DNA from: a virus
DNA: 64,000 bases
Reading direction: 5' to 3' (one strand)
Virus record (IMG/VR): IMGVR_UViG_3300042090_000646
Coordinates: 14,564 to 78,563 of that record
The first letter of the stretch is position 1, and every line of letters begins with the position of its first letter. The translations under genes and the position numbers were made by a program. Positions 1 to 64,000 of the stretch are shown piece by piece. The notes below the pieces were generated by a model that made no database searches, was not told the origin of the DNA, and saw nothing but the letters and a program-made list of their open reading frames with translations.

Positions 1-8980: not shown

Positions 8981-10420
8981 ATGGACGTCATCTCGATCCT
9001 CGGCCAACTCGCCGAAACTTCTGCGGATCCTCGAATCCGCACCCTGGTCAAGTCCCTGACCAGCACCCAGGCGGGCACCAACCTCTCTGCCCTGACCGGT
9101 GGCGGGGCGATGCGCGTGGAAGCTCTGGAACCGGAACTCGCAACTGCGACCGTCCAGAACCCCCATTTCGTGCTGTTCAACCTGCTGTTCCCCAACCGGC
9201 ATACCTCCTGGTCCCTGATCGACCAGCAGGTCGTTCAGGACGGCATCGGCGGCTACCCGGGCTCCGCGATCTCCAACGAGACCGGCAGCAACCTGAACCA
9301 GAGGAACGGTGCCTATCACCGCGCCATCACCGAGCTGAAAGTCATGGCTGAATTCGGTGGCGTGACCGTTCCCACCGCCATGCAGGGCGCCCTCCAGCAG
9401 GCTGCTGGGGCGGCCGACTTCAACTCGGCGGAACAGGAAATCTTCTCCGCTCTTTCCCGGGTCCTCCAGACCATCGAGTGGCAGCTCCTCTATGGTGATC
9501 CCACGATGACCAATCTGGAGTTCCAGGGCCTGATCCCCGGACTCCTGGCCAACAGCCCCAACATCACCAACCTGGGCGGTATCGCGCTCAATACCGGAGC
9601 CGCCGTGGCACCGATCTGCGCGCGCCTTGCCGGCTTCGGCAACTGGGGCTCTCCCGACGCCCTGATCTGCTCTCCTGCGGTCAAAGCCGATTATGACGGG
9701 CACTTGGAGGCCGGGTATCGCGTGAACCTAGACGCGAATGTGCCGAACACCACGCTCGGCGCCCTGGTGAAGGCCATCAAGTACAACGGCCTGGGCGTGG
9801 GCAATGGGGTTCTCGACCTCTATCCCCATCCCTTCCTGGACGAAAACATGCGGCAGCCGGTGGAGAACTACGCCCCGACTGAAACCAGCGGCTCCGCCCC
9901 TGGCGCCATCGCTGGCGTGGCCTCCGGGACCACCGGATCGATCCCTGCGGGGACCTATTTCTACCGGGCTGAAGCGGCTGGTCCCGGCTTCGTCTCCACC
10001 TCTGTCGCCTCGGCCTCCGTCACCGTGGCGGCCACCAACATCGTGACCCTGACCATCACTGCCTCCGGCGGCCAGGCCGAGAGCTACTACAACATCTACC
10101 GCAGCTCCAAGAACGGTGCCGTCACCTCAAGCCTGACCCGATTCATTACTCGCGTGGCCAGGACCGGTGGCTCCACGACCTTCGTGGATACCAATGCCAG
10201 CATCCCCGGCACCTCAAGCGCCCTCATCCTGACCACGGCGCCCCAGTTCGACGCCCTGCGCCTGGTCCAGATGGCGCCCCCCAGCAAGATCCCCCTCGCC
10301 ATGACCCAGCTCCAGTACAACTTCGCGGTCATGTATATCGCGTGCCTCCGGCTTTCCCTGCCGAAAAAGCACGCCCTGATCACCAACATCCTGCCCTCCA
10401 ACGCGACCTGGCTGCCCTGA
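8981..10420 (+). CDS. Major capsid protein (A511/SPO1 Cps-like)
   Basis: LVKS..GGGAMRVEALE start, IEWQLLYGD..LEFQGL, inserted Ig-like segment (TYFYRAEA..YNIYRS..FVDTNASIPGTS); strong RBS aaggagg. Confidence 0.85.
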   Translation: MDVISILGQLAETSADPRIRTLVKSLTSTQAGTNLSALTGGGAMRVEALEPELATATVQNPHFVLFNLLFPNRHTSWSLIDQQVVQDGIGGYPGSAISNETGSNLNQRNGAYHRAITELKVMAEFGGVTVPTAMQGALQQAAGAADFNSAEQEIFSALSRVLQTIEWQLLYGDPTMTNLEFQGLIPGLLANSPNITNLGGIALNTGAAVAPICARLAGFGNWGSPDALICSPAVKADYDGHLEAGYRVNLDANVPNTTLGALVKAIKYNGLGVGNGVLDLYPHPFLDENMRQPVENYAPTETSGSAPGAIAGVASGTTGSIPAGTYFYRAEAAGPGFVSTSVASASVTVAATNIVTLTITASGGQAESYYNIYRSSKNGAVTSSLTRFITRVARTGGSTTFVDTNASIPGTSSALILTTAPQFDALRLVQMAPPSKIPLAMTQLQYNFAVMYIACLRLSLPKKHALITNILPSNATWLP

Positions 10421-10435
10421 GCCCTGACGCAATCC

Positions 10436-10471
10436 GGTCCAGGTGGTCTTTCGGGCCACCTGGACCTTTTT
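10436..10471 (+). terminator. Rho-independent terminator after the capsid gene
   Basis: GGTCCAGGTGG-tctttcggg-CCACCTGGACC followed by TTTTT. Confidence 0.8.
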
Positions 10472-10484
10472 GAAAGGAGATTCC

Positions 10485-10886
10485 GTGGATCAGAAGATCA
10501 TAATGTGCCACACCGGACGCCCCTGCGATCCGCCCATCATCAACATGCCGCACGGGGACCCCATCGTTTTCGAGCCGAACCCTAATGGCGGCCCACTCTG
10601 GATCGCCTACTGCACTGCCGAACAGGTGGAGGACATGGCCAGGTTCGACTTCTTCCGGAAGTTCACCGAGGAGCTTCCGGAGGAAAAGATCGAGAAGGGG
10701 AATATCCCCGACGAGACCTGGACCCGCGCCGGAATCGCCGAGTGGGCCCTGGAGGAGCTGGATATCGTCATCGACCTGAAGCTCAAGGCAGACATGCTCG
10801 CCGAGCTGAATGCTGCCGTCGCCAAGGCCGAGGCCGAGAAGGCCAGCCTGCCTCCCTTCGTTTCGGGTGAACCCGTCACCGACTAA
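10485..10886 (+). CDS. Hypothetical head-associated protein
   Basis: GTG start with RBS aaaggag; follows the capsid gene. Confidence 0.6.
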   Translation: MDQKIIMCHTGRPCDPPIINMPHGDPIVFEPNPNGGPLWIAYCTAEQVEDMARFDFFRKFTEELPEEKIEKGNIPDETWTRAGIAEWALEELDIVIDLKLKADMLAELNAAVAKAEAEKASLPPFVSGEPVTD

Positions 10887-10897
10887 GGACTACGCTC

Positions 10898-11671
10898 ATG
10901 CCGTTTGAGGTCACCCCAGACTATCTCCTGGCCACCTATCTGTCTGGGCTAGTGACGCGTCTGCCTCGGCTTGCGGAATCCCCCTGCGCTGACTTCCTTG
11001 TGGATGCCATCGCAGAGGGATCCTGGAAGGTCCAGCGAGACCTTGGGACCCGTTTCGTGCCGACGACATTCATTCCCCAATTCGACACCGGAAACGACGG
11101 ATATCCTCCGCAAACCTCGGGCCCTGCTGAATTCGAGCCATATTACCAGTGGCCCGGCGTCCTCCCGGGGGATGGATTCCCCCTTCTCAAGACCCGCATC
11201 CGCCCCATCCAGCAGATTGTGTCCCTGGTCCTGACGGTGCCCGGCACGATCATCTCCCAATTCACCTTCGACAATTCGTGGCTGCGGACGGATCGGAAAT
11301 CCAACCAGATCATGATCTCCCCGACGGGATCCAATGCTATCTATGCCCTGGCCTATGCCATGGGCGGATTGGCCTGGCGCACCGCCCAGTCGGCGGCCCT
11401 GACCTATCTGGCCGGACTCGACGCGCAGAATCCGGACTGGCCCAAGGTCAACCGGCTTACGGCCATGCGGTCCACACTGGCCCTTCTCCCCATGCTCTCC
11501 GGGTGGCTCAATCCCACCGCCCTATCATCAATCTCCGCGGACGGCCTGACCCAATCCCGCAAGACGGGATATGTGTTCTCCGACTGGGCCGAGACCTTGG
11601 AAAAGGATTGCGAGAAGCTTACCAACGAGCTGCTGGGCGCCTGGGACGGCCCCGGTCTGTTCGTCCTGTGA
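10898..11671 (+). CDS. Head-tail adaptor/neck protein
   Basis: Position; RPIQQIVSL, LTYLAGL and SSISADGLTQS motifs resemble large-myovirus adaptors. Confidence 0.65.
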   Translation: MPFEVTPDYLLATYLSGLVTRLPRLAESPCADFLVDAIAEGSWKVQRDLGTRFVPTTFIPQFDTGNDGYPPQTSGPAEFEPYYQWPGVLPGDGFPLLKTRIRPIQQIVSLVLTVPGTIISQFTFDNSWLRTDRKSNQIMISPTGSNAIYALAYAMGGLAWRTAQSAALTYLAGLDAQNPDWPKVNRLTAMRSTLALLPMLSGWLNPTALSSISADGLTQSRKTGYVFSDWAETLEKDCEKLTNELLGAWDGPGLFVL

Positions 11672-11683
11672 TGGGAGGCATCC

Positions 11684-13216
11684 GTGTCTCTCCATGACGT
11701 CGCCTTCTATACCTTCGAGATTTGGAAGTCCGATCTGTCGCAAAAGGCAGATTATGGGGATGTTGTTGACCTATCCTCGATCTCGGCCACCTTGCGCTTG
11801 GCGCCCCAGGCCCTCACCATCGAGACCGGCTACCGTGCTGATTTTGGTCTGGATCTTAATGGGGATCCGGTGATCGCCGAAGCCGGGTTTGGGCCGGGCC
11901 GGTGGACCATTCGGGGCAACTATGGCGTCGGTTCCCAAGGACTGAAGACACTCGCCAACAACTCCGACCAGGGCATGATCACCCTGGGCCTAGACAACCG
12001 CCTGGCCATCCTCGCGGTCCTCCAGAACTATGCCGATACCAACGCTTTCAACCTCACCTATGGCAAACCCCTCCTGAAGTTGGTCTTCAAGGTCCTGTCG
12101 GGGGGTCCCAGCGAGTTCAAGAACCAGGTTTGGTGGATCCTCCCGCTAGGAATGCCCACCGATGAGCGGAGTGCCACTCGTCCCCTGGACTGGTCCTATA
12201 GCATGACCTTCTGGGCCCTCAAACGGGTGGATCAGCAGGTATCGGCGACGGACATGCTCAACGGGCTCTCTCTCACAAGCTTGATGGCAATAATCAGCCA
12301 GATTAAGGGCGACATTCAGGCAATCCAGCAGCTCCTCAACTTTAGCCAGTGGCCCATCGTCCAGACGATTCAGGGCGTCATCACGGGGGTCCAGTCTGCG
12401 GTCAACTCGGCCAATAACCTGGTGGGCATGGTCAATGCCGATTTCCAGGGCGCCTCGGACCTCCTGCGTTCTGCCAGTTTTGCCTTGACCTCCCTGATCG
12501 GGACGGTAGAGGCCACTGCTAACCTCCCGGCTCAGGCCCAGCAGGACCTCATCCAGTCCCTGACTTATGCCCGGGTGAGCATCGGCCAATCCCTCCTGTC
12601 GATCACTGCCAATGGCGAATTGACCTCCACGCCTCCGGCCCCGGCGCCGATTCCGGTCATCCCAAACCGCGATCTCCGCATGATCGCCGCTACGGTCCTA
12701 GGGGACGCATCCCTGTGGACCACTATCGCCGCGCAGAATGACCTGGTCTACCCGTTCGTCTCCTGGCCTGCCGGTGGCCCAGCAGCCTCTCCAAGCGGTT
12801 TGATCCCAGGGACGGTCGCAGCACCCGGCGGCTTACTCACGGCAACCCCTGGAGCCTCGCAGGCCATCCTGGACCCCGCCGGGATGGATCTCGACCCCAG
12901 CGGTGGGGACTTCCTGGTGGGTGGGATCCAGAATATCGTCAACGCCCTTAACCGGCGGTTGAACACCCCCTTGGGCTATCTACCTCAGCACCCCAATTAC
13001 GGGTCCTCCCTGAACAAGTGGCTGGGCGAGCCCCTTACGGTGGACAACGCCCTGGCCATCCGGGGGGAAGTCTCGCGGGTCCTCCTTTCAGACCCTAGGG
13101 TGACAACCATTACCGCCATCACCCTGGAGACGGATGGGGAGCAGTCGGTCTCGGTCAATGCCATTGCCCAGACCATCCTCGGCCCTGCCGCATTCGCTGT
13201 TACCGGAGGCTCCTAA
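11684..13216 (+). CDS. Fused baseplate protein: tube-initiator-like N-terminus, LysM-like domain, gp25-like C-terminus
   Basis: DLRMIAATVLGDASLWTTIAAQNDL (LysM-like); RRLNTPLGYLPQHPNYGS..SDPRV (gp25-like). Confidence 0.7.
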   Translation: MSLHDVAFYTFEIWKSDLSQKADYGDVVDLSSISATLRLAPQALTIETGYRADFGLDLNGDPVIAEAGFGPGRWTIRGNYGVGSQGLKTLANNSDQGMITLGLDNRLAILAVLQNYADTNAFNLTYGKPLLKLVFKVLSGGPSEFKNQVWWILPLGMPTDERSATRPLDWSYSMTFWALKRVDQQVSATDMLNGLSLTSLMAIISQIKGDIQAIQQLLNFSQWPIVQTIQGVITGVQSAVNSANNLVGMVNADFQGASDLLRSASFALTSLIGTVEATANLPAQAQQDLIQSLTYARVSIGQSLLSITANGELTSTPPAPAPIPVIPNRDLRMIAATVLGDASLWTTIAAQNDLVYPFVSWPAGGPAASPSGLIPGTVAAPGGLLTATPGASQAILDPAGMDLDPSGGDFLVGGIQNIVNALNRRLNTPLGYLPQHPNYGSSLNKWLGEPLTVDNALAIRGEVSRVLLSDPRVTTITAITLETDGEQSVSVNAIAQTILGPAAFAVTGGS

Positions 13217-14518
13217 ATGGGCTCATCCCTCGGCTTCCAAGTCCGTGATTGGACCAGCTACACCCAGACGATGGCATCCTGGATCGCCTCCAACCCCTCC
13301 TTAGTGCCAGGATTCAATCTGCCCAGCGACATGATCGAGGGTTCCTTGGAACGGGCCCACCTTGAGGCCCTGGCCATGGTCATGGAGGACTATGACATCC
13401 GGGCCCAGAAGGCCGTCGACTATGCAGCCAACAACGCGGTCTACAATGCCTTTGGCTTCCCCTACCTTTCGGCGAGCCCGTCCCTGGGCCAGGTGACCTT
13501 TACCGCTCTGGTCGCCCCGGCCGCCAATATCGACATCCCCACGGGAACCAAGCTCGGGACCAGCACCGGGGTCCAGTTCGTCACCACCCAAGACGCCACC
13601 TTGGAGGCCGGTTCCTTCACAGTGGTCTCCGTCCCGGTTCAGGCAGCAACCACCGGAACTGCCACCAACGTCCCGGCCTCGTCCATCAGTCGGATCCTCT
13701 ACCCCATCGCTGGGGTGGACCAGGTGACCAATCCCCAGGCAACCTGCGGCGGGACTGATCCGGAAACTCCTGCCGCCCGTCAGACCCGGTTTCAATCCTG
13801 GGTCAATACCCTGACGAGGGGGACCCTTCAGGCTCTGGAATATGCGTCCGTTTCGGTCGCCCAATGCGGCGTGATCGATGCCCTGGCGGTCGAGCCGTTC
13901 AATATGACTCCTCCGCAAGGCTCCGTGGGTAACGTGTGGGTGTTCCTGGACAACGGACTCGGCTCGGCAGTCGTGCCGGGTGCCATCGCCTCAGCTATCA
14001 ACGGGACTGGCGGGGTCGGCGGGGTCATGAACGGCTATCCTGGTCCCAATAATACCTTCGTCCCTGGCTGGGCCGCCGCGGGGATACAGGTGATCCTGAA
14101 GCCGGTCCTCTATGCCAACGTGTTCTTGACGGCTGCCGTCGTCACGAATTCCCACGGGAAAGGCCGGTTCGGTGATATCCAGGCAGCTCTTTCTGCCGCC
14201 GCGACCACCTATTTCAATGCCGTGACCATCGGCCAGCCGGTGATCTATCACGAGTTGTTGGTGGCCCTCTCCCTGGCCGACCCGGACATCCAGAGCATCA
14301 CGCTCCAGATGGGTCTGGAATCGACCCCTGGCACCCTCGCAAGCCTGATCTGGAACCCATCCGCGGGAGGAATGGACAACACCGTCTATGCCACCCTGGC
14401 GAGCCACCCAATCCTATTTGGCTCTGACTTCACCTGGAACCAGAATGACCCGGTCCAGGTCGGTTCGCGGTATGTCCTCCAGAACGATGCCACCTATCCC
14501 ATCTGGAACCTTTCATGA
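13217..14518 (+). CDS. Baseplate J/gp47-family wedge protein
   Basis: GQVTF..IPTGT..FVTT..VPVQA..VTNP..GGTDPET..RF..RGT..ALEY signature. Confidence 0.9.
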   Translation: MGSSLGFQVRDWTSYTQTMASWIASNPSLVPGFNLPSDMIEGSLERAHLEALAMVMEDYDIRAQKAVDYAANNAVYNAFGFPYLSASPSLGQVTFTALVAPAANIDIPTGTKLGTSTGVQFVTTQDATLEAGSFTVVSVPVQAATTGTATNVPASSISRILYPIAGVDQVTNPQATCGGTDPETPAARQTRFQSWVNTLTRGTLQALEYASVSVAQCGVIDALAVEPFNMTPPQGSVGNVWVFLDNGLGSAVVPGAIASAINGTGGVGGVMNGYPGPNNTFVPGWAAAGIQVILKPVLYANVFLTAAVVTNSHGKGRFGDIQAALSAAATTYFNAVTIGQPVIYHELLVALSLADPDIQSITLQMGLESTPGTLASLIWNPSAGGMDNTVYATLASHPILFGSDFTWNQNDPVQVGSRYVLQNDATYPIWNLS

Positions 14519-16557
14519 CGACTCATTATGGCATCCAGGTCCGGGTCTACCTGGATTCAGTGGGTCCAATGGTCCAGTCCGGGGTCACCCGGACCTATTC
14601 GGTCAAGATGCTGGAGACCGGGACTATTTTCAATGACCTGGCCAACAGCAAGGTCTATACGGACCCCATCGGCATCGTCGCCATCGAGACAAGCGAGACA
14701 ATGCGTGGGCACTCGGGGGCACTGAGCCTCCTGGTCGGGGCGGTTGGGGCGATCCTCCGCACCCGGATAGAGGCGCAGGACTGCCTACGAATCGAGGCCA
14801 ATACCGGAAGTGGATGGCATTGCCTGTTCGACGGCTTCGTGTCCCTCGTCTCCTGGTCCCGGTTCTCCTCCGTCCGGGGCTTTTCCTGGCGGCTTCAAGT
14901 CCATGCCGAAGGGCTCTCGCGGATCTTCCAGCAGGCGTGGCTGAACTGGCGCATGGCGGTCATGCAGGGGCCGATTGCCGACTTGATGACCGCCAATGGC
15001 CGACGGATCATGAACAACCTGTCCAGCAACGGCGGCTATTTCACTGATCCCCAGCAGTTCATCGGGATGCTCTTGAATTTCGGGGTGAGCGACATCATGG
15101 GGCTCACGGGTAGGGATGGAATACCCATTGCCATCAACGATTATTGGCAGATAGGGAATTTGGGCTCAATGATTGGGGATCAGCCGGATTTCGGCTCATG
15201 GGCGCCGAATTGGCACAATGCCATGGGCCTACAAGTCGGGGCGGCATTGGACTCTTATCTCCAGATGGAGGGCCCGCTCATGCAGACCATCACCTCCATC
15301 TCGGAACCGACCTTGCATGAGTTCTTTATCACATATCAGGTCAAGGGCGGGATCGAAGGGAACCCTGAAATTCCGACCGTTGTTTTCCGGCCCATCCCTT
15401 TCCCAGGACCTGGCATCGATCCCGCTCCGCTCCGGCCATCGGCTCCCGGTGTTTCCTATCCAGACGATACCGAATGGATGGCATTGCCGGTCCTTAAGCT
15501 CGGAAATGCCAATAACATGCCGTCCCCAGTGAGCATCTCCGCCAGCAAAAACGACGGCGAACGAAAAAACATGTTCGTGTGGGCCATGTCCTCTGCCTTG
15601 GATGGGAGTCCGGAATCGCTCATGGGATCCAAACAGAGGATGGGGTATTGGCTGGACATGACCTCCCTCCAGCGGTATGGCTATGCCACGGAGCAGGTGA
15701 CCACCTCGGTTTTCAACCGCCAGAACACGGATTGGATGGAGGATTTGATTCCGCGTGTTCTGGGACGGGTCGCCTTCCAGAAGGCGGCCGTGCCTTATTT
15801 GTGGAACCATCAGCGGAATTATCCCCTCCTGCTAGGCTCTCACCCGGGCATGGTCCTCCAGGATTCCACAGATGGGGCCTGCGGCTATATCAATGCCGTA
15901 TCTCACCAAATCCAGGCCGGAGATCCAGGTGTTTTCCGGGCCGCGACCACCATCCAGGTTGAACGGGTTGTGGAAAACGCTTCGAGTCCTGTCACCCAGG
16001 AGAGCTATCCGGGCAGTGTCCGATCCTATCTGTTCGCCCTTCAACACTACTTCCCGGCCCCCGATCAGAACCTGGCCCTGGAAACCATCCATACCGCCAT
16101 GCATGGGGTTCCTCCGCCTGCAAGCGGGTTCGTTCGGGTCCAACCTTGGACCGGGGCGATGGTCGAAACTTCGGGCATCGGAGCCACCCGGAGGTGCGGG
16201 GTCCACAAAGCCGTGGATTATGCTCTGGCCGTTGGGACCCCGCTGGTTGCTCCATGCGATGGGAAATTCCTTTATCAGCGGACCCAGGTGGATGCATTGG
16301 GCCACGTCGTGGGAGCTGGCAACTATGTCAAATTCCAGGGAGACGATGGTTCCGTCCATATGTTCGCCCATCTCTCGTCCTTCCCATATCCGGCCCTCGC
16401 GGTGAATCAGCGGATCCGTGCTGGCTCAACGCCAATGGGCGTCACTGGCATTTCTGGCCATACCACCGGACCCCATCTTCACTGGCAAATTCTCATGGGC
16501 AAAGATCGAATCCTGGACCCCCAGGTATGGATCGCCAACGGAGGGTCACCGCTATGA
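14515..16557 (+). CDS. Baseplate hub protein with C-terminal M23 peptidase
   Basis: HKAVD (HxxxD), FAHLS, TTGPHLHWQ (HxH). Confidence 0.8.
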   Translation: MTTHYGIQVRVYLDSVGPMVQSGVTRTYSVKMLETGTIFNDLANSKVYTDPIGIVAIETSETMRGHSGALSLLVGAVGAILRTRIEAQDCLRIEANTGSGWHCLFDGFVSLVSWSRFSSVRGFSWRLQVHAEGLSRIFQQAWLNWRMAVMQGPIADLMTANGRRIMNNLSSNGGYFTDPQQFIGMLLNFGVSDIMGLTGRDGIPIAINDYWQIGNLGSMIGDQPDFGSWAPNWHNAMGLQVGAALDSYLQMEGPLMQTITSISEPTLHEFFITYQVKGGIEGNPEIPTVVFRPIPFPGPGIDPAPLRPSAPGVSYPDDTEWMALPVLKLGNANNMPSPVSISASKNDGERKNMFVWAMSSALDGSPESLMGSKQRMGYWLDMTSLQRYGYATEQVTTSVFNRQNTDWMEDLIPRVLGRVAFQKAAVPYLWNHQRNYPLLLGSHPGMVLQDSTDGACGYINAVSHQIQAGDPGVFRAATTIQVERVVENASSPVTQESYPGSVRSYLFALQHYFPAPDQNLALETIHTAMHGVPPPASGFVRVQPWTGAMVETSGIGATRRCGVHKAVDYALAVGTPLVAPCDGKFLYQRTQVDALGHVVGAGNYVKFQGDDGSVHMFAHLSSFPYPALAVNQRIRAGSTPMGVTGISGHTTGPHLHWQILMGKDRILDPQVWIANGGSPL

Positions 16558-17537
16558 TGGGCGCCAATTTCGGAGTCGTTTATGCCCAGGTCCCTACTAG
16601 GCACGGGGTCCAGGTTGAGTGGCGCAACCTCCAGTTCCAGGGGGCTCCAAACCCCACAGAGGATGGCTATGGCTTTTGTCGGGTTGGGTCCCGGAGGGCC
16701 CACCCTAGCCTCGGGATGGAGACCGACCTCCCGGCAGTTGGAGAACTTGGCCTGATCATCTCCTTGGATGACGAGGTGAACGTCTGGGTGTGTTCTATTC
16801 CGTGGCAGGACATCAATGCGATCATTCCTGGCTTGACATTGAAGCGGCATGACTCTGGTGTCACCAGCCAGATCAACGCCGATGGCGAGTGCCAATTGGA
16901 CTTTCCCGGGGGCTCCAGGATCCGATATACGATCAATGATGAGCCGATGGCGATTCCGGCAGGACAGCCGAACATCAACGCTCTGGGCGCCCGGGAGGTC
17001 AATTGGATGTGCCTTGATCATGCCAGCGGACTCACGCTCAAGATCAGCCCCCTGGGCGACCTCACCATCAGCGGGGCCAATACGGTGGGCCTGACCGCCG
17101 TTGCGCCTATCTCCATCCAGGGCTTCGGGACCTTCAACCTTTCCACTCTACCCATGACGGACAACCCAACTGCGGCGCAGGATTGGGGCCCCCTCTATGG
17201 CCTGAACCCGCAGCCCTCCCTTGACATCAACATCAACGCCGGAGCGGCGGTGAGCGACCCTGGTGCCGGGGAATCAACCATGAATGTCAATATTACGGCC
17301 CAACAGAACGTGAACGTATCGGCTCCGGACGGAACGGTTACGATTTCGGGCCAAAATGTCCAAATCCAGAACGGCTCCAATGGAGCCCGGTTCTGCATGG
17401 AGAGTCTGGTCACCTGGGCCAAGAACCACACCCATACCAGCGCCGCCAGTGGTTCGCCCACCTCCGCCCCCACGGTAGATCCAACCGGGCAACCCTCGAA
17501 CTATTCCCCATCCACTCTCCTGGGCCAACACGGATGA
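16554..17537 (+). CDS. Baseplate central spike (gpV-like)
   Basis: LPAVGELG OB-fold-type motif, beta-repeat region, C-terminal NHTH (HxH metal site). Confidence 0.8.
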   Translation: MMGANFGVVYAQVPTRHGVQVEWRNLQFQGAPNPTEDGYGFCRVGSRRAHPSLGMETDLPAVGELGLIISLDDEVNVWVCSIPWQDINAIIPGLTLKRHDSGVTSQINADGECQLDFPGGSRIRYTINDEPMAIPAGQPNINALGAREVNWMCLDHASGLTLKISPLGDLTISGANTVGLTAVAPISIQGFGTFNLSTLPMTDNPTAAQDWGPLYGLNPQPSLDININAGAAVSDPGAGESTMNVNITAQQNVNVSAPDGTVTISGQNVQIQNGSNGARFCMESLVTWAKNHTHTSAASGSPTSAPTVDPTGQPSNYSPSTLLGQHG

Positions 17538-18373
17538 GCGAATTCTTTCTGACGCTGCCAGGTGGCATCATGGATGACCTCAAGGCAGAGGTCCTGGCCA
17601 TTGCTACCAAGGTTCCGGACGAATTCAAGAACCTGGGCCATGCCGTCGGAGTGACGGCCTACGAGGCCAAGGATCTCTATGAGGGATACCTGGCAGACCA
17701 GCCCATCCCGGGCAGAGGCCAGCTCAAGAAGCCTGCCATCCTAAAGGGCCAGACTATCTGCCGCCCGTTGAGCGCCCTGGCTTGGGCTATTGGCCATGAG
17801 GACGACGCCGCCAAGCGAATCGAGGAAGGATCGCCCGCGCATGACATGAAGCAGGACCTCCGCAAGGCGCCCAAGGCTAGGAGAAGCAAGGACGGGAGCC
17901 TCTACCTGATTATTCCGTTCCGGCATAGTAATCCCAAGGCCCGGGGCATCCAGGCCATGCCCAAGGAGGTCTACAAGCTGGCCAAGGCGATGAGCTTCAG
18001 CCATCACCAGGGCGTGATCGGCTCGCGCATGTCGGCAACGGGCCATTCGGTCCCATTGTTTGGTTACCAGTGGGGTGACCGTCTTGGCAAAGGCTTAGCG
18101 CCCAAAGCCAAATCCTGGCATGTCACCGACTACTACCAAGGGATGTATCGCTTCCATGACGCCGGGACTACCAAGCAGCAGAAATCTGCCGGCTATATTA
18201 CCTTCCGAACCATGTCACAGAAATCGGACCCAAGGAGCTGGATCCGACCGGCGCAGCCCGGACTATTCCCCTTGGACACCGCCATGACCGAGGCATGGAA
18301 CGCCAATGTCCCGTTCCTAGATGCCGCCCTGTGGGAGGACATCCAGGTCATGTGGGCCGGAATCAAGTCTTGA
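17534..18373 (+). CDS. Neck/tail-completion protein
   Basis: IEEG..HDMK..YLIIPFRH..YITFRTMS..SWI.PA motifs resemble large-myovirus neck proteins. Confidence 0.65.
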   Translation: MSEFFLTLPGGIMDDLKAEVLAIATKVPDEFKNLGHAVGVTAYEAKDLYEGYLADQPIPGRGQLKKPAILKGQTICRPLSALAWAIGHEDDAAKRIEEGSPAHDMKQDLRKAPKARRSKDGSLYLIIPFRHSNPKARGIQAMPKEVYKLAKAMSFSHHQGVIGSRMSATGHSVPLFGYQWGDRLGKGLAPKAKSWHVTDYYQGMYRFHDAGTTKQQKSAGYITFRTMSQKSDPRSWIRPAQPGLFPLDTAMTEAWNANVPFLDAALWEDIQVMWAGIKS

Positions 18374-19574
18374 TGATGTAGTTGAAGGTCTGATAAGGGG
18401 GCATGTTGTTGTGGGCTGTTCCGCCCCCCGTGTTGCGAGAAACGTTCGCCGCTGCGTCAGGAAGACCTATGCCGTTATAGGTCATGTTTCCGGTGACAGG
18501 GAACGGGCCCTGGACATACTGGCCAGTATTGCTTTCCACTGTTCCACTGCCACTGATCCAGACTCCATCGATAAGGTGGCTATGGGAAGGCATTTCAGTG
18601 GGTGCCAGGGTGTGGGTTGCCTCACCGACATATCCCGGAGAACCTGCCGTCTGTGCCAACTGGTAAGGTCCGGTCGTGGGGGCCGTGAAACTGGATGCCC
18701 CAAGCGGGAACACCCCTTGCATGTTAGGAAGATTGAATGTGGTGCTGCCATCGCCAACCCCATAGGAGGTCCCAATGGCGGCGAACAATGCCGCCGTGGC
18801 GCCAACCCTAGGGACCGCCGCACCATTGCAGAATAGGTATCCTGCCGGAAGGGCGCCCCCGGCAAAGGGGAACAAGACCCCCGTAGGTATGGCGGCAATG
18901 CCGGAGAGACGTGTATTCAGGTCAACCTGACCGCCCCTGGCGTTGAATATTTCCTGGAAATAGCCATAGATGGTGGCCCATCGGGCATCCGTGGGGGTCC
19001 ATGGGATGATCGTAGGCTGGGCACCCCCGGCGGCTGGGACATAGACGGCGGCCAGGATTACCGGGGCGCCTCCGGTGCCACTGGGGCCCGAATAGGAGGT
19101 GGCCGGAGTGGGGACGCCATTGGCGCCGATTGTGGACATGGGCGTGGGAGCCAGGATCCCTGCGGCAGGGGTGCCCTGGACCACCGTGTAGTACGGGTAC
19201 ATGCTAGCGTCCATGGTCCCATTGGGTTGGCCGGAGGTCATGCATCCGGGGATCAGCGATCCGTCCACCCATTGGTGGCAGCCCACGAGAAGGTCGATAC
19301 GGGGATTACTGGCGTTGGCGGCGGCGATTGTGAAGGTGAGAGGGGCATCCTCCTGAATGGTCATCCGCCCTTGGCCCTCGCTGCCGACCTCGCGCCAGAC
19401 GATCAGGTCCCGGTCACCGCCAGGGTTGAGAGATACGGTCCAGGGCCCGCTGCCAGAGAGTGGTGATATGGAGGGGGTGCCCATCTCGAAGACGCCGGCC
19501 GGGAGGGCTACCGCATGATGGACAGAGCTGTCAGTGATGACCTCTCCAAATTGGACGCTGACTCTGGTGGCCAT
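18363..19574 (-). CDS. Tail fibre protein with phage tail collar domain
   Basis: PTGVLFPFAG..PAGYLFCNG..LFAAIGTSYGVGDGSTTFNLPNMQG; ends HNNMPPYQTFNYIIKT. Confidence 0.9.
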   Translation of the reverse strand: MATRVSVQFGEVITDSSVHHAVALPAGVFEMGTPSISPLSGSGPWTVSLNPGGDRDLIVWREVGSEGQGRMTIQEDAPLTFTIAAANASNPRIDLLVGCHQWVDGSLIPGCMTSGQPNGTMDASMYPYYTVVQGTPAAGILAPTPMSTIGANGVPTPATSYSGPSGTGGAPVILAAVYVPAAGGAQPTIIPWTPTDARWATIYGYFQEIFNARGGQVDLNTRLSGIAAIPTGVLFPFAGGALPAGYLFCNGAAVPRVGATAALFAAIGTSYGVGDGSTTFNLPNMQGVFPLGASSFTAPTTGPYQLAQTAGSPGYVGEATHTLAPTEMPSHSHLIDGVWISGSGTVESNTGQYVQGPFPVTGNMTYNGIGLPDAAANVSRNTGGGTAHNNMPPYQTFNYIIKT

Positions 19575-19586
19575 GGTGACTCCCTG

Positions 19587-20441
19587 CTACAAGGTCTGAT
19601 TGGGGTAATCGTTCCGCTCTGCCACCTGGAGCGAGCTTTGGACGGTCACGGTGAGGTTGGCCGTCACCAGGAAGGCGGGAATCTCAAGGGTCTCGAAATC
19701 CTCGCTCTCCTTGTAGGTTGCGACCGGGTCCGCCCAGCCAATGGCACGGGCCGCATCAAGCACCACCTCCATGGCGCCCCCGAGCCATGCGCCCAGGGCT
19801 GACCGTTCCTCAGGGGTGGCACACCACGCGACGATGGAGAGCTGGAGCGTCCAGAGCTTGCCCTTGGTGAGGCTGGTTTGGAAGTTGCCGCCCATGACTC
19901 CCTGCATCATGTTGCCGATGAAGGTGGAACATGGGTTCAGGCCGTCAACCTGGACATTGATGGCGGGCCAAGCGTGGGTGTCGCGGGGGAAGGCACGGGT
20001 CACCCGGACAACCTTGGACGGGAGAGGCTGGATGGTCGTGGCGACGTCCTGGATCCGGGCCACCACCCAATCGGCGTCCCAAGGGAACTCCCATGAGAAG
20101 GCGGCCTGGAGGTTGAACCCGGAGAGGCTGACTCCGGTGTCCCAGACCCCGGAGGTTTTGGTGAAAACGGTCAGGACCAGGCCGGCGGTCATTGGCGCCC
20201 CGAAGAACCCTGCCTGGGTTGTTCCGCCGGTCGGCTCGTCGCCCCAGGGCGGCGCTGCGAAGGTGGGAAGGGGGAGCGGAACTTGGACCAGGGCCGGGTT
20301 GGGGTCGTTGTAGGCGATGGCCGCGTCTGGGCCGACAAAGGCGGTGATGGCCTGGACCATGGCCGGGAGCAGAACCTCCACGATCCCGGCGCCGCCGATG
20401 GCGAGGGGAGTAAGGGTGATGGCGGAGGCTGGAAGGCTCAT
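19587..20441 (-). CDS. Tail completion/terminator-like protein
   Basis: RAFP..WPAINV..LSIVAW..PEER pattern; virion module context. Confidence 0.5.
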   Translation of the reverse strand: MSLPASAITLTPLAIGGAGIVEVLLPAMVQAITAFVGPDAAIAYNDPNPALVQVPLPLPTFAAPPWGDEPTGGTTQAGFFGAPMTAGLVLTVFTKTSGVWDTGVSLSGFNLQAAFSWEFPWDADWVVARIQDVATTIQPLPSKVVRVTRAFPRDTHAWPAINVQVDGLNPCSTFIGNMMQGVMGGNFQTSLTKGKLWTLQLSIVAWCATPEERSALGAWLGGAMEVVLDAARAIGWADPVATYKESEDFETLEIPAFLVTANLTVTVQSSLQVAERNDYPNQTL

Positions 20442-21310
20442 TCATACCCCGCGTCGTTGCTGGCATAGATGTCGAGGCATTGGGTCCCGGCAGCCTTTAG
20501 CCGATTGATCATGGCAAGGAGGAAGGCGTTGGTGACGTGGTTGGGGCCGATGGTTCCGTCGCCATTCCGCGTCAAAGGAATGTTGACGATGAAACAGCCC
20601 GCCAGGCTGCCGTTGCCAGAGGAGAAACCAGAAGCACGGGCATCGGAGGACGGCGTGAAGTTGGCATTGCCGACCCGAAGGGTTTGGCTGCCTTTCTGGT
20701 CGTATCGCTTGTATGTTGCGGAGGCCGCATTCAGCACCAGGACATGGGTGCTTGTTCCGTTGAGCCCAAAAAAACAGTCGAGGATCGCCGCCATCCCGAA
20801 ATTGGTAATCGACGGCCGAGCGATGGTGGAGATCAACCGCACAGCGTAGGCTGGGTCAGTCTCCGTGGTCCATACAGGAGGGGTGACGGTTGTGTTCCAG
20901 AAACTCCAGCGGGCATTGCCCAAGACGCTGCCCCAGGCATCCAGGTAAGGTCCGGCGGCCCCGGATGCGGTGGAACTGCCAGTCCCGAGGGTGGCCGGGG
21001 GTGGGACCAAAGCCGGTGCGGGGTCCAGGCCGGAGGGGTCGAAAGCCGTCCAGAGCGCGAATCTAGGGTCTGGGTTGGGCGCAGCGTAGGTCGGGCTGGA
21101 GGGCGCCTGAAGAGCGGGGGGGACCTTGGCGTTGACGCAAGCGGCACCTACGAAGAGTTGTTGCTCCAGCGTGGTCGCCTGTGCGTCCTGCCAGTCTCCA
21201 AGGAAGTAACTGGCAGCGGTGAGTCGAGCCAGGGCAAGCCCCGAGGTTGGTTCCGGAGGCGGAATCAACCGGAGGAGCCTGCTTAGGATCAACTGCTGCC
21301 CACTCGCCAT
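20438..21310 (-). CDS. Baseplate wedge subunit (gpI-like)
   Basis: AAGPYLDAWGSVLG..R..ETDPAYAVRL..INRLKAAGT; start may be 21310 or 21349. Confidence 0.7.
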   Translation of the reverse strand: MASGQQLILSRLLRLIPPPEPTSGLALARLTAASYFLGDWQDAQATTLEQQLFVGAACVNAKVPPALQAPSSPTYAAPNPDPRFALWTAFDPSGLDPAPALVPPPATLGTGSSTASGAAGPYLDAWGSVLGNARWSFWNTTVTPPVWTTETDPAYAVRLISTIARPSITNFGMAAILDCFFGLNGTSTHVLVLNAASATYKRYDQKGSQTLRVGNANFTPSSDARASGFSSGNGSLAGCFIVNIPLTRNGDGTIGPNHVTNAFLLAMINRLKAAGTQCLDIYASNDAGYE

Positions 21311-21355
21311 GAGCCTTAGCGTCGGGGAGGTGGCCACATGTTGGGCCAAACCCCC

Positions 21356-21368
21356 AGCAGTAGGTGGC
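21356..21368 (+). promoter_or_regulatory. Candidate late-gene regulatory motif AGCAGTAGGTGGC
   Basis: Second copy of the 7141-7153 motif. Confidence 0.45.
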
Positions 21369-21437
21369 CCCTATCCCTGGGCCTGCGAGTCTGCGCCGGG
21401 CGTTACCTGCGAAACCTGGACCATCAACGGAGGCGCT

Positions 21438-23222
21438 ATGCCCGGCAACATTGGTATTACCGTGGGCGGGACCCAGGTCGTGCGCCCCTCAGTGGTCAGC
21501 CAGATCAACACCTCCGCCATGGTCCCCACCAGCATCGGATCACCACAGATTCCTGGTGTGATCGGGGCTTTCGATGGTGGCATTCCCGGAATCGTCTACA
21601 ACTTCACCAGCTACACCCAGGCGGCTGCCACCCTACGGGCTGGACAGGCTCTCAGCTACCTGAGTCGAATCTTCAATCCTGGTGGCGGCAAGCCAGGGGC
21701 CTCTGAGGTCTATGTGGTCAGGGCGGGCACCCCGACCCAGTCCACCCTGGTTTCCGGGTGCGGGATTACCTTCACCTCCCAGGACTATGGGATCCATACC
21801 AACGGCATCTCCATTACGGTGACCGGGGGATATTCAACCCCTTGGACCGTCACTGTCGCTAAGCCTGCCGACAATTACCTGCGGACCTATAACGTCGGCA
21901 ATGCCCTGACCCTGACTTCCTCTGCTGTGCTTCCGGTTCTCACCTTCAACCACGCGACCTGCCTCGCCACCATGACGGAGAATGGCGTGACGGTATCGAC
22001 CCTGGCCTATCCCCCGGGAGCAGGCGTGACGGTCGCGAACCTGGTGTCATGGATCAGTGCCCGTGCTGGATGGACGGCGGTCCTTGCCCCGGGTGCCGAT
22101 CCCACCATGCCTGTGCAATACATGGATAACCCGGTGGCCGGGTTCTCCATCCTCAGCACGGCCACCCAGGTCACTGCCTCCCAGGGTATGGCGATCTATG
22201 AAATCAATACCAACGACCAGCAAGTCACTGCATCTCTGACTACCGGAAGCATCTTCGGAACCCTCTCACCCGAGCCCTCGCTCCCCATGGCGGGAGGCAC
22301 CGGCAACTCCATGACGGCTCTGGCTGTCAGCGGCGGCGTGACGGGAGGAGGCGATTGGGGCAATGCCCTGGCGGTCATGGATACCGTGGACTGCGCGGCC
22401 CTATTCTTTTGTTCATCTCTGGCTGCGGTCCAGGCCCTTGGCTACAACGATTGCGTCACGGAGCGGTCAATCACGCGCAAGAAATACCGGATCCTCTATA
22501 CCGGGTCCGCTCCTGCTGGAGGCGTGACCGAGTCAGTCAACGTGGCCGCTACCACAGCTGAAGCTCCGCTCCTGGCTGGCCCGGTGGTCTATGCCTGGAA
22601 TGGAACGGCAGGAATCAACCCCATGTCGGGTCTTACCGAACAGCTCGGCGGTCTGGGAACCGCGGCCCAGCTCTGCGGCCTGGCCTGCGGATCCGGTCCA
22701 GCCCAATCCCTGACAGGGCAATACATTTCCTCTTATGGGTTGGAATTTCCCAACCCTTCCGATCCCGACATCAACACCCTACTCCTGGCTGGCATTACCC
22801 CCATTGCCACCGATCCCACCACCGGCAACGCCGTGGTTGTCCAGGCGATCACTACCTATCAGGGGGGCTCCAATGTGTCCTTCCGCACCCTCACAGGTCT
22901 GCGGGTCCAGGACGCCATCTCGCGGATGTTCAACAGCATCCTGACCCCCTTTGTCGGCTATCCCCTTGATCTGGTCACCGGCCAGCTCATCTATAGCGCC
23001 GCGCAGAAGGCTCTGGATGCCGCCACTGTTTCCGCTCAGAACCCGGACGGCTTCCTCACGCCGGGCTTCGTGAATGGCGGGGAAGTTCCCTCATGGACCA
23101 ACCTGACCGTCACCACCGACGGCCTCCAGACCTGGTTCCTGGCCGTCCAGGCGCATCCGGTCTGCGAATCCGACTACATCAGCGTCCAGGTCAACCTGAC
23201 TCCCGTCCCCATCAATTTGTGA
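21438..23222 (+). CDS. Contractile tail sheath protein
   Basis: About 594 aa from ATG 21438 (RBS ggagg); RPSVVSQI, GAFDGG, SQDYG, LLLAGITP..VVQAITTY. Confidence 0.9.
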   Translation: MPGNIGITVGGTQVVRPSVVSQINTSAMVPTSIGSPQIPGVIGAFDGGIPGIVYNFTSYTQAAATLRAGQALSYLSRIFNPGGGKPGASEVYVVRAGTPTQSTLVSGCGITFTSQDYGIHTNGISITVTGGYSTPWTVTVAKPADNYLRTYNVGNALTLTSSAVLPVLTFNHATCLATMTENGVTVSTLAYPPGAGVTVANLVSWISARAGWTAVLAPGADPTMPVQYMDNPVAGFSILSTATQVTASQGMAIYEINTNDQQVTASLTTGSIFGTLSPEPSLPMAGGTGNSMTALAVSGGVTGGGDWGNALAVMDTVDCAALFFCSSLAAVQALGYNDCVTERSITRKKYRILYTGSAPAGGVTESVNVAATTAEAPLLAGPVVYAWNGTAGINPMSGLTEQLGGLGTAAQLCGLACGSGPAQSLTGQYISSYGLEFPNPSDPDINTLLLAGITPIATDPTTGNAVVVQAITTYQGGSNVSFRTLTGLRVQDAISRMFNSILTPFVGYPLDLVTGQLIYSAAQKALDAATVSAQNPDGFLTPGFVNGGEVPSWTNLTVTTDGLQTWFLAVQAHPVCESDYISVQVNLTPVPINL

Positions 23223-23230
23223 GGTGACCC

Positions 23231-23647
23231 ATGGCCAATCTGGCTACGCAGCAAGTTCTTGGTGGCCATACCGCCCGCATCCTCCTCAATGGAGTGGACG
23301 TGGGCTTCTGCCAGGGAGTCACCTGGAACGTGGATGATGGCGTCCAGGAAGTTTTTGTGCTCGGTTCCGTCGAGGCCCAGGAACACCAGCAGACCCACTA
23401 TTCCGTCAGCGGGGAGATTAATCGTTACTATATCCGCTCCAACATTGCCGACAGTTCCGCCCTTGGCGCCAGGACGGCTGCTGACCTGATCCGCACCGGA
23501 ACCTTCGACCTACAGGTCGTGGACTCCACCAGCGGCCAGACTGTCGTCACGCTGGAGAGCTGCACCCTGGGGTCTCAGGGCAGCGGGATGCAGGCTGGAT
23601 CCCTGGTCTCCCAGCGGTATTCCTTCCGCGCCCTTAAGACGAGGTAA
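23231..23647 (+). CDS. Tail tube protein
   Basis: 138 aa directly after the sheath; VGFCQGV..QEVFVLGS..EH. Confidence 0.85.
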   Translation: MANLATQQVLGGHTARILLNGVDVGFCQGVTWNVDDGVQEVFVLGSVEAQEHQQTHYSVSGEINRYYIRSNIADSSALGARTAADLIRTGTFDLQVVDSTSGQTVVTLESCTLGSQGSGMQAGSLVSQRYSFRALKTR

Positions 23648-23650
23648 TCC

Positions 23651-24058
23651 ATGGAAGAGATCACCGATCCCATCCTCCGCGAGGCCGCCGGCCTGGAACC
23701 CCTCCTGGCCGGAGTGGCCAAGGTGGGCGACAAGGACCTCGTCAAGGCTCCCCGCTTCGAGTCGGACTTCGCCAGCCCTGCCTTCCCGCACCTCGACGGG
23801 CGGGTGACAATGCGCTATGCCAATGTGGGAGACACCCTGGCTATTGAGGCTCTGTCTCTCAACGGGGGGCGGTTCGCTGAGGCCATCGCCACGCTCCAGG
23901 TATGCATCGAGATCGCCCCGGCCTCCTGGTATCGGGCTTCTGTGGGAGGGGGGGTTCCCGTCCTGGATCTGTCCAAGATCCAGGACGCCGAAGCCCTGGT
24001 CGATCTCTACCAGGCATACTCCGGCTGGAGGGCCACCTTTCGACGCGGCGGTAAGTAG
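23651..24058 (+). CDS. Tail assembly chaperone
   Basis: Follows the tube gene; ATLQVCI..PASW; ends TFRRGGK. Confidence 0.75.
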   Translation: MEEITDPILREAAGLEPLLAGVAKVGDKDLVKAPRFESDFASPAFPHLDGRVTMRYANVGDTLAIEALSLNGGRFAEAIATLQVCIEIAPASWYRASVGGGVPVLDLSKIQDAEALVDLYQAYSGWRATFRRGGK

Positions 24059-24308
24059 GCTGATCTGGGACGAGCCATCCCCCCGCCTCCGAATGCTGTG
24101 GGAGGGCTCCAGGGCCCTGGGCCTTCACCCGTGGCACCGGGAAACCCTTTCATTGGCCCCGCACCAGCTCTGGTGGGCCATGGTGCAGGCCCGCGAGGAG
24201 AAGGGGCTTGACCCCCGTCGGAAGCATAAGGAAGCCGTGGCTGACGCCAAGGACAAAGCGGTAGGCGGACTTCTCGCCTGGGCCGACACCCATATCTCCA
24301 GGAGGTGA
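24039..24308 (+). CDS. Second tail chaperone ORF, probably reached by +1 frameshift
   Basis: Open +1 frame FDAAVSRLIWDEPSPRLRMLW... overlapping the ACC TTT CGA site. Confidence 0.55.
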   Translation, partial: FDAAVSRLIWDEPSPRLRMLWEGSRALGLHPWHRETLSLAPHQLWWAMVQAREEKGLDPRRKHKEAVADAKDKAVGGLLAWADTHISRR

Positions 24309-24928
24309 CCATGTTCGATGCCCTGGCCTTCGACCAACTTCTGGGTACTGCCGATTCTGGTTCTAGGCTTCGATGGGCTCAGGCCAGGCGGTGTGTGTGC
24401 TTCGACCAGGACGGTGGCACCAACCCATCCTGTCCGGTATGCAACGGCAATGCCTATGTCTGGGATAGTTGGAGCAAGGAATTCCGAGCCGGAGTCCTCG
24501 GGTTGACGGGTAGGCAGATTGAGAACATTTCTCAGCGTTTCGGGCCTGCTGCGGTGGGGGATGCCACTATCTCCCTGCCTCACACCTGTCCCCCATACCA
24601 CACGGTCACCCAGCGCGACCGTTTCGTGGCCCTGGACGCCACCGACACTGCCGAATGGAGCATAGTCCCCGGTGTGATTCTGACCCTTCCCTTCCAGGCA
24701 GTTCTGCTTGAGGCGCGGGTGATGTCCCTCGACGGCCTCTCGATTATCCCGGCTCCGGTCCCAGTGGCCGATGCCAACTCCCGCATTTCGGTCACCCAGG
24801 CTACCGTGGTCCGACTCCGGGCTCCCCGGCGCTACGAGGTGATCTTCGACCTTTCCCAGACGCGGGCCATCATGCCAGGGCTGCCCCGAAAGATGATGCT
24901 GAAGCTGGTCGATCTGAGTTTGAGGTGA
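24305..24928 (+). CDS. Head completion/neck protein with Cys motif
   Basis: W..ARRCVC..CPVCNGNAY..DRF motif seen in large-myovirus neck proteins. Confidence 0.6.
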   Translation: MTMFDALAFDQLLGTADSGSRLRWAQARRCVCFDQDGGTNPSCPVCNGNAYVWDSWSKEFRAGVLGLTGRQIENISQRFGPAAVGDATISLPHTCPPYHTVTQRDRFVALDATDTAEWSIVPGVILTLPFQAVLLEARVMSLDGLSIIPAPVPVADANSRISVTQATVVRLRAPRRYEVIFDLSQTRAIMPGLPRKMMLKLVDLSLR

Positions 24929-24931
24929 GCC

Positions 24932-26728
24932 ATGGGTGAATTCGTAAGAGATCTGAACGTCATGCTCCACATGGACGCCGATGTCTCGGAGGCCGAGAAA
25001 AAGGTCAAGGGTCTCCAGCAGCAAGCCAACCAGGGGCCTCTCACCTCGGCCTTGGGTGGCCTGGGGAATACAGCCACGAATGGAGGCGCCGGAGGCATGA
25101 CCCAGGAATTGGCCAATGGCCAGATGCGGGATATGTTCCGGGACCTGATTAAGACCATGAGTGAGTTATCTAGCTCCATCAAGGGCAGGACGGCGAGCGG
25201 CGGCGGTGGTGGAGGGACAGGTCCAGAGGTGGAACCATCTGGGCCATCCGGCCCGATTGGCGACCTTGGGCTTCCGGGATTGACGGGGAGGAAACAGCTC
25301 CAGGGATGGGAAGTCCAGCGCATGATCAACAATCCAGCGGGTTCCCTCTGGGGAATGGCAAATGCGGGCTGGATGGCCAAGGCCGGACGCTTGGCCATGG
25401 GCGAAGCAGGAGAAGGACTTGCCGGGCTTGGCTTGTTAGGGAGTGCCGCTGTAGCAGGAGGAGCCCTGGTCGGGGGACTGAAGATCGGCGACATGGTCAA
25501 CCATGGAACTCTGTCGTCGGGGGAAATAGAGGTCCAAAAGAGGCTGCGGGACGCATCGCTTTCTGCCTCGGTGGGGCTGGACTTCCGTGGCCTAACCTTC
25601 AGCGATGACCGACTTCACCCTGGGTCCGGACTCGGCACCGACTTCAACTACGAATATGCCCGTAATGGCCTCCAGGGGCTTGGCGTTCATCTCGGCGACA
25701 TGGCGGATTCCGACCGAAACGGGATGCCTGGATTCATGTCGAACATGGGCAGATGGTCGAATCGCATGGGCGTTTCCCAAGAAGGCGCAGCCGGTTTCAT
25801 GGGACAGCTATGGGCCTCGGGGGCGGGTCCCAAAACCCTTGAAGGAGGCAATGCCCTCCTGAAAAATATTGAAGAGGCCATTAAGGTTGGGCATAGGATC
25901 GGGATTTCTGGCAATGAGACGATGCAGTCCGTTGCCGCGATGCTCCATATGGAGCAATCCAGGACAGGGACAGTATCGGGATCGGCCTTGAGCCATATTC
26001 TCAGCATCCAGGGTGGCCTGGGGTCAATGGATAAGCATCTTTTCGGCGGCAGCAAATCCAATGATGTCATCGCCGCCGTGGGCACCAATAAGAACAGCAT
26101 CCAACGGGCCGGGCTGATGGCCTATCTGATGGGAGCTGGAAAGGGAGAATGGGAAAATTTCAAGCATAGCCCTGCTTTGGATGGCCTAAACCTTACCGAC
26201 TATGACAAGGCCACTATTATGGCCGATTCGCCAGATGTGACCAGGACGTATACCGACAGAATGCTCAGGGGTGACTGGAAAAACATGCCTCTCAGTGCTC
26301 AATCCTGGCTTTCTGGCTTGAATTCTGTCGACTCGATACAGAAACGATATGGATATATTGCAGGAGCAAGAGGACAGTTTAGGCATCCAGGTGGAGGTAA
26401 AGATGACCTTGGATCCAACTTTGATTCAGAACAGGCTGCTAGCGAGAACCTTACGGCATTTGGAGGTCAGGTGAAGGAGTATGCTGGATCCGGGGCCAGC
26501 ACTGAACGACTTATGGGATTACTGCAAGCCGAAGCAGAAAAATCCAAATTAATCCTAGATGCAAGTATTAATTTCAATAAAGCAGTTCAAAGTTTCGCCA
26601 ATACTGTAGGAGACTTGGTATTCGGCAGTTTCGTAGATAGGGGCAAGGCTTTCTCTGCTATTGCCAATCCAGGAACCACCGTTGCAAATTTGGTAGCAGA
26701 GCAAGTGAAGGCGAAGCTGCTTAAATAA
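24932..26728 (+). CDS. Tape measure protein
   Basis: 598 aa, Gly/Ala-rich and helical with a hydrophobic segment; lies after the chaperones. Confidence 0.7.
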   Translation: MGEFVRDLNVMLHMDADVSEAEKKVKGLQQQANQGPLTSALGGLGNTATNGGAGGMTQELANGQMRDMFRDLIKTMSELSSSIKGRTASGGGGGGTGPEVEPSGPSGPIGDLGLPGLTGRKQLQGWEVQRMINNPAGSLWGMANAGWMAKAGRLAMGEAGEGLAGLGLLGSAAVAGGALVGGLKIGDMVNHGTLSSGEIEVQKRLRDASLSASVGLDFRGLTFSDDRLHPGSGLGTDFNYEYARNGLQGLGVHLGDMADSDRNGMPGFMSNMGRWSNRMGVSQEGAAGFMGQLWASGAGPKTLEGGNALLKNIEEAIKVGHRIGISGNETMQSVAAMLHMEQSRTGTVSGSALSHILSIQGGLGSMDKHLFGGSKSNDVIAAVGTNKNSIQRAGLMAYLMGAGKGEWENFKHSPALDGLNLTDYDKATIMADSPDVTRTYTDRMLRGDWKNMPLSAQSWLSGLNSVDSIQKRYGYIAGARGQFRHPGGGKDDLGSNFDSEQAASENLTAFGGQVKEYAGSGASTERLMGLLQAEAEKSKLILDASINFNKAVQSFANTVGDLVFGSFVDRGKAFSAIANPGTTVANLVAEQVKAKLLK

Positions 26729-26848
26729 GCACATAAAAAGGTGCAAAACGAGCCGAAAAGGGCAGACCAAGCAATATCGGCCTGATAACCCTTGAGGGGA
26801 TGCCCTGCTCGACTCTCTGATCCATCAAGGTTGGGGCTGGAGGGGCCC

Positions 26849-27343
26849 ATGGCCACCATCGAACTGGCAATGCCGTTCCTGAAGAAACACGAGGGGGGAT
26901 GGTCCAACCGGCGCCAGGACCGAGGTGGACCGACGATGGAGGGCCTGACTCTGGCCGTCGCCCAGCGATATGGCATCATGACCGAAGAAGCCCTCCGCAA
27001 CATCTCCGATGCCGACCTGATGCGGATTTACCGGGACGGCTACTGGAAGTTCGACGGGGTCAATGACCAGCGTGTGGCCACCAAGATGTTCGACCTTTGT
27101 GTCAACTTCGGGGATGGCACAGAAATCAAGATGATCCAGGTCATCGTCGGCGTGAGCGCGGACGGTGTCTATGGCCCCGCGACCGAAGCTGCAATCAACG
27201 CCATGGATCCGGACCAGCTTATCCAGGATATCTCTGATGCCGCCGTGGCGCGGTATGAGGAGATCGAGGGCCGGAACCCCAACGACGAGGAATTCATGCG
27301 CGGCTGGCTAATCCGCGCCAAGGATGTGCCCGATGCCGCCTGA
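26849..27343 (+). CDS. Endolysin, glycoside hydrolase family 108 with peptidoglycan-binding domain
   Basis: HEGGWSN..DRGGPT..G; ADGVYGPAT; FMRGWL.R. Confidence 0.92.
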   Translation: MATIELAMPFLKKHEGGWSNRRQDRGGPTMEGLTLAVAQRYGIMTEEALRNISDADLMRIYRDGYWKFDGVNDQRVATKMFDLCVNFGDGTEIKMIQVIVGVSADGVYGPATEAAINAMDPDQLIQDISDAAVARYEEIEGRNPNDEEFMRGWLIRAKDVPDAA

Positions 27344-27683
27344 GACTGATCCGTGTGCAACCCCGACGATTACCTCGACGACCCCTACGGTTACGGCTGG
27401 CCCTGGCCTGATCTATCGGATCTACGACGCCATCCGTGCTGCAATCCTGGGGATCCGAACCGGGTTCCGAACCGCGATGACGGAGCGGGACAATGTGACC
27501 CACGATCCCGCGAAGTGGAGCTGGCTCATCTCGACCCTCTCCGTCCTGGGGCATGATTACTACCAGCTCATCCACAAAGTTCCGGTCAATGTCAAGGATC
27601 TAGCCATCGCTCTGGCCGGCATTGCTGCCGCCCATGGCTTTGCCATCGGGGCAAAATCTTCCAGCGATCATCCACAGGGGTAG
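27333..27683 (+). CDS. Holin-like membrane protein
   Basis: Hydrophobic segments; between endolysin and spanins. Confidence 0.5.
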   Translation: MPPETDPCATPTITSTTPTVTAGPGLIYRIYDAIRAAILGIRTGFRTAMTERDNVTHDPAKWSWLISTLSVLGHDYYQLIHKVPVNVKDLAIALAGIAAAHGFAIGAKSSSDHPQG

Positions 27684-27685
27684 CC

Positions 27686-28042
27686 ATGCTTCCGCTTAAC
27701 GTTCTCCTCGCCAACCTCAAGACCTACGCCAATATCATTATCGGAACGGTGGTGGTGCTGGCGGTGGTGTCCACCGGGGTCTACATTGCGGTACTCCGGC
27801 ATGAGCGCAATATGGCCCGCGCCAAGGAGGCTGTCCTCCAGCAGGTAGTGGCCGGCTATGTCGCCGCATCCAAGGCCCTCCAGGTCAAGCTGGATGCCGC
27901 GGATAAGGCCCTGGATGATGAGGACGTTGAAAACAAGAAGCTCCTGGCCGACCTACAGGCATCCGTCCCCAAGAACCCGGCCGAGGCGAATGCCTGGGCC
28001 ATTGCCGCCGCCCAGAAGATCGGGAAGGAGGCTCAGAGGTGA
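27686..28042 (+). CDS. i-spanin (Rz-like)
   Basis: N-terminal transmembrane helix plus coiled coil. Confidence 0.7.
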   Translation: MLPLNVLLANLKTYANIIIGTVVVLAVVSTGVYIAVLRHERNMARAKEAVLQQVVAGYVAASKALQVKLDAADKALDDEDVENKKLLADLQASVPKNPAEANAWAIAAAQKIGKEAQR

Positions 28043-28045
28043 ACC

Positions 28046-28303
28046 ATGCGCTTATCCGTCCTGATCTTGTCCCTTTCCCTCCTAGCTGGGTGCAGCAAAC
28101 CCCCGGTGGTATTTCCGTGTCCGCCCCCTCACCCCGTGACGCGACCTTCCCTGCGTGTCAACGCACTGACTGCCCAAGCTGCCCCAGATGCGGTCCTGGA
28201 GGCGTATGTGCTGGACCTCGCCGATTGGGTGGGCTATTCCAAGGAGCTGGAGACGCTCTTGGACGCCTATCGCCCAGCACCGACCGTCGCACCCGCAAAG
28301 TGA
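28046..28303 (+). CDS. o-spanin (Rz1-like lipoprotein)
   Basis: Lipobox LLAGC, Pro-rich CPPP. Confidence 0.8.
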   Translation: MRLSVLILSLSLLAGCSKPPVVFPCPPPHPVTRPSLRVNALTAQAAPDAVLEAYVLDLADWVGYSKELETLLDAYRPAPTVAPAK

Positions 28304-28500
28304 TCGAATGCCCGGAGGAGACCCCAGCGGTTCCCATCCGGGTGCTTCTGGCGGCCTCCTATCACGGGGCCGCATTGGAGGCATCAATGGCGATGCCCAA
28401 GGTCTCAGAGGTGGGGCTTGAGGCTGCTGTAGCGGCAACCCTGAACTTCGCAAGGGGACTTCGGGCCCGCATGGAGGCGGGAATTGTCCGGGGAGTGTGA
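28300..28500 (+). CDS. Small hypothetical protein
   Basis: GTGA overlap with the o-spanin stop. Confidence 0.4.
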   Translation: MIECPEETPAVPIRVLLAASYHGAALEASMAMPKVSEVGLEAAVAATLNFARGLRARMEAGIVRGV

Positions 28501-29062
28501 GAGGGAGCACCAGGAAATGCGCCAGGCCGCGACCGCTACCCAGGTGGCATTAGCTGGCATGGGCAAAGAATTGGAGATGGTTCGCTCTATCCTCTCGGGC
28601 ATGACCGGCATCCTCCAGGAGAATCTGGTCACCGTGGCCAGCCATGATAAGGCATCGCAAGACTGGCGGGAGACGCTTTTGGCCAAGGCTGAGAGTGCAG
28701 TTGCACGCATTGACCAGATCGAGCAGTCCCTGGTGGAAAGCAACCGCTTCCATGAGGAACAGGGGACCCTGGTAAGGGGCCTCCTTGGCCTGGAACAGGT
28801 CTCTAATCCCACTCCTCTAGCTCGGGACATTAAGGAAGTCCTGGCCATCGTTCGGGGAGCAAACGATCTTGACCCGGATACCGGTCGGAACACCTCCGGC
28901 TGGACATGGTGGGCTCCACGGTTCAAGGATGCCCTGGCGCATGGCGTAGCTCTGGCCGTGTTGGCCCTGGCTATTAATCTCCTCTTGCCGTATTTGAAGG
29001 AGGAGATCGGTTCGGGTCCCCATTTGGCGGTCCCAACGGTGGCAAGTCCTTCTTCTCGGTGA
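28484..29062 (+). CDS. Coiled-coil protein with C-terminal transmembrane helix
   Basis: GVALAVLALAINLLLPYL hydrophobic segment; last gene of the lysis block. Confidence 0.6.
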   Translation: MSGECEREHQEMRQAATATQVALAGMGKELEMVRSILSGMTGILQENLVTVASHDKASQDWRETLLAKAESAVARIDQIEQSLVESNRFHEEQGTLVRGLLGLEQVSNPTPLARDIKEVLAIVRGANDLDPDTGRNTSGWTWWAPRFKDALAHGVALAVLALAINLLLPYLKEEIGSGPHLAVPTVASPSSR

Positions 29063-29480
29063 TGCCAAGGGCATCTAGAGCATCGACAGTATCTTTGAGC
29101 CGATGTGAGTAGTCAATGGCTTTGGCAAGCTGACCAAGGGTAATTTCATTAGCCGTGAGAACTTCCCAGCCAACTATTAGATTGGCTAGGTCCCTGGATT
29201 GGGACAACAGGTGTTCCATGGCGTCCTCTTGGTCGGGAGCGATTTCATCCAGGAGACCGGGCGGGCCACCCAAAGATCCCGTCTCTCCTGTGAGAACAGA
29301 GTATTCAACTTTTAAAGCGTCGGCAATGGCATAAAGGGTTCCTTGATTGATCGGGTTCCCTGTTTCGAGCCGTGCGATAGTTGCTCGATGTTTTGATGTT
29401 GCAGCAGCAAGATCGTCCTGCGTCATGTTGCGACGAGTTCTCGCTAGCTTCACTTGTTTTGAGACATATTTCCAATCCAT
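28974..29480 (-). CDS. XRE/CI-like phage repressor (168 aa)
   Basis: VKLARTRRNMTQDDLA..ATIARLETG..IADALKV HTH; RBS ggagg; divergent from the early operon. Confidence 0.85.
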   Translation of the reverse strand: MDWKYVSKQVKLARTRRNMTQDDLAAATSKHRATIARLETGNPINQGTLYAIADALKVEYSVLTGETGSLGGPPGLLDEIAPDQEDAMEHLLSQSRDLANLIVGWEVLTANEITLGQLAKAIDYSHRLKDTVDALDALGITEKKDLPPLGPPNGDPNRSPPSNTARGD

Positions 29481-29491
29481 CCTCGCCTCCT

Positions 29492-29567
29492 TGTGGCATA
29501 AATGTGGCAATGTGAAAAATAAGTTGTTGCTTTGTGTCGCATTGTGCTTAAACTTGTCGGTGTAGCA
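29492..29567. promoter_or_regulatory. Immunity region with TGTNGCA operator-like repeats and a rightward promoter
   Basis: TGTGGCA at 29492 and 29503, TGTCGCA at 29535, TGTAGCA at 29561; TTGCTT (29527)-16 bp-TAAACT (29549). Confidence 0.55.
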
Positions 29568-29656
29568 CCTGTAACAGTTCCCCATTGGTGGCGGGACATT
29601 GTCCCACGAAAGTCCCCCGCCGTCGCTCTGGCGGTTATGAAGCCGCCTCAAACAAC

Positions 29657-29686
29657 AAAAAAGCCGCCCCTCTGCAAAGGGGCGGC
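29657..29686 (-). terminator. Leftward rho-independent terminator inside the early leader
   Basis: AAAAAA GCCGCCCC tctgcaaa GGGGCGGC on + is a hairpin plus U-tract on -. Confidence 0.6.
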
Positions 29687-29705
29687 AACTACAAGGAGGT
29701 GTTTG

Positions 29706-29972
29706 GTGACTCCACTGAAAGAATACAGCAAGGACAAGGCTCCGGCAAGGGGAGCCCGCAAAAGAGGTCCGGTTTTCGCTTCTCGCCAAGGTGTCATTGG
29801 CGTCGAATACGGATGCGGCCATTTCGTTCCTGGCCCCATCTCTGGTGAGGCAGGCGCCCGAGTTAAGGACACTTTGGTCCGCATGTCGCGTTGCCCGGTT
29901 TGTTTCCCGGGGGGTGCCCATTTCCACAAGGAAATGCTGGATCTGGCGGTTCTTCCTGAGCCTGCGATATGA
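29706..29972 (+). CDS. Small putative Zn-binding early protein
   Basis: GTG start with RBS aaggagg; CGH..CPVC. Confidence 0.55.
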   Translation: MTPLKEYSKDKAPARGARKRGPVFASRQGVIGVEYGCGHFVPGPISGEAGARVKDTLVRMSRCPVCFPGGAHFHKEMLDLAVLPEPAI

Positions 29973-30220
29973 CGAGTGCTGCCCTTCTTAAGCTACTGGA
30001 ACGTGCTACCAAGCGATTCCAGAACTTCCGGGGCATTGGAGAGCAGGCTGCTGCCATGAAAAGCGACGTGGTGCTGCATCCGCTCGAATGGTGGGAGCCC
30101 GAGGATGAGGCCCTCCTGAAAGAAATGACCCAGGCCATCAACCAAAACCGGGGGTGCGAACCGCTCCCCCTTGAGGCGGCTGCAACCGCCGATGACGATG
30201 AGGAGGCAAGCAATGAGTGA
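29969..30220 (+). CDS. Hypothetical protein
   Basis: ATGA-coupled ORF in the early operon. Confidence 0.55.
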   Translation: MTSAALLKLLERATKRFQNFRGIGEQAAAMKSDVVLHPLEWWEPEDEALLKEMTQAINQNRGCEPLPLEAAATADDDEEASNE

Positions 30221-31037
30221 ATCCGTCGAGGGCACGTCTGCCCTCAACCAAGTGTCCTCCGAGGGGCCGGAGGTCCTGGCCGCCAGCAAGGTGGCCCTGG
30301 TGGAAATCCAAGCCTTGGAGGTCATCAACGCCCCGAAGATGGTCATCCGCACCGACGCTGAATACAAGGCCGCCGGGGCCCAATTTGCTCTCATCAACGA
30401 GCGGCTCAAGAGCCTGGAAACCGAGCGGGATGGTCTGGTCAGGCCGCTCAACGGCGTGGTGGACCGCATCAATGCCCTTTTCCGGGGAGCCAGGGAACAA
30501 CTCCTGAGGGCCCGGTCTTTCCCCGAGGCGGCCATGAAGGGGTGGGTCACCGAACAGGACCGGCTCCGCAAGGAGGCCCTGGAGAAGGCCCGTCAGGAGG
30601 CCGAGGCTGAACGCCTGCGCCTCGAAAAGGAACGCATTGAGGCTGAGGCAGAGATGCAACGCGTCAAGGATGCACAGATGGAGGCCGAGCGTCTGGCCCA
30701 GGCTGAGACCAACCCATTTATGCGGGCCATTCGACAGGCCACCGTGGTCCAAAATGCCACCGCCGCGGCCGAAGTCACCCAGGCGTGGAAGGGGACCGTC
30801 CTGGAGGAGCGGCGGCTGGAGGCTGCTGTCAACAACGTCCCCATCCCATTAGTTCGCGCCAGCGGGACCAAGGTCAACCGGCCTTGGAAATGGCGTTATG
30901 TGAACAAGGCCATCATCCCGGACCAATACAAGCTCATCAACGAACAGCTCATCAGTGCGACCGTCCGCACTCTGAAGGGCGATACCAAAATCGACGGGAT
31001 CGAAGTCTACCAAGACATCGCCATCGGAGGCATGTAA
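30213..31037 (+). CDS. Coiled-coil phage recombination-module protein
   Basis: Long heptad region; C-terminal IPDQYKLINE..IDGIEVY; precedes the RecT-like gene. Confidence 0.65.
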   Translation: MSESVEGTSALNQVSSEGPEVLAASKVALVEIQALEVINAPKMVIRTDAEYKAAGAQFALINERLKSLETERDGLVRPLNGVVDRINALFRGAREQLLRARSFPEAAMKGWVTEQDRLRKEALEKARQEAEAERLRLEKERIEAEAEMQRVKDAQMEAERLAQAETNPFMRAIRQATVVQNATAAAEVTQAWKGTVLEERRLEAAVNNVPIPLVRASGTKVNRPWKWRYVNKAIIPDQYKLINEQLISATVRTLKGDTKIDGIEVYQDIAIGGM

Positions 31038-31041
31038 AGCC

Positions 31042-32118
31042 ATGTCCACGGAACCTAACTCCCAACTCCCCGCCAGTATCCCCCCTCCGCAAGAGGTTCG
31101 TATGTGCATGGACACCGTCCAGGGCATGGAGGCTCTTCAGCGGGGTGGGAACTTACTCTCCAGCTCCAGCCTCGTCCCCGAGGTCTACCGTCGCTGGAAG
31201 GTAGAAAAGGACGGCACCCGCTCTGAGAACCCCTCCGGGCTCGCCAACTGCGTGGTCGCCCTCAATATGGCCACCCGTATTGGCATGGACCCGATCATGT
31301 GCATGCAGAACCTTAATGTGATCGAAGGGCGTCCGAGCTGGTCCAGCGTGTTCATCATCGCCAGCATCAACCAGTGCGGGAAATTCAGCCCCCTTCGGTT
31401 CGACCTCTCCCCCCTTGGGGATGAGACCGAGGCCAACTTCAAATACACCGAATGGGAGCCTAATCCCGCCAATCCTGGCAAGAATCGCCCTGTAGAGAAG
31501 ACAGGCACCCTCAAGGTGAAACATCAGAGCTGCCGGGCGTGGGCAATTGAGAAGGCCACTGGTCAGCGTTTGGATGGCCCGGAGATCACCATTCAGATGG
31601 CATTGGATGAGGGGTGGATCCAGAAGAGGGGATCCAAATGGCGGACCATGCAGGAAGTTATGCTTCGCTACCGTGCTGCCAGCATGTTCGGCAAGCTCTA
31701 TGCCCCCGAGTTGCTCTTGGGGCTCCAGTCCGCCGAAGAGGTCCAGGACGTCGTCGACGTCGAGGTAATCGAGGAGGATGAGCCGCGCCAACGTCCGCCC
31801 CAACGCACCACCAAACAGGCAAACCACACCGGATGGACCATTGAGGCCATGGAGGCGTGGGACGGCCTCATGGAGAATGCCTATGGAGCCTTCAAGGATG
31901 CCGGATACCAGGCCGAATATCAGGCGTTCCATGACATCTGGCATCCCAAGCGGGGCAAGAGCCTGGCGGAGCCCGCCATTGCTGAGCTGAAGGCTGCTGT
32001 GGACGGTCTGGTTGCTGCCGCTGCCGACTCCGACTCCAAGAACAAGAAGGGCCCGGCACAAGAACAGCCCACTGGAAAGAATCCCGACGAGAAACTTCGT
32101 TCCCAGGTCGCTGAATGA
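31042..32118 (+). CDS. RecT/Red-beta-like ssDNA annealing protein
   Basis: NCVVALNMATRIGMDP..MQNLNVIEGRPSWSS; SKWRTMQEVMLRYRAA. Confidence 0.75.
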   Translation: MSTEPNSQLPASIPPPQEVRMCMDTVQGMEALQRGGNLLSSSSLVPEVYRRWKVEKDGTRSENPSGLANCVVALNMATRIGMDPIMCMQNLNVIEGRPSWSSVFIIASINQCGKFSPLRFDLSPLGDETEANFKYTEWEPNPANPGKNRPVEKTGTLKVKHQSCRAWAIEKATGQRLDGPEITIQMALDEGWIQKRGSKWRTMQEVMLRYRAASMFGKLYAPELLLGLQSAEEVQDVVDVEVIEEDEPRQRPPQRTTKQANHTGWTIEAMEAWDGLMENAYGAFKDAGYQAEYQAFHDIWHPKRGKSLAEPAIAELKAAVDGLVAAAADSDSKNKKGPAQEQPTGKNPDEKLRSQVAE

Positions 32119-32339
32119 ACGCCATCAATGATGCCGCCAGGGTCCTCGGCCTGATCCGTCAGGCTGGGTCCCTGGGGGCTACTGCCTCAGAACTGGCCGG
32201 ATGGACCGGTAAGACCCTGACCGGGATCGAGACTCATCTCCGGACGCTCAGGCGCCAGGGCCTCATCACTCGAACCAAGGTAACCCGGTCCACCGGCAAC
32301 GGAACAGATTCCCCCGTCTACCAAGAGAAGGGCGCATGA
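32115..32339 (+). CDS. Small winged-HTH protein
   Basis: ATASELAGWTG..IETHLRTLRRQGLI. Confidence 0.65.
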   Translation: MNAINDAARVLGLIRQAGSLGATASELAGWTGKTLTGIETHLRTLRRQGLITRTKVTRSTGNGTDSPVYQEKGA

Positions 32340-32734
32340 GTCACGACGAAAACACCTATGAACTGACTATCTGGCGGTTCAATCACCCCCTCCACGCCAC
32401 CAAGACCATTTCCTCCATTGTCCCGATCACCGAGGCCGGGGCCCGTGCCGCAGCTGCCCGCAAGGGCTGGAACGTGGAAGGCTGGATGGCCTCGTCCGGG
32501 ACCGAGAACGTGGCCGTGCTTCCCCCCGAGGCTCCAGCGCCCGACGGCGAGACCCTCCACCTGTTCGCCGTGACCCTATTGCGGATACAACGAGGCGAGA
32601 TTGAAGTGGAGGCAGTGGACGAGGGAGAAGCCACGAGGATGGCCTTGGACCAAGTCCACAAGGTCGACTGGATCGAGTTTGACCCCGCCGAAGTTGACGA
32701 AGTCCGCGACGATGGCCTCGTCGAGGGCACCTAG
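32336..32734 (+). CDS. Hypothetical protein
   Basis: Coupled ORF; EVEAVDEGEA motif. Confidence 0.6.
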   Translation: MSHDENTYELTIWRFNHPLHATKTISSIVPITEAGARAAAARKGWNVEGWMASSGTENVAVLPPEAPAPDGETLHLFAVTLLRIQRGEIEVEAVDEGEATRMALDQVHKVDWIEFDPAEVDEVRDDGLVEGT

Positions 32735-32743
32735 GAGCCAACC

Positions 32744-33049
32744 ATGAACACCGCCGACGAAGTCAACCCCCTCATTCCCAAAGCGAAGACCCTGAACCTG
32801 GCCCGGCTCCGGCTGGCCCTGGCGGACTACCTGCCGCGGACTCCAGGCTACCGGACCATCCTGGCGGCCATTGAGGCCGGGATGCCCTATATCCCCGATC
32901 CCCTGGGCCGGGAGCGGTTCCGCACCTTCGAGTTGGACAAGGTCCTGAACTGGTGGTTCACCAACCGGGCCCCCAAACCCCTTCTCAATTCCGCCACCGA
33001 TGCCGCCATCCGGGTCTCTCGCGCCCGGCGGAAGCCTAAATCCGCTTAA
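32744..33049 (+). CDS. Excisionase-like winged-HTH protein
   Basis: GMP..G..RTFELDKVLNWW. Confidence 0.55.
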   Translation: MNTADEVNPLIPKAKTLNLARLRLALADYLPRTPGYRTILAAIEAGMPYIPDPLGRERFRTFELDKVLNWWFTNRAPKPLLNSATDAAIRVSRARRKPKSA

Positions 33050-33145
33050 AGGAGCCCCAGCAATATGTGCCCCATATCGCAAAGCGCGTCCAATAACCAC
33101 GAAAACGGCAGCAATACCCTGGTCTCTCATTCCAAGGAGAACCCC

Positions 33146-33355
33146 TTGATTGAGGACCCCTGGCTCAACACCGCCTTGCTCTGCCGTGCCATGACCGACC
33201 ATTTCGGCGGCCGAAAAATCTGCCGTGACTCCATCCGGAAGGCGGTCAAGATGGGCCTCCCCCACCAAATCAACCGCTTGAACGGCAGGAAAGAATTCCA
33301 ACTCACGGTCGTCCTTTCCTGGTGGATCAAGTCACCCCTGGCCAAGGCGTCCTGA
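33146..33355 (+). CDS. Excisionase-like winged-HTH protein (paralog of the upstream gene)
   Basis: TTG start with RBS aaggag; GLP..NGRKEFQLTVVLSWW. Confidence 0.55.
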   Translation: MIEDPWLNTALLCRAMTDHFGGRKICRDSIRKAVKMGLPHQINRLNGRKEFQLTVVLSWWIKSPLAKAS

Positions 33356-33413
33356 CCTCCGTAACCGCACCATTCAAGGTGGGCCGATGGGCCCGCCGTC
33401 CGTAAGGACTGCC

Positions 33414-33596
33414 ATGAACCGCCTGGTGATCAAATATTCGCGTTTCAACGACCTTCTCCGGGACCTGGCATATTTCGCAGGATCCATGGCCTACATTGGC
33501 CCCAGGTCCGACCTGTTCATCTCTCGATTCACCCTTGAGAACTTGGAGTCCGTGCCCCGGTCGGCTCGGCTGTTCCGTCCCAAGGCGGTAGCCTAG
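33414..33596 (+). CDS. Hypothetical protein
   Basis: ATG with aagga RBS; abuts the next gene. Confidence 0.45.
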   Translation: MNRLVIKYSRFNDLLRDLAYFAGSMAYIGPRSDLFISRFTLENLESVPRSARLFRPKAVA

Positions 33597-34034
33597 ATGG
33601 TCTGGGCTCTCACCATTCACGCCTATCCCCAATCGGGCAACGTAACGATGAGGATGCACTGGACCCGTTACAAGGCCCTACTCAAGGTTTGGTTCTGGCT
33701 GGTCCGCACTGCACCTGGCTTCCTCGCTGTCTCCAAACCGAGCGGGCGGCGCCGCGTGACGATCCAGCTCCACGGTAGCCGGGCCATCGATAAGGTGAAT
33801 CGCTATTTCGCTGTCAAACCAATTGAGGACGTTCTACGCCCTCCCAAGCATGAAACCGGAATCTATAAAACCGGCAAGAAAAAGGGCCAGCCCTGGAAAC
33901 GGGATCGACTTGGCCACGGTTTGATTCTGGAAGACAACGACCCCAATGTCGACCTTCAAGTGCCGCCCGTCCTGAAGTTGGGAAAGGGCGAATCTCCCTT
34001 CATCGTCATCACTCTTGAGGACATCGCATCATGA
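33597..34034 (+). CDS. RusA-like Holliday junction resolvase
   Basis: PQSGN..HW..RAIDKVN..KPIEDVL..GLILEDND. Confidence 0.6.
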   Translation: MVWALTIHAYPQSGNVTMRMHWTRYKALLKVWFWLVRTAPGFLAVSKPSGRRRVTIQLHGSRAIDKVNRYFAVKPIEDVLRPPKHETGIYKTGKKKGQPWKRDRLGHGLILEDNDPNVDLQVPPVLKLGKGESPFIVITLEDIAS

Positions 34035-34279
34035 AAATGGTCAAGCGTTACGTCTGCTCCTTCTGCTCCGCTTCCCCTCTCGCCAAGGCTCACGCCTACG
34101 CCAAGCCCGCGGATGCGCTGGCTCATGAGGGAAAGTGCTTCTACAACCCGGAGACGCATTCCTGTGGCACATGCGCCTATCTGGGCCGCCAGCGGAAGAC
34201 CTGTTCCGCGCCCAAGCCTGGCCCCGGTCGCCCCTTCACCACCAACTGCAAGCATTGGAAACTGCGGGGCTCGAAATGA
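34031..34279 (+). CDS. Small Cys-rich Zn-binding protein
   Basis: CSFC..HEGKCFYNP..CGTC..C. Confidence 0.6.
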   Translation: MKMVKRYVCSFCSASPLAKAHAYAKPADALAHEGKCFYNPETHSCGTCAYLGRQRKTCSAPKPGPGRPFTTNCKHWKLRGSK

Positions 34280-34410
34280 TGGCCCCGGATGAGGTCGCCG
34301 CTGCCCTAAAGGCCATATCCAAGGCCCTGGACGGGTCGCCTACCGGAGAGACGGTCTATGGCTGCCAGATCCTCCTGGAGTCCCTTGCAGCCGCACAGGT
34401 GGCCTCCTAG
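34276..34410 (+). CDS. Small hypothetical protein
   Basis: ATGA-coupled 44-aa ORF. Confidence 0.4.
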   Translation: MMAPDEVAAALKAISKALDGSPTGETVYGCQILLESLAAAQVAS

Positions 34411-34512
34411 ATGAGCTTCCGGACCTTCATCCTCCTCGCTATGGCCACCCTGACTACCCTGAACCTGGCGGGTGGAATCCATTGGCTCATCAAGGAGAAA
34501 CCATGGCGATAA
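34411..34512 (+). CDS. 33-aa single-transmembrane peptide
   Basis: MSFRTFILLAMATLTTLNLAGGIHWLIKEKPWR; exactly fills the gap between neighbours. Confidence 0.4.
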   Translation: MSFRTFILLAMATLTTLNLAGGIHWLIKEKPWR

Positions 34513-34994
34513 ATCCTGTCGCTGTCTCCGGCATCTCTCCCTGGGAAATCCTAGGATTGCACCCTGGCGCCTCTCCGGAGGAGGTATCCGGGGCAAAGCG
34601 GATCCTGGCCAAACTGGTTCACCCGGACGTCCTGGCCAGGGGGAAAGCCATCTTCCAGATCGTTGAGGCAGCGCCAGAGGCTTGCCTAAATGGCGGCCGG
34701 TGGCCTGATGGGGTGAACTTCCAGGCCATTCCTCCGGGCTCATTCACCCCTTCCCCGCCACCACCGCCCCGGCCGTCACGCCCTCAGAATGCGGGCTGGT
34801 TTAAAACCAAGAAGGGCGGCTGGAGCCGGCGAATTGGGGCGACTTCCTGGATCAACGTCTACTTCGCCAAAGATGGCTCAGGTTGGCGGTTCCTGGGCCC
34901 CGATGCCAATGGAATGACCTACTTCGATACCGAGAGCCACCCTACCCCTGAAGATGCCATGGCGGGGGCCGATGAATATTTCCGAGGCATGTGA
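34503..34994 (+). CDS. J-domain (DnaJ-like) protein with Pro linker and C-terminal beta domain
   Basis: PWEILGLHPGASPEEV..LAKLVHPDV..FQIVEAA; intact HPD. Confidence 0.8.
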   Translation: MAINPVAVSGISPWEILGLHPGASPEEVSGAKRILAKLVHPDVLARGKAIFQIVEAAPEACLNGGRWPDGVNFQAIPPGSFTPSPPPPPRPSRPQNAGWFKTKKGGWSRRIGATSWINVYFAKDGSGWRFLGPDANGMTYFDTESHPTPEDAMAGADEYFRGM

Positions 34995-35938
34995 TGGCTA
35001 CTACTGCGCTGGGCCCCTTCGTTGCTCTCTATTGCCGGGAGATCCTGGGGGACCCCGACATCGCATCGCTTAATGACGACCAATTTGGTCGTCTTGTGCG
35101 TTACTGGTTAGTTATGTCGGAGATGGGCGGTAGATTGCCCGGAGATCCTCAAGAGATCGCCAAGAGATCGAGGCTAGATGTCAGGAAAGTAAGACATGAC
35201 GTTCTATGGTTTCCCCGGTTCTTTGTAAAGGACATCTTCGACGGTTCGTGGCGGTCGGAAAGGCTCGAAAAGCAGGCGGCCAAATACAGCAGAAAGATTG
35301 ATACCGCAAGGCAGAACGGGAAATTATCCAACCCCGAAATGGGGGAGTTGCCCCCGTTGGATTTGACCCCCGAAATGGGGGGGATTATTCCCCCCGAATT
35401 AGGGGATGGAGGGAACCCCCATATCGGGGATTACACGCGCGGATCTCAAACTCAAACTCAAACTCAAGAAAAGAGTACCTCCCCTACCCCTCCGCAAGCG
35501 GAGGGAGGGCAGCGGGGGAAGGGCAAGAAGCCCAGGACATCTCGCAAGTCCAAGGCCGAAAATGCGGACCCGTTCGTGGCCTACTCGCTTGAGGTATCCA
35601 GAGCCACCATCGAGGTCGTCAATGCCTGCCCCCTGGAGGACTATGCCGACGGCCGAAAGATCACCGTGGATCCAGGGAAAGTCGCTGATCGGATTGACGG
35701 GATCTTGAAGGCTCACCCCAAACTCGACGGCGCCATCCTGGTCGAAGCCTGGAAGTCATACCTTCTCCGGAAACCCAAGCAGATCAAGGCTCCTCAGTAT
35801 TATTTCGGCGCCTTGGAGCATCAGTCCAACGGCGAGGGTGCCAACTGGCTACCCGACGTCAGGCTACTGTGGCACCTGAGGCAGACCCACCCCCCACCCC
35901 AGGAGCCCGAATCCAACTCGGACCCTAAAGCCTCGTGA
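34994..35938 (+). CDS. Replication initiator (DUF1376/YdaU-like)
   Basis: LNDDQFG..GGRLPGD..W.SERL; internal iterons; precedes DnaB. Confidence 0.75.
   Translation: MATTALGPFVALYCREILGDPDIASLNDDQFGRLVRYWLVMSEMGGRLPGDPQEIAKRSRLDVRKVRHDVLWFPRFFVKDIFDGSWRSERLEKQAAKYSRKIDTARQNGKLSNPEMGELPPLDLTPEMGGIIPPELGDGGNPHIGDYTRGSQTQTQTQEKSTSPTPPQAEGGQRGKGKKPRTSRKSKAENADPFVAYSLEVSRATIEVVNACPLEDYADGRKITVDPGKVADRIDGILKAHPKLDGAILVEAWKSYLLRKPKQIKAPQYYFGALEHQSNGEGANWLPDVRLLWHLRQTHPPPQEPESNSDPKAS
35332..35468. repeat. Putative replication origin: CCCCGAAATGGGG-type iterons plus CTCAAA repeats
   Basis: Copies at 35332, 35368, 35392 (variant) and an inverted copy at 35417; CTCAAA about 4 times at 35445-35468. Confidence 0.7.
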
Positions 35939-37344
35939 ATGGAAGGAACCCAATGAATTCTCGAATCCCTGAAGACATTGAATCCGAACGGTCCCTGCTG
36001 GCAACTCTGGGCGCCTCTGGCACCCTGGATCCTGGCAGCGAAAATGCCGACGCGCACCAAGCCGTGCTGGACATGCGCCCCGAGTTCTTCATCCACCGGG
36101 GCCACCAGGCAGTCTGCAAGGCCATCCAGGCGATCTACGCCGAGGGAGGCGACTTCAGTTCCATCACACTGAAGGCCAAACTGGAAGCACAGGGAACCCT
36201 GCATCGGATCAATGGTCTGACCGGCCTGATCGAGTTGTTGGGCGCCGAGGAGGTCCACCGTCCCACAGCCCTGGTCACGAGGCTGGCCGACCTTTGGCGG
36301 GCCCGGCAAATCATCCGACTTGGAGCCACCGCCCAGCGCCTGGGCCAGGACCCGATGGAGCCAGTGGCCGACGTGATCTCTGCCCTGGCCACCGAACTGT
36401 CCAACCTTCAAACAGGAGCCACGGCGATCCGGCTTCGCAAAGGGACGGCCATCCTGGACAAGCTCGTCTCAGGGCTGGCCTTCCGTGACCCCATCCACGG
36501 CGGGGCCAAGCTGGTTCGATTCGGCCTGGATGTGATGGATGAGGTCCTGGAGGCTTCGGCTGGCCACGTCATCACCATCGGGGCCCGTCCTGGCGTGGGC
36601 AAGACGGCACTCCAGGTCCAGGGCGCTTGGAAGACGGCCCAGGCTGGCCAGCGTCCGTTCCTGGCTTCCCTGGAACTGGACGAGGATGAGGTCGACGCCC
36701 GCCTCGCAGCATGGAAGACCGGGGTGCCCTACAAGGTTTTCCGGGAGGGCACCTGGAACGCCCAGGCAGTGACCGACATGATTGGCGAAGCTGCAACCTT
36801 GGAGCGCATCACCACCTGGAGCCATGCCTCCGGTGTGGCTTGGGCCACCATTGAGGCCGCGATTCGGGATGCCGTCCGTGTGGAGGGCTCCACCAGCGCC
36901 TGGATCGATCATGCCTTGCTGGTGGGCAAGCCTGTCCTGGGAAAGAACACCACTGATGCAGCGGCTTGGGCCTCCCTGTCTCATGCCATCAAACGGCTTG
37001 CCCAGGAGCTGAGAATCTGCATCGTGGTGTTGATCCAGCTCAACCGGGTCAATGCCGTTGGCGAACCCAACCTGTCCGACCTGAAGGAGTCCGGGGCCTG
37101 GGAGGAAGATGCCAATGCCGTATTCCTGCTCTGGGACAAGAACCAGGCTTCCGAGGAAGGCGCCCTCGCGGAAACCAAGGAAGTCTACGTCAAGGCAGCC
37201 AAGATGCGCTCCGGTGCTTCCGGGTGGAAGCGGCTCTTGGAGTTTCGTGGCGCTCTGAATCGCTTCCGGGTGTTCGTCAATGAGACCGAAGGAACCTCCT
37301 CCGACGGAGTCCCAATTGGGGTTCAGGGTCGCTTCCACATGTAG
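35935..37344 (+). CDS. dnaB: Replicative DNA helicase, DnaB family
   Basis: GARPGVGKT, SLEL, WIDH, LIQLNR, SDLKESGAWEEDAN, KMRSG. Confidence 0.93.
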   Translation: MNGRNPMNSRIPEDIESERSLLATLGASGTLDPGSENADAHQAVLDMRPEFFIHRGHQAVCKAIQAIYAEGGDFSSITLKAKLEAQGTLHRINGLTGLIELLGAEEVHRPTALVTRLADLWRARQIIRLGATAQRLGQDPMEPVADVISALATELSNLQTGATAIRLRKGTAILDKLVSGLAFRDPIHGGAKLVRFGLDVMDEVLEASAGHVITIGARPGVGKTALQVQGAWKTAQAGQRPFLASLELDEDEVDARLAAWKTGVPYKVFREGTWNAQAVTDMIGEAATLERITTWSHASGVAWATIEAAIRDAVRVEGSTSAWIDHALLVGKPVLGKNTTDAAAWASLSHAIKRLAQELRICIVVLIQLNRVNAVGEPNLSDLKESGAWEEDANAVFLLWDKNQASEEGALAETKEVYVKAAKMRSGASGWKRLLEFRGALNRFRVFVNETEGTSSDGVPIGVQGRFHM

Positions 37345-37499
37345 CCGAGAACCCGATCCGCTGGTCCTTGGCGGCCGGGGAACGGGTAGCCCCGGCATGG
37401 TTCCATGACCGCGGTTTACTTCCTGCCCTTAAACTGCGAGAATCTGTCGCAAAAATAACATTTAGCACAAGATGTTCGGCTCGATTTCCAGACCAGTTT

Positions 37500-37529
37500 C
37501 AAAGCACGTCAAAGCACGCCAAAGATCGT
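37500..37529 (+). promoter_or_regulatory. 10-bp direct repeats CAAAGCACG(T/C) in an AT-rich intergenic region
   Basis: caaagcacgt caaagcacgc caaagatcgt. Confidence 0.45.
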
Positions 37530-37552
37530 TGAAAATAGCGTGAAATAATGCC

Positions 37553-37996
37553 TTGAACCTAAACACCCCCGGCAGGAACCTGCGGTATCGCCGAGGTATT
37601 CCAGTGGGTCAACCGATCAACAGGTCCATCGAGCTGCTCCTGGGAGCCTGTGAGGACGCCAGTGGGATCAGACCGGATGCCGCTCGTTTTTTGGGCGCTC
37701 TTATTACCCGGTGTGAAGAAGCTGGTATTCAGTCTGAGTATCTGGCCATCGCCATTGGATACCGACGCCTCAAGGTGAGCTATGCCAGAGCCCTGAATCT
37801 TGCTCTGGCTCAGGGCGTCTCCCGATGGGCTCTCCGGGCTTTGGGCCCCGACGCACCGTTACGAGAGTCCTACCCCCTCTATCGCCGACTCGCTGAAGCC
37901 CAAGGGATCACGCCCTGGGGCTTCGTCTGGTATCAGACCCACGCCTACGGTGGGGGGCTCCTGAAGCCGACCCCTACGCTGGAGGCTGGGGCATGA
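37553..37996 (+). CDS. Hypothetical protein
   Basis: ORF coupled to the next gene; start uncertain. Confidence 0.55.
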   Translation: MNLNTPGRNLRYRRGIPVGQPINRSIELLLGACEDASGIRPDAARFLGALITRCEEAGIQSEYLAIAIGYRRLKVSYARALNLALAQGVSRWALRALGPDAPLRESYPLYRRLAEAQGITPWGFVWYQTHAYGGGLLKPTPTLEAGA

Positions 37997-38670
37997 AGAC
38001 TACTCCGCTGCGGCGCAAGAAGCCGCTGACACACCACCCTGCACCGAAGCGCAAGACCCCGCTGAAGGCGTCCTCGTTCGTTTCCAAGGCGCACCTGATT
38101 GCGACCTTGGCGGGGGCGCCGCGGCGGGCACCCATCAAGCGCAAGCCCCGGCCCAAGCACTCCGTCGGGGACCAGGACCACCTGGATGCCGTGGCCGCCC
38201 AGGGGTGCATCGCATGTCTCATGGATGGCAACCCTGGCGTCACTTCCTGCATCCACCACGTCAAACGTAGGCCCGATGGTCAGAAATACGGTTACGGGCA
38301 ACGGTCCATCCACAAGCGGGTCCTTCCCCTTTGCGAGGGTCATCACCAGGGCCAACTGGACATCTCCAAGGTGGCCTTCCACAGGAATCCTGGAGCCTTT
38401 GAATTCCGGTATGGAAGTGAGCTTGGGCTGCTTGTCTTGGTAGACGCTCTGCTTGCCCGTGGGAATGCGAATGAAATTCCCGCTTGGGATGACTGCGACC
38501 AATGCGCCGAACTGTTCTGCAACATCCACGGCTGCGACGTAGGCGACCCTCACTGTCTTTGCCCCTCTATTGAATTCTGGGAGTCCGTCGGTGTGGACCC
38601 CTACTTCGGGGGTGCCCTGATGTCGCCCCTCGACCTTACTGATCTGGAAAGGATGGCTCCCAGTGCATAA
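37993..38670 (+). CDS. Ref-like HNH nuclease
   Basis: Basic N-terminus; GCIAC..IHH..VLPLCEGHH. Confidence 0.7.
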   Translation: MKTTPLRRKKPLTHHPAPKRKTPLKASSFVSKAHLIATLAGAPRRAPIKRKPRPKHSVGDQDHLDAVAAQGCIACLMDGNPGVTSCIHHVKRRPDGQKYGYGQRSIHKRVLPLCEGHHQGQLDISKVAFHRNPGAFEFRYGSELGLLVLVDALLARGNANEIPAWDDCDQCAELFCNIHGCDVGDPHCLCPSIEFWESVGVDPYFGGALMSPLDLTDLERMAPSA

Positions 38671-38962
38671 ACCCAAAAACGAATTGGAAGCCCGGGCCGC
38701 TGAATGGATGGCCAGCAACCCCGATGCCATGCTCCACCTGGAACGCATGGCCCTCCAGCTTTGGCGAGATGGCAAAAAATTCGGAGTCAAACGACTGGTG
38801 GAACAGATTCGCTGGGACCTGTGCGGGATCCAGAACGCGGCCATGTTCAAGATCAACAACAGCCACACCGCCTATATCGCCCGCGAGCTGCTGCTCCGCC
38901 GCCCCGTCCTCCGGGACTTCATCGAGCTGCGGGTGGTCAAGTGCGAGAAAGTGGCAGCTTGA
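38663..38962 (+). CDS. Hypothetical phage protein
   Basis: EQIRW..FKINNSHTAYIAR..FIELR. Confidence 0.65.
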   Translation: MHKPKNELEARAAEWMASNPDAMLHLERMALQLWRDGKKFGVKRLVEQIRWDLCGIQNAAMFKINNSHTAYIARELLLRRPVLRDFIELRVVKCEKVAA

Positions 38963-39003
38963 GCCATCCCAACTATGCATGGCCAACCCCAAAGGAGACC
39001 CCT

Positions 39004-39297
39004 ATGAAATCATCTTCTCCTCTCAAGAATGCCAACGTCTGCTGCGACGACTCTGGCAAATTGCAGGTCGACCGCGAAATGGAGTTTCTTGAAGGGGCGA
39101 TCCGAAACCTGACCGGCACTCTCCAGGTTCTCCTCTCCCGGATCCAGCCCGTCCTGCGACCTATTCCTCCCGATGGTAAAGAAGAGGTTCCTGAAGATTT
39201 CCTTGTGCCCCTCGCTGACTCAATCCGTGCCCGTCGATGGGGAATAGAGGCGATCAATAATCGTCTTAACGTGGTCCTGGATCACCTGGAAATCTGA
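39004..39297 (+). CDS. Hypothetical protein
   Basis: ATG with RBS aaggag. Confidence 0.55.
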   Translation: MKSSSPLKNANVCCDDSGKLQVDREMEFLEGAIRNLTGTLQVLLSRIQPVLRPIPPDGKEEVPEDFLVPLADSIRARRWGIEAINNRLNVVLDHLEI

Positions 39298-39977
39298 TGG
39301 CCAAGCATCCCACCTCCGGGTCCAAAGTGCCCCCAACCCTCGCCGAGCCGAAGCTCATCCGACTCAAGGTTTCCGAGATCCTCCCCTTCAAGGAAAATCC
39401 TCGATCCCATGGTGCCGAGCAGCTCCGCCTCCTCCGAAAGTCCATGGAGCATTATGGACTGGTCTCGCTGCCTGTGGTCCAGGCTGGCACAAGGCGCCTG
39501 ATCGCCGGTCATGGGCGGATCGATGCGCTCCGGTCGGCAGGGTTCAAGGACAGGGAAATCCCCGTCCTTGAAGTCGAAATGAACGACCAAGACGCCCTGG
39601 CCTACACCGTGATCGACAACCGCACAGTGGACTTATCTGCCTGGAAGATGCCCGAACTGAAGTCGGCCATGGCCGAACTGGACGACGGTGCCTTCGACAT
39701 GGAACTGACCGGATTCGATGCTGATGCCATCTCCGAGATGTTTCCCTTGGAGGAAGGTCCGGTAGACCTAGAGAAGGAGCCCAAGCCGAAGGATCCCCAG
39801 ACCCAGATCCGTCCAGGCGACATGATCCTGCTTGGGGAGCATTGCCTTCATATCGGCGAGGCCACCGGAGTCGACGACCTGGACCGAGTGGCCACCTGGG
39901 TTGGAGAGTGGAAGGCCGTGGGTGGCTCCAAGCCCAAAGTCCTCCGGTCCGGCAAGGAGGTGAGCTGTGGCCTTTGA
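39297..39977 (+). CDS. ParB/Srx N-terminal domain protein
   Basis: ENPRSH..LIAGHGRIDA..IDNRTVDLSAW..ELTGFD. Confidence 0.85.
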   Translation: MAKHPTSGSKVPPTLAEPKLIRLKVSEILPFKENPRSHGAEQLRLLRKSMEHYGLVSLPVVQAGTRRLIAGHGRIDALRSAGFKDREIPVLEVEMNDQDALAYTVIDNRTVDLSAWKMPELKSAMAELDDGAFDMELTGFDADAISEMFPLEEGPVDLEKEPKPKDPQTQIRPGDMILLGEHCLHIGEATGVDDLDRVATWVGEWKAVGGSKPKVLRSGKEVSCGL

Positions 39978-40275
39978 GCGGAATTTCCCTGGCGGCCTTC
40001 CCCACGATGCCCCTGGCGTCAACCCCCGCGACCCCCTCCTGTCCCTGTTGGCTATCGCGGTCCAGCAGGCTGGGGGCCTGATCCAGGTCACTGAACGGGA
40101 AATGGCAGAAGCCCAGGATCTCCGGCACTCCCTGACCATCGAGCGGTGTCCCTCCATCTTCGGATGGGCTCTCCATCTGGGCAAAGCCACTCCTCTCGCA
40201 GGGGACGGCGTCCTTGACGCCGAAATGGTCCCTGCGGCCAAGTCCACCCTCACAGCCAAGCCAGAACTGTCATGA
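39967..40275 (+). CDS. Hypothetical protein (AGG-motif family)
   Basis: LLAIAVQQAGGLIQV. Confidence 0.55.
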   Translation: MAFERNFPGGLPHDAPGVNPRDPLLSLLAIAVQQAGGLIQVTEREMAEAQDLRHSLTIERCPSIFGWALHLGKATPLAGDGVLDAEMVPAAKSTLTAKPELS

Positions 40276-40505
40276 AGCACTCTTTCGCTGCCCTTCACCG
40301 CAACATCCTGGTTGCCGAGGCTCACGGCCTGAACGTGGTCGGCATTGAAGTGGGGAAGAATGCCTCGAAGGATCTATTGGCCGAATGCGAGGGTATTGCG
40401 GCCGATTCGAAGGAGGTGCTTTATCCCACCCGCCTCCTGGACCTCCCGGTAACCCTGACCCACCAGGCGGACGCCCTCCACCTCATCGTCGACTTTCCGG
40501 AGTAG
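40272..40505 (+). CDS. Hypothetical protein
   Basis: ATGA-coupled ORF. Confidence 0.55.
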   Translation: MKHSFAALHRNILVAEAHGLNVVGIEVGKNASKDLLAECEGIAADSKEVLYPTRLLDLPVTLTHQADALHLIVDFPE

Positions 40506-40507
40506 CT

Positions 40508-40783
40508 ATGAAGAAGTCCGAGCGTATTGCCGCCCCGGAGCGAAACGTCAAACGGCTTGAGGACACCGTCCTCCGCCAGAGTGCCGACATCGACTTCCTG
40601 ATTCAGTTCATCAAGGCCGACAGGATCACCCAGGATCACCTCCTTGAGGGATACCTGGCGGCCCGTGAGATGGCAGCGAAGCTCAAACGCGACATGGAGG
40701 ACACCATGTTCCGAGTCTCTGCCTGGTCCCATCTCAATTCCTTCACCGGCCTCACCCCAGGAGCCTCGCATGGCCAATCTTAA
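40508..40783 (+). CDS. Hypothetical protein
   Basis: ORF in operon. Confidence 0.5.
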   Translation: MKKSERIAAPERNVKRLEDTVLRQSADIDFLIQFIKADRITQDHLLEGYLAAREMAAKLKRDMEDTMFRVSAWSHLNSFTGLTPGASHGQS

Positions 40784-41027
40784 AGACCTTCCTCCGACTA
40801 TGGACTATGCCCTCCCGACTGGCTCGACGGAGGTCGACCTCCGTGCCGAGGTGGTTGCCCTCCGTATCCTGATCGCCACCCTCGTTTGGAAGGCGGGCGG
40901 ACACGTCGACGTCTACCAGGGGGACGTGGAGCTGGCCACATCCTCCTGCCAGCTCCATGCCATCCCACTACCCACTGGCAACGGAACCCGCTGGTTCGTG
41001 GACGAGGAGGCCAAGGGCCATGGCTGA
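40770..41027 (+). CDS. Hypothetical protein (AGG-motif family)
   Basis: LIATLVWKAGGHVDV; RBS aggag. Confidence 0.55.
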   Translation: MANLKDLPPTMDYALPTGSTEVDLRAEVVALRILIATLVWKAGGHVDVYQGDVELATSSCQLHAIPLPTGNGTRWFVDEEAKGHG

Positions 41028-41922
41028 AATGTTCCGCCTCATGGCGGGAGACGCCCTTGCTCTGCTGCCTGACCTCCCCGAGGCCAGCATGGACTGCATC
41101 GTGACATCGCCGCCCTATTTTGGCAGACGGAACCGCAACTACGGCCCCGGGGTCTCCCTTGGGATGGAGCCCGACCCGGACGATTACATCTTCCTGCTGG
41201 TCATGATCATGAGAGAGGTTCTCCGCGTCCTGAGAGCGGAGGGAACCTGCTGGCTGAACATAGCCGACAGCTTCCTGCACAAGGAGCCATTGGGCATCCC
41301 CTGGAGGGTCGCCATGGCCCTCAAGCGTTCCGGGTGGCACATCCGGCAGGAATGCATCTGGGCGAAGCCCAACCCCCTCCCGGAGCCCGTGAAGGACCGC
41401 TTTGTGCGCTCCCATGAGTCCCTCTTTCTATTAACGAAGGGCCCGAAGTATTTCTGGGACCATGAGGCAACCCGCGAGCAAGGAGTGACTACTTCTGCCG
41501 GATCGGACCAGAGGGATACTCGGCTCACCCATGAGGCCGGGGGTGGCAACGGCGGGCTGAATGCTGCCAAGGCCAAGATGCGGGAGCAGCTCGCCGAGCA
41601 GGGCTTCGTCACCAGGACGCGCCGAGACGTCTGGACCATCCCTACCCAACCTGGTGGTGGACACTTTGCCGTGATGCCCGAGGCTCTCGTGGAAGGTTGC
41701 ATCCTACCCGGCTGCCCCAAGGATGGCATCGTCCTTGACCCCTTCATGGGGTCTGGCACGACTGGTGCCGTCGCCATTATGCATGGACGTCGGTTCATAG
41801 GGATCGACCAGAACCCTTCCTATGTCGACCTCGCAGGAGAGCGCCTGGCCGTTCTGGCCAAACAGGTCCGCGCCGTCCCCTTCCAACACCCTGCCCTTTT
41901 CCCGGGTGAGGTGAGCGCATGA
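41020..41922 (+). CDS. Orphan DNA methyltransferase (N4-C/N6-A, beta class)
   Basis: TSPPY precedes LDPFMGSGTT; IWAKPNP, HFAVMP. Confidence 0.92.
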   Translation: MAEMFRLMAGDALALLPDLPEASMDCIVTSPPYFGRRNRNYGPGVSLGMEPDPDDYIFLLVMIMREVLRVLRAEGTCWLNIADSFLHKEPLGIPWRVAMALKRSGWHIRQECIWAKPNPLPEPVKDRFVRSHESLFLLTKGPKYFWDHEATREQGVTTSAGSDQRDTRLTHEAGGGNGGLNAAKAKMREQLAEQGFVTRTRRDVWTIPTQPGGGHFAVMPEALVEGCILPGCPKDGIVLDPFMGSGTTGAVAIMHGRRFIGIDQNPSYVDLAGERLAVLAKQVRAVPFQHPALFPGEVSA

Positions 41923-42140
41923 CCGCCATGAACCGCTTCCGGCGCAGAAGAATCTACAAAGAGAACACGCCGGATCCTCGGATCATGCGGGGCTGCCCCC
42001 AGCGGAAATTGGGGTATCAGACCAAGGCCGTGGCCAAGAGCGCCGCCGCCAAGGGACTCCGATTTGGAGCCCTGCCGCTTTATCCCTACAAATGCCCCTA
42101 TTGCAAATATTGGCATTTAACTGAGCAGGTGCAGGGATGA
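41919..42140 (+). CDS. Small basic Zn-binding protein
   Basis: C..K..Y..YKCPYCKYWHLT. Confidence 0.6.
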   Translation: MTAMNRFRRRRIYKENTPDPRIMRGCPQRKLGYQTKAVAKSAAAKGLRFGALPLYPYKCPYCKYWHLTEQVQG

Positions 42141-42841
42141 GGAAGAAGGCCGTCAAGCGGCTCATCCCGGTAGCCTCCAATGTTGAATCTGGTAAACCGT
42201 CCAAAACCAGGAAGATAACGGTTAAACCTGCCGAGAAGCCTGCATCCAAGAAGCGGATTCTGGCGAAGAACCGACGCACTCCAAAGATTGCATGGAATAT
42301 CGTTAGAGACACTTACGTCCAAGGATTTTTTGACGAGAACGCTGAAAACCCGCAACCGCGCCGTTGGCTGAACAACGCCGAAATTGCGAGGATGTATAAC
42401 ATTCATGAATCCAGCGTTTCCGTGCATGTGCGCGATGAAAAATGGGCGGCCCAGCGCGAGGCATTTCAGAAGGACCTCAGGGCCCAGGAGGACGCCCGCC
42501 TGGCCTCCGAACTCGCTGACCGCCGGGTCCGTTCCCAGGTCGCCTTTGCCACCGTGGGACAGAACCTCGCCTCCCAGGTGCAGGCCCATGTTCGGGTCGC
42601 TCAAGAGAAGCAGCGTCCCATTGACCCCAAGAGCCTGCGGGCCCTGGCCGGGACCCTCCGCACCTCCCAGCAAGTCGTCGAGGTGGCCTTTGGGAAGCCT
42701 GCTGATGGGGAAGGTTCCGTCCATGTGGACTGGGCTGTATTCCTGACACCTCCGCCACCCCCTGTCCGCGAAGCCTTGCCCGACATTGACGCCGACGCTC
42801 CCGAGTTTGGCGGCGTCGTCACCCCTCCCAGGAGCGCCTGA
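42137..42841 (+). CDS. Terminase small subunit-like HTH protein
   Basis: WNIVRDTYV..AEIARMYNI..DEKWAAQRE followed by helical region. Confidence 0.6.
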   Translation: MRKKAVKRLIPVASNVESGKPSKTRKITVKPAEKPASKKRILAKNRRTPKIAWNIVRDTYVQGFFDENAENPQPRRWLNNAEIARMYNIHESSVSVHVRDEKWAAQREAFQKDLRAQEDARLASELADRRVRSQVAFATVGQNLASQVQAHVRVAQEKQRPIDPKSLRALAGTLRTSQQVVEVAFGKPADGEGSVHVDWAVFLTPPPPPVREALPDIDADAPEFGGVVTPPRSA

Positions 42842-42842
42842 G

Positions 42843-43046
42843 ATGCATACCGAGCCCAACGATCCCCGCCAGGTATGGGTCGCTGACGACCCCAACGACT
42901 TCAATGGCTGGGAGATTCTCGCCATGGAGTTGGTCAAGGACGGTGTGGGTCGGGTTGACTGCCGCCGGCATCTGCCCGAAGGGAACGGCATGGTGTTCCG
43001 CCAGATTTTCTGCTCTGTCGACGTCTTCAACCGGATAGGTGCCTAG
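42843..43046 (+). CDS. Hypothetical protein
   Basis: ORF in operon. Confidence 0.5.
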   Translation: MHTEPNDPRQVWVADDPNDFNGWEILAMELVKDGVGRVDCRRHLPEGNGMVFRQIFCSVDVFNRIGA

Positions 43047-43649
43047 ATGCTCCGTGGAACCATCATCCCCCGCTTCCCCTGGGGTATCCCTCCTGACGCC
43101 ATCAAGGGCGTCCCAGGAGCCCCCTACCTGGCCCCGATCCCCCTTCCTCCTGTCGCCGAGGAAATGGAGCCGGTCACGCTCTGCTGGTCGTGCGCTCTGG
43201 CCCACCTAATGGCCCTCCATTGCCTCTACATCCACGCGGGCCACTCCAGGGTTACCGAGCGGCTCCTGGAGATGGCCCGTGAGATCGCCAACGTCCTGGT
43301 GAGGCGTGACATGCCCTTTGCGGGCCCTCCCCTCTGCGGCGCCGCAGCCACCGCGGCCACGGCCATCTATGAGGAGCGGGGGCCCATGGTCGCCACCTCA
43401 GAGGCGGGTTGGTGGGCCGTCGCCGCCCAGGCCAGCTTTGCCCTCTCAGCTTGGTATGGGCTCAACCACGAAGACCATTCCGATGAGGCGCCTTTGGCCA
43501 CCAAGCTGCACCGATCCATTCGGGCCGGGATGGTCTGCATGTATGGGGACGCCCCCGCCTCCCGGCTTCTGGACTTCGCCACGGGGGACGGCGCCGGGGA
43601 CCTCCTGAAGATGATCGCAAAGGTGCATGTTGAGCTGGAGAGATCCTGA
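43047..43649 (+). CDS. Hypothetical protein
   Basis: 200-aa ORF abutting its neighbours. Confidence 0.55.
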   Translation: MLRGTIIPRFPWGIPPDAIKGVPGAPYLAPIPLPPVAEEMEPVTLCWSCALAHLMALHCLYIHAGHSRVTERLLEMAREIANVLVRRDMPFAGPPLCGAAATAATAIYEERGPMVATSEAGWWAVAAQASFALSAWYGLNHEDHSDEAPLATKLHRSIRAGMVCMYGDAPASRLLDFATGDGAGDLLKMIAKVHVELERS

Positions 43650-44704
43650 TGCCCAAATTCCGCCCCCTCAATACCATGAGCCTTGATGACGCCGTTGACG
43701 AGCTGGCTGGTCTCATGGACGCCAAGCCCGCCCAGGAAGGTGACCCGGTGGACCTCCTGCACTGGAACCAGGACTTCTTCGTCCGCTGCCAGGAGTTGGA
43801 AAACCGGATCCGCTACCTCCAAAGCCAAACCCACCAGGGGCCCATTATGGATCCTGGCTCCGACACCCCCATGGGCGCCCCAGAAGCCGCTCCAGAAACG
43901 CCCGCGCCCAAGACCATGGCGGAGCGCATCCAAACCCGGACCGATGCCTTCCGCGACCTCCTGCGGCGCCTCCAGACCAATCCGCACGACCGGAGACTAC
44001 GGAAGAACACCCAAACCACTCGCTGGCACATCCAGACCATGGCTCGGGAAGGCGGCTTGCCCTTGCCCGAGCTGCCAGAGCTTCCGCCGTTGCCGGGATT
44101 TGTTCCCAAAACTTCCGCCGGGCCCGTCGCCGTCCTATCTGCCGAAGAGGCCAAGCGCAAGGGTATCCCTCTACCGAAAGGCGCTACTGGAGCCTGCCTC
44201 TATGGCCAGGTCCCCCCAGGTCTCATGCCCGACGCCAAAGCAGCCCCGCACAGGTGCTGCAAGACCGACAATGAGAAGCTCCAGACGCTCAGGGATCGCT
44301 ACCTCTTGATGCTGGAGGTGCTGGACAAGATGCCCAATGATCTAAATGCCAGGCAAAACGCCAGTAAAGCTCATGGGAGGCTCCGGGGTGCCTATGAAGC
44401 CAGGCATCTCCCTATCGACTTCCCGCCCTTCCCTTATCGTAAAGCCAATTGCGGAGAGGGACAGATCCTGCCTCTGCCAAAGCCTCCGGGTACTACTTGC
44501 CCCGCCATCGAGGCGGCGAAGACTCAAGGCGAGACGCTCCCTGTCCTGCACCGCAAGATCATCAGGGTGACGGTTGCCGCGCACGGCCGGGACTGCGAGG
44601 TGGTCCTGGACGACGGTTCGGTAATCATCGGCCTCACTAGTATTTCGGCCGAGGCCAACATGAAAGACCTTGCCTCGTTTTCCCTCATGGGGAGGCTGGC
44701 ATGA
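43649..44704 (+). CDS. Hypothetical protein with an internal duplicated helical module
   Basis: 351-aa coupled ORF. Confidence 0.6.
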   Translation: MPKFRPLNTMSLDDAVDELAGLMDAKPAQEGDPVDLLHWNQDFFVRCQELENRIRYLQSQTHQGPIMDPGSDTPMGAPEAAPETPAPKTMAERIQTRTDAFRDLLRRLQTNPHDRRLRKNTQTTRWHIQTMAREGGLPLPELPELPPLPGFVPKTSAGPVAVLSAEEAKRKGIPLPKGATGACLYGQVPPGLMPDAKAAPHRCCKTDNEKLQTLRDRYLLMLEVLDKMPNDLNARQNASKAHGRLRGAYEARHLPIDFPPFPYRKANCGEGQILPLPKPPGTTCPAIEAAKTQGETLPVLHRKIIRVTVAAHGRDCEVVLDDGSVIIGLTSISAEANMKDLASFSLMGRLA

Positions 44705-44892
44705 GCGGAGAGATCATCCCCTTCGATATGCACGACGATGCTCATCCCCGCATCCATCACTCGGATGATGATGAGGTGGACATGGACCGCCTGCTCCAGA
44801 CCATGAGCGACTGGTCCGCCACCTTCCACTCCATCGCCAACGGACCTGAGCCCCTGGCTGCCGCCCTGGCACGGGAGGCCCTGACCCGATGA
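44701..44892 (+). CDS. Hypothetical protein
   Basis: ATGA-coupled ORF. Confidence 0.5.
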   Translation: MSGEIIPFDMHDDAHPRIHHSDDDEVDMDRLLQTMSDWSATFHSIANGPEPLAAALAREALTR

Positions 44893-45128
44893 TCGCGTTC
44901 ATCTTCTTTACGAGATTCCCTTTGCCTTTCATCCCGCAAATGGCTCGGCTGGTGAGGCCAGCCTACGCCCGCGTTATGGAATGCAGGGAACCATTATCCC
45001 GGGACGATGGGCCGTCCCGTGACCCCCGCTTCAAGGTGGATTGGCTCGCGCGGCGGGAGGCCGCCTTGGAGTGGGAACGCCCACTCCAGGGCAGGAGGCA
45101 TACGGAACCGCAACCCCTCCTGTCCTGA
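44889..45128 (+). CDS. Hypothetical protein
   Basis: ATGA-coupled ORF. Confidence 0.4.
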   Translation: MIAFIFFTRFPLPFIPQMARLVRPAYARVMECREPLSRDDGPSRDPRFKVDWLARREAALEWERPLQGRRHTEPQPLLS

Positions 45129-45197
45129 TCTCCTGAAACCCGTGTGGGGAGGGCGCCCTTGCCCTCCCTGCTTTCACCACCACCCGAGGACACCGCC

Positions 45198-45608
45198 ATG
45201 CAAGAAGTCACTGTCGGCACCCGCGCATTGATTGCCACCATCCAAGCCAACCGAGAACGCCACTCCAGCGCCTTCGGCGAAGCCACCATCGGCTACCAGA
45301 ACGCCGTCAAGGACCTCCTGGAGAAGTGGGACGAATGCCTGAACCATCACCGCTGCAACAAGAAGTCCCCCCTATTCGGGCGCCCCCCGGACTCCGACGC
45401 CTTCTTCTCTGAGGCTGTCCGGGAGATCGGTGAGCTGCGGGCGCCGAAGCACCACCTAGACGAATACGACCGCGCCCTGGCCATGCTCCAGATGAGCGTG
45501 AACGCGGAGGTAACTCTCCAGGAACACGAATTCCAGCAGCTCGTCATGGACGAGTGGGGCTGGAAGCGGGAGTTCCAGGCCATCACCTCCAGCTATGGCG
45601 TGAGGTAG
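45198..45608 (+). CDS. Hypothetical phage protein
   Basis: RBS gagga; P..H..EYDRALAML..F..LVMDEWGW. Confidence 0.65.
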   Translation: MQEVTVGTRALIATIQANRERHSSAFGEATIGYQNAVKDLLEKWDECLNHHRCNKKSPLFGRPPDSDAFFSEAVREIGELRAPKHHLDEYDRALAMLQMSVNAEVTLQEHEFQQLVMDEWGWKREFQAITSSYGVR

Positions 45609-45611
45609 GCG

Positions 45612-45962
45612 ATGTGCTGGTGTGACCCCAATCTCCGGGATGGATGCTGTGGCAAGCTGGGATGCTTTCCCAAGGAGGCAGGGCTTGCCGATATGCTACG
45701 TCATATCACTGCTTCCAACCCGTCCACTGTTCCTGAGCTGCCCAAGGGTATCACCGTTTGTATGGCCTTAGACGAAGCCACCGAGTTCACGAGGCTTTGG
45801 AAAGAAACCGAGGGCAGGCCCACGGAGCCGCCCGTCACCCTCATGGGTATGGAGATAAGGGTCAGCTTCGCCGTCCCGCCCAACACCGTCTTCATCAAAA
45901 ATGCGGCCGGCGCCACCGTCGGCATGGTTACCAACATCTCGCTGAATGGAGAACTGGCATGA
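45612..45962 (+). CDS. Hypothetical protein
   Basis: ORF in operon. Confidence 0.5.
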   Translation: MCWCDPNLRDGCCGKLGCFPKEAGLADMLRHITASNPSTVPELPKGITVCMALDEATEFTRLWKETEGRPTEPPVTLMGMEIRVSFAVPPNTVFIKNAAGATVGMVTNISLNGELA

Positions 45963-46207
45963 AACGCTTCCTTTTCGCCTCCGCCATCCTCCTCGCTCTG
46001 GTCGGCTGCACCCGCGAGGACGCCACCCGCCGGATCCTGATCCAGTCCGGCTACTCCCAGGTGGAGATCACCGGCTGGCGCCCCTTCGCTGCCGGGAAGG
46101 ACGACACTTTCAGCACCGGCTTCCGAGCCAAGGCGCCCAACGGCCAGGTTGTCACCGGTGCGGTGACCTCCGGGCTGCTCAAGGGCTGGACTGTGAGGCT
46201 CGACTAG
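45959..46207 (+). CDS. Small phage lipoprotein
   Basis: MKRFLFASAILLALVGC lipobox. Confidence 0.75.
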   Translation: MKRFLFASAILLALVGCTREDATRRILIQSGYSQVEITGWRPFAAGKDDTFSTGFRAKAPNGQVVTGAVTSGLLKGWTVRLD

Positions 46208-46208
46208 C

Positions 46209-46568
46209 ATGGAACCCACGTTCCAATTCACCCGACTAGGGGACCAAGTGGTCCCTGGGAAGCTCTGGCTCCGGGCCAGCCGCACCCCATGGCGGATGTA
46301 CAACGAGATAGAACTACGCCTGGCCGTGGTGGACGGGGAGAAGGTGACCGTGGCCACCAACCTCTGCCTGACCACCCAGGACCAGAATGCCAATGTACCT
46401 CCGCTCATGTCCCTGGGCTTCAACATGGCCCAGCAGCTCATGGATCAGCTCTGGGACTGCGGGCTACGGCCCTCCGAGGGCGCCGGGTCCGTCGGGCAGA
46501 TGGCCGCCGTCCAAGCCCACCTCGCTGATATGCGGGCCCTTGTGCCCGGCCTGAAAGGGAAGCCATGA
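46209..46568 (+). CDS. Hypothetical phage protein
   Basis: AQQLMDQLWDCGLRPSEG..HLADMR. Confidence 0.6.
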   Translation: MEPTFQFTRLGDQVVPGKLWLRASRTPWRMYNEIELRLAVVDGEKVTVATNLCLTTQDQNANVPPLMSLGFNMAQQLMDQLWDCGLRPSEGAGSVGQMAAVQAHLADMRALVPGLKGKP

Positions 46569-47050
46569 TCGCCATCCACTGCCGCTCCAATACCCCCAGC
46601 TCCTGGCTGGTTCGGTTCTTCTGCTGGTCCCCATGGAGCCATCTGGTCCTCCTGCACCCCAACGGGATCGACACCTACGAGGCTGTCTGGCCTCGGGTGA
46701 AGCGGTCCACCCTCCTGGATGTGCTTGAGCGGAACGGGACCTGTCATCCGGTGGACTATGAGTGCAAAGACCCCGAAGCGGCCATGGCCTGGTGCGCCTC
46801 CCAGCTTGGCAAGCCCTATGACCTGTCCGCGCTGTTCGGCTTCCTGATCCATCGGGACTGGCATCATGCCGGCAAGTGGTTCTGCACCGAGTTCGGCGCC
46901 GTCGCCTTCGAGATGGGGGGATCGCCCAAATTCCGTCCCGAGGTGGACGACAGGATCACCCCATGGGACTGGTGGACGCTGCCCGGCCAGGACGTAACCC
47001 TCCAATCGCTCATCCGTCGGGCCATCAATCTCCCAAGAAAGGAATTCTAA
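46565..47050 (+). CDS. Permuted papain-like NlpC/P60 amidase (YiiX/YebB-like)
   Basis: WSH..EA..QLGKPYD..WFCTE (His before Cys). Confidence 0.8.
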   Translation: MIAIHCRSNTPSSWLVRFFCWSPWSHLVLLHPNGIDTYEAVWPRVKRSTLLDVLERNGTCHPVDYECKDPEAAMAWCASQLGKPYDLSALFGFLIHRDWHHAGKWFCTEFGAVAFEMGGSPKFRPEVDDRITPWDWWTLPGQDVTLQSLIRRAINLPRKEF

Positions 47051-47502
47051 TGGACCCCGAAGCCCAGGTTCCTGTCCCAATGCGCCGCCGCCTTGCGGAT
47101 CGACGCGGCAATCCGACCATCGACGCAGGCCCTCTGCCGGTGGACTTTATGAGCCATCCGCCCGAGATCGACCCCAATGGCATTGGCCAGCACGAACCAG
47201 GAGCCAAGCTGGACGCTGGGAAGCTCCGGCCCTGGCTCTGCATCGGTGGCTTCAGCCGGGCCCTGGAGGAGGTGGCCAAGGTCACCACGGTCGGGGCACG
47301 GAAGTATTCCCCCAATGGTTGGAAGGCAGTCCCCGACGGCAAGGACCGATACATGGACGCTGCTGTGCGCCATATGATCAAGTGCGGCCAGGGCGAGAAG
47401 GTGGACCGGGACACCGGATGCCTCCACCATGCCCAGGTGATCTGGAATCTCCTCGCAAGCCTTGAGCTGGAGCTTCAGGAGCGAGAGGAGAAGGCTGGAT
47501 GA
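47050..47502 (+). CDS. dATP/dGTP diphosphohydrolase domain protein (DUF5664-like)
   Basis: GAKLDAGK..VAKVTTVGARKYSPNGW..YMDAAVRH..DTGCLHHAQ. Confidence 0.85.
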   Translation: MDPEAQVPVPMRRRLADRRGNPTIDAGPLPVDFMSHPPEIDPNGIGQHEPGAKLDAGKLRPWLCIGGFSRALEEVAKVTTVGARKYSPNGWKAVPDGKDRYMDAAVRHMIKCGQGEKVDRDTGCLHHAQVIWNLLASLELELQEREEKAG

Positions 47503-47810
47503 GCCGCCTTCCGAAGGCCCAGGTCCAGCGCCACGCCCGCGCCAAGGCCCGACGTGTTGCTGCCGCCCGGGCATCAAAGTGTGGCCTGCTCGCCATCCTG
47601 GGGCGGATCTGCGATGGGGTCCGCATCCCCCTGGTCGGGGATCCCGCATCGCCTTGGGTCGGCACCAGGACCCCGATGGCTCATGGCCGGGTCCAGATCA
47701 CCGTGAGCGGCCCATATGGCCTTGGCCCAGAAATGACCTGGATCGCTCCCTACGACGGATACCCCTATCGTCCCTGGATCCCCAAGAGAAGGCGGAGAGG
47801 CCGGTTATGA
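47499..47810 (+). CDS. Hypothetical basic protein
   Basis: ATGA-coupled at both ends. Confidence 0.45.
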   Translation: MSRLPKAQVQRHARAKARRVAAARASKCGLLAILGRICDGVRIPLVGDPASPWVGTRTPMAHGRVQITVSGPYGLGPEMTWIAPYDGYPYRPWIPKRRRRGRL

Positions 47811-48133
47811 AGAATCCCAACGCTGCCCCGGGCTACGTGGCCATGTATCCCATCCTCTGCGAGGTTGCGAGGGCCCACGGCTACGCCCTTGCGATCCACG
47901 GCACCGTCCAGCGCGACCTGGACCTGGTGGCCATCCCATGGATGGAGGAGGCCGCTGCGCCCGAGATGCTGGTGGCAGCTCTGCGCAAGCGGTGCCAGTT
48001 GTTCCTGTTCGCCCCAGACCACCCCATCATGCAGCCCATGGAGAAGCCCCATGGCCGACGTGCCTGGACCATCCCCCTCATGGGTGAGACCTTCATCGAC
48101 CTGTCTGTCATGCCCCGGAGCACCCATGAATAG
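47807..48133 (+). CDS. Minimal nucleotidyltransferase-like protein
   Basis: GYALAIHGTVQRDLDLVAIPW..FIDLSV. Confidence 0.5.
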   Translation: MKNPNAAPGYVAMYPILCEVARAHGYALAIHGTVQRDLDLVAIPWMEEAAAPEMLVAALRKRCQLFLFAPDHPIMQPMEKPHGRRAWTIPLMGETFIDLSVMPRSTHE

Positions 48134-48395
48134 ACCACTCTCCTTGCATGGGGACCTAAACCGGCATGGGCGCAAGGCCATCCAAATGAGGCTGAAGGCG
48201 GCCATCAAGGAATCCCTCCGCCCTTTGATAGGCCAGGAAATCAACCAGAGCCTCATCCAAAACATTCGGGAGTGCCTGGATCCCAGATGCACGCTGGAGG
48301 TTGTTGGCGATCAAATCCACGTCATGGGCCCTCCGATCCCCTACATCAGCATCAGCTACGTCCTCACCCCGGACCCCGACCATGACCCTGCTTGA
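48126..48395 (+). CDS. Hypothetical protein
   Basis: ORF overlapping both neighbours. Confidence 0.45.
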   Translation: MNRPLSLHGDLNRHGRKAIQMRLKAAIKESLRPLIGQEINQSLIQNIRECLDPRCTLEVVGDQIHVMGPPIPYISISYVLTPDPDHDPA

Positions 48396-50367
48396 AGACC
48401 AGACAGCCCGCGCCGCGGCCATCCTGGCGCCCCTGAATGCCCTGGACCGGGACTCCCGTATCCAGATGCTTGGGGCTCGCCTAGACCTGTTCGCGGCGGC
48501 CACACTGAAGATCCGGACCAAGCAGGGCGGCCCGCTCCTGCCCTTCGCCGTCAACCCGATCCAGATGGACTACCTCCGAACCATCCGGAGGCGCCATGCC
48601 GTAGAGAAGGGGATCGACAAGTTCCGAGGGATACGGGATGCCATCGTCAAGCCGAGGCAGCTTGGCTTCTCAACTTTTATTGCTGCTTTGTTTTTCATGG
48701 ATGGAATCAAGAACCCTGGCCGCGTCACGGTCGTCTTAAGCCACGACAAAGACATTTCTGAGATTCTCCTTGAAACATATCGATTATTTTTCGAGCATCT
48801 CCCGGCAAATCTCCAGGGAGCCCTGACCCTAGAATCCGATACCAAATATGAATTCGAGGTGGTATTTCCTGGGGATCAGGCGGTCAACCCGCCGTCTAAG
48901 TTCATCATCGACACCGAGGCCGGGCATCCCTGGCGCGGCGGGGTGATCCACAACCTCCACGCATCTGAAGCCGCCTTCTACCGCAACTTCCCAGGATTCA
49001 TGGCCAGCTACGTCCAGGGCGTCGGCGCCGATGGGAACATCCTGCTGGAAACCACGGCCAACGGCCAGAACGACTACTACCGGTTGGTCATGCAGGCCAT
49101 GGAGGGTGCCAGTCCCTACGACGTTGTCTTCTACCCATGGTTCAGGCACCCTGAGTATCGGCTGCCCTGGACCAGCGACCAAGCTCCGATCCAATGTCGA
49201 AACGAGATGGAGCGAGGGCACGAGGAAGAGTCCGAGCAGGCCCTAATGGAGCGCGAGGGCCTGGACCTCCAGCAAATCGCATGGCGCCGGAACAAGATGA
49301 AGGAACTGGGAGACCTGTTCATGCAGGAATACCCAGAGAGCCTCCTGGGTGCCTTCCTATCGACCGGCAGGCCGTTCTTCGATGCCAAAATCGTCAACAC
49401 CCAGATGGAAGCTGCCCGCAAGCTGCCCCGCCCCCAATCGCCCAGGGCCAACGTCTTCATTCTGGAAAACCCCGTTCCTGGAGAGGTCTACCTGATCCCG
49501 GCGGACGTTGCCGAGGGCAAGGATGCGGGCACCACTGACATCTCGGATCCCGAGCGGGGTGGAGGCGACTTCTGCACAGCGCCAATCATCAAGGTGCGCG
49601 AGCTGCGAGTCGTGGGTTGGATCCATGGCAGGATCACCCCCATCGCCTTCGCCCAGCTCCTCATGGGCGCGGGACGGCTCTACGGCTGGGCATGTCTCGC
49701 TGTGGAGCGAAACAACCACGGCCACTCCACCCTGAATACCCTGGAGACCAGCGGCTATCCCCAGGTGTACCGGCACCTGGAATATGATGGGGTTAATTCC
49801 TATCTCCGGCCAGGATTCCCGACTGACCCTAAGACACGTCCCCAGATTGTCGACGCCCTGGACACCGCCATTCGCTCAGGTTCGCTGATCCATCCGGACC
49901 CAGGGTTCTGGCGGGAGTGCAGCACCTTCCAACGTGGGCCCACAGGGCGCCCGGAGGCCCTCCCTGGATGCCACGATGATCGGGTCATGGCCATGGCCAT
50001 CGGAGCGTACTTATGCACCCTGGGGCGCAACGCCTGGGGCCTGACCCCGATGGAGGGAGCCAATGCCGCTGGTTTCCCGCAGGGCCCTGTGGCTCCTGAT
50101 CCCGCCCCTGCACCACCGTCCCCCATCCCGCTTCCGCCCACCGATCCCACCATTTTCGATGCACTTACCCAGGCCAAGGCTGAGATGCGCCGGGTTTGCT
50201 GCGGGACATGCAACAGCTACCCCGAGGGCTGCCCCGCGGCTGGTATGTGCGCCACCAACCGCTTCACCTGTCATGCCACGGACCCGTCCTGCACGTGGTA
50301 TTACCCCCGCGAAATAGCCGGGGTCGGGTCCGACATCCCGCCTATCAGTGGTGAGGTGGCTTGGTGA
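48382..50367 (+). CDS. terL: Terminase large subunit
   Basis: KPRQLGFST (Walker A), LHASEAAF (Walker B), ETTANG, ADVAEG..D, HDDRVMA. Confidence 0.95.
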   Translation: MTLLEDQTARAAAILAPLNALDRDSRIQMLGARLDLFAAATLKIRTKQGGPLLPFAVNPIQMDYLRTIRRRHAVEKGIDKFRGIRDAIVKPRQLGFSTFIAALFFMDGIKNPGRVTVVLSHDKDISEILLETYRLFFEHLPANLQGALTLESDTKYEFEVVFPGDQAVNPPSKFIIDTEAGHPWRGGVIHNLHASEAAFYRNFPGFMASYVQGVGADGNILLETTANGQNDYYRLVMQAMEGASPYDVVFYPWFRHPEYRLPWTSDQAPIQCRNEMERGHEEESEQALMEREGLDLQQIAWRRNKMKELGDLFMQEYPESLLGAFLSTGRPFFDAKIVNTQMEAARKLPRPQSPRANVFILENPVPGEVYLIPADVAEGKDAGTTDISDPERGGGDFCTAPIIKVRELRVVGWIHGRITPIAFAQLLMGAGRLYGWACLAVERNNHGHSTLNTLETSGYPQVYRHLEYDGVNSYLRPGFPTDPKTRPQIVDALDTAIRSGSLIHPDPGFWRECSTFQRGPTGRPEALPGCHDDRVMAMAIGAYLCTLGRNAWGLTPMEGANAAGFPQGPVAPDPAPAPPSPIPLPPTDPTIFDALTQAKAEMRRVCCGTCNSYPEGCPAAGMCATNRFTCHATDPSCTWYYPREIAGVGSDIPPISGEVAW

Positions 50368-52235
50368 GCAACTCCGGCGGCTTCTTCTTCTCTCCTGTGA
50401 ACGGTGGGTCCCCATTTGCCAACCTGGGGCCGGCCGCTGAGGTGGCCTATCACCCCATGGCCCCGGACGATGAGGTGGCCGACGCCAACAAAGAGGTCAT
50501 GAAGACCTATGGCGGCGAGGCGGCTTCGCCTGATCTCTTGGCCATGATGGGCCAATGGGTCCAGCTTCAGCATGCGGAGCGGGTTGCCAGCCGCATGGTG
50601 GCCAAGGCCCTCCAGATGACCAATCCTGGCGCCGATGACCCCAAGGCCCGGACCACACCTCTCCTGCAAGGGCTCGGTGGAGGTTCAGGTGGCCTCTATA
50701 TTCCCAAACAGGGGCTCCCCTTCGTGGCCCTCAAGGCTCTCGCCAGGCGCATTGAGGTGACCCAGGCCATCCACCGGACCCGGAAGCGCCAGCTCCTGGC
50801 CTTCGCCGAGCCGTCCCCCAAGGACGATATCCCTGGTTGGAAGCTGGTGGCAGCCGACCCCAACGCCGACCTGTCCGAAGACCACCACGCCTACCTTTCC
50901 TGGCTGACCAATTTCCTGGTCTGCGGCGGGCGCGAGTTCGATGCCCTGGAGCGGAGACGGTTGGGAAGGGAGGGCCTCCCCACGGCTCTCCGAAAGCTCT
51001 CCGACGATTCCTTCTCCTACGACCACGTCGCCTTCGAGACCGTCCCCCTGCGCGGGGCCAACGGCCTGGATGCCTTCTGGGTTCGGGACAGCTCGACCTT
51101 CTACCTGGGCAACCGCTCCGAGCAAGGACCCGACAGCGTGGGAGGGAACGCCTACCTTATCCAGGAAGTCCAATCGGGCCAATTGGTCACATTCGACTAT
51201 GACGAGGCGTTCTTGTTCCAGCGCAACCCTAGCACCGATCTGGAATGGTGCGGCTATGGCACCTCCGAGCTGGAAAGCTCCATCGAGACCATCGGGAACT
51301 TCCTCCAGGCATGTGCCTACACCCGCGAGGGGATCGACAACAACGCTATCCCCCGCGGCATTCTGGTGTTGGGGGGAAACTACGACTCGACCACCATGCA
51401 AGCCTTCCAAACCGCCTGGCAGGCCAAGATCCGTGGAGTGGGCAACTCCTTCGCCTTGCCCATGCTCAATTCCAGGGGACAACAGGCCACCGCCCAGTTT
51501 GTCCAGACTGGCCAGCCCTTCTCCGAGATGGCCTTCGCTAAGTGGATCCAGCTCCAGACGGCGATCTGCTGCTCTATTTACGGCATCGACCCGGCGGAGA
51601 TCGGCATGGAGAGCTTTACTGCCGGGAAGTCCTCGCTCAGTGGCGACGACACCGCCGAGCGCCTGGCGGCGGCCAAAGACAAGGGTTTCTGTCCCTTCCT
51701 TCAGGACATCAGCGGAATGCTCTCCAATGACGTCCTGGCCCGCTTCGCGCCCTGGGTCAGACACAAGTTTACTGGCCTGAACCCAGGCGACGAGAAGTGG
51801 AAGGCGCAGGAGCGAGCCCGTCTGTCCACCATCGACGAGGCACGGCTGGGCATGGGCATGAAGAAACACCCCATCGCCAGCATCGGCGCCCTTCCTGCCG
51901 ACTCCGGGATCCTCCAGGCGGAGTTTCAGCGATACAGCGCCACCCTCACCCTGGACGAAGCTCGCCAATGCTGGGTGGGCCTACCTGGCCTCGCCGACTC
52001 CAAGCTGGGCGCCACCCTACTCAACCCCAGCCTCCAGGCTGCCCAGCAGGGTGCCATGAACCCGCAGCAAGAGGAAGGAATGGGGCCAGGTGGACCGGAA
52101 GGTTTCCAGCCAGGTGGTGATGGCGGAGAAGACGGCCCCGAGGCTCCAGAAGGCGCTGGCGCCCCGCCCAAGGGGTTCGGTGGAGAGGTGTCCGACCGCC
52201 TCCATGCCCTGAATGGTGGATCGGAGGATGAATGA
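50361..52235 (+). CDS. Portal protein
   Basis: YGTSELE..NNAIPRGIL..EMAFAKW..CSIYGIDPAEIG..TIDEAR; follows terL. Confidence 0.9.
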   Translation: MVSNSGGFFFSPVNGGSPFANLGPAAEVAYHPMAPDDEVADANKEVMKTYGGEAASPDLLAMMGQWVQLQHAERVASRMVAKALQMTNPGADDPKARTTPLLQGLGGGSGGLYIPKQGLPFVALKALARRIEVTQAIHRTRKRQLLAFAEPSPKDDIPGWKLVAADPNADLSEDHHAYLSWLTNFLVCGGREFDALERRRLGREGLPTALRKLSDDSFSYDHVAFETVPLRGANGLDAFWVRDSSTFYLGNRSEQGPDSVGGNAYLIQEVQSGQLVTFDYDEAFLFQRNPSTDLEWCGYGTSELESSIETIGNFLQACAYTREGIDNNAIPRGILVLGGNYDSTTMQAFQTAWQAKIRGVGNSFALPMLNSRGQQATAQFVQTGQPFSEMAFAKWIQLQTAICCSIYGIDPAEIGMESFTAGKSSLSGDDTAERLAAAKDKGFCPFLQDISGMLSNDVLARFAPWVRHKFTGLNPGDEKWKAQERARLSTIDEARLGMGMKKHPIASIGALPADSGILQAEFQRYSATLTLDEARQCWVGLPGLADSKLGATLLNPSLQAAQQGAMNPQQEEGMGPGGPEGFQPGGDGGEDGPEAPEGAGAPPKGFGGEVSDRLHALNGGSEDE

Positions 52236-53350
52236 TCCCCTTTCATCCTCTAGACCCTCGTTTCGGCACCGCCCCTGAAGGGCCCGATATCCGCATTGGT
52301 CGGACCATCCTGAAAGCCCTGAGCCGCCGCCGTGAGCCGGCACCTCCCTTCGCCAGACAGACCGAGGCCGAGCGACCCTTCTGGGGCCCGAACCCTGACC
52401 CTGCTGTCACCCGGATTGAGGATGAGTTCTATGGCTGGGGCCAGCGGGCCATGACCGGAATGCTCTCCGCCGTCCTAGGCAAGAAGATCGAGCCCCGCAC
52501 CATCCTTAAGGCTGGGTTCATGCCGGTCAATGCCCGTATCTCCGGCTGGGGTCAGGTGATGGACCTGTTCAACACCCGCAAGTCCCCCGTGGACCTAATG
52601 GACGGCTGGAGCAAGGTAATCGACAAGCTCACCGCCGCGCTCACGCCTCCGGGCTCCGCTGAGGCCGCCGCCCAGGCTCTGGCCCTTCGGACCCACCTTA
52701 TGTTCAAGGTCGGGCAGGCCATGTCCGAGCCCATGGCTCTCCCGAACTGGATGCAGGCCATGGACATCGTCGACACCTCCCAGGCAGCGTCCATGGAGTG
52801 GACCAAGGCCAGGGGCTTGGAGTATGCCAACAACCTATCCGCGTCCATGCGCCACACCCTGGTCCAGGAATTGGTCGCCTCGAAGCAGGCCGATGAGGCT
52901 CCTGGCATTCTGGAGCGGCGCCTCCTGACCCAGTTCGGCCAGCTCAATCGTGACTGGCGCCGGATCGCCCTGACCGAGTCCGCCTTTGCCGTCCAGAACG
53001 GGGCGCTGGCCAGTGTGAATCCGGACGACGGCTGGATCGCCATCTGGATCGCTGCGCCCACGGCCTGTCCGTACTGCCTGGCGCAAGCCAAGAAGCAGTT
53101 CAAGGTGGTGGCCGCCGATGCGCCGCAAAAGGACGGCGACAGCCAGGTCTGGGCTGGGAAGTCCAATTGGGGCCGTTCGGCCCATAAGTGGAGCCAGAAG
53201 GAAGGGCACTTCCGGACCAAGACCGAGATGTATTGGCCATGCTGCCCAGCTCATCCAAACTGTGCCTGCCACCTATCCCTGCGCCCCGCCAAGTTCGCCA
53301 AACACCTCTCCACATACGCCAACAAAGTCACAGCCCCGAAGGGAGCATAG
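52232..53350 (+). CDS. MuF-like minor head protein
   Basis: NRDWRRIALTE..ACPYC..PAHPNCAC. Confidence 0.85.
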   Translation: MIPFHPLDPRFGTAPEGPDIRIGRTILKALSRRREPAPPFARQTEAERPFWGPNPDPAVTRIEDEFYGWGQRAMTGMLSAVLGKKIEPRTILKAGFMPVNARISGWGQVMDLFNTRKSPVDLMDGWSKVIDKLTAALTPPGSAEAAAQALALRTHLMFKVGQAMSEPMALPNWMQAMDIVDTSQAASMEWTKARGLEYANNLSASMRHTLVQELVASKQADEAPGILERRLLTQFGQLNRDWRRIALTESAFAVQNGALASVNPDDGWIAIWIAAPTACPYCLAQAKKQFKVVAADAPQKDGDSQVWAGKSNWGRSAHKWSQKEGHFRTKTEMYWPCCPAHPNCACHLSLRPAKFAKHLSTYANKVTAPKGA

Positions 53351-53352
53351 CC

Positions 53353-53775
53353 ATGCCCGTCAACTGCCGAGTAGGACTCCAGGGAAACCCCAATGGCCGG
53401 GTCATCGGATCCATCGCCAGCCTTGCCGCATCCGGGACCGCCTTGGTGAGCTTCGACCTGGGCGAAACCTGGGACGCCTATACTCTGGTCCAGATCACCG
53501 TCGATCCCACGGCTCCGGAAACGGCCCTGAATACCGTGACCGTCTACGGGGGGGATCTTGCCCAGGATCTGGTTGCCGCTCGCATCCTGGGCCAGATGGG
53601 GACCTCCGGGCTCTCCCAGGCCAAGTTCACCAACATCGCCCCCGCGACCGGTGCCCAGAGCTTCTTCGTGCGCCCCATGGGCCGGTTCGTAACGGTGCAG
53701 TTCCAGAACCAGGACGCGACCAACGCCCTTGGTAACACCGCCGCCATCAACTTCGCTGCCTACCAGGGGGCCTAG
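53353..53775 (+). CDS. Small beta-rich putative virion protein
   Basis: Ala/Thr/Gly-rich; follows MuF. Confidence 0.5.
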   Translation: MPVNCRVGLQGNPNGRVIGSIASLAASGTALVSFDLGETWDAYTLVQITVDPTAPETALNTVTVYGGDLAQDLVAARILGQMGTSGLSQAKFTNIAPATGAQSFFVRPMGRFVTVQFQNQDATNALGNTAAINFAAYQGA

Positions 53776-53782
53776 CGGGTCC

Positions 53783-53968
53783 ATGGCGAAGTCAAAGAAC
53801 AAGCCTCGACGCGAGCCCCGCAAGGAGGCCGCCCTATCCGTCCCACCCGAAGCTGCCGAGCGGGAGGCGGCGCGGCTCCTGGTGTGCGTCAGGGCCTCCG
53901 ATGACCGCTATCGGGAATACTGGGAGACCCTAGACCCACGACAGCAGGCACTGATGCCCAAGCCTTGA
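53783..53968 (+). CDS. Small hypothetical protein
   Basis: Last + strand ORF before a terminator. Confidence 0.45.
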   Translation: MAKSKNKPRREPRKEAALSVPPEAAEREAARLLVCVRASDDRYREYWETLDPRQQALMPKP

Positions 53969-54032
53969 TGAAGGAGACCGCGTTTCCCAGGGCCCTGGGT
54001 TGACTGGCCACTCGCGCCGATGATCCTACCCC

Positions 54033-54062
54033 AAAAGCCCCTTCCGGGGTACCTGGGGCTTT
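54033..54062. terminator. Probable bidirectional terminator between convergent genes
   Basis: AAAAGCCCC..GGGGCTTT. Confidence 0.55.
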
Positions 54063-54072
54063 CCGAGGCGTC

Positions 54073-54294
54073 CTAGCCCCACTTCTCGATCAGGGTGGCG
54101 TGGGTCTGGCCGTCTTCGGTGAGGATCCAGCCGCTGCCGCTCTCCATATGAGCTATGAGGCCGAGCCTTTCCAGGCTCTTGAGGGTAGTGATGCCGAATC
54201 CCTGGAGCATTGGCGTGTTGTTTTTGACCGCCAGGATGGCCTTCATCTGTGCCAGGGTGGGGTTGTTCAGGGTGAAGCCGTTGGTCGTGGTCAT
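54073..54294 (-). CDS. Small winged-helix-like protein (73 aa)
   Basis: RBS aaggag; TLKSLERLGLI..WILTEDG. Confidence 0.65.
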   Translation of the reverse strand: MTTTNGFTLNNPTLAQMKAILAVKNNTPMLQGFGITTLKSLERLGLIAHMESGSGWILTEDGQTHATLIEKWG

Positions 54295-54317
54295 GGGGTC
54301 TCTCCTTCGATAGACAT

Positions 54318-54346
54318 AGTTTCGGGCCAAACGGTCTCTATGTCAA
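54318..54346 (-). promoter_or_regulatory. Sigma70 promoter with operator-like spacer
   Basis: TTGACA-tagagaccgtttggccc-GAAACT (17-bp spacer), AT-rich upstream. Confidence 0.7.
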
Positions 54347-54583
54347 GCCCCTTTGAAAAATATTTCCTGATTATCGGCGAGCCTCAGCCTAAAGCACCAC
54401 CATTCCCGGGTGGGGAAACCCCGCGCTGCCCGCGCTTCTCCTGAAAACTCCGCTGAGCGGGAGCTTCGCCACGGGCTCGGTGGTGCCAATTGAGAATGTT
54501 CTCTGGGGACATGGTTCACGCCTAAGGCGAAACAAAAACGAATGCCGTGTTTCCGCCGCCCCATACTTGAGGCAGGAGATGCC

Positions 54584-55540
54584 ATGGCCAGCTACGACAT
54601 CCAGTTCCAGAAGGGGCTCTCGCTGCGGGATTTCATGGCTGGCTATGGCACCGAGGACAAGTGCATCGAGGCCGTCTGCAAGGCCCGCTGGCGTGACGGA
54701 TTCGTTTGCCCCGAGTGCGGGTCAGCCCGGCACTGCCGCCTCGCCAGGGGCCTGTTCCAGTGCCAGGAATGCCGTCACCAGACCAGTCCCACGGCGGGAA
54801 CCATCTTCCAGGGCACCAAACTGCCGCTCACGGTCTGGTTTCAGGCCATGCACCTGCTCACCCAGGGCAAGCATTCCGTCTCCGCTCTGGAGTTGAAACG
54901 CCAACTCGGGGTCTGCTATGAAACGGCCTGGGCCATCAAGCACAAGCTCATGGAGGTGATGCTGGAGCGCGAGGAGAAGACCGTCCTGTCTGGCCGGATC
55001 GAGGTGGACGACGCCTATGTCGGCGGCGAGAGCCACGAGGGCAAGCGGGGCCGGGGAGCAGCGGGAAAGACGCCGTTCGTGGTGGCGGTGATGACCGACC
55101 CGGACCACCCGGCCTCCGTGCTGCACATGCGGATGAAGGCACTCAAGCACGTGGACATGAAGGAACTGCGGGCGTGGTTCTCGTCCGGCTTCGTGCAGGG
55201 TTCCAAGGTGCTCACCGATGGGTGGAAGGCATACAACTTCCTGGGCGAAGCCGGGTTCGAGCATGAGGCCCATGTCAGCCCCGGCGGTTGGCGTTCCGCC
55301 AAGAGCCCCCTGTTCCCTTGGGTGAATACGGTCCTGGGCAACCTGAAGGGCAACATCGTCGGCGTCACCCGCTGGATCAGCCGGGGGCACCTGGACCGGT
55401 ACCTCGCGGAATTCAGCTACCGCTTCAACCGGCGGTTCGATCTGAAGTCCATGCTCCCGCGCCTGCTCACGGCGGCGGTCCAGACCCCGGCTATGCCCCA
55501 GCCGCTCCTAAAACTGGCCTGGATGGGGAAGGCTGCCTAA
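54584..55540 (+). CDS. IS1595-family transposase
   Basis: CPEC..CQEC Zn ribbon, EVDDAYVGG, LTDG, WVN..NLK, YLAEFSYRFNRR. Confidence 0.95.
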   Translation: MASYDIQFQKGLSLRDFMAGYGTEDKCIEAVCKARWRDGFVCPECGSARHCRLARGLFQCQECRHQTSPTAGTIFQGTKLPLTVWFQAMHLLTQGKHSVSALELKRQLGVCYETAWAIKHKLMEVMLEREEKTVLSGRIEVDDAYVGGESHEGKRGRGAAGKTPFVVAVMTDPDHPASVLHMRMKALKHVDMKELRAWFSSGFVQGSKVLTDGWKAYNFLGEAGFEHEAHVSPGGWRSAKSPLFPWVNTVLGNLKGNIVGVTRWISRGHLDRYLAEFSYRFNRRFDLKSMLPRLLTAAVQTPAMPQPLLKLAWMGKAA

Positions 55541-56691
55541 TCGTCTTCTTCAGCAGCCAGGGCCTCTTCTTGTTCTTCATCGTCGGCGGCAGGAGGCGCG
55601 ATGCCAATCAGCGAGGGGAATGGCGCAACGGCCATCATCTCTTGAAGGTTGGCGAGGGTGAAAACTCGGCCCTCGGTGTCCCGAACCACAGGCCCCAGCG
55701 TGTCATTCGTTCTCGTCCACCCCATTCCGCCCAGAACCGCGACCAGAGGGACCCCGTTCAGTCGGGCGCATTCCGCCCGGAGGGTAGTGAAGCGCGAAGC
55801 CTTGTCCCTGGCAGTCCCCCCATCGTTGATGGTCTTGCATTCGAGCATGGCCCGAAGGGTCCCGGATTGATCGAACACAACGAAGTCAGGGGCTGGGGCG
55901 ACCGTGACCTCGAATCTTTCAGCGATGGCTCCCTGGTCATGGCCGCCGGTACGGATGTAGGGGATTCGGTTCTTCTTGAACAGGGCTTCTACTGCATCCT
56001 CGAAAAGGTCACCCCGCTTGGTTGAGGTGGCATCAAGAAGCTGCCGGAACGCGCCTCCGTAGTGTCGTTGATGCAGGAACAAGGCGTAGGGGACGCCACC
56101 AGCGGCGAACTGCTGAACCTGCGGCCACCCGTCATGGGTATCCGGTTTCACCTGCTTGCTGTGAGGGTCCCCTGGCGTCCGACCGAAAAGGCTGCCATCC
56201 ATGACCCGATAGAGAGTTTTGGCTGCTACCAGCGCAATCTCCCCCTTGGCGCTGGTGCCCTTCCGCTCCATGGAACCAACCTTGCCCTTTGAGATCGGCT
56301 TTAAGGCAAGGGGCTTCGCAACAATCTTAGTCGTTTGCGCAAACTCGTCGCGCAGTAGGCCAGTGATCGTGCGGAAGACCAGAAGGGTGCGGGGATCTTC
56401 TTCGATAATCCGCGCCAGGTCTGCTTCTGAAACCAAAGTGAAACCGTGGCTTGCTCTTTCTGCGGAGGCGTACACCTCCGTGAAGTATTCGGGCTCGTAG
56501 AACAGTGACTCACGGACATACGCAAAGTCCGGGACCAGATGCGGGACATACAATGCCTTGGCGATGTTGGCGTAGATTTCGGGGTGTTCACCGTTCCCGT
56601 GATGCTGGGGAATCAATCGGATCTGCGCAACGCGTTTGTCCCACGTTTCCGCTGCCGCAATCTTCTGTACGGTTTCATCTACTGTTGGCAC
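55537..56691 (-). CDS. Putative type II restriction endonuclease (PD-(D/E)XK)
   Basis: GDLFEDAVE..APDFVV..MLECK; directly downstream of the methylase. Confidence 0.75.
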   Translation of the reverse strand: MPTVDETVQKIAAAETWDKRVAQIRLIPQHHGNGEHPEIYANIAKALYVPHLVPDFAYVRESLFYEPEYFTEVYASAERASHGFTLVSEADLARIIEEDPRTLLVFRTITGLLRDEFAQTTKIVAKPLALKPISKGKVGSMERKGTSAKGEIALVAAKTLYRVMDGSLFGRTPGDPHSKQVKPDTHDGWPQVQQFAAGGVPYALFLHQRHYGGAFRQLLDATSTKRGDLFEDAVEALFKKNRIPYIRTGGHDQGAIAERFEVTVAPAPDFVVFDQSGTLRAMLECKTINDGGTARDKASRFTTLRAECARLNGVPLVAVLGGMGWTRTNDTLGPVVRDTEGRVFTLANLQEMMAVAPFPSLIGIAPPAADDEEQEEALAAEEDD

Positions 56692-56695
56692 AATC

Positions 56696-57586
56696 TCACC
56701 CTATGAGGGTGAGCATACCAGGAAGATCGTTAGCGATGTTTTCCGCGATCCTGCGACGCGCCTCATCCACAAACTGCGAATGGATCTCAAACCCTCCGGC
56801 TCGCCGCCCCAACTGCTTTGCCACAACAACCGTGGTGCCTCCCCCGGCAAACGGATCGACAACGACCCCGCCTTCGGGTGACGCAGCTTTGATGAAGAAC
56901 TCTGCCAGCCCCTCGGGCATCGCAGCGGTATGAGCCACCCCACGGTACTGGTTGTAGGTTTGGGGCACTGAAACGACATTGCCTGGATCCGCTCCACCCA
57001 GCAGGTAGGTTTTCGTGCGATCACGCCCGAACCCCGCATCAGTGTTGCGTCTGCCGAGGGTGTCGTTCTTCCGGCGGGCGATCTCTGCCGCGTCCGCCTT
57101 GTAGGGCACACGCACGGCATCCAGGTCGAAGAATGGCTTGGGACCTCGGGCAAAGTGGAAGACATACTCATAGCTGTCCTTGGTGCGGGGCCCGAATTTG
57201 CCCGGCACCGCGTTTGGCTTCGCCCAGATGTAGGTTTCCACCCATCGCCAGCCCATGGACTGAAGGGCAAGGACCAACTGAAAGACATAGGGGTGACGCT
57301 GCCCTTTCAGTGGGCCACGATTAGCCACCCGGTTCTTGATGTTGATGATGAGGCTGCCGGTTTCGCTGGTCGCATCAAACATCGCACGGGCAAAGGGGAG
57401 GAACCACTCTACGTAGGTGTCCGGGTGGATGCGGCTATAGGCCCTCGCGTCGGCATAGGGGGGGCTAGTGAAGAACAGGTCAACGCTGCCCTTCGGCAGC
57501 TTCGGCAGCCAGTCGAGTGAGTCTCCTTGGATGATGCCCTTTTCGAGGAGCTGGGCTAGCACCTTGGAACCGTTGCTCTTGGTCAT
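56696..57586 (-). CDS. DNA methyltransferase (N4-C/N6-A, beta class)
   Basis: FTSPPY..IWAKPN..HTAAMP..VDPFAGGGTT. Confidence 0.93.
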   Translation of the reverse strand: MTKSNGSKVLAQLLEKGIIQGDSLDWLPKLPKGSVDLFFTSPPYADARAYSRIHPDTYVEWFLPFARAMFDATSETGSLIINIKNRVANRGPLKGQRHPYVFQLVLALQSMGWRWVETYIWAKPNAVPGKFGPRTKDSYEYVFHFARGPKPFFDLDAVRVPYKADAAEIARRKNDTLGRRNTDAGFGRDRTKTYLLGGADPGNVVSVPQTYNQYRGVAHTAAMPEGLAEFFIKAASPEGGVVVDPFAGGGTTVVVAKQLGRRAGGFEIHSQFVDEARRRIAENIANDLPGMLTLIG

Positions 57587-57792
57587 CGCCGCCCCCTCCC
57601 GCCAGACTGCTGGGGCAACTGGGCATAACCCTGAACATAGATGGCCACGGCTTCGCGCACGATGCAGCCAATGGAAACGCGCTTCTCGTAGGAGATGTCC
57701 TCCAGCGCACTGTATATCTCTTGTTCGAAACTCACGGTCGTTCTCACATCCAGAAGAGGGCGTCGTTTGGGCTTATGGCTGGGGTTCGGCAT
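57583..57792 (-). CDS. Ribbon-helix-helix controller protein
   Basis: RTTVSFEQEIYSALEDIS..VSIGCIVREAV; ATGA-coupled to the methylase. Confidence 0.8.
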   Translation of the reverse strand: MPNPSHKPKRRPLLDVRTTVSFEQEIYSALEDISYEKRVSIGCIVREAVAIYVQGYAQLPQQSGGRGRR

Positions 57793-57829
57793 GTTGGGAT
57801 TCCGTTGCGCATCAGTTTACACCAGTTCC

Positions 57830-57842
57830 CATCAAAGTGATG
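57830..57842 (-). promoter_or_regulatory. Candidate RHH operator overlapping the R-M promoter
   Basis: Inverted repeat CATCA-AAG-TGATG upstream of a minus-strand TAAACT. Confidence 0.5.
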
Positions 57843-57954
57843 CACTCAATCCGAAAAATTCCCCCGCCGAATTCCGAGGCAGGGGTAGGCGCGGGATATT
57901 CACCCGGGCTTTGGCGTCTCTTTAGGCTGAGGCTCGCCGATAATCAGGAAATAT

Positions 57955-58332
57955 TTATGCGAACGCTTCCCGAAGGGCGATGTCCACGATCTGCTTGGTG
58001 TCCAGTTCCGGGGTACAGAAGAACTCCAGGACCTGGAGCCGACCCTGCGCCATGGGGGTGAACCGGCCCGGGACCATGAATAGCTGCACCCGGTAGCGGA
58101 ACTGTGAGGTTCCATCATCGGCGATCTCCACCTCGTAGTCGGCGACGTCGATGGCCGTGAACGTCGTCTGGCTGATCGAGGTGTAGCGCGGGAACTCCCG
58201 GTCGGGGTAGAGGCGGTTGGGATCCAAGTCCCATATGCTGCTGATTGGTGGGGGCGGAACAGCCTGTCGGTATCTGAATTCCGGGAATTTTTGGGCCGCT
58301 TGGCCCTGAACCTTGCCTGAGACAAGGATCAT
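57955..58332 (-). CDS. Hypothetical protein
   Basis: RBS ggagg; stop codon overlaps the IS target duplication. Confidence 0.55.
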   Translation of the reverse strand: MILVSGKVQGQAAQKFPEFRYRQAVPPPPISSIWDLDPNRLYPDREFPRYTSISQTTFTAIDVADYEVEIADDGTSQFRYRVQLFMVPGRFTPMAQGRLQVLEFFCTPELDTKQIVDIALREAFA

Positions 58333-58631
58333 AGCCCTCCCTTCCTGGCCTTCTCTATCTCGTCCAGGTGCCACTGAAGCGTGGCCATGGCGTTCTCGGC
58401 CATGCCTGGATTCGGATGGCGGAAAACCACCTTTCCGTCCAGAAGCACTTGGAAGGTGCCATCGTCTGCCGCATACACCTTGCGGAGGACCGCGGCCCGA
58501 GGCTTGGCTGCCAACTCCGGAAGGTCATGCCAGGACCAGAGCCCATCCGGCAGGGGACCGCCATGCAGAGCGTTGGCCGTCCGGTGGAGGATGTCCCGCA
58601 TCCGGTCCTCAAGGCCCTGGCATTCGGCCAA
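58329..58631 (-). CDS. Hypothetical protein
   Basis: ILHRTANALHG..WSWHDLP. Confidence 0.55.
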   Translation of the reverse strand: MAECQGLEDRMRDILHRTANALHGGPLPDGLWSWHDLPELAAKPRAAVLRKVYAADDGTFQVLLDGKVVFRHPNPGMAENAMATLQWHLDEIEKARKGGL

Positions 58632-58640
58632 CTCGGCTTC

Positions 58641-58886
58641 CTACTCCTTGACCTTGGCCCGGAAATTCTGGGTGGCGAAGTTCCAGGATGTAAGGGTGGC
58701 CAAGAGGGCTCCGACTGGGACGGGGATTGCGGAGAACATCCGATAGGCTTTCGGGGTCGTATCGAAGGCACGGATAACTACGTCCTCTAGTTCCGCCACT
58801 CGATCCCGGAGGGAGTCCGTCCAGGCTCGCCATTGGTCTATGGTCTGGGGCTCGCCACTCGGGGGATAGGGTGGTCTTGGCATCAT
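58641..58886 (-). CDS. Hypothetical protein
   Basis: ATGA-coupled to thyX. Confidence 0.5.
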   Translation of the reverse strand: MMPRPPYPPSGEPQTIDQWRAWTDSLRDRVAELEDVVIRAFDTTPKAYRMFSAIPVPVGALLATLTSWNFATQNFRAKVKE

Positions 58887-59533
58887 GCCTCCTTGCCGAA
58901 GGGCTCGAAAACGGTGGGAGCCAGGACCACCAGCTCTGTCCGGATCATCTCGGCTATAACGCGCATGTCCGGATGGGCCGCCGGGGCCAGACGCAGGGAT
59001 AGGAAATGCCTCCACTCCCGAAAGTTGGCGGTCATGACGATCTCGGTCTTGAGGCATGTGGGGAGGACGGATCGGGCATCCTGTGGCTTGGTTCCACATG
59101 CCAGTAGTGCCAGATAGGCCCGCTCGGAGTCCTGCATCGCCAAGGTCCAGGCGCCCTTACCGAGGGATACGGTAGATGCGTCCTCGTGGAGACTGGAGAT
59201 ATTGGAGGGCTGGACGACCGTGATCTCCTCGCTGAACTTTCCCTTGCCGTAGTTGCAGTAGCGGGTGGATTCCTGGCTGTAGCTGGCCAGCCGATGCCGC
59301 ACTAGCTCATGGCTGATGCCGCGGTCGCAGACGATGATGAACCCGGCGCTGGCATGTTCCAGGACTGATTCGTGGGGCTTGGCGGGGTCCAGGAGCCTCC
59401 GGATGAATTCGACGTGGCTGTCGGCGGTGATCCGGTCCTCGGACTTGTAGCATGTCCTTCCGGCACGCTCGATGACCAGTTCGGGATCGGGGGTGGCGTG
59501 GAGAAGGGTGACGGAGGGGGAGATAACTTTCAT
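58883..59533 (-). CDS. thyX: Flavin-dependent thymidylate synthase
   Basis: HESVLEH, HELVRHRLASYSQESTRY, ARSVLP, NFREWRHF. Confidence 0.95.
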   Translation of the reverse strand: MKVISPSVTLLHATPDPELVIERAGRTCYKSEDRITADSHVEFIRRLLDPAKPHESVLEHASAGFIIVCDRGISHELVRHRLASYSQESTRYCNYGKGKFSEEITVVQPSNISSLHEDASTVSLGKGAWTLAMQDSERAYLALLACGTKPQDARSVLPTCLKTEIVMTANFREWRHFLSLRLAPAAHPDMRVIAEMIRTELVVLAPTVFEPFGKEA

Positions 59534-59763
59534 GGGGCTCCTTTGAGTTTCTTCTCGATATAGAGGATTCGCCGCTCACGACGTTCTTGGGCCGACATCA
59601 TCTCGGAGTATCCGGGGACGCCGCAGCAGGGGCAGCAAACGCCACCATCTAACCAGAATTCCCGCTCGATATCGGCCATCCGGAAATCTACCCGCTGCAC
59701 CTTGGCCTTTAACGCGGTTAGCTCCGCTCGTAGCGGGGATGGGTCCCGATGCGGTTTTCTCAT
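59530..59763 (-). CDS. Small Cys-containing hypothetical protein
   Basis: RBS aggagga; CCPCC. Confidence 0.5.
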   Translation of the reverse strand: MRKPHRDPSPLRAELTALKAKVQRVDFRMADIEREFWLDGGVCCPCCGVPGYSEMMSAQERRERRILYIEKKLKGAP

Positions 59764-59840
59764 CCGGTCCTCCTGGAGGTGCCATCGTTCAGGCGCTGGG
59801 CAGCCTTATTCGGCTGCCAAAATAAATTTGTGTTTGGAGG

Positions 59841-59869
59841 TTGACGTATCGGACATTCTGTCCGATACT
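59841..59869 (+). promoter_or_regulatory. Sigma70 promoter with a perfect palindromic operator
   Basis: TTGACG-17 bp-GATACT; GTATCGGACA-TTC-TGTCCGATAC at 59846-59868; AT-rich UP element. Confidence 0.8.
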
Positions 59870-59910
59870 TTCCGTGTTGGGCAACGAACCCACAACCACA
59901 GGGAGAAGAG

Positions 59911-60153
59911 ATGCGGCGAATCGATGTGAACTTCAACGGTCAGGAATTCACCTTCCGTTCCAACGACTCCGGCGAATACCTGTTCACGGGCGTTTCGGTC
60001 AACAACCAGATTTCCTGCGAGTCCGGGTTCGACTCCCTCCGCCGCATGAAGTCCGCGATCCGCGAGCATCTCCGCAACAAGATGGGCGCTGGCGTGACCG
60101 ACTTCCCGCGCATTGCCTATACCCCCGATAGCCATTCCGACTGGAAACCGTAA
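59911..60153 (+). CDS. Small hypothetical protein, candidate anti-defence protein
   Basis: First gene of the promoter-to-HTH cassette; RBS ggag. Confidence 0.65.
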   Translation: MRRIDVNFNGQEFTFRSNDSGEYLFTGVSVNNQISCESGFDSLRRMKSAIREHLRNKMGAGVTDFPRIAYTPDSHSDWKP

Positions 60154-60165
60154 TAGGAGGTTGAG

Positions 60166-60336
60166 ATGCGAATCGCCCTGGTGCATAACCACTATGAGCA
60201 GGATCACCTTGACCTGGTTGTCAAGGAAATGCGGACCCTGGGCGCGCCGGTCCTCCGGGCCGTCTGGATGGACTGCTGGGGCATGTGGGCCGCACTGGAG
60301 GGATGCCACCGCCTCCAGATCATCGAGTTTGTGTGA
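60166..60336 (+). CDS. 56-aa ParB/Srx-like fragment
   Basis: RBS aggagg; HLDLVVKEMRTLGAPVLRAVW..ALEGCHRL; stop overlaps the HTH start. Confidence 0.6.
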   Translation: MRIALVHNHYEQDHLDLVVKEMRTLGAPVLRAVWMDCWGMWAALEGCHRLQIIEFV

Positions 60337-60530
60337 TGGGCCGCCCCACCACCCTTCCGGAACCCTGGCGCTCCCTGGCCGTGAAACTGGGGGGCGTCCA
60401 AGCCCTGGCCGAGGTGCTGGACTGCGACGAGCGCACCGTCCGGCGTTGGGCCGAGGAGATGCCCCGCTCACGACGCGCCAGGGATTGGATCCTAGCGGCT
60501 TTCCACCAGGCAGGAATCCCGCCCCCGTGA
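60336..60530 (+). CDS. Cro/Aca-like HTH repressor (64 aa)
   Basis: LGGVQALAEVLDCDERTVRRWA. Confidence 0.8.
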   Translation: MGRPTTLPEPWRSLAVKLGGVQALAEVLDCDERTVRRWAEEMPRSRRARDWILAAFHQAGIPPP

Positions 60531-60542
60531 GGGGGCTTTTTC
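60521..60542 (+). terminator. Rho-independent terminator closing the cassette
   Basis: GCCCCC-GTGA-GGGGGC-TTTTTT. Confidence 0.85.
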
Positions 60543-60585
60543 GTGGGCTGGCGGAGGCGGTGAGCATCGGGGGAATCCTGGACAG

Positions 60586-60873
60586 TTACCTGCCCTTGAT
60601 GGCTTCGCGGACGACAGGAAGCAGGTTCTCGGCGTCACAGCGCAGGGGTTCATCGGAGATCGCCCACCGGAGCCCGAGGGCTCGGTTCATCCGACCCGTC
60701 TCCGGCATCGTCATGTGGGCCAGGAGGACTTCGACGCGCCCCAGGACATGCTCCAGAGTCCTGATCCGCTCGGCGCAAGTCGGGCAGGTCGATCCGGGGT
60801 TGAGGTAGTTGCCGTGGGTTCCGCAGTTGCCGGGCATGTCGTTCCTTTCAAGATGGGTGGTGCAAGTGGACAT
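60586..60873 (-). CDS. Hypothetical protein
   Basis: C..HG..CPTC; WAISDEPLR. Confidence 0.5.
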   Translation of the reverse strand: MSTCTTHLERNDMPGNCGTHGNYLNPGSTCPTCAERIRTLEHVLGRVEVLLAHMTMPETGRMNRALGLRWAISDEPLRCDAENLLPVVREAIKGR

Positions 60874-61170
60874 CTACGCCCGGCGGGCGTGAATGATGGT
60901 TTGACGATTCTGGCGGTGGGTCTGCATCTCGTAGTGGGGCATCAGCGCCTCGTCGTTGACGCGCACCTCTCCGCCAGCCTCCGAGACGATGGCGGCGAGC
61001 ATGATCCGAGCACCCCGGGCTTCCGCCTCCAGTTCCGCGACCCGGGACTTCACGGACGCCAGGGCGGCTTCAACCTGCTGCTGGTCCTCCTGGGTGGTTG
61101 GGGCGAAATCCAGGTGCCTGATGGCTTCCTGGATGCAGGCAATGGGCTCTTCGGGGAGCCAGCGATCCAT
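60874..61170 (-). CDS. Hypothetical protein (AGG-motif family)
   Basis: MLAAIVSEAGGEVRV; RBS aagga. Confidence 0.55.
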   Translation of the reverse strand: MDRWLPEEPIACIQEAIRHLDFAPTTQEDQQQVEAALASVKSRVAELEAEARGARIMLAAIVSEAGGEVRVNDEALMPHYEMQTHRQNRQTIIHARRA

Positions 61171-61210
61171 GGCAGGTTCCTTTCTGGCGCGGGATGCTTC
61201 TGGACATTCG

Positions 61211-61540
61211 TTAACGGGGGATGTAGTAGCCTTCACCGGAGCACTTGTCGCACTGGGTATCCACGCTCCGGTCTCCGGAGGCATAGACGAGACGGCCACG
61301 CCCTCGACAGTCGGGACAGACCACCTTGTCGCGCTCCTTCTGAAGTTCGCGCTTGGTCCGCGCCAGTTCCTCATGGACCGGGTTCTCAGGGACGTAGAAC
61401 GCCATGTCCATGCACTCGCGTCCGCCTTCAACGTCATCAGCCACGGCTCGGATCTGCTCGCGGGTCGCGGTGATGCCGTGTTCTTCAAAGGACTGCGCAA
61501 GGCATTCCTCCCAGTAGTCGAGTTTCAGGGTGTCGGTCAT
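61211..61540 (-). CDS. Protein with DnaJ-type CxxCxGxG zinc-finger pair
   Basis: CPDCRGRG..CDKCSGEG. Confidence 0.65.
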   Translation of the reverse strand: MTDTLKLDYWEECLAQSFEEHGITATREQIRAVADDVEGGRECMDMAFYVPENPVHEELARTKRELQKERDKVVCPDCRGRGRLVYASGDRSVDTQCDKCSGEGYYIPR

Positions 61541-61603
61541 GGCTACCTCGGGATGGTTTTAGACAGGACCGGCCCTCGTTGGTGCGGGGCCAGGAGCGGA
61601 ACC

Positions 61604-61993
61604 TTACCAAGGCCATCCGGCGGCGCGGGCCTTCTTCTCGTTCCCGGGCTCTAGGCGGAACGGATCACCATCCCATGCCACCCGCTTGCTCCACCCGCCC
61701 TTGGTGAGCGGAAAGATCACCCAGCCCTCTGGGGCAGAGGCAACGAGGTGGTGAACTCCGTCCGGTGCCTCGCCGCTCATGGCATGGTAAACCTTGAAGT
61801 AGTCGTCGGGGAGGCGCATGTCCTCAATCTTGGACGCCACCACTGCATCCATAGACCTCTCATTGCAGGCCCAGCGGCGCATGGTCCTGACTTCCAAACC
61901 CAGACGGGTAGCCAGTTTAATGACACCCCCTTCACGCGCCGCCAGGGGCCCCCAGAATCCGGGCAACGTGATTGGTCGACCCATTTTGGCCAT
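61604..61993 (-). CDS. Cro/Aca-like HTH protein with an extra C-terminal domain
   Basis: MGRPITLPGFWGPLAAREGGVIKLATRLGLEVRTMRRWA; RBS aggagga. Confidence 0.75.
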   Translation of the reverse strand: MAKMGRPITLPGFWGPLAAREGGVIKLATRLGLEVRTMRRWACNERSMDAVVASKIEDMRLPDDYFKVYHAMSGEAPDGVHHLVASAPEGWVIFPLTKGGWSKRVAWDGDPFRLEPGNEKKARAAGWPW

Positions 61994-62009
61994 GTCGTCC
62001 TCCTGGCCC

Positions 62010-62038
62010 ATTGTAGGCCATTTGGACCCTATATTCAG
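62010..62038 (-). promoter_or_regulatory. Promoter/operator of the HTH gene
   Basis: CTGAAT-atagggtccaaatggcc-TACAAT. Confidence 0.55.
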
Positions 62039-62058
62039 ATGGCCCGTCCCGTCGCTGC

Positions 62059-62274
62059 TCACGACGCTACTCGGGCATTATTGCGGTCGGGGATGGAGAA
62101 CATGGACTCGGTATTGTCGGGGCTGGTCAACGTGGCCTTGGTGTCGTGGCACAGCTCGCATTCGTGGAACCGAACGAGCTGGGGCCAGGGGCGCTCTGGG
62201 GTCCGGGGGATCCAGTCCTCGCGGATCACCTTCCATCGGCAGCCACCCTTGGCAAGGCAGATGAGTCTGGGCAT
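62059..62274 (-). CDS. Small Cys-containing hypothetical protein
   Basis: Start overlaps the upstream stop; CELC. Confidence 0.45.
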   Translation of the reverse strand: MPRLICLAKGGCRWKVIREDWIPRTPERPWPQLVRFHECELCHDTKATLTSPDNTESMFSIPDRNNARVAS

Positions 62275-62540
62275 TATTCCTTTCCTTTCGCACTGGAGAG
62301 GGCCGCGCGGGCCCCATTGAGGGTGGCAACGCCGGGAACATTCAGGCGTCCGTCCCGCTCAAGGGGTTCCATGAGGCGAACCAGATGGGACAGTTCCCGA
62401 TAAAGGATTGGCGCGGCGGCGATCAGGGGGGCGTTGGCCTCGTCGCGGACATCCGCGATCTCAGAGCCGTCCGGCGCCTCGATCAGGGTGAAGCCGATTT
62501 CGGGGTGGACCCTCCATGGACCTGGGGTATGGCTTGCCAT
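62274..62540 (-). CDS. Hypothetical phage protein
   Basis: HTPGPW..ANAPLIAAAP motif common in phage early genes. Confidence 0.65.
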   Translation of the reverse strand: MASHTPGPWRVHPEIGFTLIEAPDGSEIADVRDEANAPLIAAAPILYRELSHLVRLMEPLERDGRLNVPGVATLNGARAALSSAKGKE

Positions 62541-62563
62541 AATGACTCCTAAAGGGTTCATTG

Positions 62564-62764
62564 TTAAAATCCGATGCTGCCGATAACCTTCTGTATCTCC
62601 AGAGAGCCGAATACCTCATCCGTCTCGATCATGGCGGGCGCCTTGGTGGGATCCAGGATGGCGATGTGCTTGCCCTCCGCCAGGTGGAGCAGGGCCTTAC
62701 GGACATCTTCAGCGGTGGCGGCATAAAGCGTGATGGTGACCTTGCGGGTTGGTCTGATGGTCAT
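62564..62764 (-). CDS. Hypothetical protein
   Basis: RBS gaggaggt. Confidence 0.55.
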   Translation of the reverse strand: MTIRPTRKVTITLYAATAEDVRKALLHLAEGKHIAILDPTKAPAMIETDEVFGSLEIQKVIGSIGF

Positions 62765-62833
62765 CAGGTGACCTCCTCTCACTGGCTCAAGCCCGGGGCT
62801 GAACCGGGCGAGCCTTCACTGGATGGTTTCCGC

Positions 62834-63340
62834 TCAGAAGCCGCACTTCTCGGCGCACACGGGGCCCACGCCCAAAGCAATGGAACCCGGATCCGTCAAC
62901 TCGCGCCCGCAGATGACACAGCAACCGGTCTGGTGGCCCATGGCGGCAGCCTGTTCCAGGGTCAGCTTATGGGCTAGAGTCAGCTTGGCGATCTTGCCCT
63001 TCCCGGCCTCATAGCTGTAGGTGCCCTTCCCTGCCCCGCTGACCTGGAAAGCCATAGCGTAGCGGTGAGTGGGGTCGGCCTTACTGGAGCGCACTTTGTA
63101 GATGATGCCGTCGAGCTGGTAGAACCCCACCGGCACCAGGGGCGTCTGGGGACCCTGCCCGGTCTTGGGCAGCCATGGGAGACCCTTCATCTCGTCGATG
63201 GCCTTGGAGACCTGGAAAGAGGACGCTTTGCCCTTCTTGGCCGCCTCGACTACCGAAGTGTTCCAAGGGGCCTTGGATAGGTCGCGGCTGGCGGCCAGGG
63301 TGGTAAGGAAGTTGATCTGCTTCTCGGTAGGGAGGTTCAT
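62834..63340 (-). CDS. DUF6011-domain protein
   Basis: PTEKQINFL N-terminus; CVICGRELTDPGSIALGVGPVCA. Confidence 0.8.
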   Translation of the reverse strand: MNLPTEKQINFLTTLAASRDLSKAPWNTSVVEAAKKGKASSFQVSKAIDEMKGLPWLPKTGQGPQTPLVPVGFYQLDGIIYKVRSSKADPTHRYAMAFQVSGAGKGTYSYEAGKGKIAKLTLAHKLTLEQAAAMGHQTGCCVICGRELTDPGSIALGVGPVCAEKCGF

Positions 63341-63361
63341 CTCGTTCTCCTTCGATGCCAC

Positions 63362-63390
63362 AGTTTCGGTCCATTTGGTCCCTATGTCAA
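63362..63390 (-). promoter_or_regulatory. Sigma70 promoter with operator-like spacer
   Basis: TTGACA-tagggaccaaatggacc-GAAACT; AT-rich tract upstream. Confidence 0.75.
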
Positions 63391-63454
63391 GTGATACAGA
63401 AAAATATTTTTTTGGACGTTCATGGACGTAGAATGTCGCACAAAGGGGTTTGAC

Positions 63455-64000
63455 GTGGCAGGTGGTTGGGTTGGAAATCTCAAAAAGATCAAAGGCATCT
63501 ATTGGTGTCGCTTCAAGGCCGACAAAAAGGAACATCACCGGACCACCGGAGAGGCCCTGCTGCCAAAGGCTCAGAAGTGGCTGGCCGACTTCCGGGAGTC
63601 CCTGACCGCCATCAAGGAGGACCGCGCCCCGGCACCGACGGTCCAGGCCCTCCTGGACGAATGGGAGCGGTGCCATCCTGGTCCCGACTCTGAATCTCAT
63701 GTCGACCGGGTCAAGCGGGACTTCCGGCTCTACCTGCTGCCGGAGTTCGGTTCTACCCCTGCCGACCAGATCACCGCGCCTGACATCCTCCGCATCCGGC
63801 GCACCTTCCTGGCCGGGACCACCGATAAGGGTCGGCGGCACACCAAGCAGGGGGCGAACAATATGCACCGGCACTTCCGCCTGGTGTGGCGCTGGGCCAT
63901 AGAGGAAAAACTCCTCACCGAGATGCCCTGGAAGATCAAGGGGCTCCGGGTCCAGCGCAAGCCAAGGTTCACCCTCCCAGCCGATTCTGTGGACGAGTTC
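63455..64000 (+). CDS. Tyrosine integrase, N-terminal part (runs off the window)
   Basis: Open frame GIYWCRFKADKKEHHRTTGE..LLPEFGSTPADQIT..GANNMHRHFRLVWRWA (arm-binding and core-binding domains); alternative ATG at 63422. Confidence 0.8.
   Translation, partial: MAGGWVGNLKKIKGIYWCRFKADKKEHHRTTGEALLPKAQKWLADFRESLTAIKEDRAPAPTVQALLDEWERCHPGPDSESHVDRVKRDFRLYLLPEFGSTPADQITAPDILRIRRTFLAGTTDKGRRHTKQGANNMHRHFRLVWRWAIEEKLLTEMPWKIKGLRVQRKPRFTLPADSVDEF

What the first reader, a model, noticed from the sequence alone, without database searches (positions are those of the whole stretch)
59799..60542. Self-contained acr/aca-like cassette inserted against the local gene direction
Seen: UP element, TTGACG-17-GATACT promoter containing a perfect 10-bp-arm palindrome, two small ORFs (80 and 56 aa), a coupled 64-aa HTH gene and a terminator, all on + within a minus-strand region. 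Known: anti-CRISPR operons have strong promoters with inverted repeats repressed by a downstream HTH Aca protein. Inference: the small ORFs are candidate new anti-defence proteins and the HTH a new Aca-like marker.
Basis: partly seen in the sequence, partly recalled or inferred. Interest (0 to 1): 0.75.

Follow-up and report, generated by a model that had tools for sequence, protein, structure and literature searches.

The report
Self-regulated phage accessory-gene cassette
A temperate phage carries a compact, self-contained gene cassette (promoter with built-in operator, small cargo genes, a small DNA-binding repressor, terminator); in related phages the same frame carries quite different small cargo genes, as anti-CRISPR (acr-aca) operons do, but what the cargo does is still unknown.

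Summary
Window 59797-60545 (+) is an autonomous unit among minus-strand genes. It holds an upstream hairpin, an A/T tract, TTGACG-17-GATACT with a perfect 10+10 palindrome in the spacer, ORF1 (80 aa), ORF2 (56 aa), a stop/start-overlapping 64-aa HTH, and a terminator with the HTH stop codon in its loop.

In 23 other loci, HTH homologues sit behind small upstream ORFs, mostly with overlapping stop/start. These ORFs fall into 22 BLASTP-unrelated families. Eleven distinct loci share the promoter, with a TCGG-N8/9-CCGA dyad in most spacers. Pairwise homology stops at the cargo borders.

ORF1 is a real orphan gene (dN/dS 0.12-0.20, confident novel-looking fold). ORF2 is not a new protein. It is an internally deleted remnant of a ~105-aa ParB/sulfiredoxin-like family. 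That family is intact in a sibling cassette (L027), and elsewhere it precedes other small regulators, including an Aca2/YdiL-like one.

The best reading is a new Aca-like autorepressor family on a portable cargo cassette. Anti-defence function of the cargo is unproven: no cargo matches a known Acr, and one relative carries hicAB. This is a new member of a known kind. The same scan had only noted the paralogous HTH in this window.

The parts
59797..59820 (+). Upstream hairpin (TGGGCAGCC-ttattc-GGCTGCCAA), a likely insulator against read-through. In relatives, G/C-clamped A/T palindromes occupy this place.
59819..59836 (+). A/T-rich UP-like tract (AAAATAAATTTGTGTTT). It is conserved as AAAATATTTTTT in sibling cassettes. 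The left border of homology to L007 is at 59819.
59841..59869 (+). Sigma-70-type promoter TTGACG-17-GATACT, present in 11 distinct related loci.
59846..59868 (+). Putative operator: a perfect 10-bp-arm palindrome (3-nt centre) that fills the promoter spacer; its right arm overlaps the -10. The core TCGG-N8/9-CCGA is kept in most relatives.
59870..59910 (+). Leader with a conserved GGG-N7-CCC dyad (59879-59891), CACAAC, and RBS AGGGAG (59900-59905). The dyad may be a second weak operator or a 5' stem-loop; covariation was not shown.
59911..60153 (+). ORF1: an 80-aa orphan cargo protein that is soluble and near-neutral (pI 7.9). Its confident model (pLDDT 84) has four strands, a helix and a fifth strand and has no known relative. 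It is under purifying selection.
60166..60336 (+). ORF2: a 56-aa remnant made of the first ~52 residues of a ~105-aa ParB/sulfiredoxin-like mini-protein joined to its last few codons. The block 60155-60332 is absent from L007, L008 and L014.
60336..60530 (+). 64-aa Cro/XRE-like HTH with four helices and an invariant N-terminal arm M-x-RPTTLPEPWRSLA. Its start overlaps the ORF2 stop (TGATG). It is the putative autorepressor (Aca-like).
60521..60545 (+). Intrinsic terminator whose stem is made of the last Pro codons of the HTH, with the stop codon in the loop. The right border of homology to L007 is at 60545.

Best explanation
This is a portable, negatively autoregulated accessory-gene cassette, that is, a moron with its own repressor, in the early/accessory region of a temperate phage.

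Proposed mechanism:
1. When the DNA enters a cell without the HTH, the strong promoter (A/T tract, TTGACG-17-GATACT) fires.
2. One short mRNA gives ORF1, the ORF2 remnant and, through the overlapping stop/start, the HTH.
3. The HTH, probably as a dimer, then occupies the palindrome that fills the -35/-10 spacer and shuts the promoter down to a low steady level.
4. The hairpin upstream and the terminator built into the last HTH codons insulate the unit from the opposing phage operon.

The frame (promoter, operator, leader, HTH, terminator) is conserved and moves between phages, and the cargo between the RBS and the HTH start is exchanged. In this window the working cargo is ORF1, an orphan soluble protein. 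ORF2 is a decayed ParB/Srx-like cargo that now mainly carries ribosomes to the HTH start.

Shown here: the anatomy, conservation of the frame, exchange of cargo, purifying selection, and uniqueness of the operator. Inferred: HTH-operator binding, repression, and the role of the cargo. My best guess for the cargo is an inhibitor of a host defence or another host function made early in infection, at about 0.4. That figure is for the cargo role alone; the confidence given for this explanation is for the regulatory reading.
For: Anatomy.

HTH family:
- 39 protein clusters with an invariant N-terminal motif.
- The arm is conserved at the protein level, because synonymous sites vary freely.
- The fold is a four-helix Cro/XRE type. 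Closest are TP901-1 MOR and Xfaso-1 Cro, with Aca1 weaker.

Association:
- In 23 loci the HTH follows a small ORF, with a 1-nt stop/start overlap in 17 of the other loci.
- 29 cargo ORFs fall into 22 BLASTP-unrelated families. All are without a TM segment, and 14 of 24 are acidic.

Frame conservation with cargo exchange:
- L004 and L005 share only 456 nt, which is the cassette itself, within unrelated flanks.
- WIN and L007 share 59819-60154 and 60333-60545 but not ORF2.
- L012 shares only the promoter block and the HTH block with L003 and L011.
- L005 and L027 are distantly syntenic phages with different cargo at the same site.

Operator:
- The promoter occurs in 11 distinct loci, most of them with TCGG-N8/9-CCGA in the spacer.
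- 74/110 symmetric positions are complementary, against 17-26 with the partner slid. In L009, C-G became A-T and A-T became G-C.
- The site is unique in the phage record.

Link to a bona fide Aca family:
- The ParB-like cargo, intact in sibling cassette L027, also precedes an Aca2/YdiL-like regulator in L067: PF08965, 25.2 bits against a cutoff of 23.8.
- It precedes other HTHs in L047, L071, L072 and L073, and a 122-aa protein with no Pfam match in L076.
- L047, L071, L072 and L076 each carry their own palindrome in the promoter spacer.

ORF1: dN/dS 0.12-0.20.
Against: - No cargo ORF matches any anti-CRISPR, anti-defence or defence family in Pfam, PHROGs or PADLOC.
- The only recognisable cargo is a HicA/HicB toxin-antitoxin pair (L021/L022), which is not an anti-defence function.
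- The host and its defence systems are unknown.
- The HTH does not reach the cutoff of any curated family, including Aca2_YdiL.
- Part of the dyad conservation may be inherited with the promoter, because its right arm is the -10.
- In L004 a further gene is coupled downstream of the HTH, and in L014 the ORF1-HTH pair has no promoter of its own directly upstream. The unit is therefore not always self-contained.
- No binding or expression experiment exists.
Confidence: 0.6

Rival explanations
1. Same autoregulated cassette, but the cargo serves the lysogen. It would be a lysogenic-conversion, superinfection-exclusion or small defence/addiction function expressed at a low steady level from the prophage, not a counter-defence protein made at infection.
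For: In L007/L008 the cassette lies between a tRNA-like att remnant and the integrase/excisionase genes, a classic moron position. One relative carries hicAB. Negative autoregulation gives constant low expression, which suits prophage-expressed genes. The region is present in contigs of two wetland RNA libraries. This is a weak hint only, because strand and level are unknown and DNA carry-over is possible.
Against: The cargo proteins are 43-185 aa, soluble and mostly acidic orphans without TM segments. That is unlike typical exclusion proteins or multi-domain defence systems, and there are no PADLOC hits. In L004, L005 and L027 the cassette lies among early/replication or packaging genes rather than at the att end.
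Confidence: 0.2
2. A type II toxin-antitoxin module with reversed gene order (like higBA or hicAB): ORF1 or ORF2 is the toxin and the HTH is the antitoxin and autorepressor.
For: The layout fits: a small gene followed by an HTH with overlapping stop/start, and a palindromic operator in the promoter. The HTH gives weak hits to YdaS_toxin, HigA2 and Xre antitoxin structures. There is a HicA/HicB context in L021.
Against: The same highly conserved 64-aa HTH sits behind 22 unrelated partners. It has only a four-helix DNA-binding core and no extra toxin-binding domain. In L021 the toxin already has its own HicB antitoxin. ORF1 and the other cargo match no toxin family. ORF2 is a gene remnant.
Confidence: 0.07
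3. The HTH is the phage's Cro/MOR-type lysis-lysogeny switch regulator, and the small ORFs are ordinary early genes.
For: The closest folds are Cro and MOR proteins. P22_Cro is the best Pfam match, at 22.9 bits and below its cutoff. A paralogous, longer HTH protein lies 1 kb away on the other strand at 61604-62062. The region is next to the integrase.
Against: The operator occurs once in the 78.5-kb record, inside the cassette's own promoter. There is no divergent repressor gene sharing the control region; the gene across the intergenic space is a 77-aa protein followed by ThyX. The cassette sits at unrelated places in different phages: after a YqaJ-like gene, between terminase and NinB-like genes, and next to att/int.
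Confidence: 0.06
4. A chance arrangement of ORFs and motifs in GC-rich DNA; nothing functional.
For: High-GC DNA gives many spurious ORFs: 104 ORFs of 30 aa or more in 8 kb.
Against: There is purifying selection and GC3 0.81 in all three frames. The same frame recurs in 23 independent loci. The palindrome gave zero matches in 100 shuffles.
Confidence: 0.02

Closest known systems
acr-aca operons (Aca1 of Pseudomonas phage JBD30, Aca2 of Pectobacterium phage ZF40; PMC6765145, PMC8633003, PMC9410906, PMC13551039)
   Same: A small HTH gene comes last in a short operon of small variable genes. An inverted repeat lies inside the operon's own strong promoter, and the logic is negative autoregulation. 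The same cargo family occurs with different regulators, and the same regulator occurs with different cargo. There is a possible second dyad in the 5' leader.
   Different: No cargo is a known or homologous Acr. The HTH is not a sequence member of Aca2_YdiL, and it resembles the Aca1 structure only weakly (Foldseek E 2.6). One relative regulates hicAB. The host and any CRISPR context are unknown. The single operator fills the whole spacer, rather than forming the two repeats described for Aca1.
Phage morons (autonomous promoter-gene-terminator units between phage genes)
   Same: The unit has its own promoter and terminator, runs opposite to its neighbours, is found at different places in different phages, and has discrete homology borders.
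   Different: It carries a dedicated autorepressor and an exchangeable cargo slot. Classical morons have no regulator of their own.
Cro/CI-type and MOR switch regulators (P22 Cro PF14549, Xfaso-1 Cro 3bd1, TP901-1 MOR 6tri)
   Same: A small all-helical HTH fold of about 65 aa, encoded by a phage.
   Different: There is a single operator in its own promoter, no divergent repressor partner, and a variable genomic position. The score is below the Pfam cutoff. The invariant N-terminal RPTTLPEPW arm does not occur in these proteins, as far as the alignments here show.
Reversed-order type II TA systems (HigBA, HicAB) and R-M controller (C) proteins
   Same: A small HTH autoregulator is co-transcribed with the gene it controls, and a palindromic operator overlaps the promoter.
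   Different: The HTH has no toxin-binding extension, and its upstream partners are unrelated to one another. C proteins lie upstream of the gene they control, whereas this HTH lies downstream.
ParB/sulfiredoxin (Srx) superfamily (for ORF2 only)
   Same: The ALEGCHR motif is present, and the family profile matches sulfiredoxin 6ky4 (E 0.0025). One member gives a weak ParB_N hit.
   Different: The family is a stand-alone ~105-aa protein with an acidic tail and no HTH or dimerisation domain. The window's copy keeps only about half of it.

Membership tests
Aca (anti-CRISPR-associated) regulators / acr-aca operon | Small HTH (or RHH) gene directly downstream of, and co-directional with, small ORFs in one operon | tested here: met
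   stop/start overlap of 1 nt here and in 17 other loci
Aca (anti-CRISPR-associated) regulators / acr-aca operon | Homologues of the regulator are associated with variable, unrelated upstream genes | tested here: met
   22 BLASTP-unrelated cargo families; homology stops at the cargo borders
Aca (anti-CRISPR-associated) regulators / acr-aca operon | Inverted repeat in the operon's promoter that the regulator binds to repress transcription | tested here: inconclusive
   The repeat is present and conserved in position, with two compensatory changes. Binding and repression need EMSA or a reporter and cannot be tested with these tools.
Aca (anti-CRISPR-associated) regulators / acr-aca operon | At least one associated upstream gene is a validated Acr or a homologue of one | tested here: not met
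   of 24 cargo ORFs only HicA and HicB are recognised. Only Pfam, PHROGs and PADLOC were available; no dedicated Acr or anti-defence database.
Aca (anti-CRISPR-associated) regulators / acr-aca operon | Sequence membership in a named family (Aca1-Aca14) | tested here: inconclusive
   No Aca2_YdiL (PF08965) hit. The Aca1 structure 7vjn matches only at Foldseek E 2.6 with 28% identity over 54 columns. No models were available for the other Aca families.
Phage moron | Own promoter and terminator; a discrete block present at different sites or absent in related genomes | tested here: met
Type II toxin-antitoxin (HTH antitoxin downstream) | A conserved cognate toxin partner, and an antitoxin with a toxin-neutralising region | tested here: not met
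   unrelated partners; a 64-aa four-helix protein without an extra domain
Cro/CI genetic switch | Several operators shared with a divergently transcribed repressor gene; fixed position in the immunity region | tested here: not met
   a single site; variable position
Pfam P22_Cro (PF14549) / YdaS_toxin (PF15943) | Score above the gathering threshold | tested here: not met
   22.9 bits against 30.2, and 14.6 against 30
ParB/Srx superfamily (ORF2) | Complete ParB-N/Srx domain including the helix after the (D/E)GxHR motif | tested here: not met
   ORF2 aligns to residues 1-52 of ~105-aa relatives and then ends. The full family matches sulfiredoxin at E 0.0025.

The most novel reading that the evidence does not exclude
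The RPTTLPEPW-HTH is a new Aca-type marker in environmental phages. The ~20 orphan families in its cargo slot, among them ORF1 and the ~105-aa ParB/sulfiredoxin-like mini-protein that also pairs with an Aca2-like and other small regulators, would then be new anti-defence proteins. The ParB/Srx-like one might act on a nucleotide or a nucleotide signal of a defence system.
Probability: 0.35. Interest if true: 0.7.

Novelty: new member of a known kind. Interest (0 to 1): 0.55.

Why it matters
Regulator-based guilt by association is the main route to new anti-CRISPR and anti-defence proteins. The known Aca families come mostly from cultivated Proteobacteria and Firmicutes.

This is a compact, well-delimited cassette frame whose regulator matches no curated family tested here. 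It comes from uncultivated wetland and other metagenome phages. Its cargo slot already gives about 20 orphan protein families to test.

It also singles out a widespread ParB/sulfiredoxin-like mini-protein, with 127 clusters at 50% identity, that is repeatedly placed under tight autoregulation by at least five kinds of small regulator.

The cassette is also a neat natural example of a minimal insulated expression unit: the operator fills the promoter spacer, and the terminator is built from the last codons of the repressor.

Tried and rejected
Tools that were not available:
The contexts of the 39 HTH clusters could only be sampled through the search for related loci.

Searches that gave little or nothing:
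- blastn of the cassette against GenBank phages: no match.
- The genome-contig scan gave one locus only.
- A search for an empty site in a related phage failed. The 95-aa neighbour has no relative, and the 77-aa neighbour has one relative without synteny.
- The strict promoter pattern in IMG/VR gave 6 hits. Two were already known. One has the promoter and leader but no HTH within the ~1.3 kb examined downstream (L085). One has a different HTH. Two look like chance.
- The ESM Atlas gave no lead for ORF1.
- NCBIfam gave nothing above cutoff.

Ideas considered and dropped:
- ORF1 as a HicB-like domain. There is no Pfam or PHROG HicB hit. HicB is not among the fold matches, where the best Z is 4.4 and T7 Gp2, PurS and AcrIF24 are all at noise level.
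- ORF2 as HicA-like or as an intact mini-ParB. This was replaced by the deletion-remnant reading.
- A leader RNA structure. RNAalifold keeps only three invariant G-C pairs and shows no covariation.
- The N-terminal motif as a DNA recombination site. Rejected, because synonymous sites vary freely.

RNA-library contigs:
- Two wetland RNA libraries hold contigs covering 59958-61253 and 59991-60695.
- Neither RNA library has a contig over 59608-59910, while the DNA contig runs on. That gap cannot be interpreted.
- Contigs give no strand or level.

Full report
**Setting.** The window is bases 14564-78563 of a 78.5-kb IMG/VR virus record that is linear and about 56% complete. The right end of the window is an early/accessory region of a temperate phage. 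It holds:
- a tyrosine integrase at 63422 running off the end (+);
- a DUF6011 protein;
- small minus-strand ORFs;
- a Q-like zinc-ribbon protein;
- ThyX (58883-59533, -);
- an RHH-methylase-DpnII-like operon next to an IS1595 transposase.

**Observation.**
- Promoter: TTGACG (59841) - 17 nt - GATACT (59869).
- Palindrome: a perfect GTATCGGACA-ttc-TGTCCGATAC at 59846-59868, inside the spacer.
- A/T tract: 59819-59836, preceded by a hairpin at 59797-59820.
- Genes: ORF1 59911-60153, ORF2 60166-60336, and an HTH gene at 60336-60530 whose ATG overlaps the ORF2 stop.
- Terminator: 60521-60541.

The palindrome occurs once in the window and once in the whole record, and never in 100 shuffles even with three mismatches. 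The + frames are the real genes. GC3 is 0.81-0.82, as in ThyX, against 0.59 for the 253-aa antisense ORF. dN/dS against relatives is 0.10-0.29. All neighbours on both sides are on the minus strand.

**The HTH.**
- It scores below the cutoff of every curated family. The best are P22_Cro at 22.9 bits against 30.2, then HTH_23, then YdaS.
- It has 39 related clusters among 5.8 billion proteins, nearly all 64-70 aa, with an invariant N-terminus M-x-RPTTLPEPWRSLA-x-KLGGV.
- This arm is kept at the protein level, because synonymous sites in it vary freely.
- The AlphaFold model (pLDDT 83) is a four-helix Cro/XRE-type bundle behind a less ordered arm.
- The nearest solved folds are TP901-1 MOR, Xfaso-1 Cro, N15 Cro and Xre antitoxins, with Aca1 weaker. 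All have poor E-values, as expected for so small a domain.
- A 152-aa paralogue with the same N-terminal motif lies at 61604-62062 on the minus strand.

- In 23 loci the HTH follows a small ORF on the same strand.
- In 17 of these other loci the stop and start overlap by one base, as they do in the window.
- The upstream ORFs differ from locus to locus. The 29 cargo ORFs fall into 22 families with no BLASTP similarity at E 1e-3.
- They are 43-185 aa, have no TM segment, and are acidic in 14 of 24 cases.
- Only a HicA and a HicB in L021/L022 match anything in Pfam, PHROGs or PADLOC.

**A conserved frame around an exchangeable slot.** Eleven distinct loci share the promoter. The shared features are:
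- an A/T tract, often a G/C-clamped A/T palindrome;
- TTGAC(G/A/T);
- a 16-18 nt spacer that in most begins (A/T)(A/T)TCGG and ends CC;
- GATACT;
- in most loci, a leader with GGG-N7-CCC, CACAAC and GGAG.

Pairwise blastn shows that homology stops at the cargo borders.
- L004 and L005 share only 456 nt, which is the cassette, within unrelated flanks.
- L012 shares only a promoter block and an HTH block with L003 and L011.
- The window and L007 share 59819-60154 (84%) and 60333-60545 (85%). The 178 nt between these blocks, which is ORF2, is missing from L007, L008 and L014.

L005 and L027 are distantly syntenic phages: the NinB-like protein is 50% identical and the small-terminase-like protein 35%. 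Both carry the cassette at the same place against the local gene direction, but with different cargo. In L007/L008 the ORF1-HTH cassette lies between a tRNA-like att remnant and the integrase/excisionase genes. In many members the terminator stem is formed by the final Pro codons, with the stop codon in the loop.

**Operator.** Over 11 aligned promoters, 74 of 110 symmetric positions of the 10+10 dyad are complementary, against 17-26 when one arm is slid by 1-3 nt. The TCGG/CCGA core is kept in most. L009 has a different palindrome at the same place (TTTAGGACG-tgg-CGTCCTATA), with two both-sided changes: C-G became A-T and A-T became G-C. The right arm overlaps the -10, so part of this conservation comes with the promoter. 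The left arm has no promoter role.

With a single site in the phage, inside the spacer of its own promoter, the simplest reading is steric autorepression. The leader dyad could be a second weak site or a 5' stem. RNAalifold supports only three invariant G-C pairs and no covariation. A recent paper reports RNA motifs in the leaders of acr-aca operons that Aca1 and Aca2 bind (PMC13551039), so this is worth testing, but it is not shown here.

**ORF1.** It has only seven related clusters plus L014 and is under purifying selection, with dN/dS 0.12-0.20. The model is confident (pLDDT 84) and consists of four strands, a helix and a fifth strand. Foldseek against PDB and BFVD, and VIA-align against 48,161 chains, give nothing above noise; the best Z is 4.4. 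It is a genuine orphan protein. It forms a conserved pair with the HTH in L007, L008 and L014.

**ORF2.** An exhaustive HMMER search found 127 representatives at E <= 1e-3. Nearly all are about 100-125 aa long and all align to ORF2 residues 1-52 only. The family reads M-x-I-x-L-x-H-x-H-Y-D...LGAP-x-I-x-AVW...ALEGCHR-[IL]-RAA-x-x-LGL...acidic tail...F-E-E. Its profile matches sulfiredoxin 6ky4 at E 0.0025, and one member touches ParB_N weakly. ORF2 stops right after EGCHR with QIIEFV, which resembles the family's C-terminal I-x-F-E end. So ORF2 is an in-frame internal deletion of about 50 codons that keeps the 3' end overlapping the HTH start.

L027 is the intact sibling. It has the same promoter and operator (TTGACG TATCGGACAgccTGcCCGATACT), a 104-aa ParB-like gene, a coupled HTH (69% identical) and the terminator. 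ORF2 is therefore a cargo remnant, not a new small protein.

**The ParB-like family links this HTH to a known Aca family.**
- In 57 viral loci that carry the family, only L027 has this HTH directly downstream.
- Five others have a different small HTH directly downstream. L047, L071, L072 and L073 are of HTH_3/HTH_31/Xre-like type. L067 reaches the Pfam cutoff of Aca2/YdiL-like (PF08965, 25.2 against 23.8 bits).
- A few more loci (L043, L045, L049, L076) have small downstream proteins that look like regulators by eye but have no significant Pfam match.
- L047, L071, L072 and L076 each have their own palindrome between -35 and -10. Examples are TTGACA-ACCGCTACAaTGTAGCGG-TATACT in L076 and two copies of TACGCACgaTTGCGTA in L047.

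So one cargo occurs with many regulators and one regulator with many cargos. That is the pattern that defines acr-aca loci. It makes the ParB-like protein a reasonable anti-defence candidate, but by association only.

**Function.** Well supported at the sequence level: a portable unit made of an insulated strong promoter, an operator, a cargo slot, an autorepressor and a terminator. Inferred: HTH binding and repression.

The role of the cargo is open. For counter-defence:
- the acr-aca-like logic;
- small soluble, often acidic orphans;
- the shared cargo with an Aca2-like regulator.

Against it, or for a lysogen-benefit role:
- no known Acr among the cargo;
- hicAB as cargo in one lineage;
- the att-int position in L007.

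A TA reading is unlikely. One conserved 64-aa four-helix protein cannot plausibly neutralise 22 unrelated partners, and HicA already has HicB. A Cro-type switch role is unlikely because of the single autoregulatory site and the variable position.

**Expression.** Contigs from two wetland metatranscriptome libraries of different studies cover 59958-61253 and 59991-60695. A DNA run of the likely source sample covers everything. Both RNA sets begin within ORF1 while the DNA goes on, which is a weak hint of a transcript boundary near the cassette's 5' end. Contigs give neither strand nor level, and DNA carry-over cannot be excluded.

**Verdict.** This is a candidate new Aca-like regulator family on an exchangeable cargo cassette, that is, a new member of a known kind. 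ORF1 is a worthwhile candidate, ORF2 is a remnant, and the intact ParB/Srx-like family is the more interesting lead.

Noticed in passing
L007:186-221 and 861-896 (also 238-259, 819-837): The ORF1-HTH cassette of L007/L008 is bracketed by 36-nt inverted repeats (94% complementary) that contain repeated CCGGCAAAT..GGTTGAA units, two on each side. It lies between a tRNA-like remnant and the integrase (907-2043, -) plus an excisionase-like gene. The repeats may be integrase arm-type sites or the ends of a small mobile unit.
   Followed up: partly
window 61604-62062 (-): A 152-aa paralogue of the HTH with the same N-terminal motif (MGRPITLPGFW...) plus a C-terminal extension with no family match (E 2.6e-13 to the HTH profile). 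It may be a second regulator of the same phage.
   Followed up: partly
L021:3472-4198 and L022:3702-4198: In low-GC relatives the HTH follows hicA-hicB. The HicB here is only 81-93 aa, that is, the HicA-binding domain without a DNA-binding domain. The separate HTH may therefore supply the operator-binding part of a three-gene hicAB operon. L021 holds a second hicAB copy about 1 kb downstream.
   Followed up: no
L025-L081 (57 viral loci); e.g. L067:2474-3045, L076:714-1409, L047:1787-2344: A stand-alone ~105-aa ParB/sulfiredoxin-like protein family with an acidic tail is common in viral contigs and matches no Pfam, PHROG or NCBIfam model. It is often followed by a small regulator (one Aca2/YdiL-like) and preceded by a promoter with a palindrome in the spacer.
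   Followed up: partly
L014:2819-4486: Two cassettes lie in tandem, each ending in a member of the HTH family: an 89-aa ORF, a hairpin, the ORF1 homologue and an HTH; then an AT-rich promoter, a 71-aa ORF and a second HTH; then an 81-aa zinc-ribbon/TM protein.
   Followed up: no
L085 (minus strand, promoter at 13578-13606): The same promoter, spacer dyad and leader drive a 151-aa ORF, an 88-aa ORF and a 78-aa protein that by eye shares the Cys-rich C-terminal motif of the window's DUF6011 protein. No HTH of this family lies within the ~1.3 kb examined downstream. This may be a trans-regulated second operon. The window also has a DUF6011 protein at 62834-63361.
   Followed up: no
L024:4001-4081: This HTH homologue is cut by a stop after 26 codons (MSRPTTLPEPWRSLAITLAFFVPSAL*). 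It is a decayed copy behind an intact 73-aa cargo ORF.
   Followed up: no
window 54542-57792: An IS1595-family transposase (DDE_Tnp_IS1595 plus zinc ribbon) converges on an RHH - N6/N4 methylase - DpnII-like endonuclease operon. This agrees with another first-reader note on this window.
   Followed up: partly
window 58800-61800: Near-identical DNA is present in a wetland metagenome run that is probably the source. Parts of the region are in contigs of two wetland metatranscriptome libraries from other studies.
   Followed up: partly
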